From NCBI GenBank assembly GCA_036012755.1, contig DASCPX010000009.1:96001-160000 (forward strand): a DNA stretch of 64,000 bases, written 5' to 3'. Positions within the stretch are counted from its first letter, which is position 1; each line of letters starts with the position of its first letter. The position numbers were made by a program, and so were the translations under genes. The DNA is from Myxococcota bacterium. Its GTDB lineage: Bacteria; Myxococcota_A; UBA796; CAJQPC01. Below the pieces are notes generated by a model. That model made no database searches and was not told the origin of the DNA. It saw nothing but the letters and a program-made list of their open reading frames with translations. This document shows positions 1-64,000 of this stretch, one piece after another.

Positions 1-2
1 CC

Positions 3-725
3 GCCGCGCCGGCGACCGCGAACCCTCGCTCCAGCGGCTGCGCCTGGCGCCAGGTCACCGCCGGCACCGGGACCGATACCCCCGCGGCCGGCGACATGGT
101 GGAGTTCCACTTCACGGTCTGGAACGCCGCCGGCGAGCTCCAGGAGAGCACGATCTCGTCCGGTCGAGCTGTCCAGGCTCCGATCGACGAGGTCGTCGAG
201 CGCACGCCCATCTGGTCGGACGAGCTCCTCGAGATGAACCCTGGCGAGACTCGACGCATCTGGGCCCCGGCTGCTGCCCTGACCGTCGACGGCCGCCCGC
301 CGCCTCCGGGGGACCTGGTCTTCGACCTCCAGTTGGTGTCCTTCGAGACCCCGCCGCCTCCGCCAGCGACCCCCTCTGATGTCACCGCCGCCCCGGCCGA
401 CGCCAAGAAGACCGCGACGGGCCTCGCATACAAGGTCCTGAACCCCGGCACGGGAACGCAGAGGCCTACGGCGAGCGACAGCGTCACCGTGCACTACAGC
501 GGCTGGACCACCGACGGGAACATGTTCGACAGCTCCGTCGCTCGCGGCGAGCCCTCGAGCTTCCCGCTGAACCGCGTGATCGCGGGCTGGACAGAGGGCC
601 TCCAGCTGATGGTCCCAGGAGAGAAGACCCGCTTCTGGATCCCAGAGGACCTCGCATACGGCGGTCAGCCCGGGAAGCCCGCCGGCATGCTGGTCTTCGA
701 CGTGGAGCTGCTCACCATCGACTGA
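3..725 (+). CDS. FKBP-type peptidyl-prolyl cis-trans isomerase, two FKBP domains (5' partial)
   Basis: Motifs VHYSGW..DG..FDSS, VIAGWTEGL, IPEDLAYG and LVFDVELL. A second degenerate FKBP domain lies upstream. The frame is open back to the window edge. Confidence 0.93.
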   Translation, partial: AAPATANPRSSGCAWRQVTAGTGTDTPAAGDMVEFHFTVWNAAGELQESTISSGRAVQAPIDEVVERTPIWSDELLEMNPGETRRIWAPAAALTVDGRPPPPGDLVFDLQLVSFETPPPPPATPSDVTAAPADAKKTATGLAYKVLNPGTGTQRPTASDSVTVHYSGWTTDGNMFDSSVARGEPSSFPLNRVIAGWTEGLQLMVPGEKTRFWIPEDLAYGGQPGKPAGMLVFDVELLTID

Positions 726-729
726 GGGC

Positions 730-1848
730 TCAGTCCAGGGTCGTCATGACCTCGTCGAGCATGTCCATGCAGAAGACGTTCTCCTCTGGCGTGCCCACGG
801 TGATGCGGAAGATGTCGCCGAAGTCGTGCTCCAACAGGGGCGCGAAGGTCTTGACCTTGACGCCTCGCTCGAGCATGCCCGCCGCGATGGCCTTGGCGTG
901 CCGGCCAGCGGTGGTGCGCACGAGGACGAAGTTGGCGACCGAGGGGTAGGTCTGGAGCCCGGACTGGGCCCCGATGCGCTCGCACAAGAGCGCGCGAGCC
1001 TCTGCGGTCCGCTGTCTCACGTCGGGCAGGTGCTGGCCGTCCTTCAGCGCGGCGACGCCCATGCGCTCTGCCAACAGCGGAATGCGGTAGTCCGTCACCT
1101 GGCCCTCGAGCTCGGCGACGAGCCCCTCGCTGGCGATGATGTAGCCGATGCGCACCGCGGCGAGGCCATAGGCGAAGGACATCGTGCGGGTGCACACCAC
1201 GTTCGGGTACTTCGCGACGAGGTCGACGAGGTAGTCGTGCTCGTGTGGCGAGAGGTACTGGACGTAGGCCTCGTCGAGCCAGAAGGTGGACCCCGTGTAC
1301 CTGGCGATGAGCGGCTCGATCTGCTCGCGGGTGACCAGCACGTTGCCGGTGGGGTTGTTGGGGTTGGCGATGTAGACCAGCCCGTCGCCCTGCTGGATGG
1401 CGGCCTCCAGCGCCCCGAGATCCAGCGCGTAGTCGGCCTCGTGGGACAGCGGCACGAGGCGAACCGTGAGCCCCGAGGCGATGGCCTTCAGCGGCACCTT
1501 TCCGTAGGTCAGAACCGGCGTGATGATCGGGTAGCCCTCCTTGTGGACGAGGTGCTTCAGGATCCGCATCGGCTTGGACTTGATGGCGCTCCGGATGAGG
1601 TGGGGCAGCACCTGCTTGAGGATGGGTCCGCTGCCGTTGTGGAGGTAGACCATCTCGGGGGTGCAGCCGCACTCGGCGGCGATCAGCGCGCGCAGCTCGC
1701 TGTTCTCGGCGTTGCTGTAGTTGCGGAGCGAGGTCCGGCTCGAGTGCTCCTGGAGCACGTCGATGGCCGCCTGGCTGCAGTAGGTGCCGTCGTTCAGGCC
1801 GAGGTTGATGGGCAGCTGCCAGCTGGAGGTGTCGACGTTCGTGGGCAT
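730..1848 (-). CDS. HisC-like class I/II PLP-dependent aminotransferase family protein (catalytic Lys replaced by Phe)
   Basis: NPNNPTG, LDEAY, RTMSFAYGLAAVRIGY (canonical RTFSKAYGLAGLRIGY), PSVANF and RITVG. Confidence 0.85.
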   Translation of the reverse strand: MPTNVDTSSWQLPINLGLNDGTYCSQAAIDVLQEHSSRTSLRNYSNAENSELRALIAAECGCTPEMVYLHNGSGPILKQVLPHLIRSAIKSKPMRILKHLVHKEGYPIITPVLTYGKVPLKAIASGLTVRLVPLSHEADYALDLGALEAAIQQGDGLVYIANPNNPTGNVLVTREQIEPLIARYTGSTFWLDEAYVQYLSPHEHDYLVDLVAKYPNVVCTRTMSFAYGLAAVRIGYIIASEGLVAELEGQVTDYRIPLLAERMGVAALKDGQHLPDVRQRTAEARALLCERIGAQSGLQTYPSVANFVLVRTTAGRHAKAIAAGMLERGVKVKTFAPLLEHDFGDIFRITVGTPEENVFCMDMLDEVMTTLD

Positions 1849-1860
1849 GGTGCGCGCGAC

Positions 1861-2916
1861 CTAACGCACCCTGATGACTCCCGTCAGCGCCACACCTGTC
1901 GCGAGGGCCGTGAAGTCCGGGTCGGTCGGCCAGAACCGGGCGTAGTAGAGACCCTGCTGTCCTTCGTACACGAGCTCGTCACTGCCGGAGGCGACGACCT
2001 CGCCGGGTATGCGGACCAGCTGAAGCTCGACGTCCCCCTCTGAGTGGCCCTCGACCAGGAGCTCGGCGGGGCCATCGATGACCCCGCCGGGGCCGGCGCG
2101 CTGCCGCCTGGTCGATGCTTCGATCCGCAAGGAGACGTCGGGCTCTCCAATGACCACGCGGCCGGCGACGAGGGCGTCGATGGGGAGCTCCCCGTCCAGC
2201 ACCCGCACCCATGTCGTCGGCCAGCCCAGGGGCGGGTTCAGGAAGTCGTCGGGAACCGTCCCGCCCCAGCGATGGCAGTCTGAGCCACCGACCGGGACCA
2301 CCCCGTCGGCGGCTCGGGCCTCCCACTCGGAGACGGACTCGGCGTCCCATGGGTCGAAGCGGGCTCCCCCGTTGTAGACCTCCAGCGCGTCGAAGTCCTC
2401 GCTCGTCCAGTCGTACTCGACCCAGGGCGCGGCGGCGTGAGGGTGCTCGACGATCGCCCACCCGCCCTTGGCGACACACTGTTCCACCGCGTCTTTACCG
2501 CTGACCTCACCAGGCGGTCGGTCGATCCACACCTCGAGGTCGACGAAGGCCCCCTCCAACGGCAGGCAGCCGACGTGGCCAGTCGGCCCTCCGTTTCCCT
2601 CCAGGGATGCGATCGGGCTGATCTCGCTCCCTTCGATCACTCCCTCTGGCCAGGCAACACCTGAGATCTCGGGGCCTTGGTTCGGACAGTCCTCGACGTC
2701 CTCGCAGCCCATCGAGCCCTGGGCGTTGGAGTGGTCGGTGATGAAGAGGAAGTCCAGGCCCGCCTCTTCCATGGCCGGCCCGAGGGCTTCGACGGTGCCG
2801 TTGCCGTCCGTGTCGTTGCTCCCGACGCTGCTGTGCACGTGCAGATCCCCGGCGAGCCACACCCCGTCGAGGGGTGGGACAGAACAAGCCGACAACATCG
2901 TGACCATGGACCCCAT
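1861..2916 (-). CDS. PHP-domain (CehA/McbA-like) metallohydrolase, probable lipoprotein
   Basis: GDLHVHS, ITDH, HP and GGSDCH metal-ligand motifs; LSAC lipobox. Confidence 0.82.
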   Translation of the reverse strand: MGSMVTMLSACSVPPLDGVWLAGDLHVHSSVGSNDTDGNGTVEALGPAMEEAGLDFLFITDHSNAQGSMGCEDVEDCPNQGPEISGVAWPEGVIEGSEISPIASLEGNGGPTGHVGCLPLEGAFVDLEVWIDRPPGEVSGKDAVEQCVAKGGWAIVEHPHAAAPWVEYDWTSEDFDALEVYNGGARFDPWDAESVSEWEARAADGVVPVGGSDCHRWGGTVPDDFLNPPLGWPTTWVRVLDGELPIDALVAGRVVIGEPDVSLRIEASTRRQRAGPGGVIDGPAELLVEGHSEGDVELQLVRIPGEVVASGSDELVYEGQQGLYYARFWPTDPDFTALATGVALTGVIRVR

Positions 2917-2952
2917 CGCGTAATGCTACCTTTGCCTCAGTCTGGGAGTCCC

Positions 2953-3612
2953 GTGAAGAGGTTCGTCTTTATTTCGCTGGCCCTTGGAGCGACCGTCGCG
3001 TGCGTCCCCGCACCGCTGGACGTGTCCTTCGACGCGGACGGCGCCGTCGACCTCAACCTGGGCGAGGACCCGGACGAGCAGATCTCCGAGTGGGAGTTCT
3101 ACGATGGCGGCGGCTGGCACAAGGCCGACGGCTGCCAGGACGAGCTCACCGCGACGGGCAACGAGGTGGGCGACGTCACCGCCGACGCCGAGTTCAGCGA
3201 CCAGTTCGGCGACGCCGTACGGCTCTACGACTTCTGCGACCGGGCAGTACTGCTCGTGTCCGGGGCCTTTTGGTGAAGCGCCTGTGTGGCGGAGGCTCCG
3301 TCACTGCAGTCGACCTTCAAGGAGTACGAGGAGGACGGCCTGATCGTCATCCAGATGCTCGCCGAGAACAACAGCAGCTCCACGCCCACGCAAGAGGATC
3401 TGGAGAGCTGGGCCGCGAACTCGGGCCAGACCCATCCGGTCGTCGCTGACGCTGGCTGGGCCGTCAGCAACCGCTTCGAGGTCGACTACGGCATCCCGAC
3501 CTTCTCCCTGCTTGCACCGGGCATGGAGGTCGTGACCGTGGACGACGGGGCATCGGAGAGCGTCATCCCAGACCACCTGCCCTCCGACTTCGAGCTTCCA
3601 GGCCAGGAGTAG
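2953..3612 (+). CDS. Selenocysteine-containing thioredoxin-fold (redoxin/TlpA/AhpC-TSA-like) lipoprotein
   Basis: GTG start after GGGAG; signal MKRFVFISLALGATVAC. The two ORF-track pieces are in frame and join through TGA 3274-3276 as FW-U-SAC-VAEAP. cis-Pro motif YGIPTF; SECIS-like hairpin follows. Confidence 0.88.
3282..3309 (+). promoter_or_regulatory. Putative bacterial SECIS element
   Basis: ctgt-gtggcgga-[ggc]-tccgtcac-t-gcag: 8-bp upper stem (one G-U pair), G-starting apical loop 17 nt after the UGA, and a 4-bp lower stem with a bulged U. Confidence 0.75.
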
Positions 3613-3657
3613 ACACCGGGTCTGACAGCCCTGTGACGTTGCCCCGAGCAGCGTGAG

Positions 3658-3686
3658 ATAGGCTCCCTCGCCGGGAGCCTGTTTTT
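3658..3686 (+). terminator. Intrinsic-terminator-like hairpin that also sequesters the RBS of the next gene
   Basis: ataggctccc-tcgcc-gggagcctgt followed by a T run, ending 1 nt before ATG 3688. Confidence 0.55.
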
Positions 3687-3687
3687 C

Positions 3688-6495
3688 ATGCTGCAGCTGC
3701 TTTTCCTTGGGTCCGCGCTGGCAGCGGAAGCCGAGCTCATGCCGATGGGACCGCTGATCGCCGACGGCATCACGCCAGCCCGCATCCAGGTGTCCGTGCC
3801 GGGGGCGATGCCCGGAGACAAGGTGAAGCTCAAGCCCTTCGAGGGCACGGCGAGCGGTGGCGCCGTCACAGCCCCCGGGGTCGTCAGCTTCAGCTTCCTC
3901 GCCCCGCGGCGCTACGAAGAGGACGGCTCGAAGGTCCGCGTCATCATCAAGGGCGCCGTCAGCGTCGACCAGACCTTCACCATTCCCCTGGAGCCACCGG
4001 CGAAGTCCGAGCTCGAGCTGTCGTTTACGCCGGAGTCATGGACCGTCGGAGACAAGGGCACCGTCGAGGTCAGCATCGGCGCCACCGGCCAGCATCCCCT
4101 GCCCGCCTCGGCGCGCCCCGTGATGCTGGAGGCGAACATCGGCAAGATCACCGGGCTCAGCGAGGGCGACGACGGCCAGTGGACCGCCACCTGGACGCCC
4201 CCTGCGGTGAAGGTCGCGACCAACGCGCTGTTCACCGCGACGGACCTGTCGTCGCCTGACACGGTCGTCGGCCAGTCCCACTACGCCCTGAAGGTGCAGG
4301 CGCAGCAAGAGGTGAAGGCCGCCAGCGGGAGCCAGAACGTGCTCGTCATCGGGTCGGCGCAGTACGGCCCATCGACCGCCAGCGAGGACGGAAAGGTCGT
4401 CTTCGATGCCCTCCTGGACCCGAGGGTGACCGAGGGCACGCTCCAGTCCGTCGACGAGACCGGCTACCGCAGCGACACGACCGTGCCGCTGGAGCTCGAC
4501 TCGCCGGCCGCAGTCGCCTTCGCACCGCTGCCGAAGATGGTCCCCACCGGCCGCCAGATCGTCGTCCACGTCGCCCTCATGGAGCCAGACGGATCGGCTT
4601 GGAGCAGCGCAGCGCCAAAGATGGAGGGCGCCTCGGAGGCCGAGAGCCTGGGCCGTGGGTGGTTCGCCTTTTCGGCCACGGCCCCCTCCGAGCCCGGGGC
4701 CTGGACCCTCGTCGTCGAGGCGGAGGGAGAGCTCCGGGCCATCCGCAAGCTCACGGTCATCGACGCGGTCCCCGACGTGACGCTCAGCGCCGATCCGGTC
4801 GGCCTCATGCCTGGCAAGAGCGCCTTCTCGGTCACGGCCCACCTCAAGGACGCCGACGGCACCGCTCTCACCAAGCGCAGGCCTGCCTTCGAGGTGGAAG
4901 GGGCCTCGCTCCAGAGCGGGCCAAAGGACAACGGCGACGGCACCTACACGGCCCGGTACTTCGCCCACAAGAGCGCCGACACCGCCAGGGTGAGCGTGCA
5001 CGCCGCTCCGAAGGCGACGGGGCTGGCGGTGGCTCGGCTCTCTCTCTGGCCCATGCAGGGGTCGGTGGCCGCGGACGGCTCGTCCACGACGGAGATCGCC
5101 ATCGTGGCCGAGGACGCCTACGGCATGCCGGTCCCGAACGTCGAGGTCAGCCTGACGACCCCGGTCGGAGACGGTGCGATGAAGCCGACGGCGAAGACGG
5201 ACCGCTACGGCTTCGCCGCGGTCAGCTACCGCACCGGTTCGAGCGTCGGACCCGCGGCGGTCGTGGCAGACGCCAAGGGCATCGTCGGCACGACCGTGCT
5301 CTACCAGCACGCCCCGGGCTCGGATCCGGTCGGCGTGGAGCCCGGAGGATCCGAGACGGACCTGGCACGGGCCCAGGCCTGGCGCTCGGCTCGACCGGCC
5401 ATCCAGGTCGCCAAGATGGGCGCTGATGTCGGTCCGCCGGCCCGGGTCGCGATCACCACGACGCCCTCCTACACGACGCCAGGCGCCGCCATCCTGGTCA
5501 CCGTGCGCGTGCTCGACGAAAACGGCAAGGCCGTGCTCACGTCGAGGCCGAAGGTGAAGGCCACCATCGGCAAGGTCGGCTCGATGACCAACAACGGTGA
5601 CGGCAGCTACAACCTGCCGCTCCAGCTGCCCGCGGGGCAGGACGGCCCCGTGACGCTGACCGCGACCGCCGGGGGGGCGACGGGGAGGCAGGAGCTGCCG
5701 ACGCTGGCCTCGCTCGGGGGCGCGCCGCCACCGACCCAGGACAAGGGAGACAAGGGAAGCGGGAAGAAGGATGACGGGCTCCCGACCGCGGGCAAGAACC
5801 CCAACCGCATGGACCTGCGCAACCAGTCAGCGCGCTTCTACCTGGCCGTCGGCGGCTACAAGTACACGGCCCTTCGGGTGAGGAACGGGGACGAGCCCAG
5901 AATCCCCTCGGAGATCGGCTTCCATCGCAAGGGGACGAGCCCCGTCCCCGGCGCCGGACTGGCCGCCAGCGGCCACCCGAAGGGCAACATGGTCGGCTAC
6001 GACGTGCGCCTCCGCTTCTCCGGGTACACGACGCAGGTCGGCGACGGCCTCTACTACGATGGCCTGCCCTACTTCGTCGGCGCCGTGCGGGCGAAGTTCG
6101 ACCTCGCCAGCGGGCTGGCCGCCTACGGGTCCGCGGGTCTCCACGTCGTCGACGTGCCGATCTACCGCTACAACGACGACCTCGACGACGTCGATCGCCT
6201 CAACAAGATGGTGCCCGGCCTGCGCATCGGCGGCGGCGTGACCTACACCAACCGCTTCGCTCACGCCCAGTTCGAGCTGGCCGAGAGCTTCGGACTCCTG
6301 CCGAAGGTCACGCACACGGGGCTCCTGGTCGAGGGCCGCGTCCCCATCGGCCCGGTGAGCATCGTGGTCTTCGTCGAAGAGGACATCGAGTTCCAGCACA
6401 TGCGCTACTGGGTGGGGACCGGCGACAGCGAGGACCGCGTGCTCATCCGGGGCCGCCAGGCGACGACGCTCTTCGGGGTCGGCGCGGCCTTCTGA
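3688..6495 (+). CDS. Large secreted Ig-like (invasin/Big_1-type) repeat protein with probable C-terminal outer-membrane beta-barrel
   Basis: Signal peptide; DNGDGTYTARY and NNGDGSYNLPL motifs; ADG..T.I...D.YG.PVPNVEV; amphipathic strands at the C-terminus ending in Phe. Confidence 0.7.
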   Translation: MLQLLFLGSALAAEAELMPMGPLIADGITPARIQVSVPGAMPGDKVKLKPFEGTASGGAVTAPGVVSFSFLAPRRYEEDGSKVRVIIKGAVSVDQTFTIPLEPPAKSELELSFTPESWTVGDKGTVEVSIGATGQHPLPASARPVMLEANIGKITGLSEGDDGQWTATWTPPAVKVATNALFTATDLSSPDTVVGQSHYALKVQAQQEVKAASGSQNVLVIGSAQYGPSTASEDGKVVFDALLDPRVTEGTLQSVDETGYRSDTTVPLELDSPAAVAFAPLPKMVPTGRQIVVHVALMEPDGSAWSSAAPKMEGASEAESLGRGWFAFSATAPSEPGAWTLVVEAEGELRAIRKLTVIDAVPDVTLSADPVGLMPGKSAFSVTAHLKDADGTALTKRRPAFEVEGASLQSGPKDNGDGTYTARYFAHKSADTARVSVHAAPKATGLAVARLSLWPMQGSVAADGSSTTEIAIVAEDAYGMPVPNVEVSLTTPVGDGAMKPTAKTDRYGFAAVSYRTGSSVGPAAVVADAKGIVGTTVLYQHAPGSDPVGVEPGGSETDLARAQAWRSARPAIQVAKMGADVGPPARVAITTTPSYTTPGAAILVTVRVLDENGKAVLTSRPKVKATIGKVGSMTNNGDGSYNLPLQLPAGQDGPVTLTATAGGATGRQELPTLASLGGAPPPTQDKGDKGSGKKDDGLPTAGKNPNRMDLRNQSARFYLAVGGYKYTALRVRNGDEPRIPSEIGFHRKGTSPVPGAGLAASGHPKGNMVGYDVRLRFSGYTTQVGDGLYYDGLPYFVGAVRAKFDLASGLAAYGSAGLHVVDVPIYRYNDDLDDVDRLNKMVPGLRIGGGVTYTNRFAHAQFELAESFGLLPKVTHTGLLVEGRVPIGPVSIVVFVEEDIEFQHMRYWVGTGDSEDRVLIRGRQATTLFGVGAAF

Positions 6496-6549
6496 GTCGA
6501 CCTCGGGAGCGGGCCTCGCCCCCCGTGTCAGCGTGGTTGTCGTCAGTCC

Positions 6550-6685
6550 GCCGACTGGGACCGGCAACTCGCTCTCGGTGAAACAGGGTGTTTCAGCCAG
6601 GCCGACTTGGGCCGGCAACTCGCGCTCGGTGAAACAGGGTGTTTCAGCCAGGCCGACTTGGGCCGGCAACTCGCTCCCGGGGAAA
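6550..6685. repeat. 51-bp tandem repeat (about 2.6 copies) with internal hairpin, REP/BIME-like
   Basis: ccggcaactcgc recurs at 6561, 6612 and 6663. Each full unit contains tgaaaca-ggg-tgtttca. Confidence 0.9.
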
Positions 6686-6937
6686 CCGCACGTCAGCGTG
6701 CAATCTGGGCGAGGCTGACGCGCAGGGTCCACGAGACTGCACGCCGGTGTCCATCCTGAGAGGCTCCGCCCGCCACGCGTCTCGGTCTCTCGATCCACAG
6801 CGTCGGCGGATCTACGAGGCGGCGAGGAAGGGCGGGGAGTCCACCCACCCCACGGTCACGGACTGCTCCGAGGGCGTACACTACGCCACCAGGGCAAGCC
6901 GAGGTGACCCTCACTCCGCTTCTTCCGCCTCCTCTAC

Positions 6938-7546
6938 ATGCGCACAACGTCCCTGTCGCTCCCCGGAGCCGGGAGCAGGGGCTACGTCCGCTTCCTGTAC
7001 TCGATCTGGGCCCTCGTCTACGACTGGACCGTGGCCTGGGACGGGGCCTATCGAGGCAACGCCAGGAGCATGATCGAGGCGGTGGTCAGCGAGGGTGACC
7101 GGGTCCTGGACGTGGGGGTCGGGACAGGGCTCCTCGCCGAGTACGGCGCGCCTCTCGCGGGCGAGTACGCCGGCGTCGACTACTCCGGAGGCATGCTCTC
7201 CAAGGCCGCGAGCAAGATCGCCAGCCTGAAGCTGGGCAACGTGAGGCTCCAGTGGGCGGACGCCCGGAATCTGCCCTTCGGGGACGGGGGCTTCGACGCG
7301 GTCGTCAGCTCCTTCGTCCTGCCCCACTTCGCTCGGGAGGAGAAGGTCGAGATCCTGCGGGAGATGGCCCGGGTGTTGCGAGGAGGAGGGAGGCTGGGGC
7401 TCTTCCTCGCCCAGGGCGAGATCGCTCCCCTGTTCTCGACCAGGGAGCAGCTGGAGGAGTTCCTGGAGGCGGCTGGCTTTGCCCAGGTCCGGATCGAGGA
7501 TCGCGACGATGTCTACCGGGTCGTCACGGCAGTGAAGCCCGCGTGA
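6938..7546 (+). CDS. Class I SAM-dependent methyltransferase (UbiE-like)
   Basis: VLDVGVGTG, ADARNLPF..FDAVV and EMARVLRGGG. Confidence 0.9.
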   Translation: MRTTSLSLPGAGSRGYVRFLYSIWALVYDWTVAWDGAYRGNARSMIEAVVSEGDRVLDVGVGTGLLAEYGAPLAGEYAGVDYSGGMLSKAASKIASLKLGNVRLQWADARNLPFGDGGFDAVVSSFVLPHFAREEKVEILREMARVLRGGGRLGLFLAQGEIAPLFSTREQLEEFLEAAGFAQVRIEDRDDVYRVVTAVKPA

Positions 7547-8162
7547 GCGGCGACGGCGAGTACTGGGAGAAGAACGCCCGGCGCTACGACCGCGCCACCC
7601 TGCTCCTCAACAAGAACTTCTCTGGCATGGCGCAGGCGGTCGCCGATGCCGTCGCTGGCTCTGAAGACGTGCTGGAGATCGCCGCGGGCACGGGTCTGGT
7701 GACCGCTGCGGTGGTCCCGGTGGTCGGTCGCCACATCGCCACGGATCGGTCTCCGGAGATGCTGGAGGTCCTCCGGGGACGCCTCGACGGGCAGGCCAAC
7801 CTGGAGGTGCGCACAGCGGACGCCCTGGACCTCGACTTCGAGGACGGCACCTTCGACGCGGTGCTGGTCTGCAACCTCCTCCACCTGTTGCCCGAGCCCT
7901 GGTGGCGCTGGCCGAAGCTCGGCGTGTCCTCCGGCCCGGAGGACGCCTGCTCGCTCCCACCTTCTGCCACGGGGAGGGTGTAGTAGCCGCGGTCTTGTCC
8001 CGGACGCTCTGGGTGACCGGCTTCCGGGTCGTCACCCGCTTCGGAGGCGACGAGCTGGACACCCTCGTGACCGAGGCGGGCTTCGAGGTGCAGGACGCCC
8101 GCTGGTTCCCGGGGCTGCTGCCCCTCCGCTACGTCGAGGCCACACACCAGCCTATGGAGTGA
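7543..8162 (+). pseudogene. Class I SAM-dependent methyltransferase with a single-base frameshift near 7900
   Basis: GTGA-coupled start. VLEIAAGTG...NLLHLLPEP is in one frame and ALAEARRVLRPGG in another; the two join if one base is added in gagccctggtg. Confidence 0.8.
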
Positions 8163-8760
8163 CCGGCTCCAGGTCGAAGAGGAAGGGGTGGACCACCTCG
8201 GCCTCGTCCTCGAAGCGCGGCCAGTCGGCGCCGTAGATGGCCGACCCGAAGCAGCTCTGGACACCCATCGGCACGTCGGAGTGGTCCTGCACCCAGACCT
8301 CGCCGAGTCCGGCTGGGCCGATGTCGAAGCGCATGTCCACGTGGCCGGAGAGCTCTGGGTACTCCATGGCCCAGGCCTCGACGCAGTCCTTGACCTCCGG
8401 GATCATCTCGTCGACGACCTCCCGTATGGCAGCGGGGGTCTGCTCCGCCGTCACCGGGGGCAGGAACCTGCGCAGAGGCTCGACCGCCGTGTCTTCCAAG
8501 GTGGCTTCGGGCTCCGGCACGTCCTCCATCGCGGCCACCTCGAGGGGCTCCGCAGAGGTGCGGGTCTTGCGCGGCTCGGTCACCGTGCGCTCCCCCGGTC
8601 TCGGCACCCGCGTCTGGACGGGCTCGTCGGGCTCGCGCTGTTGGGCCGGGTCCTCGCCCGCCGGAGCATCACCCGCGGCGACCTCGGAGCTGCCCATGAT
8701 CCACCCCAACAGCAGCAACACCGTGAGCACCACGACCCCGAAGAGGACCCGACGGCTCAC
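8152..8760 (-). CDS. Membrane-anchored AgmX/PglI (TonB-C-like) C-terminal domain protein
   Basis: N-terminal TM helix and Pro/Glu linker, then VKDC...LSGHVDMRFDIG...SC...WP...VVHPFLF. Confidence 0.7.
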   Translation of the reverse strand: MSRRVLFGVVVLTVLLLLGWIMGSSEVAAGDAPAGEDPAQQREPDEPVQTRVPRPGERTVTEPRKTRTSAEPLEVAAMEDVPEPEATLEDTAVEPLRRFLPPVTAEQTPAAIREVVDEMIPEVKDCVEAWAMEYPELSGHVDMRFDIGPAGLGEVWVQDHSDVPMGVQSCFGSAIYGADWPRFEDEAEVVHPFLFDLEPVTP

Positions 8761-11465
8761 TCGGGCTCGCTGGCGCCCAGCAGCTCACCGAGAGCCGTGA
8801 TGTGCTCTCCGTACGCGGCCCAGTCGCCAGCCTTCTGGGCCTCGATGGCGGCTGCGTAGATCTCGGCCGCCTGCTGCATCGCTGGCACCTCGACCTCCAC
8901 GGTCGTCATCTCGCCGGTCTCCTCGTCGACGACCTCTTCCGTGCGGACCTCGACGGTCTCCTGGACGGTCTCGCCGAAGACCTTCTCGAGGGCCTCTTCG
9001 AGAGTCGGCTCCATCGCGATGCGCTCCTCGTAGGAGACGATGACGCGCTTGAGCTCCGGGAGCTGACCGGTCGCCGCCTTCAGGTAGAGAGGCTCGACGT
9101 AGAGCAGGCTCTTCTCGATCGGGATGACGAGCAGGTTGCCTCGCACGACCGAGCTGCCAGACTGCGACCAGAGCGTGATCTGCTGGGAGATCTCGGGATC
9201 CTGGTCGATGCGGGCCTCGATCTGGTTCGGTCCGAAGACCAGCTTCTGCTTCGGGAACTGGTAGAGCAACAGGCGCCCGTAGTGCTCCGGATCGCAGCGG
9301 GCCGCGAGCCAGCTGATCATGTTGTCCTTGCCCGTCGGGACGAAGGGACGGAGCAGGATGAACTCGGCCTCGGACTCGCCCGGGAGCTCCATGATCAGGT
9401 AGTAGCTCTCCATCTTCTGGGCGCTGCCGCCGTAGAGCTCCTTCGGCGACTCCCACATGTCCTCTCGGTTGTAGAAGACCGTGGTGTCCGTCATGTGGTA
9501 CGAGGCGTAGAGCCTCGCCTGGATGTCGAAGAAGCCCACCGGGTAGCGAAGGTGGGGGACGATCGACTCCGGCATCTCGGACATCGGGGTCAGCGCCCCC
9601 GGGAAGATGTCACCGTAGACTTGGATGAGCGGGTCCGTCTCGTCGGAGACGTAGAGCGTCACGGTGCCGTCGAATGCGTCCACCACGACCTTCACCGCGT
9701 TGCGGATGTAGTTGAAGCTGCCGCCGTAGGGCTCCGAGTACGGATAGCGATTCGTCACGGTGTAGGCGTCGATGATCCACACCAGCCGCCCATCGGCGAC
9801 GACGAGGTAGGGGTCGCGGTCGAAGCTCAAGAAGGGCGCGACCTCTGCGATCCGCTCGTCGAGCGTGCGACGCATGAGGATTCGACTGTCGTCCTTCAGG
9901 TACTGGGACAGCAGGATGTCCATGCTCGAGTAGTAGATGGCGAAGAGTGTCTTCCTCCAGCCCTCGAGTGGCACCCCGCCTTCGCCGGCGTAGGTCGTGT
10001 AGACGTTCTGGTCCCCGTCCGGGTAGTCGAACTCCTCGATGCCTGCCTTCACGAAGACGTAGCGGTCGGTGAGCTCGCCGTAGTAGATCTCGGGCCGGTC
10101 GATCTGCAGATCTGCGTTGGCCGAGGGTGGGATGTCCTTCACGAAGAGCTCGGGCAGGCCCTCCGAGGTCACGATGTTCACCGGCGAGACCGTCAGGCCG
10201 TAGCCGTGGGTGTAGCTGAAGTGCTCGTTGACCCAGCTGCGCGCCTGCGCCGGCACGTTGGCGTAGTTCAGCTCTCGGGCGGAAAGCATCACCTGGCGGA
10301 TCTGTCCGTCGAGCACGTAGCGGTCGATGTCGACGTCGTGGAAGTCGTAGTAGAGCCGGATCTCCTGAATCTGGGCGAAGGTCTGCAACAGCGGCCGATC
10401 GTCCCAGATGCGGATGTTGTCCAGCGTGTCCGGGCGCGCCTCGATGTCCGCCAACGTCAGCCCGGTCTCGGCCTCGAAGGGCTCCACGTCGATGCGGTCG
10501 AGGGCATAGGCGCTGCGTGTCCCCGAGATGTTCCGCTCGAGGTAGGGCTGCTCCAGCGTGAGCTCGCTCGGCGTGACGATGTACTGGTGCAGCAGGTTGG
10601 GCCAGGCCTTCGCGATGACGAGCGCGACCACGTAGATGGCGATCGAGACCGCGCCTGGCCGCCAGCTCCCGCGGAGGCCACCGGCGATCAGCGCGACGCC
10701 AGCCAGCACGGAGGCACCGACCATGACCCAGGCGCTGGGGATGCCGGCGTTGATGTCCGCGTAGTCAGCACCCCAGACCGCTCCCCGGTTCGTGAACAAG
10801 AGCAGGTAGCGATCGAGGTACCAGCCCGCCGCGATGGCGAAGAACCAGCCGCCGCCGAGGACCGCGAGGTGTCGGCCCGCCCGAGCGCTGAGCGAGATCC
10901 GCTTCAGCAGCACGTCCCGGAGGAGGTAGAAGCCACCGGTCAGCGCGATCGTGATCACGAACAGCGCGCTGGCGACCGACTGCGCGAGCTCCAGCACCGG
11001 GAGCGTGAAGACGTAGAAGCCGATGTCCTGCAAGAAGACGGGGTCCGTCTCTCCGAAGGGCCTCGCGTGGACGGCGGTGAGCACGTCGAGCCACTGTCTG
11101 GACAGCGGTCCCCCCGTGAGCAGGCCCGCGAAGACGGCGCCGAGCCCCAAAACCCACTTGACAGCGGACCGCAGGCTCTGGGGTGGGATCTTGCCCTCTG
11201 CGAGCAGGCGGCTGAGCAGGCCGTAGTTCAGGCCCGCCTCGCGGTGGGCGAAGGCGAGGTTGACGAGCACGAAGGCGAAGCCCAGGACCAAGCCTCCGAG
11301 CCACAGGCCGAGGGCCGCCCCGACGTGCGCCTGGAAGACCTGGGAGTAGCCGACGGCGTCGAACCAGAGCCAGTCGACGAGGACCTCGACGAGTGGGCGA
11401 TGGAGGACCCACAGTCCGAAGATGACCCCCAGGGCGATCCAGATGCGTGTGCGGTACTTCTGCAT
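8757..11465 (-). CDS. UPF0182 family membrane protein
   Basis: DWLWF..VGY, DPVF..DIGFYVFTLP, NIRIWD, YTHGYG, NYIRNAVKVVVDA and RGNLLVIP. Start reassigned to MQKYR. Confidence 0.93.
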   Translation of the reverse strand: MQKYRTRIWIALGVIFGLWVLHRPLVEVLVDWLWFDAVGYSQVFQAHVGAALGLWLGGLVLGFAFVLVNLAFAHREAGLNYGLLSRLLAEGKIPPQSLRSAVKWVLGLGAVFAGLLTGGPLSRQWLDVLTAVHARPFGETDPVFLQDIGFYVFTLPVLELAQSVASALFVITIALTGGFYLLRDVLLKRISLSARAGRHLAVLGGGWFFAIAAGWYLDRYLLLFTNRGAVWGADYADINAGIPSAWVMVGASVLAGVALIAGGLRGSWRPGAVSIAIYVVALVIAKAWPNLLHQYIVTPSELTLEQPYLERNISGTRSAYALDRIDVEPFEAETGLTLADIEARPDTLDNIRIWDDRPLLQTFAQIQEIRLYYDFHDVDIDRYVLDGQIRQVMLSARELNYANVPAQARSWVNEHFSYTHGYGLTVSPVNIVTSEGLPELFVKDIPPSANADLQIDRPEIYYGELTDRYVFVKAGIEEFDYPDGDQNVYTTYAGEGGVPLEGWRKTLFAIYYSSMDILLSQYLKDDSRILMRRTLDERIAEVAPFLSFDRDPYLVVADGRLVWIIDAYTVTNRYPYSEPYGGSFNYIRNAVKVVVDAFDGTVTLYVSDETDPLIQVYGDIFPGALTPMSEMPESIVPHLRYPVGFFDIQARLYASYHMTDTTVFYNREDMWESPKELYGGSAQKMESYYLIMELPGESEAEFILLRPFVPTGKDNMISWLAARCDPEHYGRLLLYQFPKQKLVFGPNQIEARIDQDPEISQQITLWSQSGSSVVRGNLLVIPIEKSLLYVEPLYLKAATGQLPELKRVIVSYEERIAMEPTLEEALEKVFGETVQETVEVRTEEVVDEETGEMTTVEVEVPAMQQAAEIYAAAIEAQKAGDWAAYGEHITALGELLGASEPE

Positions 11466-11505
11466 GGCAAGGGGTGTAACCACGCGCGCGATAGACTCGC
11501 CCCCC

Positions 11506-12654
11506 ATGCTCTGGGTCTCCCTCGCCATCGCTGCGCCGCTCTTGGTCGATCCGGACGTGAACCGGGACGAGGCGGCGGCATCCGTCCAGTCCGCCGCCGG
11601 GATCGAGGATCTCCAGGTGATGGGGCTGGAGGAGCTCCTCGGGGCCCGCCCGCCGCTGCTCTCCGGTGACGGGCAGGTCGATCTCTGCACCCGCGCCCCC
11701 TCCTCCGCCGGCCAGGTCTCGGAGCAGCTCGGCAAGGCCGAGGACAGCGTGTCCTACATGGACTACGAGGCGGCGCTCTCGGAGCTCGACGAGGTGGACG
11801 GCCTGCTCGCCTGCCTGCGGGACCCCGTGAGCCCCGCCGACGCCGCCCGGGCCTACTTCCTCCGCGGCATCGTGGCCTTCGACTCCGGGGACGAGGGCAA
11901 GGCGCTGCAGAGCTTCGTCCAGGCGCGCCAGTTCGACCCGGAGATCGCCTGGGACACAGCCTTCCCCCCTCGGGCCCAGGGCGTCTTCGACCAGGCGACG
12001 ACGATCTCGGCGGAGCAGGCTCCCGCCTCGCTGCTCCTCGTCCCGGCTCCCCCCGACATCCGAGTCGACGGGAGGCTCGCGTCCACCACCGGGAGCCAGC
12101 TCACCCTCGGCCCCGGCCGCCACCTCGTCCAGCTCGGGCCCGAGCCGATGACGACCTTCCAGGTGGAGCTCCAGGCCGGCTCCGAGGCCACCCTGGTCGT
12201 GCCAGCCATGGTCGACGAGCACGCACTGCGCGAGATCGCGACCGACGATCGCGTCGCCCTCAGCGCCGCGCTCGGGGCTCTGCTCGGCGAAGGCCAGCTC
12301 GTCTTCGTGGCCGTCCCCGGGGGCATCTGGAAGGGCAGCGCCGGCGGGCGCGCATGGGAACAGATCGTGGCCACGGAGCCCGTCGCGATCGCCGAGATCA
12401 TCGAGGTCCCGGCTCCCGAGCTGGAGCCAGGGGACAAGGGGGTGCGAAGGGGCCTGCTCGGGGTCGCCATAGGCACCGCGGCGGTCAGCGGGGCGCTGTA
12501 CGGCGGGGCCGCGCTCACGAACCAGGCCTTCTACGCCAGCGACACTCCGACCGGCCAGCTGGAGCAGGTCCAACAGCTCAACAACGGGCTCATCGTGGCC
12601 TCGGCTGGCCTCGGGGCCGTCGCCGTGGGCCTTGGCGTCGTGGCGGTCTTCTGA
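11506..12654 (+). CDS. Secreted TPR-like/PEGA-like protein with C-terminal hydrophobic helices
   Basis: Short signal peptide; TPR-like AYFLRGIVAF..GD...A..SF; IRVDG...LTLGPGRHLVQ; two C-terminal hydrophobic segments. Confidence 0.6.
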   Translation: MLWVSLAIAAPLLVDPDVNRDEAAASVQSAAGIEDLQVMGLEELLGARPPLLSGDGQVDLCTRAPSSAGQVSEQLGKAEDSVSYMDYEAALSELDEVDGLLACLRDPVSPADAARAYFLRGIVAFDSGDEGKALQSFVQARQFDPEIAWDTAFPPRAQGVFDQATTISAEQAPASLLLVPAPPDIRVDGRLASTTGSQLTLGPGRHLVQLGPEPMTTFQVELQAGSEATLVVPAMVDEHALREIATDDRVALSAALGALLGEGQLVFVAVPGGIWKGSAGGRAWEQIVATEPVAIAEIIEVPAPELEPGDKGVRRGLLGVAIGTAAVSGALYGGAALTNQAFYASDTPTGQLEQVQQLNNGLIVASAGLGAVAVGLGVVAVF

Positions 12655-13919
12655 TGTTCCTGCTGACCAGCTGTCTCTGGATCTCGGACGAGGACCTCGC
12701 CCGTGAGCTGAAGCGGCGAGAGCGCCCGGGAGAGACCCCGGAACCCACCGTGATCCTGGAGCTCTCCGGCACCGGGAGCTACGGCGCCGCGCTGGCGGCC
12801 TACGACGAGGACGGCGACGGAGTCCGCGAGCTGGCCATCGGCCTCCCGGACGCGGTGGATGGTGACGTCGACGTGCTCAGGTTCGGGGCGGAGGGCCCGG
12901 ACGTGACCGCGCTGGTCTTCCAGTCCATGAGCGAGACCAACGATGGACCTTGCGAGGCAGGCGGAGTCCTCGCCAACGCCGGTGACCTCGACGGAGACGG
13001 CGACGAAGAGCTCATGATCGGCATGCCTGGCTGCACGGTGGGAGGCGCCGACGGCGGCTGGGCCTTCTGGAAGGGCGGCAAGAACAACCCCAAGGGCGAG
13101 TTCTTCTTCTCCGGGAGCTTCGACCCCGGCACGGACATCGCGCGCTCGCGTGACCACGACGACAACGGCTACGACGACGTCATGATCGGCGCACCTGGCT
13201 ACGCGGAGTCGACCGGCGCGGTCTTCCTGAAGCGCTACGAAGAAGAGCCAGGTGACATCGTCATCTACGTCGGCGAGAACGTCGGCGACCGCTTCGGCGG
13301 GGCGGTGACCGGACCCGGCGACACCAACGGCGACGGAGCCTCGGACGTCGTCATCGCCTCACCCGAGGCCGGCGGCGGGGCAGGAGCCGCCTACCTGATC
13401 GTCGGGCCGCAGCCAGCCACCAGCGTCGCCACGCCGGTGGAGGCTTCCACCCCCCGGACGAACGGAGCCAGCGGCAGCGGGCTGGGCTCCGAGCTCGGCA
13501 GCGGCGGGGACGTCAACGACGACGGCCTGGACGACTGGCTCATACAGGTCCCGGGCCTGGACGAGGTGCTCGTCGTGCTCGGCTCCTCGAACGATGACGC
13601 CGCGGTCGACCTGATCATCCACGGCGAGCCTGGGATCGGCGCCGCCCTGGAGATCTCGGACCTGGACGCCGACGGCTCAGCCGAGCTCCTCGTCGGCTCA
13701 CCCTTCGGAGAGGGCGCGGTCTATGTCTTCGAGGCCCCCCTGAGCGCCTCGATGGAGCTCACGGACGCCACGACGACGATCATCGGAGCCGTGGACGGAG
13801 GTGAGTTCGGGGCCTCGCTGGCGGTCTTCGCCGATCTCGACGGTGACGGCATCGGGGAGGTGGCAATCGGCGCGCCGACGGAGCAGACTGTCGAGCTGTT
13901 CACCGGACTCACCTACTGA
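12654..13919 (+). CDS. FG-GAP/integrin-alpha repeat beta-propeller lipoprotein
   Basis: Repeated GDxDGDGxDDxxIGAP and FG motifs; ATG overlaps the upstream TGA. Confidence 0.85.
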   Translation: MFLLTSCLWISDEDLARELKRRERPGETPEPTVILELSGTGSYGAALAAYDEDGDGVRELAIGLPDAVDGDVDVLRFGAEGPDVTALVFQSMSETNDGPCEAGGVLANAGDLDGDGDEELMIGMPGCTVGGADGGWAFWKGGKNNPKGEFFFSGSFDPGTDIARSRDHDDNGYDDVMIGAPGYAESTGAVFLKRYEEEPGDIVIYVGENVGDRFGGAVTGPGDTNGDGASDVVIASPEAGGGAGAAYLIVGPQPATSVATPVEASTPRTNGASGSGLGSELGSGGDVNDDGLDDWLIQVPGLDEVLVVLGSSNDDAAVDLIIHGEPGIGAALEISDLDADGSAELLVGSPFGEGAVYVFEAPLSASMELTDATTTIIGAVDGGEFGASLAVFADLDGDGIGEVAIGAPTEQTVELFTGLTY

Positions 13920-15460
13920 TGCAGCCTGCTCCCCTGGCAAACGGCCGCTACGTGCTCGACCGCAGCCTCGGCGAGGGCGGCATGGCAACGGTCTGGTTCG
14001 GGCAGGACACCCTGCTCGATGTCCCCCGCGCGGTGAAGGTGCTGGCGCCTGCGATGGCCAGGAACGAGACCCTGCGGACCCGCTTCCTACACGAAGCGCG
14101 CACGATGGCAAAGCTGCGGCACGCCAACATCGTGACCGTCTTCGACGTCGGCATGGACCAGCGCAGGCCCTACATCATCATGGAGGTGCTGGAGGGGGGC
14201 AGCGTCGTCGACTACGTGCACACCTACGGGCCGATGCGCCCGTCGGTCGCTGTCCGCCTGATCCGCGGCGTGCTCAACGGCCTGGGCATCGCCCACGCCG
14301 CCGGGGTCGTCCACAGGGACGTGAAGCCCCACAACATCCTCCTGACCATCGAGGGCATTCCCAAGCTCACGGACTTCGGCATCGCCCAGGCGGACGGCCG
14401 CAAGAGCCTGACGCGCACGGGCATGATGATGGGCACCCTCGCGTTCATGTCGCCAGAGCAGCGCTCGAACCCGAAGGGCGTGGACCACCGCGCGGACCTC
14501 TACAGCGTCGGCACGACCCTGTACTCGATGCTGACCGGAGACGAGCCCTTCGACCTCTACTCGACGGAGCTGCGAGAGCCTCGACTGCAAGCGGTCCCGG
14601 ACGCGCTGGCGGAGATCCTGCGCAAGGCCTGCGCGCTGTCGGCGGACGCCCGCTACCAGTCGGCCGAGGAGCTCGACGCGGCGCTGGCGGCGGTCGAGGG
14701 CGAGCTCGCCGAGGGCTTGGCTGCCGAGGCCGCCTGGGTGATGCTCCTGGAGCAGCTCGGGGAGACCTCGGAGAAGCAGACCGGTCCGCTGCCCGAGTTG
14801 CCGGAGGGCAGCCAGGACACCCTCATGCCGGTCGAGGACCCCCAGGACGCCCACACCTCGGCCCAGGGGACGATGGACCTCCACTCCCTGCCCAGCGGCC
14901 TGACGGACACGGAGCCGCCTCGCCGATCGCGCATGCCGATGCTGCTCGCGCTGTTGTCGGTGGCGGTCCTCACCGGTGGTACGACGTGGTGGCTGGCCCA
15001 GCCCGACGCGGTCGTGGAGGAGCCGAAGGTCGTCGAGCCGGTGGCGAAGCCGCCTCCACCGCGCAAGGCGCCCGCAGCCGTCGAGGTCGCGGAGGAGCCG
15101 ATCGAAGCCGAGGCCCCAGAGCCGGTGGAGGAAGAGGTGGAGGAGGAGGTCACGCCAGCGCTTGTTTCCGCGCCGATGGTCGTCGCCGCGCCGACCGAGC
15201 CGGCGCCCGAGGAGGCCACGGAGCCAGCCGCCGCGACCGTCCAGGCCTACATCAACACCAAGCCCTGGTCAGACCTGAGCATCGACGGAGTGTCGAAGGG
15301 CACGACCGGCTGGAAGGGCAGCCTGGCGATCGGGACCCACGCCCTGTCCTTCACAAGCCAGGACGGCGAGACCATCACCCAGACCGTGACGGTGAAGCCC
15401 GGAGCCCCCTTCCGCCACTGCTACGACTTCGCCGCCCAGGGGCCCTGCGCGCGCCGCTGA
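13919..15460 (+). CDS. Transmembrane Ser/Thr protein kinase with C-terminal PEGA-like domain
   Basis: LGEGGMATV, AVKVL, HRDVKPHNIL, TDFGIA, GTLAFMSPEQ and DLYSVG; TM helix; NTKPWS.LSIDG. Confidence 0.95.
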   Translation: MQPAPLANGRYVLDRSLGEGGMATVWFGQDTLLDVPRAVKVLAPAMARNETLRTRFLHEARTMAKLRHANIVTVFDVGMDQRRPYIIMEVLEGGSVVDYVHTYGPMRPSVAVRLIRGVLNGLGIAHAAGVVHRDVKPHNILLTIEGIPKLTDFGIAQADGRKSLTRTGMMMGTLAFMSPEQRSNPKGVDHRADLYSVGTTLYSMLTGDEPFDLYSTELREPRLQAVPDALAEILRKACALSADARYQSAEELDAALAAVEGELAEGLAAEAAWVMLLEQLGETSEKQTGPLPELPEGSQDTLMPVEDPQDAHTSAQGTMDLHSLPSGLTDTEPPRRSRMPMLLALLSVAVLTGGTTWWLAQPDAVVEEPKVVEPVAKPPPPRKAPAAVEVAEEPIEAEAPEPVEEEVEEEVTPALVSAPMVVAAPTEPAPEEATEPAAATVQAYINTKPWSDLSIDGVSKGTTGWKGSLAIGTHALSFTSQDGETITQTVTVKPGAPFRHCYDFAAQGPCARR

Positions 15461-15474
15461 GATAGAGCCGCCCC

Positions 15475-16659
15475 ATGCTGCTGTCGCTCGCGCTGTCGTG
15501 TACGTCCCCGGAGCCCACGCCGCCCCTCGAGCAGGAGGAGTCCGCCAGCGAGGGCCACTGGACGAAGCTCGACACCCTCGCCTTCGGGCACGCGGACCAC
15601 ACGGCGACGATGCTGCCGGGGCAGCAGATCATCGTGCTCGGTGGCTTCTCGGACAAGGTCGAGCGCGTCGACGTCCCAGCCCGTCGGATCCGCGCGGCGA
15701 GTCCCCTCCCCCAGGCGCGCATGAACCACGCCGCCGCGGCGCTGCCAGACGGGCGGCTGATCGTCGCCGGCGGCGAGGTCTACGACCGCGACACCCGCGA
15801 GCGCACGGCGACCAACACCGTCTTGATCTGGGACCCCGAGACCGACACCTGGTCCGACGGACCGGCGCTCTCGACGGTGCGAGTCGACTTCACGCTCAGC
15901 CCCTATGGCGACGGCGTGATCGCCATCGGCGGCAAGGACGGCGAGGGTGCCGTGCTCGGCCGAACAGAGGTCCTGGCAGCTGGCGCCTGGCTGGAGGGCC
16001 CGGCTGTGTCCCCGCGTCACGGCCACGACGTGGACGCGTGGCGAGGTGGACTCGTCATCACCGGTGGACGCGACGGCGACCCGGTGGGCCTCGTCGAGCA
16101 CATCGTCGAGGGCCGCACGAAGCTGCTCGCCACGCTGTCGCCACCTCGCGCGGACCAGGTGACGCTGGTGCTGGACGACGACAGCCTCATGGTCATCGGC
16201 GGAGACGACGGCACCGACGTGCTCGCTGACGTCGACCAGCTCGTCGACGGTCAGTGGGTGGCGCTCACCCCCTTGTCCCATCCCCGCTCCCAGCACGGCG
16301 CGGGCCAGGTGGCCGATGGCCGCGTCGTGGTCTTCGGAGGCCGTCCGGTGGTGGCCTCCCCCGACGCCCTGCCGATCCGCGACGTCGAGATCTACGAGGC
16401 CGACGGCGCCTGGCGAGAGGCCAACCGCCAGGTCCAGGCCCGCTACGAGGGCGTGACGCTGCCGCTGGAGGACGGGAGGGTCCTCGTCGCCGGTGGGAAC
16501 TCCCGGGGCAAGGTCATCCTCGAGGTCTCGGTCTACTCTCCGGAGCCCAAGCCGCCGCGGGTCAAGCAGCCAGAGGACACAGCGCCTCCGGAGCCCGCGG
16601 AGCCCTCGGAGCCCTCGGAGCGACCCCCTGCTCCTCCCGGACTGCCCCCGGGGATCTGA
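15475..16659 (+). CDS. Kelch-repeat lipoprotein
   Basis: Repeated H.A..L.DGR.(I/V)V.GG motifs with spaced Trp; LSC lipobox. Confidence 0.85.
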   Translation: MLLSLALSCTSPEPTPPLEQEESASEGHWTKLDTLAFGHADHTATMLPGQQIIVLGGFSDKVERVDVPARRIRAASPLPQARMNHAAAALPDGRLIVAGGEVYDRDTRERTATNTVLIWDPETDTWSDGPALSTVRVDFTLSPYGDGVIAIGGKDGEGAVLGRTEVLAAGAWLEGPAVSPRHGHDVDAWRGGLVITGGRDGDPVGLVEHIVEGRTKLLATLSPPRADQVTLVLDDDSLMVIGGDDGTDVLADVDQLVDGQWVALTPLSHPRSQHGAGQVADGRVVVFGGRPVVASPDALPIRDVEIYEADGAWREANRQVQARYEGVTLPLEDGRVLVAGGNSRGKVILEVSVYSPEPKPPRVKQPEDTAPPEPAEPSEPSERPPAPPGLPPGI

Positions 16660-16661
16660 CC

Positions 16662-17114
16662 TCAGTCGCCCCGGATGCTGTCCGGATCGAAGAGCGCGGC
16701 GATCTGGATTCGAGCGCCGCTGTCGAGGATCTTCGTGTGGCAACCCAGGCGGTGGCTGGGTTCGCGAGGTGGACCCGGCTCGCGGGCCCGCCCATCGTGG
16801 GGATCCCCGCGTACGTGAGCCTCGATGGTCAGCTCCTCGTGCTCGCTCATCTTCGACAAGCCGGTGGCGTCGAGCGTCTCGAGCCTGCAAGAGCCACAGC
16901 CTCCGTCCGGACAGGTCCCGCCCGCACGCCGACCGGTGGAGATGGTGAGGCCGTTTGCGTCCGCGGCCATCAGGATCGAGTAGTGCTTCTCGACCTGAAG
17001 CGGCCTCTCCGTCCCGTCCGGGAGGACGAAGGTGATGGAGCAGGTCGAGACCTCCGGGCCCTTGCCGAGACCGAGGATGTCCTTGAGCTTGTTGCGAATC
17101 CCGAAGCGGGACAT
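16662..17114 (-). CDS. 2Fe-2S ferredoxin-type protein
   Basis: C-x4-C-x2-C (CPDGGCGSC) plus distal RLGC. Confidence 0.85.
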   Translation of the reverse strand: MSRFGIRNKLKDILGLGKGPEVSTCSITFVLPDGTERPLQVEKHYSILMAADANGLTISTGRRAGGTCPDGGCGSCRLETLDATGLSKMSEHEELTIEAHVRGDPHDGRAREPGPPREPSHRLGCHTKILDSGARIQIAALFDPDSIRGD

Positions 17115-17123
17115 CCGACCTCC

Positions 17124-17927
17124 TCAGCCCTTCAGCGCAGCGGTGAGAAAATCATACGCGTCGTCGGTGCTGTCGCTCAGGTGGAAGAGGTCCTTGTCCT
17201 TGGCAGAGATCGTCCCCCACTCGATCATGGCGTCGACGTTCAGGACCTCGGTCCAGTACTCCGAGCCGTAGAGCACGATGGGCAAGGGCTTCTTCACCTT
17301 GCCAGTCTGGCGGAGCGTCAACAGCTCGGCGAACTCGTCGAGGGTCCCGAAGCCGCCGGGGAACACGACCATGGCCTTGGCCAGGTACATGAACCAGTAC
17401 TTCCGCGTGAAGAAGTAGTGGAAGACGAAGCCGAGTTCGGGCGTGACGTACTGGTTGAGGCGCTCCTCGAAGGGCAACGAGATGCCGAGGCCCACGCTCC
17501 GACCACCCTCGACGTCCGCGGCGCCCCGGTTGCCAGCCTCCATGATGCCCGGCCCGCCGCCGGTGCAGACGAGGTACTCGTGGCCGTTGGGGCGCTCCAA
17601 GCCGAACTCGGTGAAGCGACGGGCGAGGACCCGACAGTCGTCGTAGTAGCGGCTGCCGCGCAGCCTCCTCTTTGCGAGGAGGACCTCCTCCTCGAGCTTC
17701 GCGGACTCGCCGTTGCCCTCTGCGAGCGCCTTCTGCGCGTGCTCCAGCCGGCTCCGTGCGACCTCTCCGGGGAGCGTCCGGGCCGAGCCGAACATCACGA
17801 TCGTGTCGCGGACGTTGTGCTCCCGGAAGCGCAGGCGCGGCTCTTCGTACTCGCAGTTGATCCGAATCAGCCGGGCAGCTGGAGAGTTCAGGAATTCCAG
17901 GTTCTTATAGGCCTTCTCGTGGACCAT
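17124..17927 (-). CDS. LOG family (TIGR00730-like) nucleotide monophosphate nucleosidase
   Basis: MFGSAR, TGGGPGIMEAGNRGA, YFFTRKYWF and PGGFGTLDE. Confidence 0.92.
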   Translation of the reverse strand: MVHEKAYKNLEFLNSPAARLIRINCEYEEPRLRFREHNVRDTIVMFGSARTLPGEVARSRLEHAQKALAEGNGESAKLEEEVLLAKRRLRGSRYYDDCRVLARRFTEFGLERPNGHEYLVCTGGGPGIMEAGNRGAADVEGGRSVGLGISLPFEERLNQYVTPELGFVFHYFFTRKYWFMYLAKAMVVFPGGFGTLDEFAELLTLRQTGKVKKPLPIVLYGSEYWTEVLNVDAMIEWGTISAKDKDLFHLSDSTDDAYDFLTAALKG

Positions 17928-18052
17928 TGTCCGTCCTATTCGGTCTTGGGTCCCCCATGGGTATGCCGCCGGTAGCGGCTTGTCGCAGCGCCGGTGTCCG
18001 AAGGGCAGCAACACGACAGGACGGGCCCCGGAAGCCCAGGAGACAAAGCCCC

Positions 18053-18547
18053 ATGCGAAGCCTCATTCTCTTCTCCGGCCTCATGGCCACCACTACCGGC
18101 TGCATCGTCTACGACTACGACGAAGACTGCGATCCGGACATCCCCTGCCACGACGGGAGCTGGGACGACCTCGATGACTCCGGTCTGACCGACGACGTCG
18201 AGGAGGAGATCCCGGTCGAGCTCTCCTTCACCCCGGACCACGCCGAGCAGGGCGAGGTCTTCTCCGCGGTCATCCGCGTGACCGACGGCGAGATGGACCT
18301 CTCGAGCGTCAGCGAGATCACGATCTACGGCGACGCCATCCTCCACTCGGCGGTCGCCCGGCCCGACAGCATCACGGCCATCTTCGAGCTCTCAGCCGAC
18401 GGCGAGCTCGGCCCGGTCGACATCGTGCTCGAGACAGCCGCCGGAGACGGTGAGCTCATCCCAGGCGCCTTCACGGTCTTCGAGGCCGGCAGCGGGAACT
18501 CCGCGAACGACTGGAACGACGGCTCGGCCGAGGACGACTGCGAGTGA
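18053..18547 (+). CDS. Hypothetical acidic lipoprotein with Ig-like domain
   Basis: MRSLILFSGLMATTTGC lipobox; acidic linker; beta-rich domain. Confidence 0.65.
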   Translation: MRSLILFSGLMATTTGCIVYDYDEDCDPDIPCHDGSWDDLDDSGLTDDVEEEIPVELSFTPDHAEQGEVFSAVIRVTDGEMDLSSVSEITIYGDAILHSAVARPDSITAIFELSADGELGPVDIVLETAAGDGELIPGAFTVFEAGSGNSANDWNDGSAEDDCE

Positions 18548-18651
18548 CGCGGCCGTCCGCGACCTCGGGCCTCGCTCTCCAGGAGCGGGGCCCAGCCCTT
18601 GCGGGCTCGCGGAGACGCGCTACCGGTGAGACCGGAGCGCGAAAGGTGGGA

Positions 18652-19143
18652 ATGGACGTCGAGGTCCTGTATCGACGCTACGGGGACATGGTCCTCGGTC
18701 GCTGCAGGACGCTGCTGCGCAACGACGCGGAGGCCCAGGACGCCTGCCAGGAGGTCTTCCTCAAGGTCCACCGCTACCGCCACAGCTTCCGAAACGAAGC
18801 CAAGCCCAGCACCTACCTCTTCCGGGTCACCACGACGGTCTGCCTCAACCGGATCCGGTCCCGGGGCCGGCGCAAGGAAGACCTCGTCGATGAGCCGGCG
18901 CCGGTGGCGGTCGTGGACTCCCACCTCTGTGGCGTCGATTCGCGGCAGCTCGTGGACCTCCTCCTCGAGGAAGCCGACGAGCGCACAGCCGCCTGCATCG
19001 TCCACCACTACGTCGACGGCATGACCCACGCCGAGATCGGCACGATGCTCGGCCTCTCCGGCGCTGCGATCCGCAAGCGCATCTCCACCTTCAAGAAGCG
19101 ATTCGCCGCGAATCCCCCCAACTGGATCGGCGAGCTCGAGTAG
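18652..19143 (+). CDS. ECF RNA polymerase sigma-70 factor
   Basis: Region 2 EAQDACQEVFLK...STYLFRVTTTVCLN and region 4 DGMTHAEIG..LGLS. Confidence 0.93.
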   Translation: MDVEVLYRRYGDMVLGRCRTLLRNDAEAQDACQEVFLKVHRYRHSFRNEAKPSTYLFRVTTTVCLNRIRSRGRRKEDLVDEPAPVAVVDSHLCGVDSRQLVDLLLEEADERTAACIVHHYVDGMTHAEIGTMLGLSGAAIRKRISTFKKRFAANPPNWIGELE

Positions 19144-19147
19144 CGAA

Positions 19148-19849
19148 ATGGAACACCTGTCCACACTCTCACTGCACCAGCTCCGCTACGGCGAGCTCGA
19201 CGACACACAAGAGCGCGAGGCCCGCGCTCACCTCGCTGAGTGCGAGCACTGCGCCAGCCTGCTCGCCGCCCAGCAGAACCACCGCGAGGCCTTCGTGCTC
19301 TCGCCCGTCCCGCCTGCCCTGCGCGAGCTCGAGCCCGCCACGCCCTGGTGGCGTCGGCTGTTCGCCGGCCAGTGGACCGGCCCCCTCGCGGCGGTCGCTG
19401 CGCTGATGCTCATCGTGCCCATCGCGCTGTTGGTCCCTGGCGAAGAGGACCCGATCACCGAGGAGCCCGAGATCTCGGAAAAGGGCGGCATCCACCTGGA
19501 GGCCTGGCTCGAGACGAACGAGGGCCCGGCGATCCTCGACGAGAACGCCTTGCTGCGTGCCGGGGATCGCGTGCAGCTCAAGTTCGCAAGCCAGGGCCGT
19601 CCCTTCGCCAGCTTCGGCGGCCTCGACGAGGCAGGCAACACAGAGGTCTACGGCACCGTCAGCACCACCGGCGAAGGCATCGAGACCGCACCCTTCGCGC
19701 TCACCTTGGACGACGCTCCGGGAAGACAACGCTTCTTTGCGCTGTTCACGTGGGAGCGCCCGAGCGAGGACACCGTCCGTCAGTCCATTTCCAGCGGGCA
19801 GGCACCAGAGGGTGGCATCCTGAGATCGATCTCCTTTCGGAAGGACTGA
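19148..19849 (+). CDS. Zinc-binding (zf-HC2/ZAS) anti-sigma factor with TM helix and extracytoplasmic domain (DUF4384-like)
   Basis: HLAECEHC (HxxxCxxC); TM segment; LRAGDRVQL..., LTLDDAPG.QRFFALF; lies directly after the ECF sigma gene. Confidence 0.85.
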   Translation: MEHLSTLSLHQLRYGELDDTQEREARAHLAECEHCASLLAAQQNHREAFVLSPVPPALRELEPATPWWRRLFAGQWTGPLAAVAALMLIVPIALLVPGEEDPITEEPEISEKGGIHLEAWLETNEGPAILDENALLRAGDRVQLKFASQGRPFASFGGLDEAGNTEVYGTVSTTGEGIETAPFALTLDDAPGRQRFFALFTWERPSEDTVRQSISSGQAPEGGILRSISFRKD

Positions 19850-21633
19850 TGGTCCAACTGCTGGTTCTGGCGACCGCGCTGAGTTCCGAGGCCGAGGCCG
19901 AGGTGGGCCGTCGCGCTCTGCTCGTCGGCGCCAATGACGGTGGCATCGACCTGCCGGCGCTGCGCTACACGCAGAACGACGTCGCTCGCATGGAGGACGT
20001 GCTCGTCGAGCTCGGCGGCTTCGAGCCAGAGGACATCGTGGTCCTCCAGGGTCCGGACGGGGCGACGCTGGCGGTCGAGCTGCAGCGCATGCAGTACGAC
20101 TCGGTGGCCGGAGAGGACATCTTCCTCTTCTACTACTCGGGCCACGCCGACGCCCGAGGCCTGCGGCTCGGCGACGACGTCTACCCCTTCGAGGAGCTCC
20201 GCGAGGACTTCGCCCGCACCGACGCCGACGTGAAGCTCGGCATCCTCGATGCCTGCCGCAGCGGCCAGATCACCCAGGCCAAGGGCGCTGTGGTCGTCGA
20301 CCCCTTTCTGGCCGACAGCCTCGATGCCCAGGGCGTGGCCTGGATCACCGCCTCCAGCGGCGACGAGCTCGCCCAGGAGTCCCGCTCCCTGCGAGGCTCC
20401 TTCTTCACCCACCACCTCGTCTCCGGCATGCGCGGCGCGGCGGACAACGGTGACGGCGTCGTCTCCCTGAGCGAGGCCTACAGCTACGCCTATGCACAGA
20501 CCGTCGAGCGCACCTCGGCCGCCGGCGCCACCCAGCACCCCGAGTACGACTTCCAGATCGCAGGAAAAGGCGACCTGGCGCTCACCACGCTGTCGAAGGC
20601 CACCTCTCACGTGACCCTGTCGGCCGGCTACGGCGGCGAGATCGCGATCCTGCGGGACGGACTGCTGGTGGCCGAGGTCGACAAGCCGGTCGACCAGGAG
20701 ATGACGCTCGCGCTGCAGCCCGGCACCTACACCCTGCGACGTCGCGAGGGAGAGAAGATCTACGAGGTCCGCCTCGGTGTCGAGGAGGGTGCGCATCGCA
20801 CGGTCGGCACACGCTGGGGCGAGAGCGCCACAGAGGTCGCCAGCTGGAAGGGCACCGTGCCACGCCCCGGGGACCTCGACACCCAGAAGATCGTCGAGAG
20901 CACCGTCGACGCCGCCCGGGACTTCGAGTTCCGCCACAACCCCTACGTGGCGATGAGCTTCTCGACCCTCGTCCCGGGCGCCGGCCAGATGTACAACCGC
21001 CAGTACGGCAAGGGCCTGCTCTACCTCGGCAGCACCTACGTGCTGGTCGGGACCGGCTTCGCCTTCAACACGGTCGGAGACGAGGGCCCGGCCTTCAAGG
21101 GAAGCGTCATCGGCCCGACCCCTGCCAACGCCGCCGGATTCGCGCTCTGGGGCATGGCGATGAGCCAGGCCTACTACCAGCAGAAGTACGGCGACGACAA
21201 GCCGGAGCGAAAGGCCGAGGGCGTCCACGTGAGCCTCGAGACCGCCTGGACGGATGACTGGGACGCCCCACACACTGCGGGCATCGCGGTCGACTGGGTC
21301 ATCACGCCCGGAGTCAGCATCGGGCTGGACCGGACGGGCTGGACCAAGGCGCCCGATTCAGAGGACACCGGCGTCTTCAACATCGGCGGCCGCATCATGG
21401 TCGCCCCCGAGTGGCAGCGCTTCCGGCCCGGTGTCTTCGGCGCGACCAACCTGCGCATCGGACGCCACCTCGACACCCAGCGGACCATCCGTCCCGTGCT
21501 CGGGGCAGGCGTACAGTTCCGCTGGTTCGTCACCCCCCGCTACTACCTCACCTTCGAGAGCCGCGGCGAGTACGACGACGGCGAGCTCTACTGGGTCAAC
21601 GGCGGCGGCCTCGGCGTGCAGCTGGGCGGCTGA
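19849..21633 (+). CDS. Exported caspase-family (peptidase C14) protein with C-terminal membrane/beta-barrel region
   Basis: RRALLVGANDG, FYYSGHAD (His), LDACRSG (Cys) and GSFFTHHLVSGMRGAAD; signal peptide; TGATG coupling. Confidence 0.9.
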   Translation: MVQLLVLATALSSEAEAEVGRRALLVGANDGGIDLPALRYTQNDVARMEDVLVELGGFEPEDIVVLQGPDGATLAVELQRMQYDSVAGEDIFLFYYSGHADARGLRLGDDVYPFEELREDFARTDADVKLGILDACRSGQITQAKGAVVVDPFLADSLDAQGVAWITASSGDELAQESRSLRGSFFTHHLVSGMRGAADNGDGVVSLSEAYSYAYAQTVERTSAAGATQHPEYDFQIAGKGDLALTTLSKATSHVTLSAGYGGEIAILRDGLLVAEVDKPVDQEMTLALQPGTYTLRRREGEKIYEVRLGVEEGAHRTVGTRWGESATEVASWKGTVPRPGDLDTQKIVESTVDAARDFEFRHNPYVAMSFSTLVPGAGQMYNRQYGKGLLYLGSTYVLVGTGFAFNTVGDEGPAFKGSVIGPTPANAAGFALWGMAMSQAYYQQKYGDDKPERKAEGVHVSLETAWTDDWDAPHTAGIAVDWVITPGVSIGLDRTGWTKAPDSEDTGVFNIGGRIMVAPEWQRFRPGVFGATNLRIGRHLDTQRTIRPVLGAGVQFRWFVTPRYYLTFESRGEYDDGELYWVNGGGLGVQLGG

Positions 21634-21642
21634 CCGTCGCGC

Positions 21643-22965
21643 TCAGGCGCAGGCCTCTTCGACGTCCTCGACCGTCTTCGGGCAGGCGGCGGTGAGCACC
21701 TCCGGGCCGTCCTCGGTCACGAGCACGTCGTCCTCGATGCGAATCCCGATGCCTCGGAAGCGCTCGGGGGCCTCTTCATCGTCGGGGGGGACGTAGAGGC
21801 CCGGCTCCACCGTGAACACCATGCCCGGCTCGAGCAGGCGGGATGACCCGCTCGCCGAATAGGAACCGACGTCGTGGACCTCCATGCCGAGCCAGTGGCT
21901 GGTCCCGTGCATGTAGTAGCGGCGGTAGCTCTTGTCCTCGATGAGCTCGTCGACCTCGCCGGCGAGGAGCTCGAGCTCGACCATGCCCTGGGTGAGGCGA
22001 CGGATGGCGAGATCGTGGAGGTCCTTGATGCGGGCCTTGCCCGGACAAGCGTGCTCGATGACCTCGATCTCGGTGGTCAGCACCAGCTCGTAGAGCTCGC
22101 GCTGAGCGGAGCTGAAGCGACCGCTGACCGGCAAGGTCCGCGTGATGTCCGCCGTGTACCAGGCGTACTCGCAGCCAGCGTCGACGAGGACCAGCTCCCC
22201 GGCCCGAAGCGGCTCGCGGTTGGTGATGTAGTGGAGGATGCAGGCGTTGGCGCCCCCACCGACGATGGTCGGGTAGCCCGGCCCCGCTCCTCCATGGCGA
22301 CGGAAGGCGTAGTCGATGAAAGCCTCGAGCTCGTACTCCCGGACTCCGGGTGCCGCTAGCTTCATCGCGGCGAGGTGGGCCTCGCAGGTGATCGCCGCCG
22401 CCCTGCGCAGCCTGTCCAGCTCCCAGGGGCCTTTCACGAGTCGCATCTCGTGGAGCAGTCGCCCCGGGTGGATGAAGGCATCCGGGAGGGGCTGCAGGGC
22501 CTCTCGCGCGGTGCGGCGAACGGAGGCCAGGCAACCCAGCACGAGACGGTCGCGCTCCGGGTCCTCGCCAGCTGCGTAGTGCAGCGTGTGGACGCCGATC
22601 AGGAGCTTGCCCAGGTGACCCTGGAGCTCCTCGTAGTCGTGGGCGTCGTCAGCGCCGTAGCGCTCCTTCGCGCCCTCGGGGCCTTCTCGAACGCCGGTCC
22701 AGACCTCTCGATCCGGGTCCTTAGGTTGGACGAACATGGTGAACGGGCTCTCAGCGTCAGGGCGCAGCAGCACCGCGACCCCGGGGTCCTCCCAACCACA
22801 CAGGTACAGCAGATCCGAGAGCTGGCGGTAGCGGTACTCCGAGTCCCCGTTGCGGATGTGCTGACGAGCACCGAAGAGCAGCATTGCTTCGCCGGGACCG
22901 AGCTTGTCGAGCACCGCCGCGCGCCGCGCGGCGTAGGTGGCACGATCGGCTTCGGGGATCGACAT
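21643..22965 (-). CDS. pepP: Xaa-Pro aminopeptidase P (M24B)
   Basis: LVDAGCEY..YTADITRT, HGTSHWLGMEVHDVG, TVEPGLY and GIRIEDD. Confidence 0.93.
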   Translation of the reverse strand: MSIPEADRATYAARRAAVLDKLGPGEAMLLFGARQHIRNGDSEYRYRQLSDLLYLCGWEDPGVAVLLRPDAESPFTMFVQPKDPDREVWTGVREGPEGAKERYGADDAHDYEELQGHLGKLLIGVHTLHYAAGEDPERDRLVLGCLASVRRTAREALQPLPDAFIHPGRLLHEMRLVKGPWELDRLRRAAAITCEAHLAAMKLAAPGVREYELEAFIDYAFRRHGGAGPGYPTIVGGGANACILHYITNREPLRAGELVLVDAGCEYAWYTADITRTLPVSGRFSSAQRELYELVLTTEIEVIEHACPGKARIKDLHDLAIRRLTQGMVELELLAGEVDELIEDKSYRRYYMHGTSHWLGMEVHDVGSYSASGSSRLLEPGMVFTVEPGLYVPPDDEEAPERFRGIGIRIEDDVLVTEDGPEVLTAACPKTVEDVEEACA

Positions 22966-23035
22966 GTTCGACACTTAGCTCGAAACCAACTGGGTCTCTC
23001 GCAATCCTCTTTGACAGCCGACCTCATGGGTGTGA

Positions 23036-23596
23036 GTGTCTACGGGGCACTCTCGGAAAAGGCAGGAAGACATATTGGAATACTCACTCTCGGGTCAGGA
23101 CGGACAGACCTACCGAATCCAGACCCGCGAAGTGAGAGAGCACGACCCGGACCTCATCAAGACGGTCGTGGACATCGACCTGATGACCTGGTCGGAGCAG
23201 ACCTTCAGCCGCTACACGGCAGCGCTGATGCTGCGTCACGGCCGGACCTTCCTGCTGCTCGCGGACAACGTCCCCATCGGCACCTGCCAGGTCATGCGCA
23301 GCTGGGACCGACCGACCGAAGCGGTGCTCTTCAGCATCAGCATCCGTCCCGGCTGGCGTGGCCGCGGTCTCGGAACCCGCTTCCTCGAGGACGTGCTCCA
23401 CACCCTCGAGGGCTCGGGGATGCGCTCGGTGGTGCTCTCGGTCGAGGCCACCAACAACCACGTCCTGGGGATCTACGAGAACCGCTTCGGCTTCGTCCGC
23501 GTGGGCCTGCTCGCCAACGAGTACGGCAAGAAGACGGACGAGGTCATGCTGCGAAAGGTCCTCGCACCCTCACTGGGAGAGGTGGTCCCGCTGTAG
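23036..23596 (+). CDS. GNAT family N-acetyltransferase
   Basis: SISIRPGWRGRGLGT acetyl-CoA motif and N...IYENRFGF. Start uncertain. Confidence 0.85.
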   Translation: MSTGHSRKRQEDILEYSLSGQDGQTYRIQTREVREHDPDLIKTVVDIDLMTWSEQTFSRYTAALMLRHGRTFLLLADNVPIGTCQVMRSWDRPTEAVLFSISIRPGWRGRGLGTRFLEDVLHTLEGSGMRSVVLSVEATNNHVLGIYENRFGFVRVGLLANEYGKKTDEVMLRKVLAPSLGEVVPL

Positions 23597-23609
23597 CGGA
23601 TCACAGAAC

Positions 23610-24623
23610 TCAGCGAGCGGCCGTGGTCTCCCCGAGCATGGCGTCAAAGCGGACCCTGGTCTGCTCGAAGGCGGCGCTGTCGGTGTCGGCGAGCTGGCGA
23701 CGAACGGTCTCGTGGTACTCGAGCGGGTCGAGCGTCTTGCCGTCCCTGTCCAGCTGGTAGTGGAGATGCGGAGCCGTGGAGCTCCCGGTGTTGCCGCTGT
23801 CCGCGAGGATCTGGCCCGACCTCACGAACTGGCCGGCCTTGACCGAGAGCTTGTCCAGGTGGAGGAACTTGGCCAGCGTGCCGTCGGAGTAGCGCAGCTC
23901 GACGCAGTTGCCGTTGGCGGCGTGGTTCCAGTTGACCCGGGTCACGGTGCCGGACTTGGGCGCGACGACATCCGAGCCGACCGGCGTCTTGAAGTCCATG
24001 CCCTTGTGGTTGGGCCGATCCTTCAACAGCGAGGTGATCTGCTGGTAGTCCTCGAGCGGACCGGCCACCAGGCGGCTGGAGACCTCTGTCCCGTCGTCGA
24101 ACCAGTAGCTGGCGAAGTCGTCGCCCTGGGCGTGGAACCCGTAGGCCTTCAGCGTGCGGCCGAGCTTGCCGCTGTCGTACCAGGCCACCGGCATCTCGAT
24201 GTCGCCCGCCTCGTCGATGCGGTAGACGGCCCACACCTCGTCGCCCTTCTGGACGTGCCGGCGCAAGTCGAGATCCCACATGAACAGCCGGGAGTAGACG
24301 GCGGCGACCGCGTCGGCCTTGTCGTCGACCTCGCCCTGGAAGGTCCGCGCCAGGCTGTGGTCGATCTCGCCGTGGACGACTTGCCAACCAGCGGCGGGCG
24401 AAGCCGCCACCGGTGCGTGCGCGACGAGCTCGGGAGGAGCCACGTCAGCGACCTCGGAGACGCTGGCTGCTTCGGCCTCGATCGCCGCGACCTCCTCGGA
24501 CTCCTCGCCGTCCTCACCCGTGGTGAGCTCGACCGCGAGCAGGACGTTCAGGCCGAGGCTCACGCCGAGGAGTCCATAGAGCAGGTAGGGGGGCGTGTCG
24601 GGTCGGTACTTGTCGGTGCGCAT
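23610..24623 (-). CDS. M23 family metallopeptidase
   Basis: HKGMDF, SGNTGSSTAPHLHY and an N-terminal TM helix. Confidence 0.92.
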   Translation of the reverse strand: MRTDKYRPDTPPYLLYGLLGVSLGLNVLLAVELTTGEDGEESEEVAAIEAEAASVSEVADVAPPELVAHAPVAASPAAGWQVVHGEIDHSLARTFQGEVDDKADAVAAVYSRLFMWDLDLRRHVQKGDEVWAVYRIDEAGDIEMPVAWYDSGKLGRTLKAYGFHAQGDDFASYWFDDGTEVSSRLVAGPLEDYQQITSLLKDRPNHKGMDFKTPVGSDVVAPKSGTVTRVNWNHAANGNCVELRYSDGTLAKFLHLDKLSVKAGQFVRSGQILADSGNTGSSTAPHLHYQLDRDGKTLDPLEYHETVRRQLADTDSAAFEQTRVRFDAMLGETTAAR

Positions 24624-24721
24624 GCAGGTCTCCGGGGTGGCTGAGCATCGCTCGCCGATCTGGACGTGTCAAGGCATGCGTTGAAGGTGTTTCGAGGTCA
24701 ATCCGCGGCTAAGGTGTGGCG

Positions 24722-25267
24722 ATGTTCACGTACTCTGCGGAATCGCCTCCGACGGTGCCGAAGGCGCTCCTCGACGGACCCGTCCTGGAGGGGATCGAAG
24801 AGGACGAAAAGCGCTCCTTCTTCGGCCGCCTGCGTTTCCTCGTCGCCGAGAGCCGGACGCGCTTGTTCCAGGAAGGCGAGCCCGGCGACAGGCTGTGGGT
24901 GCTGTTGTCCGGCACGGTCACGCTCACTCGCGAGACAGAGGGAGGCGAGGTCGTCGAGCTCGACCGCGCCCGGACCGGGGACGTCTTCGGCGAGCTGGCG
25001 GTGATCTCCCCCGCGTCGCGCTTCGCGACGGCGACGACCGTCGGTGGGTGTCAGCTCGTCGTGCTGGAACGGGCCGCCTTTCGCGCGCTGATCAAGCAGC
25101 GTGACCCAGCCGCAGAGGCGCTGCTGCGCTTCCTCACCCACCGGATCTGTCGACGGCTTCGCCAGGTGGACGCCCGCATCGCGCTGGTCCACGACGCGCT
25201 CAACGGCGCCAGCGACGCTAGCCTGAGGCGGCGCGCGGCGGACCTCGACGCGTTCGGGGAGTACTGA
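24722..25267 (+). CDS. Stand-alone cyclic-nucleotide-binding domain protein
   Basis: LFQEGEPGD.L..LLSG.V and GDVFGELAV...RFATA. Confidence 0.88.
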   Translation: MFTYSAESPPTVPKALLDGPVLEGIEEDEKRSFFGRLRFLVAESRTRLFQEGEPGDRLWVLLSGTVTLTRETEGGEVVELDRARTGDVFGELAVISPASRFATATTVGGCQLVVLERAAFRALIKQRDPAAEALLRFLTHRICRRLRQVDARIALVHDALNGASDASLRRRAADLDAFGEY

Positions 25268-25791
25268 TGCAGAAGCTCTCCGACTGCCACATCTTCCGCG
25301 GCATGGACGCCCGCACGGTCGAGGCGATCACACAGGTCCTGTTCCGTGTCGAGGTCGACTCCGGCGAGACGCTGTTCACCCAGGGAGCAGAGGGCACCTC
25401 GCTGGTCATCGTGCTCGACGGCTTGTTCGAGCTGGTCCAGGCGACGGAGGGAGGCGAGATCCACCTCGCCGACGTACAGCCGGGCCGGGTCATCGGTCTG
25501 ACCTCGCTGATCGATCCAGGCCCGCGGACCGCCACCTTGCGTGCCATGGACGACGGGGTCGTCGCCGTGCTGGACGCGGTGACATTCCAGAAGCTCTGGA
25601 GCGCCCAGGGCGACGCGGCGGCGAAGCTCCACTACCAGCTGGCGCTGATCGCCATCGAAGAGGTCCGTTCCGCGAACCGCAAGCTGATGGAGCTCCTCGA
25701 CGCACCCCTGCCCGAGCGCGTCCCCGAGCACGTCAGGAGACTCTTGCCAGCCCTGGACAGCAAGATCTACCAGGCCGGCTCCTTCCGCTGA
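25267..25791 (+). CDS. Stand-alone cyclic-nucleotide-binding domain protein
   Basis: GETLFTQGAEG and PGRVIGLTSL..PGPRTAT; TGATG coupling. Confidence 0.85.
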   Translation: MQKLSDCHIFRGMDARTVEAITQVLFRVEVDSGETLFTQGAEGTSLVIVLDGLFELVQATEGGEIHLADVQPGRVIGLTSLIDPGPRTATLRAMDDGVVAVLDAVTFQKLWSAQGDAAAKLHYQLALIAIEEVRSANRKLMELLDAPLPERVPEHVRRLLPALDSKIYQAGSFR

Positions 25792-25800
25792 CCGCGCGGC

Positions 25801-26559
25801 TCAGGCGACCTCGAGCTCCAGCGAGCGCTGCTCTGCCGGGAGCGCGTTCGCCATGACCGCGTGGACCTCTTCGACGTGAGCGTCCAGGCTCTCGAGAGCC
25901 CAGCTGCTCGTGTCGATCGCCTCCAGGACGCTGACCTCGATGTCCGTTCGCACAAAGCTCGCCACGGTGTGCTTGGGCCAGTTCTTGTGGGCGTTGGTGA
26001 CCATGATCGGCACGATCGGGAGTCCGGTCGCGATGGCCAGGTGGGCGAAGCCCTTCTTCAGAGGACGAAGGCGGCCGTCCTTGCTGCGCGTTCCCTCGGG
26101 CCAGATCCAGATCGACGCGCTGTGTTCCTTGACGGCCACGGCCACGTCCTTGAGGCCGGCGATGGCGCGCTCGCGGTTCCCACGGTCGATGAGCAGGTGC
26201 CCCGACAGGACGTACGCCCAGCCGAACAACGGCACCCTCGCGATCTCCTTCTTGGCGACGCCCACACCACCGATCGGGCAGAGGAGCATGGCCAGGAACA
26301 TGTCGGTCATCGCCGTGTGGTTGGACACGAAGATGGCCGGCTTGTACTCGTCGATGCGCTGCCGGTCGACGTAGGTCACGTCTGCCTTGCACAGCCAAAG
26401 GCCCACTGGCGAGACAGTCTGCCCGTAGTAGTTGCAGACGCGGATGCGCGCACCGCGCCAGGGCAGCAGCACTACGAGGACACACACGAGCACAGCCGCG
26501 GTGCCGAGGAGCCAGCTCACGCCTAGCAGCATGCGGATGGTGCCGTCGATCCTCTTCAC
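25801..26559 (-). CDS. Lysophospholipid acyltransferase (PlsC family)
   Basis: NHTAMTD (NHx4D), IDRG, WPEGTRS and KKGF. Confidence 0.92.
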   Translation of the reverse strand: MKRIDGTIRMLLGVSWLLGTAAVLVCVLVVLLPWRGARIRVCNYYGQTVSPVGLWLCKADVTYVDRQRIDEYKPAIFVSNHTAMTDMFLAMLLCPIGGVGVAKKEIARVPLFGWAYVLSGHLLIDRGNRERAIAGLKDVAVAVKEHSASIWIWPEGTRSKDGRLRPLKKGFAHLAIATGLPIVPIMVTNAHKNWPKHTVASFVRTDIEVSVLEAIDTSSWALESLDAHVEEVHAVMANALPAEQRSLELEVA

Positions 26560-27695
26560 CGCGCCTTGGTAACCCGCTCGTAGACGGCCTCCAGTCGCCT
26601 CGCGCACTGGTCCCAGGTGAATCGAGAGGCGATGTCCGCTCTCGCCTCGGCTCCCAGGCGCGCCCGCCGTCCCGGGTCCTGCTCCAGGGACGCCAGCGCC
26701 AGGGCGAAGGCCGCGACGTCCCCGTCCGGTACTGGCACCACCCCCGCGATGTCTCGTGCCGAGCCCTCGGCGCAGACGGTCGGGAGTCCGAAGCCGAGGG
26801 TGTTCAAGAGCTTCATGGGGTAGCCGCTGCACACGGCGCGGGGGAGCGCGGCCATGTCTGCGGCCGCAAGGAGGTCGCGGACCCTGTCCCACGACGGGGT
26901 GACGACGAAGCGCTTCCGGTCGGCCTCGATCGACATCGAGCGGCTCTCCCACTTGCCCAGCGAGGACGCGGAGACCATCAGCAGCCCCAGGGTGTCCAGG
27001 CTCGCCACAGCGTCGATCAGCACCTCCAGGTCCTGGTAGGGGTCCGGGTTGCCGGCGTAGATCACCCAGGCGCGGTCACCGAGATCGAGCTCTGCGCGCG
27101 CACGCTCCCGGTCCCCCACGAGCTCCTCAAGATCGACTCCGGGAGGGATGAAGGTGACATCCCGACACCCGAGGGAGCGCAACAGCGGCGCCGCCTGCTC
27201 GGAGATGGCGACGCAGGCATCTGCCCGCCGGGGCACCGCCCCGTCCAACCAGGTCCCGATGCGCCGTGCCGCCCGGCGCGCCGCCGGTCGCTCGAAGTAG
27301 CGATGCAGCTCCTCTGCCATCGTGTTGTGGTTGTTGTAGACCACCGGCACGCCGTTCAGAGCCCTGGCGATGTAGGCCGCCACGGGGGCCTCGTAGTTGT
27401 GAGCGTGGACCACGTCGATCCCGGCCCTCAGGGCGACCAGGCGCGCGGTGAGGGCGACGTCCAAGAAGGGCTTCACGAGGTCCGGCCCTGCACGCAGGCT
27501 GTCGTATGCAGGAAGCCGCGGCGTCCTGATGACCTCTATGGCCGGGTCGACCTCCCCAGAGCCGTGCCCGTAGCAGGCCACGATGACCCGATGACCACGC
27601 CGGGCCAGCGCCCGGGACATGCCATGCACGTAGACCTGTGAGCCCTGTGGGCTGGGAAAAGGAAAGGCCGCCGCCTGCACGATCGTCAACGGCAT
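26556..27695 (-). CDS. Glycosyltransferase family 4 protein
   Basis: GSQ.Y...L..RGH.V, DVVHAH, PPGVD, PMKLL..L..GLP.V and FTWD. Confidence 0.88.
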
Positions 27696-27772
27696 CCTCG
27701 AGTCCTATCCTGCCCCGGCTTCACGCTGGGCGTCGGGCTGCGTATACTGCGTCACAACACGAAGGAGGAGCC

Positions 27773-28504
27773 GTGTTCATTCTCTTGATCTCCCTGCTCA
27801 GCGGGTGCACAAAGGACTGCATCGAGGGCTACGCCATGGGCGCGGACGGGAACTGCTACCCGGTCGGCGACAGCGGTGACAGCAACGTCGAGGGCGACGC
27901 CGACACCGACGCCGACACCGACGCTGACACCGACGCGGACTCCGACGCGGACAGCGACGCAGACTCCGATGCGGACAGCGACGCAGACTCCGATGCGGAC
28001 AGCGACGCAGACTCCGATGCGGACAGCGACGCGGACTCCGACGCGGACTCCGACGCGGACTCCGACGCAGACTCCGACGCAGACACCGACGCAGACTCAG
28101 ACGCAGACGCAGACGCAGACGCCGACGGCGACACGGATCGCGACTGCAGCGCCTCCGGCGGAGGCATCTGCGGAGAGGTCACCGGAACGCATCCTGGCGT
28201 TGCCTGGGGCGTCGAGGTGAGAGAGAACGCCTCGGACACCATCCCCTTCGCCATGTACGCGCCCCCGACTGGAGCGACGGGATCCTGGCCAGAGGACTAC
28301 TCGGTCGTCGATGGTGACGTGCTCGGAAAGAAGGGCAGCGGCGGGACCTTCGACACCGCCAACTACTACGTCTATGTCATCGCCGACACGGACGGAGACG
28401 GCTACCTCGACGCCAACGCCGGTGACGACTACGCCGCATACAGCGGCAACCCGGTGTCGGTCACCTCTGGCTCGCTCACGACGGTGAACCTCACCTATCC
28501 CTGA
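27773..28504 (+). CDS. Lipoprotein with long Asp-Ala-Asp-Ser/Thr repeat stalk
   Basis: GGAGGAG RBS, GTG start and LSGC lipobox; (DADS/DADT)n tract; EF-hand-like DTDGDGYLD. Confidence 0.8.
27896..28130 (+). repeat. Coding 12-bp-unit tandem repeat (DADS/DADT)
   Basis: gacgcNgac(tcc/agc/acc) reiterated about 19 times. Confidence 0.95.
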
Positions 28505-28977
28505 TGCTCGGGAGCCCCCGGGTTCCCCAGCCGCCTGCGCGCCGCCTCTTCCAGGGCGGCGCGTATTTGATCAGGCCCGGCGTTGCTGTTGAGGTAGCCC
28601 AGGGGCGCGAAGCGCTGCTCGAGGTTCTTCCAGCGGCGGGGCTCGTGGTCGAAGTCGTAGCTGAAGACGACGGGGATGACATGTCCCGCGGCCCGAACAG
28701 CCGCCAACACGTAGGCGCCCTGGTTGTCTTCGAGGAAGCGGGTAGCGCGCTCGCGGTCACCGTTGCACCGGTCTTCGGCGGCGGCCATGTCGCCGATCAG
28801 CCGTGACGCCGGCACGCGGTCGAAGCGCATGTCGAGGAAGACGACGTCGTAGTGCTCGGCGGCGAGCCGGTCGAGGGCTTCGTGGCCGTCCCCGGCCCGC
28901 ACGAGCGTGAAGCCAGCCAGGAAGCGGGACAGGGTGCTGCTGTACTCCTCGCCGTCCTCGACGATCAGGACCCTCAT
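28495..28977 (-). CDS. Single-domain response regulator (atypical)
   Basis: MRVLIVED and DVVFLDM; long insertion after the phospho-Asp. Confidence 0.82.
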
Positions 28978-31622
28978 CTCCCCTCCAGGTGGATCTCCGC
29001 GCGAGGCAGGCGTACGACGATGGCTTTCTGCCAGCCCTCTTGGGCCTCGACCTTGATGGAGCCTTCCTGACGCGTCACGAGATCGACGGTGAGACCTAGG
29101 CCGCGGGCGATGTAGCGACCACGGATCATCTCGTCCGTGAGCGGTGAGACCGCGTTGTCGAGGAAGCGCAGCACCACCCACTCCAAGCCGGTCACGAAGT
29201 CGGCTTCCGTATCGAGCGAGAGCCCGATGCGCCGCTGCCCGGGTTCCCTCTCATCGAGGACGGCGTTGAGGCCGTTGCGCAGGATGTTCACCACGATGTC
29301 CTCCAACTCGCCCCTGAAGATGCGGACCGGCAGGGCCTCTTCCGGAGCCCGGAGCTCGAGCTCGGGGAGACGGCGCCCGGCGAAGGCCGGCTCGCGGGTG
29401 AGGTGTAGCCAGCAGTCCCGCAGGACCTCGCCATCGACCGGCAGCACGCACACCTCCGCGAGGATGCGGCCGAGCTCGATGTAGCCGGTGTGGTTGAGCG
29501 CGTGGCTGATCCGGAGGAGCTCATCGACGTCGTCCTCGGCGTCGGCGAGATCTGCGAAAGCGGCGCACATCGGGGCGATGACAGGGTCGAGGCGACGCAG
29601 GTTCAAGCGCATGGCGTGGCGCCTTCCGATCCTCTCCAGCTCGCGCACGTAGCCGTTCCATCGCTCGAGGATCCCGCCCCGGACGAGCCGCGCGACCGCC
29701 TCTGCGGCGGGCACCGGATCGCCCCGCTGAAGGGCCGCGGCGGCGGCGGGCAGCACCGTCGTGTTGTGCTTGAGCACCTCGTGTCGCATGGCGCTCAGCA
29801 CGGTCGCGACATCGTGGTAGCTCTCGGGGGCCACCTCCAGGAGCTCCTGGAGCGTCGCGCCCGTGCGGCGACGCCAGAACAACACCGCCGGGACCGCGAT
29901 CAGCGCCAGCCCGGCAGCACCCGCCCCACCGAAGGTCAGGCGGAAGCGCGTCTCCAGCTCGTCGCGGAGCAAGACGGCGGCTTCGTGGCGCCGACCGCCG
30001 GTGGCTCGCGCGAAGTACTCGGACAGGAGCTTGCGGGCCTCGAGCCAGTCACCCTCCTCGTCCGCCAGGGCAGCCAGGGCGTACCAGGCTTCTTCGGCCC
30101 CCAGCTGTGCGGCCTCGTGGAAGGCATCGGCTGCCTCGCCTCTGTGGCCGGCGTCCTGGTGGAGGTAGCCGATCGCCAACACCGTCAGCGGCTGAACGGG
30201 CCGGACCTCGAGGCTGCGCTCGTAGGTCTGCAGAGCGCCGGCGCTGTCCGCCGCGCGCAGCTGCAGGTGGGCGAGCAGGTTGAGGGCGTCGACGTACTCG
30301 GGTGACTCCTCCAGGGCGAGCTGGACCTCGATCAGGGCCTTGTCGTCGTCCTGCTGGCGCTCCAGGTAGACCTTGGCGAGCTTGAAGTGGAGCCAGGCGG
30401 ACTCGGCGATGCCGTCCGGGGGCCTGGCGAGCAGGGCCTCGACCTCTGGCGGGTCCGGGCGCGTGCGGACGAGGTCCGCGATGGCAAGCCTGGCCTGCTC
30501 CGCGAACTCGCCCTCCGGCGCACGGTCCACGTAGCGCTCGTACGCGTCCACCGCGCCGGGGAAGTCACCGGCCTGTTGGCGGATGGTGCCAAGGAGGTAG
30601 AGCAGCTCTACCCAGGCCGGACGCAGGGTCTGGGCGCGCTCGAGCTCGTCCGCGGCTTCGCGGTGACGGCGTCCGCCATAGCGACGCGCCAGCAACAGCC
30701 CGAAGCTGACCCTCCATGTGGCCTCGTCCGGCTCCAGCGCGATGGCGGTCAGGTAGGCCTGCTCGGCTCCCGCGATGTCGCCGAGCTCCAGGGCGACGTC
30801 CCCCGAAGCACCCCAGACCTCCGGGGATCTCGGCGCCAGCTCCAGGAGCACGTCGAGCCGAGCTCGGGCACGCTCCAAGCGCCCCTGCGCGATCTGGAGG
30901 CGCGCCTCCTCGAGCTCCTTCCGCTGCTGCGGGTCGAGGGCCTCTGCGCCGCCGATGGCGAGCACGGCGGCGGCTGCCTCGACGTCGAGGCGCTCCAGAC
31001 GGGCGCGGACCTCTTCCGCCAGCGCCCCCTCCGGCCAGAGCTCCAGGTAGGACTCGAGCCAGGCCCGCGCCTCCTCCCGCTGGTCGGCGGCCTTCAGCGC
31101 CTCGGCGAGCGCGATGAGGTGGAGTCCAGTCGCGGTCGGATCCTCCTCTGGGCCGCCCAGCTCGAGGTAGGTCTCGAAGGTCGCGACAGAGCCGGCGAGA
31201 TCTCCGGACAGCAGCGAGGCCTCGGACTCCAGCCGCCAGGGCTCGGCGTCGCCGAGGCGCAGCTTGCGCAGCCGGCGGTAGAGCTCGACCGCCTCCTCCG
31301 GGTGCTCCTCGCGGATCAGTCGGGCCAGCGCCTGGACGGCGTCGGCGTCCATCGGCATCTGTCGCAGGACCCGCACCGCGTCGTCGAGCTCGCCCTGCTG
31401 CTCGTGGCAGCGAGCGAGGCCGACCCCCGCCTGGGAGTACGCCGGGTCCCGCTCCAGCACGAGCTCGTAGGCAGCCGCAGCCCGGCTCCACTGTCCACCC
31501 CGCTCGTGCTGGAGCGCCGCCCGGTACAGCTGCTGCCCGATGGGATCGAGGCCGGCGCCGTCGAGGTCGCCACCAGCGGGGGGCTCCTGCGCGAACGCCA
31601 GCGCCAGCAACAGGGCGATCAA
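28974..31622 (-). CDS. TPR-repeat transmembrane sensor with histidine-kinase-like C-terminus
   Basis: Signal peptide, many TPRs and a TM helix; H-box MRHE, N-box NILRNG, FLDNA and RGLGL. Confidence 0.8.
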   Translation of the reverse strand: MIALLLALAFAQEPPAGGDLDGAGLDPIGQQLYRAALQHERGGQWSRAAAAYELVLERDPAYSQAGVGLARCHEQQGELDDAVRVLRQMPMDADAVQALARLIREEHPEEAVELYRRLRKLRLGDAEPWRLESEASLLSGDLAGSVATFETYLELGGPEEDPTATGLHLIALAEALKAADQREEARAWLESYLELWPEGALAEEVRARLERLDVEAAAAVLAIGGAEALDPQQRKELEEARLQIAQGRLERARARLDVLLELAPRSPEVWGASGDVALELGDIAGAEQAYLTAIALEPDEATWRVSFGLLLARRYGGRRHREAADELERAQTLRPAWVELLYLLGTIRQQAGDFPGAVDAYERYVDRAPEGEFAEQARLAIADLVRTRPDPPEVEALLARPPDGIAESAWLHFKLAKVYLERQQDDDKALIEVQLALEESPEYVDALNLLAHLQLRAADSAGALQTYERSLEVRPVQPLTVLAIGYLHQDAGHRGEAADAFHEAAQLGAEEAWYALAALADEEGDWLEARKLLSEYFARATGGRRHEAAVLLRDELETRFRLTFGGAGAAGLALIAVPAVLFWRRRTGATLQELLEVAPESYHDVATVLSAMRHEVLKHNTTVLPAAAAALQRGDPVPAAEAVARLVRGGILERWNGYVRELERIGRRHAMRLNLRRLDPVIAPMCAAFADLADAEDDVDELLRISHALNHTGYIELGRILAEVCVLPVDGEVLRDCWLHLTREPAFAGRRLPELELRAPEEALPVRIFRGELEDIVVNILRNGLNAVLDEREPGQRRIGLSLDTEADFVTGLEWVVLRFLDNAVSPLTDEMIRGRYIARGLGLTVDLVTRQEGSIKVEAQEGWQKAIVVRLPRAEIHLEGR

Positions 31623-33223
31623 GCCAGTCGCTTCCTGAGCTCTCGCACCTTCAACCCCAGCTGGTTGAAGCGCAGCTGGACCTTCCGGGCGTTCTCTGCG
31701 TCGCCCATCAAGACCTTGGCCATCTCCGCGAAGTCGCCCTGGTAGGTGAGGTAGAGCGCCGTGAAGTACTGGCGCTCGACGTCCGCGGCGACCTTGTTCA
31801 GGGTCTCATGGGGCCGCACGCCGACTTCGAGCCTCCACCCGTCAGCCGGGGCCTCGACCTGGGGTCCCTGGGTGTGACGAAGCAGATCGCGGACGAGCTT
31901 GGGCCGGACCTGGACTACCTCCGGCCGCTGTATGTGGCGCAGCTGGACGAGCTCGGTGAAGGCGAAGACCAGCGCGTTCTCGACCGTCATCGCGAACTCG
32001 CGCAGGTTGCCGGGCCAGCTGTGTTTCCGCAACAGCGCCATCGTGCGCCGCGACAACAACAGGTGCACCACGTCCTCGACCCGCGCCGGTGCCTTGTCAC
32101 CGGCCACGACCTCCAACCGCGCTCCGCCGAGGCCGTGCTTGCCGCAGTACTCGGCGAAGATCTCGCCCAGCGAGGGGCTGGCCAGAGCGCGCTCGCAGCA
32201 GAAACCGATGAGGCGTGGGAAGTCCAGCTTGCGCTCGCGCAAGGGGGGCAGCTCGACCGTGCAGGCCGGGTTGAGCCGCATGTGGAGATCGGCCCGGAAA
32301 CGACCCTGACGCACCATCTCGCCGAGGTCCTCGTTCGTCGCCACCACGAGCTTGACGTCGACGCGGCGCTCGCGCACGTCGCCGATGCGCGTGACCGAGC
32401 CCTCCTGGAGCACGGTCAACAGCAGCTTCTGGGCGTCCTCCGCGAGGTTGCCGATCTCGTCGAGGAAGAGTGTGCCGCCGTCGGCCTCCTCGAAGGCGCC
32501 CTTTCTGTCGGCGACGCTGCCGGTGTAGCTGCCGCGAACGGAGCCGAAGAGGTGGGCCGCCATGAGGTTGGCTGGGATCGTGGAGAGGTCCACGACCACG
32601 AAGCGTCCCTTCCGGCCCGAGCGGGGATGGATGAAGTGGCGGGCGATGAGGCTCTTTCCGGTACCCGTCGGACCACCCAGGATGATGGGAAGCCGGCCAC
32701 GGGCGAGGGTCACGAGCTGGGACCGGATGCGACGCATGGCCATGCCGCGGCCCCAGAAGATTGGGCCCTCGCGCTCCATGCCGCGACGGGCCCGCAAGAC
32801 CCCCTCGATCTGGGCGCGGAGCGAGTTCACGTCGACGTACTCGTCGTCGAGGAAGTAGGTGTATTCCTCCGCCGCCAGTTCCTCCGCCGCGCGATGCAGG
32901 GGGACCTCGTCCAGCGAAGTCATCAGGATGACCGGCAGATCGGGGTGGCCCTGCCGCAGCTCTCTCAGGATGTGGACGCCCTGCTGCCGCCGGCAGGTCT
33001 CCAAAGCCGAGGCGTCGGCGCCCCGGGGCAGCCCCACGAGGTCTTCTGCCGGGATGTCGAAGTGCACATCGAGCAGCACGAGCTCTATGCGGCGCCTCTT
33101 GCGCAGCAGCTCGCGAGCTTCCCGCCAGCTCCGCGCCGGACCGTGGTAGTCGTGCTCCGGCATCGTCCGCCGGACGAGATCGGTGTACCGGTCCTGATCG
33201 TCGATGACGAGGATCTGGGCCAT
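31619..33223 (-). CDS. Sigma54-type AAA+ transcriptional activator with receiver domain
   Basis: ILVIDD...LLDVH; Walker A GPTGTGKS; GSYTGS; GGTLFLDEIG, FRADL and WPGNLRE. Confidence 0.92.
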   Translation of the reverse strand: MAQILVIDDQDRYTDLVRRTMPEHDYHGPARSWREARELLRKRRRIELVLLDVHFDIPAEDLVGLPRGADASALETCRRQQGVHILRELRQGHPDLPVILMTSLDEVPLHRAAEELAAEEYTYFLDDEYVDVNSLRAQIEGVLRARRGMEREGPIFWGRGMAMRRIRSQLVTLARGRLPIILGGPTGTGKSLIARHFIHPRSGRKGRFVVVDLSTIPANLMAAHLFGSVRGSYTGSVADRKGAFEEADGGTLFLDEIGNLAEDAQKLLLTVLQEGSVTRIGDVRERRVDVKLVVATNEDLGEMVRQGRFRADLHMRLNPACTVELPPLRERKLDFPRLIGFCCERALASPSLGEIFAEYCGKHGLGGARLEVVAGDKAPARVEDVVHLLLSRRTMALLRKHSWPGNLREFAMTVENALVFAFTELVQLRHIQRPEVVQVRPKLVRDLLRHTQGPQVEAPADGWRLEVGVRPHETLNKVAADVERQYFTALYLTYQGDFAEMAKVLMGDAENARKVQLRFNQLGLKVRELRKRLA

Positions 33224-33591
33224 CAGGCCTCCTTCAGCCCCTTGTGGAGGCGGGTCAGCTCGCTGGAGATTCGGTGCGCCGCCGCGGCGCAGGCGGCGAG
33301 CCCGTCGTGGTCGATGTCCCCGCTCTCCAGCTCGTCCGCGCGGGTGGCCAGGGTCTCGATGTCCTCGTCTATGAGGACGATGTCCAGGGAAAGAAGAGAC
33401 GGCCGGAGCCGCTTCCAGATGTCGAAGGCCGCCTCCGTGCCCGAGGGACCGCGCCGGGTCATGAGCACGTCGTTCCTCAGGGCCTCGAGCAGCTCGTCGT
33501 CACCGGCGTCCTCGGGCAACCAGCGGAGCTGGAACGAGACGTACTTCCCGAGATCGTGGCGGGCGGCGGCGAGGGCATGTCGATGGCTCAC
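33223..33591 (-). CDS. Small helical protein with H-box-like motif
   Basis: GTGA-coupled start and ARHDLGKYV; coupled to the downstream activator gene. Confidence 0.6.
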   Translation of the reverse strand: MSHRHALAAARHDLGKYVSFQLRWLPEDAGDDELLEALRNDVLMTRRGPSGTEAAFDIWKRLRPSLLSLDIVLIDEDIETLATRADELESGDIDHDGLAACAAAAHRISSELTRLHKGLKEA

Positions 33592-34541
33592 TTGAAGGAC
33601 TTCAACAAGGCTACGTAGTCGAGACCACGCGGGGCCGCCGGGGTTCGACAGCGGGTGTTGTGCAGCCACCCGACCCGCCTCCTGCACGCGACCACCACCG
33701 GGGCAACGTCACCCGGGCCCAGCTCCTCGACGAGGCGCTCCATCGCCTCCAGCGGGACGTGACCGCGACGCACGATGTCCTGGAAGAGGTTGGCGATCGC
33801 CCGCGGCCCGTGGCCCCGGGTCTTGCCGACCTCGATCGCAACGGCGCGGACCGCCGCGGCGTCGAGCCGACCCGCGCCGTAAAGGACCAACGCCGCCTGG
33901 AACCAGGAATACACGGGGACCAGCCGGGAGCCCAGCGGGGCGAAGCGCTGCGGGGGAACGCCCTTCTCCAGCCGGATGAAGATGCGCTCCACGGCCTCGG
34001 CCGTCGCGATGTTGTCCAGGGTCTCCACGGCGCGAGCCCGGGTGTCCGGGTAGGCGCCCGCGGCCTCCATGATGCGGCTCAGCTCGACCGGTGTGAGGCG
34101 TCCGGCGACCGCATCAGCGAAGACGGAGTAGACCACCGCGTCGATCTCGGCGTCGTCGCCGAAGAGGTGCTCGGTGACCGCCTGGCCCAGGCCCACGCGG
34201 CCGGACAGAAGCGCCGGCAGCTTGTAGCCGAACTGCCCCTTGATCGCGCGCAGGCGACCGCGGCGGAGGTTGCGCACGTTGTCCTTGAGGTGGAGCTCGG
34301 AGAAGTTGACGCCGTCCAGGCGGAGCTTCTGGGTGAGGACCTCGCGCATCTGCGTCGGCGAGCCGCTGAGAATGACCACGCGCGCCCCGGGCCTCCGCGA
34401 CAGCGCGCGCAACAAGGCCGCGGAGCCCGGCACGTTCCGCTTCTCCTCTGGCGCCTCGATCGCGCTCCGAACCAGTCCGCGGACCGAGTCGAAGTCGGTC
34501 TCCAGGTAGGTCTTGTCGAGGTCCCAGCGGTAGATCTCCAC
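33588..34541 (-). CDS. HAD-like phosphatase (App1/DUF2183-like)
   Basis: WDLDKT (DxDxT), ILSGSP, YKL and LFGDDAE.D. Confidence 0.75.
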   Translation of the reverse strand: MEIYRWDLDKTYLETDFDSVRGLVRSAIEAPEEKRNVPGSAALLRALSRRPGARVVILSGSPTQMREVLTQKLRLDGVNFSELHLKDNVRNLRRGRLRAIKGQFGYKLPALLSGRVGLGQAVTEHLFGDDAEIDAVVYSVFADAVAGRLTPVELSRIMEAAGAYPDTRARAVETLDNIATAEAVERIFIRLEKGVPPQRFAPLGSRLVPVYSWFQAALVLYGAGRLDAAAVRAVAIEVGKTRGHGPRAIANLFQDIVRRGHVPLEAMERLVEELGPGDVAPVVVACRRRVGWLHNTRCRTPAAPRGLDYVALLKSFK

Positions 34542-34551
34542 GGCGGGTTCC

Positions 34552-35835
34552 TTAACCGTCCACGCGCTGGAGACCTCGCAGGGGTGTGTCGAGCAGGGGC
34601 GCCAGCGCGGCAGCGACCGCGCCGTCGTAGCCAGGGTCCGAGGCGATGTCGAAGCTAGGAGGCGTCGACAGCCCGCGGAGGCTCTCCCGAACGCCGTCTC
34701 GAACGCGGCGACCGGTGATGCCCGTGAGCAACGACCCACCCGCCTCGACCTCCCGGAGTCCGGGCAAAAAAGTCCGCGCCTCGTGGATGGCGCCGCTCAT
34801 CAGCGTGGAGACCCACTCGGCGACCTCCCTCCCCTCGGGCCGCCCTGCTGAGAGCAGCTCGGCGAGGCGGTAGCCCGCGTCCCAGGCCCCGACCTCCTCG
34901 CCGAGGACCTCTGAGAGCGTCAAGGAGATCCCGTAGCCGGACAGGTATGACTTCATCGCTCCTGACAGGGGCAGGTAGGTGTGGGGACGAGCATCCGGCG
35001 CGCCGTCCACGATCAGGCGGCCCAGCTCCACGGCGTTCACGGTGCCGTCTGCGTCGATCCAGCAGCCGCCGAAGCTGGTGCCGATCTGGAGTCGCAGGAG
35101 CCGCCTTCGACCCAACCCCGAGAGGTGGCGGCCGAGGTTGGCCAGGTCGTTGTAGCAGGCGACCGGCCCCGCCGTGATGCCCGCGGAGATCTGGCTCGGG
35201 AGGTCGGCGAGCGCCTCCGTCCCACCGAGCTTCTCTCTCATGACGGTCGAGAGCCCCACGATGTGACCGCCGACTCCCATGGGCGAAGCGAAGCCGATGC
35301 CGAGTGAGCCGACCGGATCCGGCCCCGCGACCTCGGCCACCAGCTCGCGGGCTCGTCGCACCAGGGAGTCGATGCCGGAGGAGCCCGCTGGCCAGGTGCG
35401 ACCATGGGCGCGGCGGACGATGCGGCCCTCGACGAGGGCACAGGCCTTCATCCCTGTTCCGCCGATGTCCAGGCCCACGGCGACACCGGGGAGCGCTCGC
35501 CCCCTCTGTCGTTGCTCGATCGCAGGCAGATCCAGGGTGCCCTCGGCCAGCCGGGGCATGCGGTCATCGCCCCACGCCAGCGGGATCTTGTGGACCCGGG
35601 CCAACACCTCGAGGCCGTCTACGCGGGGCCCGTGGATGCGGACCGCCGCAGGCTGGAGCAGCAAGACCCCGTTGTGGACGCGGGCGAGCACATCCGGCGC
35701 TGCTGTCACAGGGGCGAACCACTCGAACCAGCGCTCGGCGGCACCGGCGCCGTGACCGTGGGCGAAGCTGACTCGCCACTGGACGGCCCGGCGCTGGCGC
35801 CGGTGGCGGGAGAAACGCGCTTCGAGGGTGTCCAT
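34552..35835 (-). CDS. ROK family (sugar kinase-like) protein with N-terminal extension
   Basis: VGLDIGGTGMK, GIGFASP, YND, IGTSFGG and ELGR. Confidence 0.8.
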   Translation of the reverse strand: MDTLEARFSRHRRQRRAVQWRVSFAHGHGAGAAERWFEWFAPVTAAPDVLARVHNGVLLLQPAAVRIHGPRVDGLEVLARVHKIPLAWGDDRMPRLAEGTLDLPAIEQRQRGRALPGVAVGLDIGGTGMKACALVEGRIVRRAHGRTWPAGSSGIDSLVRRARELVAEVAGPDPVGSLGIGFASPMGVGGHIVGLSTVMREKLGGTEALADLPSQISAGITAGPVACYNDLANLGRHLSGLGRRRLLRLQIGTSFGGCWIDADGTVNAVELGRLIVDGAPDARPHTYLPLSGAMKSYLSGYGISLTLSEVLGEEVGAWDAGYRLAELLSAGRPEGREVAEWVSTLMSGAIHEARTFLPGLREVEAGGSLLTGITGRRVRDGVRESLRGLSTPPSFDIASDPGYDGAVAAALAPLLDTPLRGLQRVDG

Positions 35836-35993
35836 TCTCTCTCAAGGACCGGTGGTGCCTGCGACCCGCACAGACGAGGCGCATCGACATCTCAGAGGAT
35901 CACCACCGATGACACGACGGCAAGGCCTGCCCCTCTCTGCGCTGGCGCTGGCAGCCTGCGCCCTGCTCGCGCTGGCGAGCCGCCTGCCGAGGC

Positions 35994-36923
35994 TCAGTCG
36001 ATCCGAGCAGGACTCCACGCCGCTACGACGGGCTTCCCTGCGATGAATGGCATCCAGACCTCTCCGGCGACCACGACCGGGTCTCCGAGCAGGATCGCTT
36101 CGTGGGTGAACAGCCCGGTGCCCTGGAGCACCGCGCGCTCTAGCCCGTCCTTCTCTTCGATCCAGCCCAGCGCGCCTCCGGAGGCTCGAGGCTGAGCGGC
36201 GGTCCAGCCTTCGAGCAAGGTCGGGAGGATCTCGTCCCCGCGATGGATCACGCCCTCCGCGGCAGCGACGGGCACCTCTCCGTCGAAGACCGGACCGTCG
36301 GCGACGCAGCCTCCGCCGAGCTCGATCAGCTCGCCGTCGACCATGATCCCCTCCGGCACACGCCAGGCAACCTGCCCTTCCGCGGAGATCGCCGGGCGAC
36401 TCTCGGCGCAGGCCCCCTCGACCACAGCGAGCCCGTCGTAGAAGAGCGCTCCGCCCTCTGCCACCCAGGAGACGACAGGCTCGCCGTCCACCACTCCGAG
36501 GGTCAGCGGCCCGCCGCGTTCGGCCAATGCCTCGCTCTGCCAACCCTCCGGGCTGCGCTCTGCGAGCTTGGGCACTCCCTCGGAAACATAGGCGATCACT
36601 GGCCGTCCCAGGGCGATGGCCAGCCGCGGGAGCGTCTGCGCGTCCGGGCCGACCACGACCTGCGAGTCGATCTTCGTCGGGGGAGTCCAGCCACGCCCGG
36701 AGTCCAGCGAGGTGGCGGCCCAGAGCTCCCCGTCGAGGACCCACGCGGAGAGGATGATCGTCGGCCCCGCCCAGCTCCCGGAGAGGTCCCGGGGTCCGGT
36801 CGCCGCCAAGGCCAGGGCCTGCGCGTACTCCCAGGGGCCGCGAATGACCCGCACCACTGGCCCTGGCGCGGGCTCGATCGCGGTCGTCTTCGATCCGGTA
36901 CAGGCCAACAGCAGGATCAACAT
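35994..36923 (-). CDS. Hypothetical lipoprotein (BNR/beta-propeller-like)
   Basis: MLILLLAC and the Asp-box SLDSGRGW. Confidence 0.62.
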   Translation of the reverse strand: MLILLLACTGSKTTAIEPAPGPVVRVIRGPWEYAQALALAATGPRDLSGSWAGPTIILSAWVLDGELWAATSLDSGRGWTPPTKIDSQVVVGPDAQTLPRLAIALGRPVIAYVSEGVPKLAERSPEGWQSEALAERGGPLTLGVVDGEPVVSWVAEGGALFYDGLAVVEGACAESRPAISAEGQVAWRVPEGIMVDGELIELGGGCVADGPVFDGEVPVAAAEGVIHRGDEILPTLLEGWTAAQPRASGGALGWIEEKDGLERAVLQGTGLFTHEAILLGDPVVVAGEVWMPFIAGKPVVAAWSPARID

Positions 36924-37030
36924 GCACGAATCCTGCACAACAACCGGGCCTGCCCGCAAGGATGTGGCCCTTTTCCCCGCACGGCTCCTGCATAGGCTCA
37001 GTACCGACCCTATGATCGACGGGAGGTCGA

Positions 37031-37726
37031 ATGATCGGAGCAGACATCCTCATCGTGGACGACGACGACAACCTCAGGGAGGTCGTTCGCTATGCCCTCG
37101 ACCGAGCCGGCTTCAGCGTGCGCGAGGCCTGCGACGGGCGCGCCGCGATGCGCGAGTTCGGCAGCCGGGCACCGGACCTGGTGGTGCTGGACGTGCTCAT
37201 GCCAGAGATGGACGGCATCGAGGTCTGCCGCGCCATTCGGCGCACCTCGCAGGTCCCGATCGTCTTCTTGAGCAGCCGGGACGAAGAGGTCGACAAGGTC
37301 CTGGGTCTGGAGCTCGGCGGCGACGACTACGTCACGAAGCCCTTCAGCCCACGAGAGCTCGTCAGCCGGGTCAAGGCCGTGCTGCGCCGCAGCCTGCCCG
37401 CGACCGCCCGCAACGAGGACGACGAGACCGTGCTCCGCTCCGGACCGATCCGCATGAACCCGGAGCGCCACCGGGTGTGGGTCGAGGACGACGAGGTCCG
37501 TCTCACCGTCACCGAGTTCCGCTTGCTGCAGGTCCTCCTGCGCCGCCCCGGGCGCGTCTACACACGAGACGAGCTCGTGGATCGGGCATATCCGGGCAAC
37601 CACCACGTCTCTGACCGCACCCTCGACTCGCACGTCCGGCGCATTCGCCAGAAGTTCCGGGAGCACGAGATGGACCCGGTCGAGACGGTCCACGGGCTGG
37701 GGTACCGGCTCCGCCAGCTGGCGTGA
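37031..37726 (+). CDS. OmpR/PhoB-family response regulator
   Basis: ILIVDDD, LVVLDVLMP, GGDDYVTKPFSPREL and the winged helix RTLDSHVRRIRQK, TVHGLGY. Confidence 0.95.
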   Translation: MIGADILIVDDDDNLREVVRYALDRAGFSVREACDGRAAMREFGSRAPDLVVLDVLMPEMDGIEVCRAIRRTSQVPIVFLSSRDEEVDKVLGLELGGDDYVTKPFSPRELVSRVKAVLRRSLPATARNEDDETVLRSGPIRMNPERHRVWVEDDEVRLTVTEFRLLQVLLRRPGRVYTRDELVDRAYPGNHHVSDRTLDSHVRRIRQKFREHEMDPVETVHGLGYRLRQLA

Positions 37727-39234
37727 ACGACGGCCGCTCGCCGCCGACCCTGCGCCCCTCCAGGACCGAGGTGCCCCACGAGCTGAGCGGGCTCTCGATG
37801 ATCCTGCCGCTGCGCACGTGGCTGTTGTTCTCGCACATGGCGGTCCTGACGCTGCCGCTGTTGGCGGTCCTGTCGACGGGTGCTCTGGCCTACGACCTGT
37901 CGATGCAGACCAAGAGCGAGCTCATCAACCAGGCCTCGCTCATCACGCTGCTGGTGCAGATCGAGCTGGAGCACGCGCGCGAGGACAACCCCGAGGCCAC
38001 CGTTCACGACATCGCCTGGCGTCTGTCGCCGACGCTGCACCAGGCTCGACGGCAGACCCTCGCAGCCTTTCGGGTGACCGACGAACACGGGATCGTGGTC
38101 TCGACCTCTGGAGAGGGCCTGGGCCGTGATCTGTCCGATGATCCGGAGGTCGCGGACGCGCTGGCAGGCCTACCCGGGACAGACGTACGCCCACGCCAGC
38201 AGGGCAGCTCGCGCCAGCCCCTGTCGTCGCCCTCGCGCCGAGCAGATGTCCGCGTCTTCCAGACGATGCCGGTGCGCTACGAGGGAGAGCTCGTGGGCGT
38301 GGTGCTGCTCTCGCGCACTCCACGCGAAGAGATCCAGGCCCTCTACCAGATGTCCCCTCGCCTGATCTGGGGTGCGCTGGCCTGCGTGCTGTTGACCATG
38401 GCCCTGTCCTGGCGCTGGGCCACCCTCGGGAGCCGCTCGCTGAAGCGCCTCGCGGACGCAGCCCAGCGCGTCGCCGAGGGAGATCTCGACCAGGTCTCGC
38501 GCCTCGACGACATCCACGGATCCCACGTCGCAGAGGTCGGCGAGGTCGCCAGGGCCTTCGCGACGACCGGAGAGCAGCTGCGCGCAAGACTCCGTTATAT
38601 CAGTGAGTTCGCTGGCAATGTCTCACATGAATTCAAGACTCCGATCGCGACCTTGCGTGGCACGATCGAGCTCCTCGGGGACGACGAGGACATGCCTCCG
38701 GAGCAGCGGGCGCGGTTCCTCGAAAACGCCAACGCGGAGCTCGTCCGCCTCGAGCGACTCGTGACGGGGCTCCTCCGTCTTGCCCGAGCCGAGGAGCTGG
38801 CCGTGCGAGATCCGGTCACCCTCGACGACCTCATCGAGGCCGTCGCCGAGCGCTTCCCGAGTGCCCGGATCGAGGGCAGTGCAGGCGAGGTGCTCGGGAG
38901 CGGCGAGCAGCTGGAGAGCGCCATCGCGAACCTGGTCGAGAACGCGCTCCAGCACGGCGGAGAGGACGTCCAGGTGGTCATCCGGGGCTGGGCCATGGGT
39001 GAGCGCACGGGAGTCGAGGTCGAGGACGACGGCGCGGGCATCAGCCCAGCGAACCAGAAGCACATCTTCGAGCGCTTCTTCACGACGGGCCGGAACACCG
39101 GCGGCACCGGCCTGGGCCTGGCACTGGTCCAGGCCATCTGCCGGACACACGGCGGCAAGGTCAGCGTCCAGTCCCGGCCCGGACGGACGAAGTTCAGGAT
39201 CTCCCTCCCCCGCCGGCCCCTGACGGCGGACTGA
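37723..39234 (+). CDS. HAMP-domain sensor histidine kinase (CreC-like)
   Basis: Two TM helices and HAMP; SHEFKTP, NLVENA, DDGAGI, IFERF and GTGLGL. Start may instead be ATG 37798. Confidence 0.93.
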   Translation: MNDGRSPPTLRPSRTEVPHELSGLSMILPLRTWLLFSHMAVLTLPLLAVLSTGALAYDLSMQTKSELINQASLITLLVQIELEHAREDNPEATVHDIAWRLSPTLHQARRQTLAAFRVTDEHGIVVSTSGEGLGRDLSDDPEVADALAGLPGTDVRPRQQGSSRQPLSSPSRRADVRVFQTMPVRYEGELVGVVLLSRTPREEIQALYQMSPRLIWGALACVLLTMALSWRWATLGSRSLKRLADAAQRVAEGDLDQVSRLDDIHGSHVAEVGEVARAFATTGEQLRARLRYISEFAGNVSHEFKTPIATLRGTIELLGDDEDMPPEQRARFLENANAELVRLERLVTGLLRLARAEELAVRDPVTLDDLIEAVAERFPSARIEGSAGEVLGSGEQLESAIANLVENALQHGGEDVQVVIRGWAMGERTGVEVEDDGAGISPANQKHIFERFFTTGRNTGGTGLGLALVQAICRTHGGKVSVQSRPGRTKFRISLPRRPLTAD

Positions 39235-39235
39235 T

Positions 39236-40054
39236 CTACTCGCGCGTGTACTCGTTGTCGCGATCGTCGCAGACCTCTCCGGCGGCGAAGCTGACGGTGT
39301 TGCCGAGGTGCTCGTCCAGGCCGTTCTTGACGGTCGTCGCGTAGAAGTCGTCCGTGACGCCGGTGAGGGTCACGCTCGACCACATGCTGTAGAAGCGCAG
39401 CACCGTCGAGCCGTCTTCGCTCGGAAGCCAGAAGATGAGGTCGTAGCGCTGATCCCAGGTGCCGTCGCCGTCGTAGGCGCTGGCCTGGTTCGGTAGCCAG
39501 GACACCGCGACGACGGCCTTGCGTCCGTCCTCGAGTTCGACCCAGCGATAGTCGCGCTTCATGTCGAGCCAGACGTTGTTGAGGCTGTCGATCTCGATCT
39601 CGTGCGAGGTCTCCAGCGTGTCGCAGCTGCCGTCGGCGAAGCAGGCCTCGTCCGTGTCGAAGGTCTGGGCGTGGTAGACGGTCGTGCCCGACGCGATGCA
39701 GACCTGGTTCTGGTCGAGCATCAGCTCGAGCTGGGTGTCCATGTCGTCGCCGACCTCGCCGGCGACCGCCACCGGCACCTGGGCCTCCTCGTCGAAGCTG
39801 CCGGGAACGTCCAGATCGCCGAGACGGGACTCCGGGAGGCTGGGCGGCGTGACGGCGCGGTCGTCGACGTCGTCGTCGAGTGACAGCGGAAGCGTGACCA
39901 GCCAGTTCTCCAGCGACAGGGCAGCGGCCGGGAGCGCCTCCGCGCCGTCGTCGCCTGTTCCGTCGAAGTTCTCGACCATGTAGAGCGTGAGCTCTCCGAT
40001 CTCGGCGGGGGCCTCGATCGGCGGCTTGCAGGCGAAGAGTGCGGTGATGAGCAT
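39236..40054 (-). CDS. Hypothetical lipoprotein
   Basis: GGAGG RBS and MLITALFAC; strong coding bias. Confidence 0.7.
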   Translation of the reverse strand: MLITALFACKPPIEAPAEIGELTLYMVENFDGTGDDGAEALPAAALSLENWLVTLPLSLDDDVDDRAVTPPSLPESRLGDLDVPGSFDEEAQVPVAVAGEVGDDMDTQLELMLDQNQVCIASGTTVYHAQTFDTDEACFADGSCDTLETSHEIEIDSLNNVWLDMKRDYRWVELEDGRKAVVAVSWLPNQASAYDGDGTWDQRYDLIFWLPSEDGSTVLRFYSMWSSVTLTGVTDDFYATTVKNGLDEHLGNTVSFAAGEVCDDRDNEYTRE

Positions 40055-40091
40055 GCGATCCTCCAGGACCCGCCAAGCTAACCGCGGAGCT

Positions 40092-41792
40092 TCACATACG
40101 CTCCAAAGGCTCGATCCCGAGGAGATCCAGGCCGGTCTCGAGGGTCCGACTCGTGGCCTCGATGAGCGTGGTCCTCGTGACGCGGTCGTCGCCCTCGCTG
40201 TCGAGCACGCGGAGTGTTGCGTAGAAGCGGTTCAGGGTCTTCGACAGCCCAAAGAGGTAGTCGCAGAGCATGTTCGGACGGTAGGCCGACAGGGCGCTCT
40301 CGATGGCGGCGGGGAAGCGCAGGAGCGTCGTGGTGAGCTCGCGCTCCAGTGGGTGTCGGGGCGAAAACGGGTGAAGGCTCCGGTCCAGACCGCCCTTGTT
40401 CTGGATGCTGCGACAGCGGGCCAGCGAGTACATCAAGAAGGGCGCCGTGTTGCCATCGAGGGACAGCATGCGGTCCCACTCGAAGGTGACGTTGGACTGG
40501 GGGTTCTGGGAGAGGTCGGCGTAGCGGACGGCTCCGCAGCCGATGGCCTCTGAGATCGCGGCCCGCTCCTCCTCCGACAGCTGCGAGGACTTCGCGTCGA
40601 CGACCTCGCGAGCCCTCCGCGCCGCCTCGTCGAGCACGTCCTTGAGGCGGATGACGTTGCCCTCGCGAGAGGACATCGCCCCCTCGGGCAGGCTGAGCAG
40701 GCCGAACCAGACATGCTGCAGGACCCCGTCATCGACCCAGCCGAGCTTCTTGCAGGCGGCGAAGAGCTGGCGGAAGTGGTGCTGCTGGCGGGTGTCGGTG
40801 ACGTAGATGATCTCGACCGGCTCCCACTCCCGCATCCGCAGACGCACCGTCGCGAGGTCCGTGGTGCCGTAGAGGGCAGCGCCGTCGGCCTTGCGGATGA
40901 GCATCGGCTTGTCGCCGAGGCCCTTGCCGTCGGCCTTGTCGAAGGGAATGACGACCGCGCCCCGGCTGTGCTCGGCGACGCCGCTCTCGAGCAGCTCCTC
41001 CACCAGGGGCTGGAGCTCTGCGTCGTAGTGGGACTCGCCATAGGTCACGTCGAAGGAGATGCCGAGCCGGTCGTAGAGGACATCGAACTCCTTCATCGAG
41101 GCACCGATGAAGCGGGTCCAGAGCGCCCGGTTGCCCGCGTCACCGGCCTGGAGCTTCGCCGTCTCCTCCCGCGCCCGCGCTTGCATCTCGTCGGTCGCGT
41201 CCTGCGAGAACCGCACGTAGATGCGCTCGAGCTCGCCGATGGGATCGGCGTCGAAGGCAACCTCGTCGACCCACTCGTGCCAGGCGACGATGAGCTTGCC
41301 GAACTGGGTGCCCCAGTCTCCGATGTGGTTGTCGGCGACGACCTCGTGTCCGGCGAAGCGGTGCAGGCGGTCCAAGGCGGCGCCGATGACCGTGGAGCGC
41401 AGGTGGCCAACATGCATGCGCTTGGCGACGTTCGGCGAGGAGTAGTCGATCACGACGCAGCCGGAGCGCTCCGAGACGCCCATGCGCGGGGAGAGGAGCT
41501 GCTCGACCAGAGCCGCCCCGAGGAACTCGTCGCTCAACGTCAGGTTGATGAAGCCCGGTCCGGCCACCTCTGTGCCGCGGATCGCTGGATGGTCGGCCAG
41601 CAGGGCGTTGACCTGCTCCGCGATCTGCCGCGGTGCCTTCCTCGCGACCTTGGCCAGGCGGAAGGCCCCGTTCCACTGGTAGTCGCCATGAGCGCTGGCC
41701 TTCGTGGCCTGGACGTGGTCGATCGAGGCGTCGATTCCCGCCGCCGTGACCGCATCCTGGATGAGCTGAGTGAGGGTCTGGACCAGTGCCAT
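40092..41792 (-). CDS. argS: Arginine--tRNA ligase
   Basis: HGDYQ, AGPGFIN, DYSSPNVAK.MHVGHLRS, NHIGDWGTQFG, MSSREG, GNTAPF and LGIEPLERM. Confidence 0.97.
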   Translation of the reverse strand: MALVQTLTQLIQDAVTAAGIDASIDHVQATKASAHGDYQWNGAFRLAKVARKAPRQIAEQVNALLADHPAIRGTEVAGPGFINLTLSDEFLGAALVEQLLSPRMGVSERSGCVVIDYSSPNVAKRMHVGHLRSTVIGAALDRLHRFAGHEVVADNHIGDWGTQFGKLIVAWHEWVDEVAFDADPIGELERIYVRFSQDATDEMQARAREETAKLQAGDAGNRALWTRFIGASMKEFDVLYDRLGISFDVTYGESHYDAELQPLVEELLESGVAEHSRGAVVIPFDKADGKGLGDKPMLIRKADGAALYGTTDLATVRLRMREWEPVEIIYVTDTRQQHHFRQLFAACKKLGWVDDGVLQHVWFGLLSLPEGAMSSREGNVIRLKDVLDEAARRAREVVDAKSSQLSEEERAAISEAIGCGAVRYADLSQNPQSNVTFEWDRMLSLDGNTAPFLMYSLARCRSIQNKGGLDRSLHPFSPRHPLERELTTTLLRFPAAIESALSAYRPNMLCDYLFGLSKTLNRFYATLRVLDSEGDDRVTRTTLIEATSRTLETGLDLLGIEPLERM

Positions 41793-41811
41793 CTCGTCCT
41801 CCGGGCGCGAA

Positions 41812-42477
41812 CTAATCCCGAGCCTCGCAGAGGTCCATGAGCTCGGCGCGAATCTCCTCGCCCGGCTCGAGTCTCTCGGCCAGCGGGCCGGTGCTCAGGC
41901 GAGCACAGACCTTCTCGGGACCGAGTCCCCTCGCCGTCTGGTGGCTGAGGCGCCGCAGGCCCTCGATGCAGTCGAGCGGATCGGCTGCGCCCTCGCAGCG
42001 GTCCGGGTTCGCCGGGAGATCCGCGGCGCGGCCAGCGACGAACCACTCCTGCCAGAAGATGAAGCGGGCGTCCGGTGCCCGCCGGATGTCGACGAGCCTG
42101 CCCGCAACGACCGAGGCGGAGGCAGCGTCCTCCATGACGGCGCCGCGAGCCTCGTCTCGGATCAAGTGGAAGCTGCACTCCCTCGCAAAGCTGCTGTCGT
42201 GGCAGGCGTCAACCCCGGCGCGAAGGTCCTCGACCGCGAGCGCCTCGGCCGCCATGAAGACACACTCGTCCCGCCACAGGGCCGCAGTCAGGGCGCGGCA
42301 GCCCTCGAGGTCCGGACCGTGCTGCGAGAGAGCTGCGGCCGAACACTCGCCGGCGACGAAGCCGTCATCGATCTGCCGGCACTGCTCCAGGGCCACCTCG
42401 AGGCCCCCTGCTGCCAGCGCCGCGGTGAAGCGCTCCGCCTCGGTGGGCTCGGCGCATGCGAACAACGACAGCAGCAC
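41812..42477 (-). CDS. Hypothetical Cys-rich lipoprotein
   Basis: MLLSLFAC and repeated C-x9/10-C helical motifs. Confidence 0.62.
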   Translation of the reverse strand: MLLSLFACAEPTEAERFTAALAAGGLEVALEQCRQIDDGFVAGECSAAALSQHGPDLEGCRALTAALWRDECVFMAAEALAVEDLRAGVDACHDSSFARECSFHLIRDEARGAVMEDAASASVVAGRLVDIRRAPDARFIFWQEWFVAGRAADLPANPDRCEGAADPLDCIEGLRRLSHQTARGLGPEKVCARLSTGPLAERLEPGEEIRAELMDLCEARD

Positions 42478-43068
42478 TCAGACGCTCGGCCGGGGCAGGA
42501 CGATCTCCTCGCCGAGCAGCGAGTAGCTGCCTCCGAGGCGCGCCACCGGGGCGAGGTCCGCCGCTCGGACGCGCCCGTCGACCACCAGGGAGTCGTCGAG
42601 CTCGTAGGCGGTGATCTCCAGCAGGAAGAGGTGGGTGCTCCCGAGGTCTTGCGCCGAGTAGACGCGGCAGTCCAAGCGCACTCGCGCCGCCGCCACCCCT
42701 GGCGCTCCGTTTCCGGCTTCGACGGACTCGATGCCGAGGGCCTCGAACTCGCTGACCTCGGGCGGGTGGGGTGCCGAGGAGTCGTGCATGAGCTGGAGCA
42801 GTGGGGCGCTGACGATGTTGACCGTGCAGACCTCTGTCTGCAGCAGGTTGGTGCAGGTGTCCTTGAGCGCACCGCCCCGACCCCGAGCGATCGAGACGGC
42901 CACCAGCGGGGGATCGCTCGAGACGCCCATGAAGTAGGAAAAAGGCGCGAGGTTGTCGACACCCTCGGGACAGCGGGTGCCGACCCAGGCGATGGGCCGG
43001 GGGACCAGTACCGAGGTCATGAGAAAATAGGTGGCCTTCTTGTCCAGGCTGGTCGCTTCGATGTGCAT
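42478..43068 (-). CDS. Flavin reductase family protein
   Basis: VLVPRPIAWV, NLAPFSYF, KDT..N and PVARLGG.Y. Confidence 0.9.
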   Translation of the reverse strand: MHIEATSLDKKATYFLMTSVLVPRPIAWVGTRCPEGVDNLAPFSYFMGVSSDPPLVAVSIARGRGGALKDTCTNLLQTEVCTVNIVSAPLLQLMHDSSAPHPPEVSEFEALGIESVEAGNGAPGVAAARVRLDCRVYSAQDLGSTHLFLLEITAYELDDSLVVDGRVRAADLAPVARLGGSYSLLGEEIVLPRPSV

Positions 43069-43360
43069 GCTGACAATCGCCCTATCGTGTCTCGGCCTTG
43101 GTTCCGACACGCCTGCCCCAGAGGGCACTCCGGCTGCCGAGGGAATGGAGCACCTTCGAGAGGTTCGCGCCGCGACCGCCGATATCGAGGAGCCGATGAT
43201 GAGGGTGGAAACACTGCTTTCCGAGCTCCGGGGAGGCGAGCGCGACCGAGAGGAGGTCCTCGCCGAACTGCGCATCGCCCTGGCAGAGGCCCAGGCCGTG
43301 GACGCCCGGCTGTCAGAGTCCCTGGATGAAGCCGAGGCCGCGTTGCTGACATCCCCCTGA
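43067..43360 (+). CDS. Small hypothetical coiled-coil protein
   Basis: Hydrophobic N-terminus with LSC and heptad-rich helices; start uncertain. Confidence 0.45.
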   Translation: MLTIALSCLGLGSDTPAPEGTPAAEGMEHLREVRAATADIEEPMMRVETLLSELRGGERDREEVLAELRIALAEAQAVDARLSESLDEAEAALLTSP

Positions 43361-43399
43361 CGCTCGTTCTATCGTGCGCTCCCCCCGAGGAGACAAACC

Positions 43400-43941
<542 letters not shown>

Positions 43942-43945
<4 letters not shown>

Positions 43946-44144
43946 TGCCCCTCGGCAGAAGTCGCGACGCGCCTTCCACCGGTGCCTTCGGCGCGCGCCG
44001 CGGCGCGGCGCTGGAGCACTCGTTTCCCTCCCGGGGGGCCCTGCCCCCCGGGCCTACGGCCCTCCCCCCGGCGGCCCGCTGCGCGTGCCGTCGTTCACCC
44101 CGTCGCAGCCCCGACTACGTCGGACTCGCGCCGGAGAGAACTAG
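43942..44144. mobile_element. MITE-like element, long copy, flanked by CTAG
   Basis: CTAG at both ends and imperfect terminal inverted repeats; both ends are shared with 53651-53720; internal GC hairpin. Confidence 0.7.
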
Positions 44145-44153
44145 AGGCCCACG

Positions 44154-44519
44154 ATGCTGATAATGCTCCTGGCCCTGACGGCCGGCTGTAGCGACAAGGA
44201 CAGCGCCACGGACAGCGGCGGCGCCGACGTCCAGGCCATCGCAGACGCGAACTGCGGCGACAACTGCCACACCGGCGGCTCCGCCAGCGGCGGGCTGGCT
44301 CTGGACGACTTCGCCGGAAGCACCGTGAGCGTCCCCTCCCAGGACGTACCGGAGATGAACCGCGTCGAGCCCGGCGACCTCGACAACAGCTACCTCTGGC
44401 ACAAGCTCGAGGGCACCCACGTCGATGTCGGCGGCGACGGCTCCGAGATGCCACTCGGCCAGACCCTCTCTGACGACGACCGCAGCGCCATCCAGGAGTG
44501 GATCGAGGACGCGGGCTAG
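44154..44519 (+). CDS. c-type cytochrome lipoprotein, paralog of the upstream gene, with CxxxCH motif
   Basis: TAGC lipobox; CGDNCH; VEPG...SYLWHKL..T..DVGG.G..MP shared with 43400-43945. Confidence 0.78.
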   Translation: MLIMLLALTAGCSDKDSATDSGGADVQAIADANCGDNCHTGGSASGGLALDDFAGSTVSVPSQDVPEMNRVEPGDLDNSYLWHKLEGTHVDVGGDGSEMPLGQTLSDDDRSAIQEWIEDAG

Positions 44520-44523
44520 AGAC

Positions 44524-45147
44524 CTAGGAACTCAAAGCGTCGAGCGCCTCCCGCAGGCGCCTGACGTGTCCGATGAGGACCCCGGGCGCAAGCAGGCTCA
44601 TCCGGTCGTCCTCTGGCAGCGCTCCGTGCACGTGGACGCGCCGAAGGGGCTCGGCGTGGTCCTCGCTCGAGAGCGTCATGCCGCCCAGGGGCCCGATGCT
44701 GAGCATGGCGTGTGAGTCTTCGATGGGCAGGGCGGGGACCTCGAGGTAGGCCTCGACGCTGGGGGCGACACAGAAGACCACCGAGCGCTCCGCCTTGCCG
44801 GGCACATCGAAGGTCTTCGCGAGAGAGATGAGGGCGGCGACGGGAGCCGCGCTGCGGGCGGCGCCGTGGCCCTCGTCGAGGGCGAGCACGACGACTGGAC
44901 TCGACTGGTCCCCGTCGACGAGCCCGCAGACGACGTCCTCGCGCACGTAGGCGCTTCCGAACCCGGGCAGCGTGTGCATCCGCTCGAGCCGTTGCTGGAT
45001 ACGCGCCTGTCGGTCCGGCGGCTCACCCTCCAGCATGTAGAGGTCGCGCCGGATGTCCTCTTCGCTGAGGGCGTCGAGGCCGCCCTTGGCCATATCGATG
45101 CCGAGCTGCTCCGCGGGGCAGGCGAGGAGCAGGAGCAGGCTCAGCAT
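44524..45147 (-). CDS. Hypothetical lipoprotein (degenerate M28-peptidase-like fold possible)
   Basis: MLSLLLLLAC; SA..VAALISLAK...RSVVF resembles the M28 core without clear metal ligands. Confidence 0.5.
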   Translation of the reverse strand: MLSLLLLLACPAEQLGIDMAKGGLDALSEEDIRRDLYMLEGEPPDRQARIQQRLERMHTLPGFGSAYVREDVVCGLVDGDQSSPVVVLALDEGHGAARSAAPVAALISLAKTFDVPGKAERSVVFCVAPSVEAYLEVPALPIEDSHAMLSIGPLGGMTLSSEDHAEPLRRVHVHGALPEDDRMSLLAPGVLIGHVRRLREALDALSS

Positions 45148-46382
45148 CCGTAGGCCTTCCGCACGGCCTCGTCGAGGCCCTCCTGGTCCGCAGCCCGGGC
45201 GGCATCGGCGATGCCCGCGGTGCGCGCTGGCCATGGCAGACGGTGGAGCTCCACCGCCTTCACCCTCGGCGCCGGAAAGCGAGCTCCATACCAGGCGTTG
45301 ACCGGCGCGGAGTTGAGCAGGCCGCAGAGCAGCCAGGAATCCTCTGCCCCTTCGCTGACGTAGCAGGAGTCCAGCGGGTAGCGACGCTCGGTGTCCACAG
45401 CGCAGCGCAGGGTGCGCCCGGAGGTCCCGGCCAGCACCACCTTGTCCGGCACGTCGAAGAGCGCGCGGGACTTGGGGGCGACATAGGGGCGGCGCGCCAG
45501 CATCTCCCGAGGACGGTACCGGAGCCACTCGCGAGATTCCGCGATGTGAAAGCGACGGACCTCTCTCCCCCTGCAGGTGCGGACATCGCCGATGGTGGGC
45601 GGTCCTTTGTGGAGCCACTCGCGGTAGCTGCCGCAGACCACTCCCATGCGCAGCCTGAGGTGCTCTCCCAGCAGGCTCCCACCCTCGAGGATCGGCACCT
45701 CGTCCTCCATCGAGAAGACACCGTCGACGAGGCGCACCAACCCCTCCTCCACCAGACCCTCGGCGTCCAGGCGCCCGCGCCGGTGGCGAGCCCGTGGGTC
45801 GATGACGAGCAGGACCGTGCCGATCGTGGCCTCGAAGGCCTTCTTCGGGAGCCGAGCGACGAGGTCGAGGTGCGGATCGACGTGCTCGCGAAAGGCGGCG
45901 TAGGAGGACAGCGAGAGCCAGGTGTCGGCGAGCACGATGGCGACACGAGGCGACAGCTGCAGCATTCGCTCGACGAAGGGGGCGTAGAGGTCGACCTTGT
46001 CCGTCGCAGTGGAGAAGGTCCAGGCGCGAGCTCGCTGCTCTGGAGCCAGGTTCTGTGGCCGGACGTAGGGTGGATTGCCCACGACGAGGTCAGCGCGGCT
46101 GTCGTCGAGGACCAGCGCGTCTCGCACCTCGAGGGTGGCGGAGGGCACACGGGTCCTTGCTGCCGCGATGGCGGCCGGGGCTATGTCCCAGCCCCAAAGC
46201 CGCAGGCGGGGGTTGCGCCGGTGGACAGCCTGGAGCCAGCGGCCGTCACCGCAAGCCGGGTCGAGCACCGTGCCTTCGTCCGGAAGCTCGATCGTGTCCA
46301 GCGCGCGCTCGACGAGCCACTCCGGCGTGGGCCACTGGCCCAGGCCCTTGGGGTCGGTGATCCAGTCAGTCGAGGTAGCCAT
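45141..46382 (-). CDS. N6-adenine DNA methyltransferase, gamma class (TaqI/Eco57I-like)
   Basis: GQWPTP, LDPACGDG, VGNPPY and DLYAPF; C-terminal TRD with LCGLLNS. Confidence 0.88.
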   Translation of the reverse strand: MATSTDWITDPKGLGQWPTPEWLVERALDTIELPDEGTVLDPACGDGRWLQAVHRRNPRLRLWGWDIAPAAIAAARTRVPSATLEVRDALVLDDSRADLVVGNPPYVRPQNLAPEQRARAWTFSTATDKVDLYAPFVERMLQLSPRVAIVLADTWLSLSSYAAFREHVDPHLDLVARLPKKAFEATIGTVLLVIDPRARHRRGRLDAEGLVEEGLVRLVDGVFSMEDEVPILEGGSLLGEHLRLRMGVVCGSYREWLHKGPPTIGDVRTCRGREVRRFHIAESREWLRYRPREMLARRPYVAPKSRALFDVPDKVVLAGTSGRTLRCAVDTERRYPLDSCYVSEGAEDSWLLCGLLNSAPVNAWYGARFPAPRVKAVELHRLPWPARTAGIADAARAADQEGLDEAVRKAYGC

Positions 46383-47367
46383 GGTCCCGGAACCAGCGCC
46401 AGGCCTTCTCGACCGAGACGTTCAGTGGGGTCGCGGGCAGGCCCAGCGTATCGCGCGCCAGGGCCGCCGAGCGATAGCGCGGCATACCCATCGACCGGAG
46501 CACGTAGCGGTTCAAGCCGACGAAGCGGTGCGCGTCGAAGCGGGAGCCGACAGCACCCACGAGCCCGGCCAGCTCTGCGAGCGTGCGGGGCAGCGGAACG
46601 ATCGGAGGCCGGCGACCGACGACCTCGGCGATGATCCCCATGAAGTCCCGGTAGCTGTGGTTCTCGTTGCCGAGCAGGTATCGCCGTCCGGGCTGGCCCT
46701 TCTCCATCGCGAGGATGTGGCCCAGTGCGCAGTCGTCCGCGTCCTGGAAGCACTTGCCGCCCTTCGGGTAGACCGGGACCCAGCGCCTGGCCATCGTCAG
46801 CACCATCTGCCCGCTGGTCGGCTTGATGTCCCAGGCGCCCAGGATGAAGTCGGGGTTCACGATGACCGCCTCGACGCCCTCTGCGCTGCGCACCACCTCC
46901 TCGCAGGCCAGCTTGCTGTCGTGGTACCAGCGGAGCGGCCCGTCGTGGCCGTAGATCGGGGTCGGGTCGAGCGGGGTGTCCTCGTCGCCCGGACTCTCGA
47001 GCGAGCCGAAGCCGACGGTGACGCTGGAGCTGCAGACCACGACGCGCCGAGCACCGACCTTGTGCGCGGCCTGCAGCAGGTTCCGGGTGCCGTCGACGTG
47101 GACCGCGTACATCAGCTCGCGACCCTTGGGGCTGGTGTCGAAGACCCCAGCGAGGTGGTAGACCTCCTCGACCCCTTCCATCGCACGAGCGAGGGCCTCG
47201 ACATCGGACAGCGGAGCCTGTGAGGTCGTGATCGGCAGCCCGTCGAGGCAGAGCCCGGGGCTCTGCTTTCGGGTCAGGCAAAGGACCTCTTGCTCGCGCT
47301 CGACGAGGTGCCGGACGAGGTTGGCGCCGAGGAAGCCGGTGCCGCCGGTGAGGAGGACCTTCTTCAA
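46366..47367 (-). CDS. NAD-dependent epimerase/dehydratase (HpnA/dihydroflavonol-reductase-like)
   Basis: LTGGTGFLG, YHLAG, YHDSK (YxxxK), GAWDIKPTSG and GRRYLLG. Confidence 0.88.
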   Translation of the reverse strand: MKKVLLTGGTGFLGANLVRHLVEREQEVLCLTRKQSPGLCLDGLPITTSQAPLSDVEALARAMEGVEEVYHLAGVFDTSPKGRELMYAVHVDGTRNLLQAAHKVGARRVVVCSSSVTVGFGSLESPGDEDTPLDPTPIYGHDGPLRWYHDSKLACEEVVRSAEGVEAVIVNPDFILGAWDIKPTSGQMVLTMARRWVPVYPKGGKCFQDADDCALGHILAMEKGQPGRRYLLGNENHSYRDFMGIIAEVVGRRPPIVPLPRTLAELAGLVGAVGSRFDAHRFVGLNRYVLRSMGMPRYRSAALARDTLGLPATPLNVSVEKAWRWFRDHGYLD

Positions 47368-47373
47368 GCGGGT

Positions 47374-48519
47374 CTAGCGACTGAAGATGTGGCGACTGAT
47401 GATGAGGCGCTGGATCTGGGAGGTGCCCTCGTAGATCTGGAAGATCTTGGCGTCACGCATGAGCTTCTCGACCGGGTACTCGCCCGAGTAGCCATAGCCT
47501 CCGAAGACCTGGACGGCGTCGGTCGTGATCTTCATGGCCGCATCAGCGCAGAAGGCCTTGGCCATGGAGCTCTCGGCGGTGTTGCGCCGCCCGGCGTCCT
47601 TCATGGCGGCTGCCTGCCAGCACAGCAGCCGGCCCGCGTCGATGTTCATCTTCATCTCGGCGATCATGAAGGCGATGGACTGGTGGGCGGCGATGGGCTT
47701 GCCGAAGGTCTTGCGCTCCGTGGCGTACTGCACCGCGTGCTCGAAGGCGGACCGGGCGACGCCTACAGCTGCCGAGGCGACCGAAGGCCGCGTGTGGTCG
47801 AAGGCCGCCATGGCCAGCTTCCAGCCATCACCGACCCGCCCGACGACGTTTTCGTCCGGCACCTCGACGTCCTCGAAGTTGATGGCGCGGGTGTCGCTGG
47901 CCCGCTGCCCCATGTTGTGCTCCTTCTTGCCGACGGTGACGCCGGCGGAGGCGCGATCGACGATGAAGGCGGTCATTCCCCCCCGGGCCTTCTTCTCCGC
48001 GTCGGTCAGCGCGACGACGAAGTACCAGTCCGCCACTCCGGCGTTGGTGATCCACATCTTGTTGCCGTTGAGGATCCACTTGTCGCCCTGCTTCACGGCG
48101 GTGGTCTTCAGCGCCTGCACGTCCGAGCCCGCGCCGGGCTCCGTGACCGCGTAGGCGCAGAGGCCGTAGTTGTCGATCATGGGCTCGAGGTACTTCTTCT
48201 TCAGCGACTCCGAGCCGCCGAGGATGACCGGCGCCTGAGCCAGGCCGTTGGCCTCCATCGCCGTGCCGATCCCTGAGCAGCCCCAAGCGAACTCCTCCGC
48301 CATGAGGACGCCCTCGAGGGCGCCCAGCGCGAGGCCGCCGTGCTGCTCTTCGAGGTGGGTGTTCATCAGACCGATCTCGTGAGCCTGCTTCAGGATCTCG
48401 TGGGGGTACTCACCGGTCTGGTCGTGGTGGACGGCGGCAGGACGGATGACGTCGCGGGCGAACTCGTGGGCGAGGGCGCGGAGGGCTTCCTGCTCTTCGC
48501 TCAGCTGGAGAAAGGACAT
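47374..48519 (-). CDS. Acyl-CoA dehydrogenase
   Basis: [27 protein letters not shown] and FGGYGY..EYPVEK.MRDAKI.QIYEGT. Confidence 0.96.
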
Positions 48520-48565
48520 TCGGGACTCCTTGGGAACCAAGCCCTATCCCGTCGCGTCATTGCGC

Positions 48566-49609
48566 TCACTCGAAGCAGCTCTCGGCCTCTGCCATGCCAT
48601 GGAAGGTGAGGATGTTGAAGGCCTGGATCGAGTCGAACTCCGCCACCACCGGCGCGCCCGACGGCACCGACTGGACGCTCTCGATGATCTGTTCGAGCCC
48701 GCGGACGTAGCCATCGCAGATACCGCCAGCGCCCCGCTCGTAGGACTGCACCGCCACGATCCCGAAGGCGATGACCTGCTCGAGGGTCTCGAACTCCGCC
48801 TCCACCCCCACCACACAGCCGCTCCGGGCGAGCACGGGGTACCAGCTGGCGCCACTGCCAGCGCGCATGTTCAAGAGCATCCAGTCGTTCGGGCCGATGT
48901 CCTCGACCCCATCGACGTAGCTCGCCGCCAGCGCGCTGCTGTGCTCGACGCTCCAGCGGCACAGCTCCGGCGAGGGGTCGAAGACCGTGGCGTCCTCTTC
49001 GGCCAGGGCCCGGGCCAGCTCCTTGGCCTCCACGAGGGTCAGTCCGCCGCGCTGGCGCTCCCACTTCTGGACGTTGCCAGCGTCGCGCACGATGTTCTCG
49101 ATGTGGCGGAGGACGTAGCGCTCCCGGAAGCTCTCCGCTTCGCTGGCCTTGGTCGGATCGACCTTCACCCGCCGCAGCATGCGCTCGGTGCGGTCTCGCA
49201 GCTCTGGACTCGAGCCCAGCCACCGGGCGTGGGAGTACGCCCAGTAGAGGGCGAGGAAGTCCTCGGCCGTGACGCCCTTGTCCGCAGAGAACCAGGTCTC
49301 CGCGATCACGCTGTAGCTGCCGGTGAGCACGAAGCGCGCGCCGAGGCCGTTGCCGAGCTCCTGGGCGGTGGCCGGATCGAGGAAGCCGCTCTCTGCGAGC
49401 TGCATCTCCTCCATCAAGGCAGCCAGCCGGTCGCGCTCGACGAGCTCGAGCCCCGGCACCTTCGACAGGTCCGTGACGAGCATGCCCGCCAGCGCCTTGC
49501 CGAGGCCGTCGTACTCTTCGCTGGCGGCGGCCCTGTCGAGAGGCAGGACCGCCAGGGTGCTCGCCCGGGCAGGGGCGACGAGCAGCAACAGCAGGACCAA
49601 CAGCGTCAT
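48566..49609 (-). CDS. Secreted protein with partial CsgG/TolB-N-like domain (probably internally deleted)
   Basis: LAVLPL...LGKALAGMLVTDL...LVERDRL...SGFLD..TA..LG..LGARFVLTGSY; the domain then stops abruptly. Confidence 0.6.
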   Translation of the reverse strand: MTLLVLLLLLVAPARASTLAVLPLDRAAASEEYDGLGKALAGMLVTDLSKVPGLELVERDRLAALMEEMQLAESGFLDPATAQELGNGLGARFVLTGSYSVIAETWFSADKGVTAEDFLALYWAYSHARWLGSSPELRDRTERMLRRVKVDPTKASEAESFRERYVLRHIENIVRDAGNVQKWERQRGGLTLVEAKELARALAEEDATVFDPSPELCRWSVEHSSALAASYVDGVEDIGPNDWMLLNMRAGSGASWYPVLARSGCVVGVEAEFETLEQVIAFGIVAVQSYERGAGGICDGYVRGLEQIIESVQSVPSGAPVVAEFDSIQAFNILTFHGMAEAESCFE

Positions 49610-50955
49610 CGCAGGGGCTCCACGCAGCCCCAGAGGACCAGGTTGTAGTAGGTCATCATCGGTGCCCAGGTGGCGAAGCCGACGTAGGCTTCACCGGCGT
49701 TTTCGACCAGGTTGTCGTCCACGACCCAGGCCTGCGCCTCGACGATCTTGGAGGCGCAGTAGCCCTCTTCGGGCCCGCAGGTTGGTCCTGGCAGCTTCCT
49801 CGAGGAACGCGGCCGCCTCGTAGGGGTCGCTGACCTTTGCGGGCTCGTCGAGGCAGCCGAAGTCGCGCAGGGGGCCGTAGACCATGCCGAGCTCGTTGAT
49901 GTAGTCCTCGGCCTCGCCGTATTGGACGATGCTGGTGTCGCCCTCGAGGATGGCGCGCTCGAGCAGCATGAGCTCTTCGGGGGTCCTTCCCAGGCGGGCC
50001 CGCTGGTCGTCTGCCGTGCCCTCGGCGACCCGGAGCACGTCCTCGACGTAGCTCTCGAGGCGGGCGCGGGGCTGTTCTTCGCCGGCGTGCCGGGCGAGCA
50101 GGTCATCCAGCAGCTTCGTCAGCTGGGAGCTGGCACCCTCTCCGGCGAGCACGAAGGCCTGCAGCACCGCGAGGCGGTCGTCGACGGTCAGCCCCTGCGA
50201 GCCATGGCGAGGGACCTCGCCTGCGAGTCCGTGGTCCGCCGCAGCCACGCGCAGAGCAGCGAGCTCGGTGGCGCTGTCCTCGCCGCAGGCCACGATGGCG
50301 TCGCCGAGCTCGAAGCCCACCTCGTCGTCCCAGTGGTTCGGCGTGCCCACGATGAGCTCGCTCGCCGCCCAGTAGGCCGGCGCCGCCACGCGGAGTCGCT
50401 CGTCCCCGACGATCTCGGCCCTGCGCAGGTATGCGAAGTGGGCAGGTGCCCGGGCCCGCAGCTCTGCGAGATCGGCCTGGGCCTCAGCGAACTCGGGGTC
50501 GAGCTTCAGGGCCTCGGCGTATGCCGCGCGGGCCGCATCGATCCGACCTTCCGACTCCAGCTCGAGACCCTCCGACCACGCTGTCAGGGCGTCGAAGGAC
50601 TCCGTGGGTGTGTCGACCATGAGCGCGCGGCGCTCCTTGGCGCTGAGCTCGACGTCCGCGAGCAGCGAGGCGACGACATCCTTTTCGACCGCGACCCAGT
50701 CGGCCACCGGTCCCTGGGACGCCGCCGTGTGGAGCACGCTCGCGCTCTGGGTGTCCACGATGCGCGCGTCCATGGCGAAGGTGCCAGCTGCGACCGCTCC
50801 AGCAGGTCGATGGCGGCGATGTCATCGAGATCGCTCACGATCATGCCGGCGAGGCCCTTGCCGAGGCCAGCGAACTCCTCGCTCGCTGCGGCCCTCTCGA
50901 GCGGCAGGACCGCCAGGGACTCGGCGCTGGCGACATCGAGCAGGAGGAGGAGCAT
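49606..50955 (-). pseudogene. Frameshifted CsgG/TolB-N-like + TPR protein, paralog of the downstream gene
   Basis: Three frames are needed. There are breaks near 50785 (LLERSQL / GTFAMDARIV, with the middle of the domain missing) and near 49775. Confidence 0.7.
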
Positions 50956-51001
50956 GGACCCAGGAACTAACAGGGCGCGCACCCCTTACAGTCCGCGATG
51001 G

Positions 51002-52762
51002 TCAGGGCACCAGCTCTCGCAACTCCCAGCTCCAGGCCCGGGACCTCGTGTCGATCGCGTAGACGTGGCCGTCGTCCCAGGCGACCAGGTCCAGCGGTCC
51101 GGGTCCGAAGACCGTGACCACCTCGCCAGCCCGGAGATCCCAGAGAGCCGCTCGCCCGTCGGCGGTCGGGCCCACCAGGAACCGCCCGTCTGGACTCGCG
51201 CTGATCGTGCCGCGCTCGCCTCGCCAGTCCTGGTCCGCCAGCACGATGGCCTCGCCGTCGGGCTCCCACCGCCACAGCCACGCGGGCTCGCAAGCTCCCG
51301 CGCATCCCACGAGGATCTCGCCGCTGTGAGCCAGGGTGCTGACCCCCCGGACCTCGCCGCAACATGCGCTCGGGCCGCTCGGGCCGACGGACAACTCGGG
51401 CAGGGACAGGGCAGTCACCGCGCCGTCCTCCTGCACCATCCACAGCCGCTCCGAGCCAAAGACCAGCCCCTCCACGGCGGAGAGTGTCTCGGCCCAGTGG
51501 CGGGCGCGATCTGCGAAGCGCTCTCCCTCGAGCAACGACACGCCACGCCGGTCCCCCAGAGCGAGCATGGAGCCGTCGTCCGACCACGCAAGCGCGCGTA
51601 GACCGTTGACGTCGTACACGGTCCTCAAGACCTCGCCGCTGTCTACGTCGACGAGCCAGAGGCGACGATGAGCTCCGATTGCGAGCTTCTTGCCGTCCGG
51701 CGACAAGGCACCCACGAAGAGGTCGTCCCAGCTGTCCGGATCGTGGTTCTCCCGCTTCGACAGCGTCGGTAGCCCGATCCGTCGAACCACTTCACCCGTG
51801 CTGGGCTCGACCAGCGCCGCCAGGGCGAAGCTGCGCTCGAGATCCTGGACATAGAGCAGCAGATCGCCCTGCAGCGGCCTCGGCGCCACGAGTCGGACAT
51901 CGGTCGCCAGAAGGACCCCGTCGGCGCGTTCGTCGAATGCCGGGGTCCACCAGTCCACGGAATGCCGAGCGATGACGCGATCTTCGCGCCAATCGACGAG
52001 GTCGTCGTCGGCGAGCCGGAGGGGGCTCTCCGCGTCGAGTTCGGCGTAGTCGAGCTGCCAGCGACCCTCGAGGTACACGACGGGCCATGTCTCCGTCCGA
52101 TCGGCGAGGGCGACGTCCACGCCGAGGGCATCGCCCCCTACGATCTCGGCGCCTGCGCTGAGCCAGCGCAGGTAGCCGGCGTCGGTGTTCCTGGCATGCC
52201 AGGCGTAGGTCCAGTCAGAGGCGACTCTCGCTTCTTCCGCGGCGTCGACGCGGAGGTCGACCCCTGGAAGGAGCCGGGGCTTGCCCTCCCCCGAGTGCAG
52301 CTCGTCGAGGAGGTCGGCGACGAAGCGCTCCGGTTCGCTGCACAGACCGCAGGCGCTGCGCTCGAAGCGCTCGACCACGGTCCCTCCGCCGTCTCGGCGC
52401 AGGACCACCGTCAGCGGGGGGTTGGTGTCGAGGACCACGCGGAGGTAGTCGGGTCCCTCCACCACGCCGAGCACGGCCGCGCCCTCGGCCAGCGTGCGTC
52501 CAAGCGGCGACGTGGGGGCCAGCGCCCGGTCGAGGTGGTGGTAGTAGCTGCGTCGCGCGGCAGGGGGGAGCTCGCCCAGAGCCAGTGGCCGCACCGCTTC
52601 GCGAAGCCACGCCGGGTCCAGCTCCCCGGCGACGGCTCGCGCGCTCAGCTCGGAGACGAGCGCCTCTGCGCGTTCGGCGTCAGGCGGCCGCGCCGCCAGG
52701 GCTCCTGAGCCCAGAAAGACAAGGATTGGCCAAGCCTGGAGGGGGGAGGTCGCGCGCCGCAC
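51002..52762 (-). CDS. Secreted WD40-repeat protein
   Basis: ALSPDGKKLA, LAWSDDG.MLALG and SPDGRFL...ALWDL; signal peptide from GTG 52762 (start uncertain). Confidence 0.72.
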   Translation of the reverse strand: MRRATSPLQAWPILVFLGSGALAARPPDAERAEALVSELSARAVAGELDPAWLREAVRPLALGELPPAARRSYYHHLDRALAPTSPLGRTLAEGAAVLGVVEGPDYLRVVLDTNPPLTVVLRRDGGGTVVERFERSACGLCSEPERFVADLLDELHSGEGKPRLLPGVDLRVDAAEEARVASDWTYAWHARNTDAGYLRWLSAGAEIVGGDALGVDVALADRTETWPVVYLEGRWQLDYAELDAESPLRLADDDLVDWREDRVIARHSVDWWTPAFDERADGVLLATDVRLVAPRPLQGDLLLYVQDLERSFALAALVEPSTGEVVRRIGLPTLSKRENHDPDSWDDLFVGALSPDGKKLAIGAHRRLWLVDVDSGEVLRTVYDVNGLRALAWSDDGSMLALGDRRGVSLLEGERFADRARHWAETLSAVEGLVFGSERLWMVQEDGAVTALSLPELSVGPSGPSACCGEVRGVSTLAHSGEILVGCAGACEPAWLWRWEPDGEAIVLADQDWRGERGTISASPDGRFLVGPTADGRAALWDLRAGEVVTVFGPGPLDLVAWDDGHVYAIDTRSRAWSWELRELVP

Positions 52763-52784
52763 GCCAGCATGTATCTTGCACCGC

Positions 52785-53654
52785 ATGCTGCTGCTCGCCA
52801 CGCTCGCATGCAACAAGGACGATGGCAACGACGGGCCCCAGTGGCTCCTGAAGCAGCGCCACGCGGGCCAGCCGCTCGCCTTGGGCCAGGGCTTCGACCC
52901 CTCGGACCCGACGGAGACCTACTTCGCGGCACAACACATCGTGCCCGACCTCTACTACGGAAACTCGCCACCCTCCGAGATCCCGCTGATGCTGTGGGAG
53001 CACGTGCTCGGAGAGAACATCAGCGATCCTGGGATCTGTCCCTACCTGACCGCGGACGGACCGACGCTGGTCTACGACGGGAACTGCCGATCCGCCGAGG
53101 GCTACGATTTCTCCGGCGAGGTCAGCATCCTGGAGTGGGAGGAGGAAGGCCAGGGCTGGCAACACTGGGACTTCGACATCGTGGTGGAGACCGAACTGCC
53201 GGACCAGTCCTTCGATCGCATCGGGCTCACCGGAGAGATCTTCTACGGCTCGGCCAACGAGGACATCGGACTCGTCTCGCACACCCAGACCAACGTGCAG
53301 ATGGAGTCCGAGGGCTACTGGGCGAACAAGGCGGTCAACGGAGACAACCTCGAGGCGGCCTGGAGCGAGGTCGCCTTCACCGGGATCTGGGAGACACAGG
53401 ATCTGGGGACGCGCACCTACGTCCACGTTGGCGTGCTCGACCTGGGCGACTTCGGTGGCTTCACCTTCCAGACGGAGGGCCTCGTCGATCAGGGCGCCAG
53501 CTGCGTCGGCGAAGCGAAGGGGCGGGTGCAGATCTCCGGCACTGCGGACGCGACCCTCCGCTTCGAAGGCAGCGAGCGCTGTGATGGGTGCGCCGAGCAC
53601 ACCGCCGAAGGTGCCACCACCCTCGCCTGCGCGAGCCGCGAGTACCTGCTCTAG
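52785..53654 (+). CDS. Hypothetical lipoprotein
   Basis: MLLLATLAC; beta-rich; C-terminal CDGC...C. Confidence 0.68.
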   Translation: MLLLATLACNKDDGNDGPQWLLKQRHAGQPLALGQGFDPSDPTETYFAAQHIVPDLYYGNSPPSEIPLMLWEHVLGENISDPGICPYLTADGPTLVYDGNCRSAEGYDFSGEVSILEWEEEGQGWQHWDFDIVVETELPDQSFDRIGLTGEIFYGSANEDIGLVSHTQTNVQMESEGYWANKAVNGDNLEAAWSEVAFTGIWETQDLGTRTYVHVGVLDLGDFGGFTFQTEGLVDQGASCVGEAKGRVQISGTADATLRFEGSERCDGCAEHTAEGATTLACASREYLL

Positions 53655-53720
53655 CGCCCCTCGGCAGAAGTCGCGACGCGCCTTCCACCGGCGCCTTCGG
53701 CGCGCGCCGGGGAGAACTAG
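53651..53720. mobile_element. MITE-like element, short (internally deleted) copy, flanked by CTAG
   Basis: About 55 bp near-identical to the left end of the long copy, fused to its right end (ccggRgagaactag). Confidence 0.7.
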
Positions 53721-53721
53721 A

Positions 53722-54807
53722 TCACCGAGATGCGCGCTCCACGCGCTCTTCCGGGAGCCAGGTGTTCGGGGCGTAGAAGTAGTCGGCTTCGTCGTGGGAG
53801 ATCCAACGCAGCTCGGCGGCCGTCCGGTGTCCGACCCGGAGCTGGTCGAGGCTCTCGACTTCCAGCTCCTCCGACATGCCGGACGGCCGGTCCACGGCCA
53901 TGACCTCTGCGTAGCGCTGGGGAAACAGCGGCGCAGCGAGTGGCTCTACGTAGCCCTCGGGGTACTCCGCGAGGAAGGTGGCAAGGTCGTAGCGGTCGGT
54001 GGCACCGAGAGCGTGGGCGATCTCGTGGGCCATCGTCGTGAGCACGTAGGCGACGTTGTCCTCGCTGGCCGAGACGTGGGCCACCGCCGTCCGACGCTTG
54101 GGGTCACCTCGGCTGTCGGCCGCCTGGTCGCTGGTGCCGGGCAAGTAGGCGATGTAGAGACGCACCCCGTAGCTGTCCGCCTCCACGCCCTGGTCCGCCG
54201 CCATGTTCTCCCACCACCACACATAGGAGATGGAGTGCGCGGCACGCGACAAGGTCGGCATGTCCCGCCCGACCGACGGCGGCTGCAGGGGCACACCCCA
54301 GGGCCCCTCGGGGTGCAGCTCCACCCAGGCATCGGAGCGGCCGGTGTAGCGGCGGTATTCGGCGTTGAACCAGTCCTCGAGCGCCACGATGGCCGTGCCG
54401 TCGTTGACCTCCTGGACGATTGGTGCGCCCTGGTCCTCTGGCGCGGCGAACTGCATGACACCGACGTCGATGGTGCCCCCTCCGAAGAGCAGCGCCTCGT
54501 CGTGGGACCGGAACTCCGCGACCTTGAAGATGACCACGGCGAGCAGCAGCACCCATGCCAGCTGGCGGATGCGACGCCACCTGCGCCGAGACCTCAGCTC
54601 GGGTCCGTCCTCGATCATCCGCGCCACGACGACCTCGGCGCCTGCCCCTCGCAGACGGGTGGCGAGAGCCCGAGCGTCGGCCTCGCTTCGTGGACGCAAC
54701 AGCAGCGGGAAGGGACCGATGAGACGATCCGGGAGGAGGTCCCCGAGGGCCTCCAATCCTCCGTCCGGTGGCCCGAGCACGACCACCTGCCAGCGCGTGT
54801 CCGTCAT
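53722..54807 (-). CDS. Membrane-anchored zinc metallopeptidase-like protein
   Basis: TM helix; HEIAHALGATD (HExxHxxGxxD); downstream EVMA Met-turn-like motif. Confidence 0.68.
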   Translation of the reverse strand: MTDTRWQVVVLGPPDGGLEALGDLLPDRLIGPFPLLLRPRSEADARALATRLRGAGAEVVVARMIEDGPELRSRRRWRRIRQLAWVLLLAVVIFKVAEFRSHDEALLFGGGTIDVGVMQFAAPEDQGAPIVQEVNDGTAIVALEDWFNAEYRRYTGRSDAWVELHPEGPWGVPLQPPSVGRDMPTLSRAAHSISYVWWWENMAADQGVEADSYGVRLYIAYLPGTSDQAADSRGDPKRRTAVAHVSASEDNVAYVLTTMAHEIAHALGATDRYDLATFLAEYPEGYVEPLAAPLFPQRYAEVMAVDRPSGMSEELEVESLDQLRVGHRTAAELRWISHDEADYFYAPNTWLPEERVERASR

Positions 54808-54865
54808 GGGTGCTGACACAACCTTGCACCCGCGGAGCCGCAGGACAAGCGATTCCGCGTGGTGG

Positions 54866-56563
54866 TCAGCCCTTGAAGGCGGCCAACGCGACCCCGACGA
54901 GCTTGCCCCAACCCGGCTCGGACTCCATCGCGACGAGCTTCTGACCCACCTGCGCGAGGTTCTTGTGGTCGCTGAACCAGACCGGCGGCGGCTGGATGCG
55001 GAAGGGAGCGCGGACCACGCTCTTCTGCGGGTGGTCGAAGAGGAAGGTGTTGTGGACGACGCCCATCCCCGACCGGATGTCCTTCGGGGTGTGGCCGGGG
55101 AATGCACCCCAGGTGGTCACGCAGAGGCCATAGATGAGCCCCGCCCAGCAGTTGATGGCGATGCCTCCGTATCGGAGCTCGGCGATGGCGCGGTCGAGCT
55201 CCGCCGCGTGGGCCTTGCAGGTCTTCGGATGGACGAGGACCATGCAGGAGAGCGTGCCCCAGCAGCTCTCGTTGGCGAACTCGGTGGCCTGGCGGAGGAA
55301 CTCGCCAGGGGTGCTGCAGTCGAGGTCGACCTGGGCGAGCACGCCGCAGAAGGCCTCCGTGGACAGGGCGTACTCATCACTGCGCGCCTGGACATCGGGG
55401 ATCAGCGTCCAAGGAACGATGTCCTCGCCGCCGCTGCCGAGGACCTCGGCCCCCGGGTACTTCTCTACGAAGCTGGAGTAGCGCTGCGCCGCACCCGGGT
55501 AGTAGGCCTTGCGTGGGGGAGACTCGCTGAGAGCGGTCCGCAGGTGCTGGAGGAACGACTCCCGCTTGTCCCAGCCCCGCGCGAGCACGACAACCTTTGC
55601 GGCGTTGCAGTTGAAGCTGCCGTTCTGCGTGACCATCCCCGCGACGCTCTTGGCCTGGAACTCCAGGTCCGCATCGGACCAGGGCCCGGGCACGACCAGG
55701 ACGGGGGTCACGCAGCCGAGCTCCGCGGAGAAGGGCCGGGTGTTGACCGGCTCGTCCGCGTCCTTGCGGCGCTGGGCCTCCTCCGGATCCGGGCCCCAGA
55801 CGATGGCGTCGTAGGTTCGATCGGAGCCGGTGACGTGCAGGGTCTCGACGCACTCGTGGGTGGTCAGGTACTTGCCGACCTCGACGCCTCCGTAGACCAC
55901 GGCCATGAAGCCGTCCGCGATGAGGGAAGCGAAGGCTGTCTCGACGTGGGGGCCAGAGTGCTCGTTCACCGGGTTCATCTTCAGGACGCAGACCTCGTCC
56001 TCCACGAAGAGCTTGTGGAGCACGTCCATCGGCGCGATGGAGGCCACGTTTCCAGCGCCGAGCACCAGCCCGACGGCGCCCTCACCCTTCGGCTCGCGGT
56101 AGATGCGACCCTGCGTCGCCGGCTTGCCGGGCTCGAGCCAGATCTCCGCCGAGTGACCCGTGAACATCAGCTTGTCCTGCAGGTTCGTCGGGAAGACGTC
56201 TGCGACGAGCTGACCGTCGGGGCGCGCCTTCACCGCCGGGGGCCGAGGCTGACCGCCCGCCTCGAGGGCCTCGATCAACAGCCTCGCGTTGCGGATCGTT
56301 GTCGTGACCGCCGCGAGCCACTCCTCGCCGGCGAGCGAGCTGTCGACCGGGATGCCCTTCTTGCGACAGCCGTCGGCGACCATCGCCGGCGCGACGGCGT
56401 TCATGCCCTCGATGACCTTCTGGAGGTACTGGACACGCTCTGGGATGCTCGTCTGGACCCAGGCGCCCCGGTGTTCGGCGAGGCGGCGGACGAGCGCGTC
56501 GCACTCCTCGAGCGAAGTCGGCGGGATGCTGGGCGGGGCCTCTGGGAACTTCGGGCTGGCCAT
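54866..56563 (-). CDS. Aldehyde dehydrogenase family protein
   Basis: GAGN, LKMNP, VTGS, AELG..TP, FNC (catalytic Cys), EAFC and YGGIAIN. Confidence 0.9.
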   Translation of the reverse strand: MASPKFPEAPPSIPPTSLEECDALVRRLAEHRGAWVQTSIPERVQYLQKVIEGMNAVAPAMVADGCRKKGIPVDSSLAGEEWLAAVTTTIRNARLLIEALEAGGQPRPPAVKARPDGQLVADVFPTNLQDKLMFTGHSAEIWLEPGKPATQGRIYREPKGEGAVGLVLGAGNVASIAPMDVLHKLFVEDEVCVLKMNPVNEHSGPHVETAFASLIADGFMAVVYGGVEVGKYLTTHECVETLHVTGSDRTYDAIVWGPDPEEAQRRKDADEPVNTRPFSAELGCVTPVLVVPGPWSDADLEFQAKSVAGMVTQNGSFNCNAAKVVVLARGWDKRESFLQHLRTALSESPPRKAYYPGAAQRYSSFVEKYPGAEVLGSGGEDIVPWTLIPDVQARSDEYALSTEAFCGVLAQVDLDCSTPGEFLRQATEFANESCWGTLSCMVLVHPKTCKAHAAELDRAIAELRYGGIAINCWAGLIYGLCVTTWGAFPGHTPKDIRSGMGVVHNTFLFDHPQKSVVRAPFRIQPPPVWFSDHKNLAQVGQKLVAMESEPGWGKLVGVALAAFKG

Positions 56564-56590
56564 GGTCGTCGCTCCTGGCGAGCCCGCCTC

Positions 56591-57151
56591 CTATCGCTGC
56601 ACCGGCACCTCGGCCCACATCGCGCCGCGCAGATCGCCGACGCCGTAGCCCGTGGCCGCGTCCTCCGGGTAGCGCTCCGCTAGCAAGGCCGCGACCTCGT
56701 CGTCGATGTGGCTGCCGTGGCAGGCGAGGCAGCCGGGCTCGATGCGAATGGGCTTGAGCACGCACGCCTGGCCATCGATGATCTCGGACACCCCGGGGGT
56801 GTCGGAGTCCGCCTGCTCGAGCCACTCACGGACCCAGGCCGGGCCGGCGTTGTCGGGGTTCCGGAGCTTCGTCGACGCCCGCCCCGCCTGGCCCCCGCTC
56901 TCGGCGGAGATGGCAGCGGTCAGCGCCTGGGCCTCCGTCGAGCACACACCGACGGCAGCGGTCGGGCCACCCTCCCGGAGGACCTCGACCATGCGCCCCT
57001 TCAGGCTCTTTCCGAGCTCGTTCAGGGAGTCGTTGGCCTCTGCGATCGCGCGAGCCTCGGCCGCCGCGTCCTGGACGACGGGAGGCTCCGGTGTCGCCGG
57101 GGCATCGAGGGCGGGCTCCTGCGTGGAGCATGCACAGAGCAGGATCAGCAT
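56591..57151 (-). CDS. DUF3365/Tll0287-like heme c lipoprotein
   Basis: RAS.KLRNP.N, CLACHG and YPEDAATGY.VGDLRG. Confidence 0.88.
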   Translation of the reverse strand: MLILLCACSTQEPALDAPATPEPPVVQDAAAEARAIAEANDSLNELGKSLKGRMVEVLREGGPTAAVGVCSTEAQALTAAISAESGGQAGRASTKLRNPDNAGPAWVREWLEQADSDTPGVSEIIDGQACVLKPIRIEPGCLACHGSHIDDEVAALLAERYPEDAATGYGVGDLRGAMWAEVPVQR

Positions 57152-57177
57152 GGGTCCCTCTTAGTTAAGAGCGGCGC

Positions 57178-57555
57178 ATGCTGCAGGCTCTCCTCGTCGA
57201 CCCCTGGCCCGCGTGGCTCGGCGCGGGCGTGCTCGCGATCGTGGTCCTGCTCTACCGCCGCGTCGGCTTCGGCGCGCTCGGGGACTGGAAACTGTGGCTC
57301 GGTCTCGGGGTCGGCGGCCTCCTCGCGCGGTTGATCAGCGGCCGCTTCTCACCGGACTTCGCCCACGGCGTCTGGGACCAGGCCGTGGTCCCCTGGCTGC
57401 CTCTGAAGGCCTGCGCCTTCCTCCTCGCCGGCCTGCTGATGGGCTACGGCGTACGTCGGGTGAGGAGCCTCGGCAGCCCCCGGACGCTGATCCTCTTCGC
57501 TCTCGCAGCGGCCTTCACAGCCAATCTGCTTGTGCGGATCTCGGAGTCATGGTGA
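57178..57555 (+). CDS. Small membrane protein, YeeE/YedE-like (degenerate)
   Basis: PWP.WLG.G, WKL.LGL.VGGLL and AGLLMGYG.R; lacks the GC motif. Confidence 0.55.
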   Translation: MLQALLVDPWPAWLGAGVLAIVVLLYRRVGFGALGDWKLWLGLGVGGLLARLISGRFSPDFAHGVWDQAVVPWLPLKACAFLLAGLLMGYGVRRVRSLGSPRTLILFALAAAFTANLLVRISESW

Positions 57556-57887
57556 GGAGATTCCTTGCAGGAATCGGCCTCGGCGTCCTCCTGAGCCGCC
57601 TCGATGCGAGCGCACCGCAGGCAGTCTTCGAGGCCCTGATGCTCCGGAATCCGCACCTGTCGTATTGCGCCCTGGGCGCCGTATTCGCCTCGCTCCTGGT
57701 TCACCCGGGTCGCCGTGGACCCGCCTGGCCAGCGATCCTGATAGGGATCGGGGTCGGACTGTGCGGGGCCTTGCCGCTGACGGCTTTCGTGGCAATCGGA
57801 GAGGGCAGGCTCAGCGCCATCTTCATCGTCATCGGTGTGCTGCTCGGCGCGCGGGGTGCCGACTCACTCCATGGTCGAGCAGAATGA
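57549..57887 (+). CDS. Small membrane protein, YeeE/YedE-like (degenerate)
   Basis: GIGLGVLL, GIG.GL.G..P and IGEG...A...IG.LLG. Confidence 0.55.
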   Translation: MVRRFLAGIGLGVLLSRLDASAPQAVFEALMLRNPHLSYCALGAVFASLLVHPGRRGPAWPAILIGIGVGLCGALPLTAFVAIGEGRLSAIFIVIGVLLGARGADSLHGRAE

Positions 57888-57944
57888 AATGGACCGGTGA
57901 CGTTCGACGTCTTGTGTGTAGCTGCATCTACACAAGGAGTCGCC

Positions 57945-58172
57945 ATGACCTTCGTCACCGACCCGATGTCCCTGGCCCTCGCTCTCGGGCTCCTGGGGCC
58001 CGCTGCCGTCGACGAGCACGGCGTGTTCGACGAGGGTCGCCTGGACACGAGCACGGAGAAGGCCGACCTGGCGCGCGCGCTCGCCACCGAGCTGGACGCC
58101 GCGGTGTCCGAAGCTGACGAGGTCGTCCTGACCGACGTCGCCCTGACCGAGGTCTACTCCCTGGAAGAGTAG
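57945..58172 (+). CDS. Small acidic hypothetical protein
   Basis: AAGGAG RBS before the ATG; coding-like bias. Confidence 0.55.
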   Translation: MTFVTDPMSLALALGLLGPAAVDEHGVFDEGRLDTSTEKADLARALATELDAAVSEADEVVLTDVALTEVYSLEE

Positions 58173-58783
58173 GCACAGAGGAAGGCCTCCAGGGCGGGAG
58201 CGAGCTCGGAGTCGACGAGCTTCGCCGCGAGCGCGTGGAAGCGGAGTATCTCCATGGGATTCTGGCTCCCCAGGTCCTCGTCCTCGTCGCCGCCGGCAGC
58301 GTCCGATACCACTTTCAGCGCGACGAAGGGCAGGCCCGCGTCCAGCGCGCGGATCGCCGAGGCCTCCATCTCGCAGACCTGCGCCCCGAGGGCGAAGAGC
58401 TCAGCGCGGCGCTCGGGCGTCGTGACCGGCTCCGAGACCGTGACGAGGCTGACCGGTGTCGCCCCCGGGACGACGCCCAGGGTCTCCCATCGGTCCAACA
58501 CCCGCAGCGCGCAAGCGCTGACGAGGGCGCCGACGGGGAGATCGTCGACCAGGGCACCGCAGGTCCCAAAGCTGACCAGATGGGTCGCAGGCCACTCGGC
58601 AAGCGTCTCTCGCCCCCGCTCGGCGGCCTTTGCCGGACCGACCCCACAGGTGAGCACTGCGACGTGCTCGCCACCCAGGCGCCCAGCGACGAGGCGCGGA
58701 CCCATCACGCGGCCCTGCTCGAGCCGACGCACGACGGGGAGGGTCTCGGCCGCGAGCGCCCCGGCGAGCAGCCAGCGCCTCAT
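58154..58783 (-). CDS. Nucleoside phosphorylase/MTA-SAH nucleosidase family (HpnG-like)
   Basis: CGVG..KA, SFG.CGAL, CEMEA and KVVSD. Confidence 0.82.
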   Translation of the reverse strand: MRRWLLAGALAAETLPVVRRLEQGRVMGPRLVAGRLGGEHVAVLTCGVGPAKAAERGRETLAEWPATHLVSFGTCGALVDDLPVGALVSACALRVLDRWETLGVVPGATPVSLVTVSEPVTTPERRAELFALGAQVCEMEASAIRALDAGLPFVALKVVSDAAGGDEDEDLGSQNPMEILRFHALAAKLVDSELAPALEAFLCAYSSRE

Positions 58784-61437
58784 CGGGACGAGGCCCAGCG
58801 CGCGAGCACCGGCAGCAGGGTGACCGAGGTGACGAAGCAGGTCCCGACACCGAGCACGACGAGACTCGCCAGGCCTGCGAGGCCGCGATGGTTGAGCAGG
58901 AAGAGCACTGAGAACCCGAGGCTGGTCGTGAGCGAGGTGAACAGGATCGCGCGGCCGGTTGCCGCGATGGCGGCGCTGACGTCCTCGCCCCCTTCCTCCC
59001 AGCGGTGGAGGATGTGGACGCCGTCGTCGATGCCGATGCCGAAGACGATGGGAAAGGAAGCGAGCATGAGGATGCTGATCGGAATGGACAGCGCGATGAT
59101 CAACCCGATGGCGACGAAGCTGCCAAGGACCACCGGCACCAGCGCCACCAGTACCTTGCGCGGGCTGCGCAGGTCCAGCGCGAGGATCGCGCCGAGCGCG
59201 AGGACCGTGAAGCCGAGGGACATCGGCAGCCTGTCGATGCCTCCGACGAGCAGGTCGTCGACGACGAGGAGCGTCCCGGTCGCGAGCGGATCGACCTCCA
59301 GCACGTCCGCCTTGAAGCGCTGCAGGAACTCGAACTCGATGCGGTAGTCGCTCGGGTAGACGTAGGTGAGGTAGGCGTCCCCGTCGACGAAGCGACGGCG
59401 CAGCTCCTCGGGGAGATCCTCGACGCCGTAGCGCCAGTAGGCCGAGCCTGCCCGGAGCCCCTCGACGGCCTCGACGAGTCCACCGAGCAGCACGATCTCC
59501 GTGCGCGCCAGCTCCGCCTCTCGGCCATCCAGAGACCCCAGGGCTTCGGTTGCAGCCGCCTTGACCCTCCGGCCCTTCGCCGCGAGCCCAGGACGCCCGG
59601 CGACCCCTGCCTCCCCGGTGATGCGCGCCCCGATGGCTCTCAGCGCTTCAAGCTCCTCTCGCAGGGAGGCCGTGTCGACCGCGTCGCGTTCTGGGACCTC
59701 CAGCCGCAGATCTGCGAGAAGTGGCAACAGACGCCGGTTGCGATCGAGGCGAGCCTCCACGTCCCGAGGCAGCAGATCGAAGGGCCCGGCGACGCGCGAG
59801 ACCGTGTCCAGGGCAACAAACTGCGCAGCGCGCGCCCGGGACTCCTCCATCGAGCCGCTGACGGAGAGGACGGCCTCTGCCGAGCCGCCCAGGGCCTCGG
59901 CGAAGAGGTGGTTCGCGCGCATCGCCGGGATGTCCTGGGTGATGATCTTCTCGAGGTCCGTCTCGAGCTCGAAGCGGGGCAGCTGCGAAGCCGTGGCCGC
60001 GAGCACCACCAGCGACACGACGATGACCCGGACAGGATGCCGGAGGCAACCGGCGACCAGCCTGGACAGTGACTTCAGCTCCATCGTCACCCGCGGCCGC
60101 TTCACATGGAACCGATCGGTCAGGCACAGCGCAGCAGGGAGCACGCCGACCATGACGAAGAGCGCGCAGCCGAGGCCGATGGCGGCCGTGACGCCCAGGT
60201 GCGTGGCAGCCTTGAAGTCGGTCAGGACCATCATCAAGAAGGCGGTCATCGTGGTGACCGCGCCGATGACCACACCGCGCCCTGTCCGCGACAAGGCGGT
60301 CACCATCGCCTCCTCTCCATCGAGGCCCAGGGCGCGCTCGTCGTTGTAGCGGACCACGACGTGCACGGCGTAGTCGACGCCGAGACCGAAGAGGAAGGTC
60401 GGGAAGGCCAACGAGGTGAGCGAGGCGTAGCCAAAGCAGAACTTCACGGCGGCGAAGGTCCAGACCAGCGTGACGAGCAGCCCGGCCCCGACGAGCAGCG
60501 GGGTGCTGATCCGGCGGTCCAGCAGGAAGAGCGCCGCGAGCACCAACACGAGCGACAGCGCGGACAGCGGGGCGATGCGACCCAGCACGTTCTGCTGGTC
60601 CTGGTAGCCGCCGGGGATGATGCCGCAGAACTGCATCCACATGTCCGGGTGGGCCTCGCGGATCGGGTCGATGGCGGCCTCGATGGCGCCAAAGCCCTCC
60701 AGCCCGAGATCCACCTCGAGGGGTCTCAGGGTCGTCTGGACGTCGACGAAGCCAAGGGCCCCGTCCGGCGAGGCGAACCAGCCATCCCGGAGCGGGAGGC
60801 CCCCGACGTCGGCGCCGTCGGAGAGTCCGGCCATCCAGATGTCCTCGAGCCCATCCGGGTCCGCGACCAGGCTCTCGAGGAGCACCGCCAGGGCGTCCAG
60901 CGCGTCCTCGGCTCCAGCCGGGGCGCTGCGAGCGTTGAAGCCCTCGCCCAGGCGGGCAGACACGGCGCCGAGTCCGGACTCGAGGGTGGGGTCCACCTCC
61001 AGCGCGAGGAGGATCGGGCGCAGCTCGACCAGCCCGTCGTGGAGCTCCTCGAAGTCCGCATCGGGCAGCTGCACCAGGCCGTGGCGCAGGATCTCGTCCC
61101 GGTCGACGCGCGCGCGGACGTCGACGACGTCGGGGAGCGGCAACAGCGCCTCCGAGACAGCCGTGGCGACCTCTCTCCGCTCCGTCTCCGTTCCGCCCTC
61201 GATGACCAGCACGACGCCACTCGCGGCGCCAAAGCGGGTGCTGTAGTCGACCAGCCGCTCCGCGACGGGGTCGCCGTCGTCGAGGATGCCCATGAAGGAG
61301 GCGTCCACCTTCAGGTCGTGCAGATACGTGAGGCTGCCCAGCGTCGCCAGCAGCGCGCCGAGCAGCACCAGTCGGGGCCGGCCCCAAGCCACTCGGGCAA
61401 GGCGAACCAACAGCTGCACGAGGGGCCCGCCATCCAC
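58780..61437 (-). CDS. MMPL/RND family transporter (HpnN-like)
   Basis: Two repeats with GLGVDYAVH..RY and GIGIDDGVH..RW; TGR.I...SLTT..GF. Confidence 0.9.
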   Translation of the reverse strand: MDGGPLVQLLVRLARVAWGRPRLVLLGALLATLGSLTYLHDLKVDASFMGILDDGDPVAERLVDYSTRFGAASGVVLVIEGGTETERREVATAVSEALLPLPDVVDVRARVDRDEILRHGLVQLPDADFEELHDGLVELRPILLALEVDPTLESGLGAVSARLGEGFNARSAPAGAEDALDALAVLLESLVADPDGLEDIWMAGLSDGADVGGLPLRDGWFASPDGALGFVDVQTTLRPLEVDLGLEGFGAIEAAIDPIREAHPDMWMQFCGIIPGGYQDQQNVLGRIAPLSALSLVLVLAALFLLDRRISTPLLVGAGLLVTLVWTFAAVKFCFGYASLTSLAFPTFLFGLGVDYAVHVVVRYNDERALGLDGEEAMVTALSRTGRGVVIGAVTTMTAFLMMVLTDFKAATHLGVTAAIGLGCALFVMVGVLPAALCLTDRFHVKRPRVTMELKSLSRLVAGCLRHPVRVIVVSLVVLAATASQLPRFELETDLEKIITQDIPAMRANHLFAEALGGSAEAVLSVSGSMEESRARAAQFVALDTVSRVAGPFDLLPRDVEARLDRNRRLLPLLADLRLEVPERDAVDTASLREELEALRAIGARITGEAGVAGRPGLAAKGRRVKAAATEALGSLDGREAELARTEIVLLGGLVEAVEGLRAGSAYWRYGVEDLPEELRRRFVDGDAYLTYVYPSDYRIEFEFLQRFKADVLEVDPLATGTLLVVDDLLVGGIDRLPMSLGFTVLALGAILALDLRSPRKVLVALVPVVLGSFVAIGLIIALSIPISILMLASFPIVFGIGIDDGVHILHRWEEGGEDVSAAIAATGRAILFTSLTTSLGFSVLFLLNHRGLAGLASLVVLGVGTCFVTSVTLLPVLARWASSR

Positions 61438-61446
61438 GGGCGGACT

Positions 61447-62655
61447 CTACTCGGATTCGGTCGTGTCCGGCGCGTCCGGGCTGTTGCGCGCGCTCTTGCG
61501 ATCCCGACGCCAGGTCCTTCGCTGGACCCGCTCGTCGCGCTTGGTCTTGCCGCCGAAGCGGTAGCTGACCTCTGCGGTGCTCAGCAGCCAGGCCATGTGC
61601 GGCCGCGAGATCCCGAGGCCGAGCCGGATCGACAGGCGCTTGAAGTCCATCTGGTAGGCACCGGAGAGCGAGAAGGTCTGGGTGACCGGCTGCCAGCCGT
61701 CTTCGGCCTCGACGAGGTTGTAGGCCCCGGTCAGCAGGGGGGGAATGCTGGTGTCGTCGCCCTTGGTGCGCTTCCAGACCATCGACCGACCCTGGAGGAT
61801 CAGGCTGTCGCGCCGGTTCAAGCGAAGGTCGATGGCCGCGTGCGCCGAGACCGCGTCGGCCTCCAGCGCGATCGGATCGACGTAGACGTCGAGGTCCTCG
61901 CTGGTCACCAGCAGCGCCGAGTTGATCTCGGCGAGGTCGGGGAGCCCCTCGAGCCCGATGGCCCAGTAGAGCACCCCGGCATGGATCCCCACCTTGGGAT
62001 GAGCGACGACCGACAGGGTGCCGCCAACGGACTGGTAGCGCGCGCCGAAGTCCGACTGCACCAGCATGTAGCGCGAGCCCTGAAAAGCGAGGTCGACAGG
62101 CCCGAGCCGCAGCGGGTCGACCTTGGCGTTGACGTTGTAGAGCCCGATGGCGTCGAGCGGCAGGTTGGTGCCCACCTGGGTGCGGGGCAGGATGCCGATC
62201 TGGAGGTTCGAGAGACCGACCTTCACCTCTCCCCAGTCGAGGGTGTAGGCGGTGAAGTCGGTGTGCGCGTACGGATTCGGTGGCAGGGCCTTGAGCCGTG
62301 GCTTGAGCCAGTCGATCTGGCCCTTCGTCAGGTCCGGGACCTCGAGCGCGTCCGCGGCGACGTCCACTGGCAGCGCCGGCGCGTCGAACTCCGCCTCGGG
62401 CAGCTCCTCGGCGGTCTGGAGCTCCGAGAGGTCGAGGGCCTGCGGCAACTGGGGCTCAGCGGGGGTCTCGGGCTCAGCGGGGACCTCGGGCTCAGCGGGG
62501 ACCTCGGGCTCAGCGGGGACCTCGGGCTCACCGGGCGCCTCGAGCTCAACGGGGACCTCGGGCTCCTCCTCCTCCGTGTCGTCCGTGACCTGCTCGCCAG
62601 ACCACGCGAGGAGGTCATCGTCGGCAGAGGCCAGGCTGAGCCAGAACCAGAACAC
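61447..62655 (-). CDS. Secreted/outer-membrane protein with Pro-Glu repeat linker
   Basis: Signal VFWFWLSLASA, EPEVPA repeats, TAYTL and amphipathic beta strands. Start could be 62712. Confidence 0.65.
   Translation of the reverse strand: MFWFWLSLASADDDLLAWSGEQVTDDTEEEEPEVPVELEAPGEPEVPAEPEVPAEPEVPAEPETPAEPQLPQALDLSELQTAEELPEAEFDAPALPVDVAADALEVPDLTKGQIDWLKPRLKALPPNPYAHTDFTAYTLDWGEVKVGLSNLQIGILPRTQVGTNLPLDAIGLYNVNAKVDPLRLGPVDLAFQGSRYMLVQSDFGARYQSVGGTLSVVAHPKVGIHAGVLYWAIGLEGLPDLAEINSALLVTSEDLDVYVDPIALEADAVSAHAAIDLRLNRRDSLILQGRSMVWKRTKGDDTSIPPLLTGAYNLVEAEDGWQPVTQTFSLSGAYQMDFKRLSIRLGLGISRPHMAWLLSTAEVSYRFGGKTKRDERVQRRTWRRDRKSARNSPDAPDTTESE
62452..62565 (-). repeat. Coding 18-bp tandem repeat (EPEVPA)
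   Basis: ggggacctcgggctcagc and variants, about 6 units. Confidence 0.88.
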
Positions 62656-62740
62656 CTTCTCTTCCTCGGTCGAAACACCCCAACACTGTAGGCCGCCGCC
62701 GACATGGGTCACACTCTGCGCTGACGAACAGGACAGAGGC

Positions 62741-64000
62741 GTGAGAGACCGTCTGCTCGGATGGCCGCTGGCCGCCGCCGTCTACCTCGGCCTTGCCCTG
62801 TGGACGCTCTACCCGGCCTGGCTGGACGGCGAGCACGTCCTCGTCGGCGACTGGCGCCATCCAGACATGCTGAGCAACCACTGGCTCTACGCCTGGATCG
62901 GAGAGAGCCTGCTCTCGGGCGAGTCCATCCTCCACAACACCGACTACTACTTCCCGATCGGCGACCACCCCTGGCTCGCCGGGAACGGCTCCGACGCCGT
63001 GCTCGCGGCTCCCTTCCACGGTCTGCTGGGGTGGCCGGGCAGCGTGACGGCCTGGCTCGTGTGCGTGCTCGTCGCCAACGGAATCGCCGGGCGGGCGCTG
63101 TGCCGCGTGATGGGCGGAACCAACGCCGGCTCGCTCTTCGGCGGCGCGACCATCGCGCTGTGCGCCTATGTCTGCCACGAGCTCGCGGGCGGGCGCTTCT
63201 CCCAGGTCCCGCTGTGGGCCTTCGCGGGCTTCCTCGCCGCCTGGATCCGCCTGCTCTCCAAGCCCACCCTCGGCATGGGCGTGCTCGCGGGGGTGCTCTA
63301 CGCCGTCGGCGCCTTCCTCTACTGGTACTACGGCCTCTGGGCCGCCGGCATCGCGGCGCTGCTGCTGGCCTTCCGCAGACCAAGAGAAGGCTGGATGCCC
63401 CTGGGGGTCTGCGCGGCCGTCGCCGCCGCCCTGACGCTCCCCCCGCTGTTGCTCTTCCTGAAGAACTGGGCGCTGATCCCCGGGACCGACGCCGCGGTCT
63501 TCCCCCACCCGCTGGCCATGACCTCCGGCCTGCCTCCGACCTTCCTCTTCTGGGGCAGCAGCGCCGAGCGTGGCGAGGTCATCGTCTCGGCCATCGCGCT
63601 CGGGCTGGCGGCGCTCGGCGTCTGGAGGAGCCGCCCGCTGAGCTGGCGGGACAAGGGCATGCTCGCGGTCGGGGCGATCTTCTTCCTGCTGGCGCTCGGG
63701 CCCGAGATCCTCGCTCCGAGCGGCGCAGGAACCGGCGTCCCTGGTCCCTTCCGCCTCGCCTACGGCACCGTCGGGGTGCTCCAGCGCTACTGGTGGCCCT
63801 ATCGCCATGTCGTAGTCGTGCTCTTCGTCGTAGCCGTCTTCGCCGCAAGGGCCCTGCCGGAGAAGTGGCCCCTGGCGCTGGGGTTGGTGGTGGCCTTGCC
63901 GGTCGACTTGATCCTGCGCGACGGCAAGGCCTCTGCGCCCTCGGCGTGGTGGGAGCCCCCAGAGGCCTACCTGGCCATCGCCGAGCTCCCCGGCGAAGCG
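62741..64000 (+). CDS. Polytopic membrane protein, GT-C/YfhO-like (3' partial; absent from the ORF track)
   Basis: My translation from GTG 62741 gives VRDRLLGWPLAAAVYLGLALWTLYPAW...HPDMLSNHWLY...YYFPIGD... with many TM helices; no stop seen before the window end. Confidence 0.7.
   Translation, partial: MRDRLLGWPLAAAVYLGLALWTLYPAWLDGEHVLVGDWRHPDMLSNHWLYAWIGESLLSGESILHNTDYYFPIGDHPWLAGNGSDAVLAAPFHGLLGWPGSVTAWLVCVLVANGIAGRALCRVMGGTNAGSLFGGATIALCAYVCHELAGGRFSQVPLWAFAGFLAAWIRLLSKPTLGMGVLAGVLYAVGAFLYWYYGLWAAGIAALLLAFRRPREGWMPLGVCAAVAAALTLPPLLLFLKNWALIPGTDAAVFPHPLAMTSGLPPTFLFWGSSAERGEVIVSAIALGLAALGVWRSRPLSWRDKGMLAVGAIFFLLALGPEILAPSGAGTGVPGPFRLAYGTVGVLQRYWWPYRHVVVVLFVVAVFAARALPEKWPLALGLVVALPVDLILRDGKASAPSAWWEPPEAYLAIAELPGEA

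Follow-up and report, generated by a model that had tools for sequence, protein, structure and literature searches.

The closest described counterparts of the gene reported here are the predicted selenoproteins of the 'Prx-like/redoxin' class, which carry a UxxC motif containing selenocysteine (Sec). Among the entries of a 2026 catalogue are UxxC selenoproteins assigned to PF00578, PF08534 and cd02966 (PMC13188914), and the GOS survey article reports 225 'Prx-like 1' and 68 'Prx-like 3' sequences (PMC2398784). In section 5 of the former, the bacterial SECIS is described as a stem of 4-16 bp closed by a loop of 3-9 nt with a G in its first two positions, located 16-37 nt from the UGA and with an energy of at most -7.5 kcal/mol (PMC13188914). 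A precedent for Sec in signal-peptide and lipoprotein families, with database entries cut in two at the UGA, is provided by the exported or lipoprotein selenoproteins SaoX, SaoC and SaoB which, as they are described, differ from the present case in their unrelated folds (ABC substrate-binding proteins) and anaerobic hosts (bioRxiv 10.1101/2022.07.06.499078).

In this work we examined a gene at one end of a 64,000-nucleotide stretch of DNA from a Myxococcota assembly (GCA_036012755.1, contig DASCPX010000009.1), hereafter called the window. The gene belongs to the already catalogued class of predicted 'Prx-like/redoxin' UxxC selenoproteins, with which it has in common Pfam families above cut-off, the UxxC motif, a marine origin, and an in-frame UGA with a downstream SECIS. 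By the published descriptions of that class, it is set apart by its predicted lipoprotein signal, TSP3-type repeat linker and Cys61/Cys95 pair, as well as by its restriction to one class of bacteria and its linkage to an Ig/beta-barrel gene. With the ResA/TlpA/CcmG-DsbE oxidoreductases, such as Bacillus ResA and the pneumococcal lipoprotein Etrx2, the protein shares the fold, the W-C/U-x-x-C motif, a Glu three residues after the resolving Cys, the cis-Pro position and a membrane anchor (predicted here), but Sec replaces the nucleophilic Cys, identity is about 20-24%, scores lie far below the family cut-offs, and the redoxin gene stands outside any cytochrome c maturation locus. The NF041054 (WAxxUGC) and NF053656 (TUGYCR) families are also thioredoxin-fold (seleno)proteins, and the genome contains a NF053656 member elsewhere, but their motif is different and our protein scores 19.7 against a cut-off of 300 for the first and gives no hit with the second. 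Our literature search found no description of the redoxin subfamily, of its partner gene or of Myxococcota selenoproteins; the main texts of PMC13326102 and PMC12013277 contain none of the terms Myxococc, TlpA or Redoxin, and their supplements or BSepDB may list members.

Results

A single reading frame annotated as two proteins

Under translation table 11, the locus yields two open reading frames, one ending at 3276 and the other restarting at GTG 3286, and public protein collections, NCBI nr among them, contain the 107-aa as well as the 108-aa piece. The original prediction held that the two lie in the same frame, with the TGA at the first Cys of a WCxxC motif, and that read-through gives a protein of 219 residues; all three points proved correct. 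Indeed, positions 3268-3285 read ttt tgg TGA agc gcc tgt (F-W-U-S-A-C), and the TGA is residue 108 of 219 when translated as Sec in the frame running from GTG 2953 to TAG 3612 (Table 1). The start at GTG 2953 lines up with those of the homologs in the alignment, and GTG 3286 falls within the SECIS stem described below. A promoter and terminator scan found neither.

The sequencing runs containing this stretch are marine metagenomes. Four runs, all as contigs, were compared: X8 and X9 have no coverage of the codon, and the X12 contig (151 nt), which extends just 15 nt to the left of the TGA and has 2 unplaced differences, was left uncounted. The only run with a contig across the whole gene, X5, has 0 differences and agrees with the predicted TGA instead of TGC or TGT, with the proviso that X5 may be the source data itself.

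Table 1. Position of the redoxin gene, its functional elements and its neighbours in the window.
Feature	Position	Strand	Basis
PHP-like metallophosphoesterase gene, divergent, 36 nt from redoxin start	1861..2916	-	window sequence
Shine-Dalgarno-like GGGAG, 4 nt 5' of the GTG start	2944..2948	+	sequence; putative function
Full gene, Sec-containing TlpA/ResA-like redoxin, predicted lipoprotein, 219 aa	2953..3612	+	GTG start, TAG stop
Putative lipoprotein signal peptide, residues 1-16, with Cys17 as probable lipid acceptor	2953..3003	+	sequence pattern
Acidic low-confidence linker, TSP3-type (PF18884) repeat remnant	3004..3099	+	no PF18884 hit here; repeats in most homologs
Cys61, probable disulfide partner of Cys95	3133..3135	+	co-occurrence; putative bond
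Cys95 of YDFCDR motif	3235..3237	+	alignment
TGA codon for Sec (U108), nucleophile at the N-terminal end of U-S-A-C	3274..3276	+	79 genes: TGA in 58, Cys in 21, no other codon
Bacterial SECIS hairpin; core 8-bp stem 3286-3304, loop GGC 3294-3296	3282..3309	+	folding, recoding test, covariation, consensus
Cys111, resolving cysteine	3283..3285	+	39/39 TGA genes, 16/18 Cys genes
Pro182, thioredoxin-fold cis-proline position (I-P-T)	3496..3498	+	invariant in 36 sequences; 56/57 genes
Strong 20-bp intergenic hairpin, 3' arm over next gene's ATG and T run	3648..3694	+	z -4.73, 0/200 shuffles
Partner gene, 935-aa Cys-free exported protein	3688..6495	+	domain search, structure features, synteny

Conservation of the Sec codon

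The 79 distinct homologous genes that aligned at E<=1e-10, over all loci collected, carry TGA (58) or TGC/TGT (21) at the Sec column and never any other codon; the loci are best hits to a Sec-form query and are related to one another, so that these counts describe a family and not independent trials. As expected from the prediction, the homologs continue beyond the column. The 58 TGA genes come from several families, the flanks are conserved on both sides, and TAA or TAG never takes the place of TGA. This conservation excludes a nonsense mutation or an error as the source of the codon. An absence of recoding, by such a defect or through two small proteins (a lipoprotein stub and the GTG 3286 product), would agree with the two proteins listed by gene callers, with other in-frame TGAs of the assembly that look like errors or decay, and with a hairpin that alone is near chance. 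Against this explanation, which we hold to be extremely improbable, stand the TGA shared across families and the position of the break, which splits one compact domain of the predicted model at the catalytic residue while placing the GTG restart inside the SECIS stem.

Each of the 41 genomes of the order has homologs. When 201 genomes were drawn evenly across the phylum, 32 of the 38 belonging to the window's class matched the redoxin subfamily at E<=1e-30, against 0 of the 163 others; the subfamily is restricted to a single class of probable Myxococcota. On the Sec/Cys tree, built from 49 of the 57 rows after removal of 8 that were long or distant, 5 changes are needed. Several independent origins of Sec were considered and set aside, as the AU test on the same 49/57 rows does not reject a single Sec clade (p 0.126); being compatible with one Sec clade, the data lead us to claim neither repeated gain nor reversion.

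Since the TGA form is the majority in this class, the Cys minority makes up most of what protein searches return, with 4 full-length Cys hits and 1 hit that stops right at the Sec column. A database protein of 152 aa, P0006, has A-A-F-W at its very end, immediately ahead of the Sec column; it lies on a contig of only 932 nt and is probably truncated at the UGA. A single-protein scan of genome contigs gave no match, and the matches of a profile search of 1.84 billion proteins were dominated by TSP3-repeat giants.

Some variants deserve a separate mention. Double-Sec forms were suspected from hits with two TGAs (L144, L146, L157 and both L107 copies) and rejected, each having one TGA in the aligned part; this check left out the G028 hit. 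Two Cys homologs, L034 (W-C-G-S-N) and L035 (W-C-D-E-S), lack the resolving Cys, and their genomes also have a Sec copy adjoining the partner gene. Tandem Sec redoxin duplicates lie upstream of the partner gene in three genomes (L047/L109, L044/L113 and L107), and L044 has two redoxin copies with near-identical domains.

The SECIS hairpin

A hairpin beginning 5 nt after the UGA, with an apical loop 17 nt away and starting with G, had been foreseen, and folding reproduces it: the stem starts at 3282, 5 nt past the UGA, and the GGC loop 17 nt past it. All four points of the bacterial consensus are present, with a 3-nt GGC loop, an 8-bp stem, a distance of 17 nt and an energy of -10.5 kcal/mol. 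Taken alone, the hairpin does not stand out from dinucleotide shuffles (z between -0.06 and -1.75 in five folding windows), and it was therefore tested comparatively. It is more stable than synonymous recodings of the same peptide (p 0.013). Among 2000 Cys codons sampled from the 13,317 of this genome, 2.95% precede an equally stable hairpin and 0.95% one of <=-7.5 kcal/mol with a short GG-starting loop.

Within the family, hairpins were called by a rule asking for a perfect stem, a loop 16-37 nt away and a G within the first two loop positions. A hairpin of <=-7.5 kcal/mol follows the codon in 35/58 TGA genes versus 3/21 Cys genes, and the best hairpin has a GG-starting loop of <=5 nt in 47/58 versus 1/21; under this perfect-stem rule, 23 of the 58 TGA genes miss the -7.5 kcal/mol level and one has no hairpin at all. 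The recoding test gives p<=0.1 for 21/39 TGA genes and 0/18 Cys genes. In 7 genes, 4 of the 8 stem pairs are altered on both sides and 91% of cells are paired, compared to 30-48% in slid controls; these genes were chosen for sharing the window's register and the structure was derived from them, which favours it. The distance between UGA and loop varies over the family, being 29 nt in 21 genes, 21 nt in 8, 17 nt in 7, 24 nt in 6, 20 nt in 5, and other values in the remainder, and 9 register changes are needed on the tree.

Sec machinery of the host

The genome (G000) measures 6.7 Mb and is 96% complete. The host had been expected to carry selABCD, and the four genes are there: selA (497 bits) and selB (291 bits, with winged-helix domains) score above cut-off, as does selD (340 bits), which is of the Sec type with its own in-frame TGA at C-A-G-U-A-A-K, and selC is found as tRNA-Sec(UCA). 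Among the 41 genomes of the order, selA is present in 40, selB in all 41 and tRNA-Sec in 32. As the machinery is found in nearly every genome, the order offers no Sec-negative control lineage. The genome also encodes a haem-copper oxidase subunit I, a DsbD-type protein and several Cys paralogs of the redoxin.

These data bear on the possibility that UGA is decoded as another residue, be it Cys or, under a reassigned code, Trp or Gly. A Cys at this place would make a working enzyme, as in the 21 Cys homologs. Several homologs, in addition to their internal TGA, have a terminal TGA, from which it follows that TGA is an ordinary stop and the code not reassigned; TGA is indeed the terminal stop of many genes, the redoxin homologs included. 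Neither Trp nor Gly is ever aligned with this position, only Cys, and the sole UCA-anticodon tRNA of 55 is tRNA-Sec. Decoding as another residue thus appears extremely remote, and insertion of Sec at the UGA of the window gene is, from these sequence comparisons, nearly certain.

Seven further Sec candidates were seen in G000, at C27:349270(-), C137:129117(-), C228:44707(+), C70:223778(-), C59:151038(+), C198:67949(+) and C70:291416(-). They comprise a redoxin-family paralog (W-U-G-V-C); two proteins in which LVIVD repeats are fused to a redoxin (UxxC); a member of the TUGYCR family that exceeds the NF053656 cut-off; a lipoprotein resembling BCP (S-S-U-T-N-D-G-C); a protein similar to arsenite methyltransferases (W-F-A-U-I-A-G); and SelD. 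Six Sec candidates, counting the window gene, have a thioredoxin fold; the coding-score scan was incomplete (selD was missed in the motif list), so that this number is to be taken as at least six. At C228:44707-45932 (L011, L082), the gene for a Sec LVIVD-redoxin immediately precedes that for the Cys paralog most similar to the window's redoxin. In-frame TGAs also occur at non-Cys positions, in a phosphoesterase-like gene (C75:12806(-)), a serine-hydrolase-fold gene (C182:31465(+)), a sulfatase gene (C160:45340(+)) and a kinase-like gene (C114:12547(-)). Some of them adjoin apparent frameshifts, and they are likely assembly errors or decay; given their presence in the assembly, a lone TGA would prove little.

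Protein anatomy and fold

The N-terminus is signal-like and contains a lipobox T-V-A-C, mostly L-V-A-C in homologs, the Thr at -3 being atypical; Cys17 is conserved in at least 90% of 36 aligned sequences. The acidic, Cys-containing N-terminal extension of the original prediction is present, and its description can be refined: the linker (pLDDT 52-65) is a decayed remnant of TSP3-type repeats, which are found in the linker of most homologs and were lost from the window's clade. Cys61 and Cys95 are both present in 49 of 57 genes and both absent from 8. That they never occur singly suggests a structural disulfide, and the two residues probably pair with each other.

The predicted model reaches a pLDDT of 87 overall and above 94 over the domain. 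Between U108 and Cys111, the dipeptide is S-A, where Sec homologs mostly have G-S and most Cys homologs G-P. Glu114, three residues after the resolving Cys, is present in 35/39 Sec genes and is placed like Glu80 of ResA (from PDB titles), and Pro182 presumably adopts the cis geometry. The top fold matches are ResA-type oxidoreductases (Z 17.6, rmsd 2.0 over 135 residues), about 2 Z units above the BCP/AhpE peroxiredoxins (Z 14.6-15.4). At the sequence level, PF00578 (AhpC-TSA, 40 bits for a cut-off of 26) and PF08534 (Redoxin, 26.9 for 26.6) are recognised, and no NCBIfam family is above its cut-off: NF002854 (ResA) gives 39 of the 170 bits required, NF047696 (TlpA) 23.2 of 230 and NF041202 (StoA) 18.5 of 210.

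These results allow two other functions to be weighed. The protein could be a selenoprotein of the peroxidase kind (Prx/GPx-like), reducing envelope lipid or organic peroxides directly via its selenolate. Sec is an efficient peroxide reductant, AhpC-TSA is the best Pfam hit, the BCP/AhpE structures are not distant in Z, and one homolog has a sub-threshold GSHPx hit. The peroxidatic motif of peroxiredoxins is P-x-x-x-T-x-x-C, however, and no such motif precedes U108, where the residues are V-S-G-A-F-W. The W-U-x-x-C motif with the cis-Pro position is an anatomy of disulfide exchange, the ResA-type structures match better, and the genome has a separate BCP-like Sec candidate; we thus judge a peroxidase unlikely. 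A role as a CcmG/ResA-like apocytochrome c reductase is suggested by ResA being the closest solved structure, yet the ResA and TlpA scores are far under cut-off, and no cytochrome c assembly genes recur near the redoxin family. Moreover, a separate Cys-type TlpA (C137:187000) adjoins the PF01578 cytochrome c assembly genes (C137:188299-190371), which makes a part of the window protein in cytochrome c maturation very unlikely. A periplasmic thiol-disulfide oxidoreductase is, in our estimation, a highly probable identity for the protein.

The partner gene

The gene following the redoxin encodes a protein in which some seven Ig-like (Big_1/Invasin_D3) domains are joined through a flexible linker to a C-terminal beta-strand domain that resembles an outer-membrane barrel and ends in Phe. 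The barrel has no Pfam family and gave feature-level look-alikes only (0.92-0.93), and a fold search with the whole protein returned only generic Ig-chain matches (TM at most 0.18). Homologs are found in 40/41 related genomes, 1-4 per genome, and the partner looks like an undescribed outer-membrane family of the order.

In 23 of the 41 genomes, representing 6 of 7 families, the gene immediately preceding the partner on its strand is a redoxin, and this redoxin carries TGA in 23/23 genomes. At the 21 loci compared, the gap between the partner and its nearest redoxin copy is 70-421 nt, and other neighbours recur in at most 4. The single Cys-form gene beside a partner homolog, L057, adjoins a truncated one. 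In three genomes, the redoxin is at a contig end. The PHP-like gene upstream of the redoxin was not found at the relatives' loci, where an aminotransferase gene is the direct upstream neighbour, and is probably a recent insertion.

This arrangement suggests that the redoxin is the dedicated redox partner of the Ig-repeat/beta-barrel protein, which would scaffold it or pass substrate to it. The recurrent short-range, same-strand adjacency, always with a TGA copy, speaks for it. On the other hand, the partner is devoid of Cys here and its family has no conserved Cys, so that it does not itself serve as a disulfide substrate; the closest sister genus does not keep the pair together; the redoxin is absent upstream in 19 of 20 further partner loci (one had just 157 nt upstream); and many Sec redoxin copies have no such neighbour. 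In the window, moreover, the strong hairpin between the two genes could, from its sequence, be a terminator or a block on partner translation; at three other loci folded, a shorter GC hairpin was found in L020 and none in L045 and L048. We give such a partnership a low probability.

Discussion

Codon conservation, hairpin, host machinery and fold all support the original proposal of a bacterial UxxC selenoprotein of thioredoxin fold. Overall, we consider it highly probable that positions 2953-3612 form a real selenoprotein gene acting in the manner outlined below, for which we draw on the known SelB pathway and on TlpA/ResA chemistry. SelB-GTP-Sec-tRNA would bind the hairpin loop 17 nt downstream of the UGA and insert Sec108. 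The protein would then be exported and receive its lipid at Cys17, with the acidic linker as a periplasmic tether and the Cys61-Cys95 disulfide clamping the N-terminal arm onto the domain. The Sec108 selenolate may attack a disulfide or an oxidised cysteine of an envelope protein, Cys111 would resolve the adduct to form a selenenylsulfide, and the DsbD-type membrane protein of the genome could re-reduce it. At low selenium, the UGA would act as a terminator and leave an inactive stub of 107 residues, with the Cys paralogs as a back-up.

By analogy with known oxidoreductases, the most likely function would be that of a DsbD-fed periplasmic disulfide reductase. The direction of catalysis and the substrate are taken from the fold alone; modelled in this way, the reducing, DsbD-fed direction is favoured, with somewhat better than even chances. 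As a more speculative proposal, to which we attach a low probability, the redoxin and its partner may represent an ancestral envelope module, made of two genes, in one class of marine bacteria that respire oxygen and are probably myxobacteria. A Sec redoxin lipoprotein would be docked on the Ig stalk of a Cys-free beta-barrel and reduce a substrate at or through the outer membrane, as part of a mostly exported selenoproteome in which the coding-region SECIS moved among distances of about 17, 21, 24 and 29 nt without loss of function.

The gene, present in nr as two proteins, allows a systematic annotation error to be corrected. Three features take it beyond a routine case: Sec is the majority form across the class, the SECIS is movable, and the outer-membrane partner gene is conserved. 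The occurrence of the same protein with Sec and Cys twins, and with four hairpin distances, provides a natural series to study the SECIS needs of SelB. Section 10 of a 2026 review holds that aerobes rarely keep selenoproteins (PMC13188914). An oxidase-bearing lineage with Sec machinery in nearly every genome and Sec in exported redoxins adds to the evidence against this view, and the partner gene is a first concrete lead to the function of these proteins.
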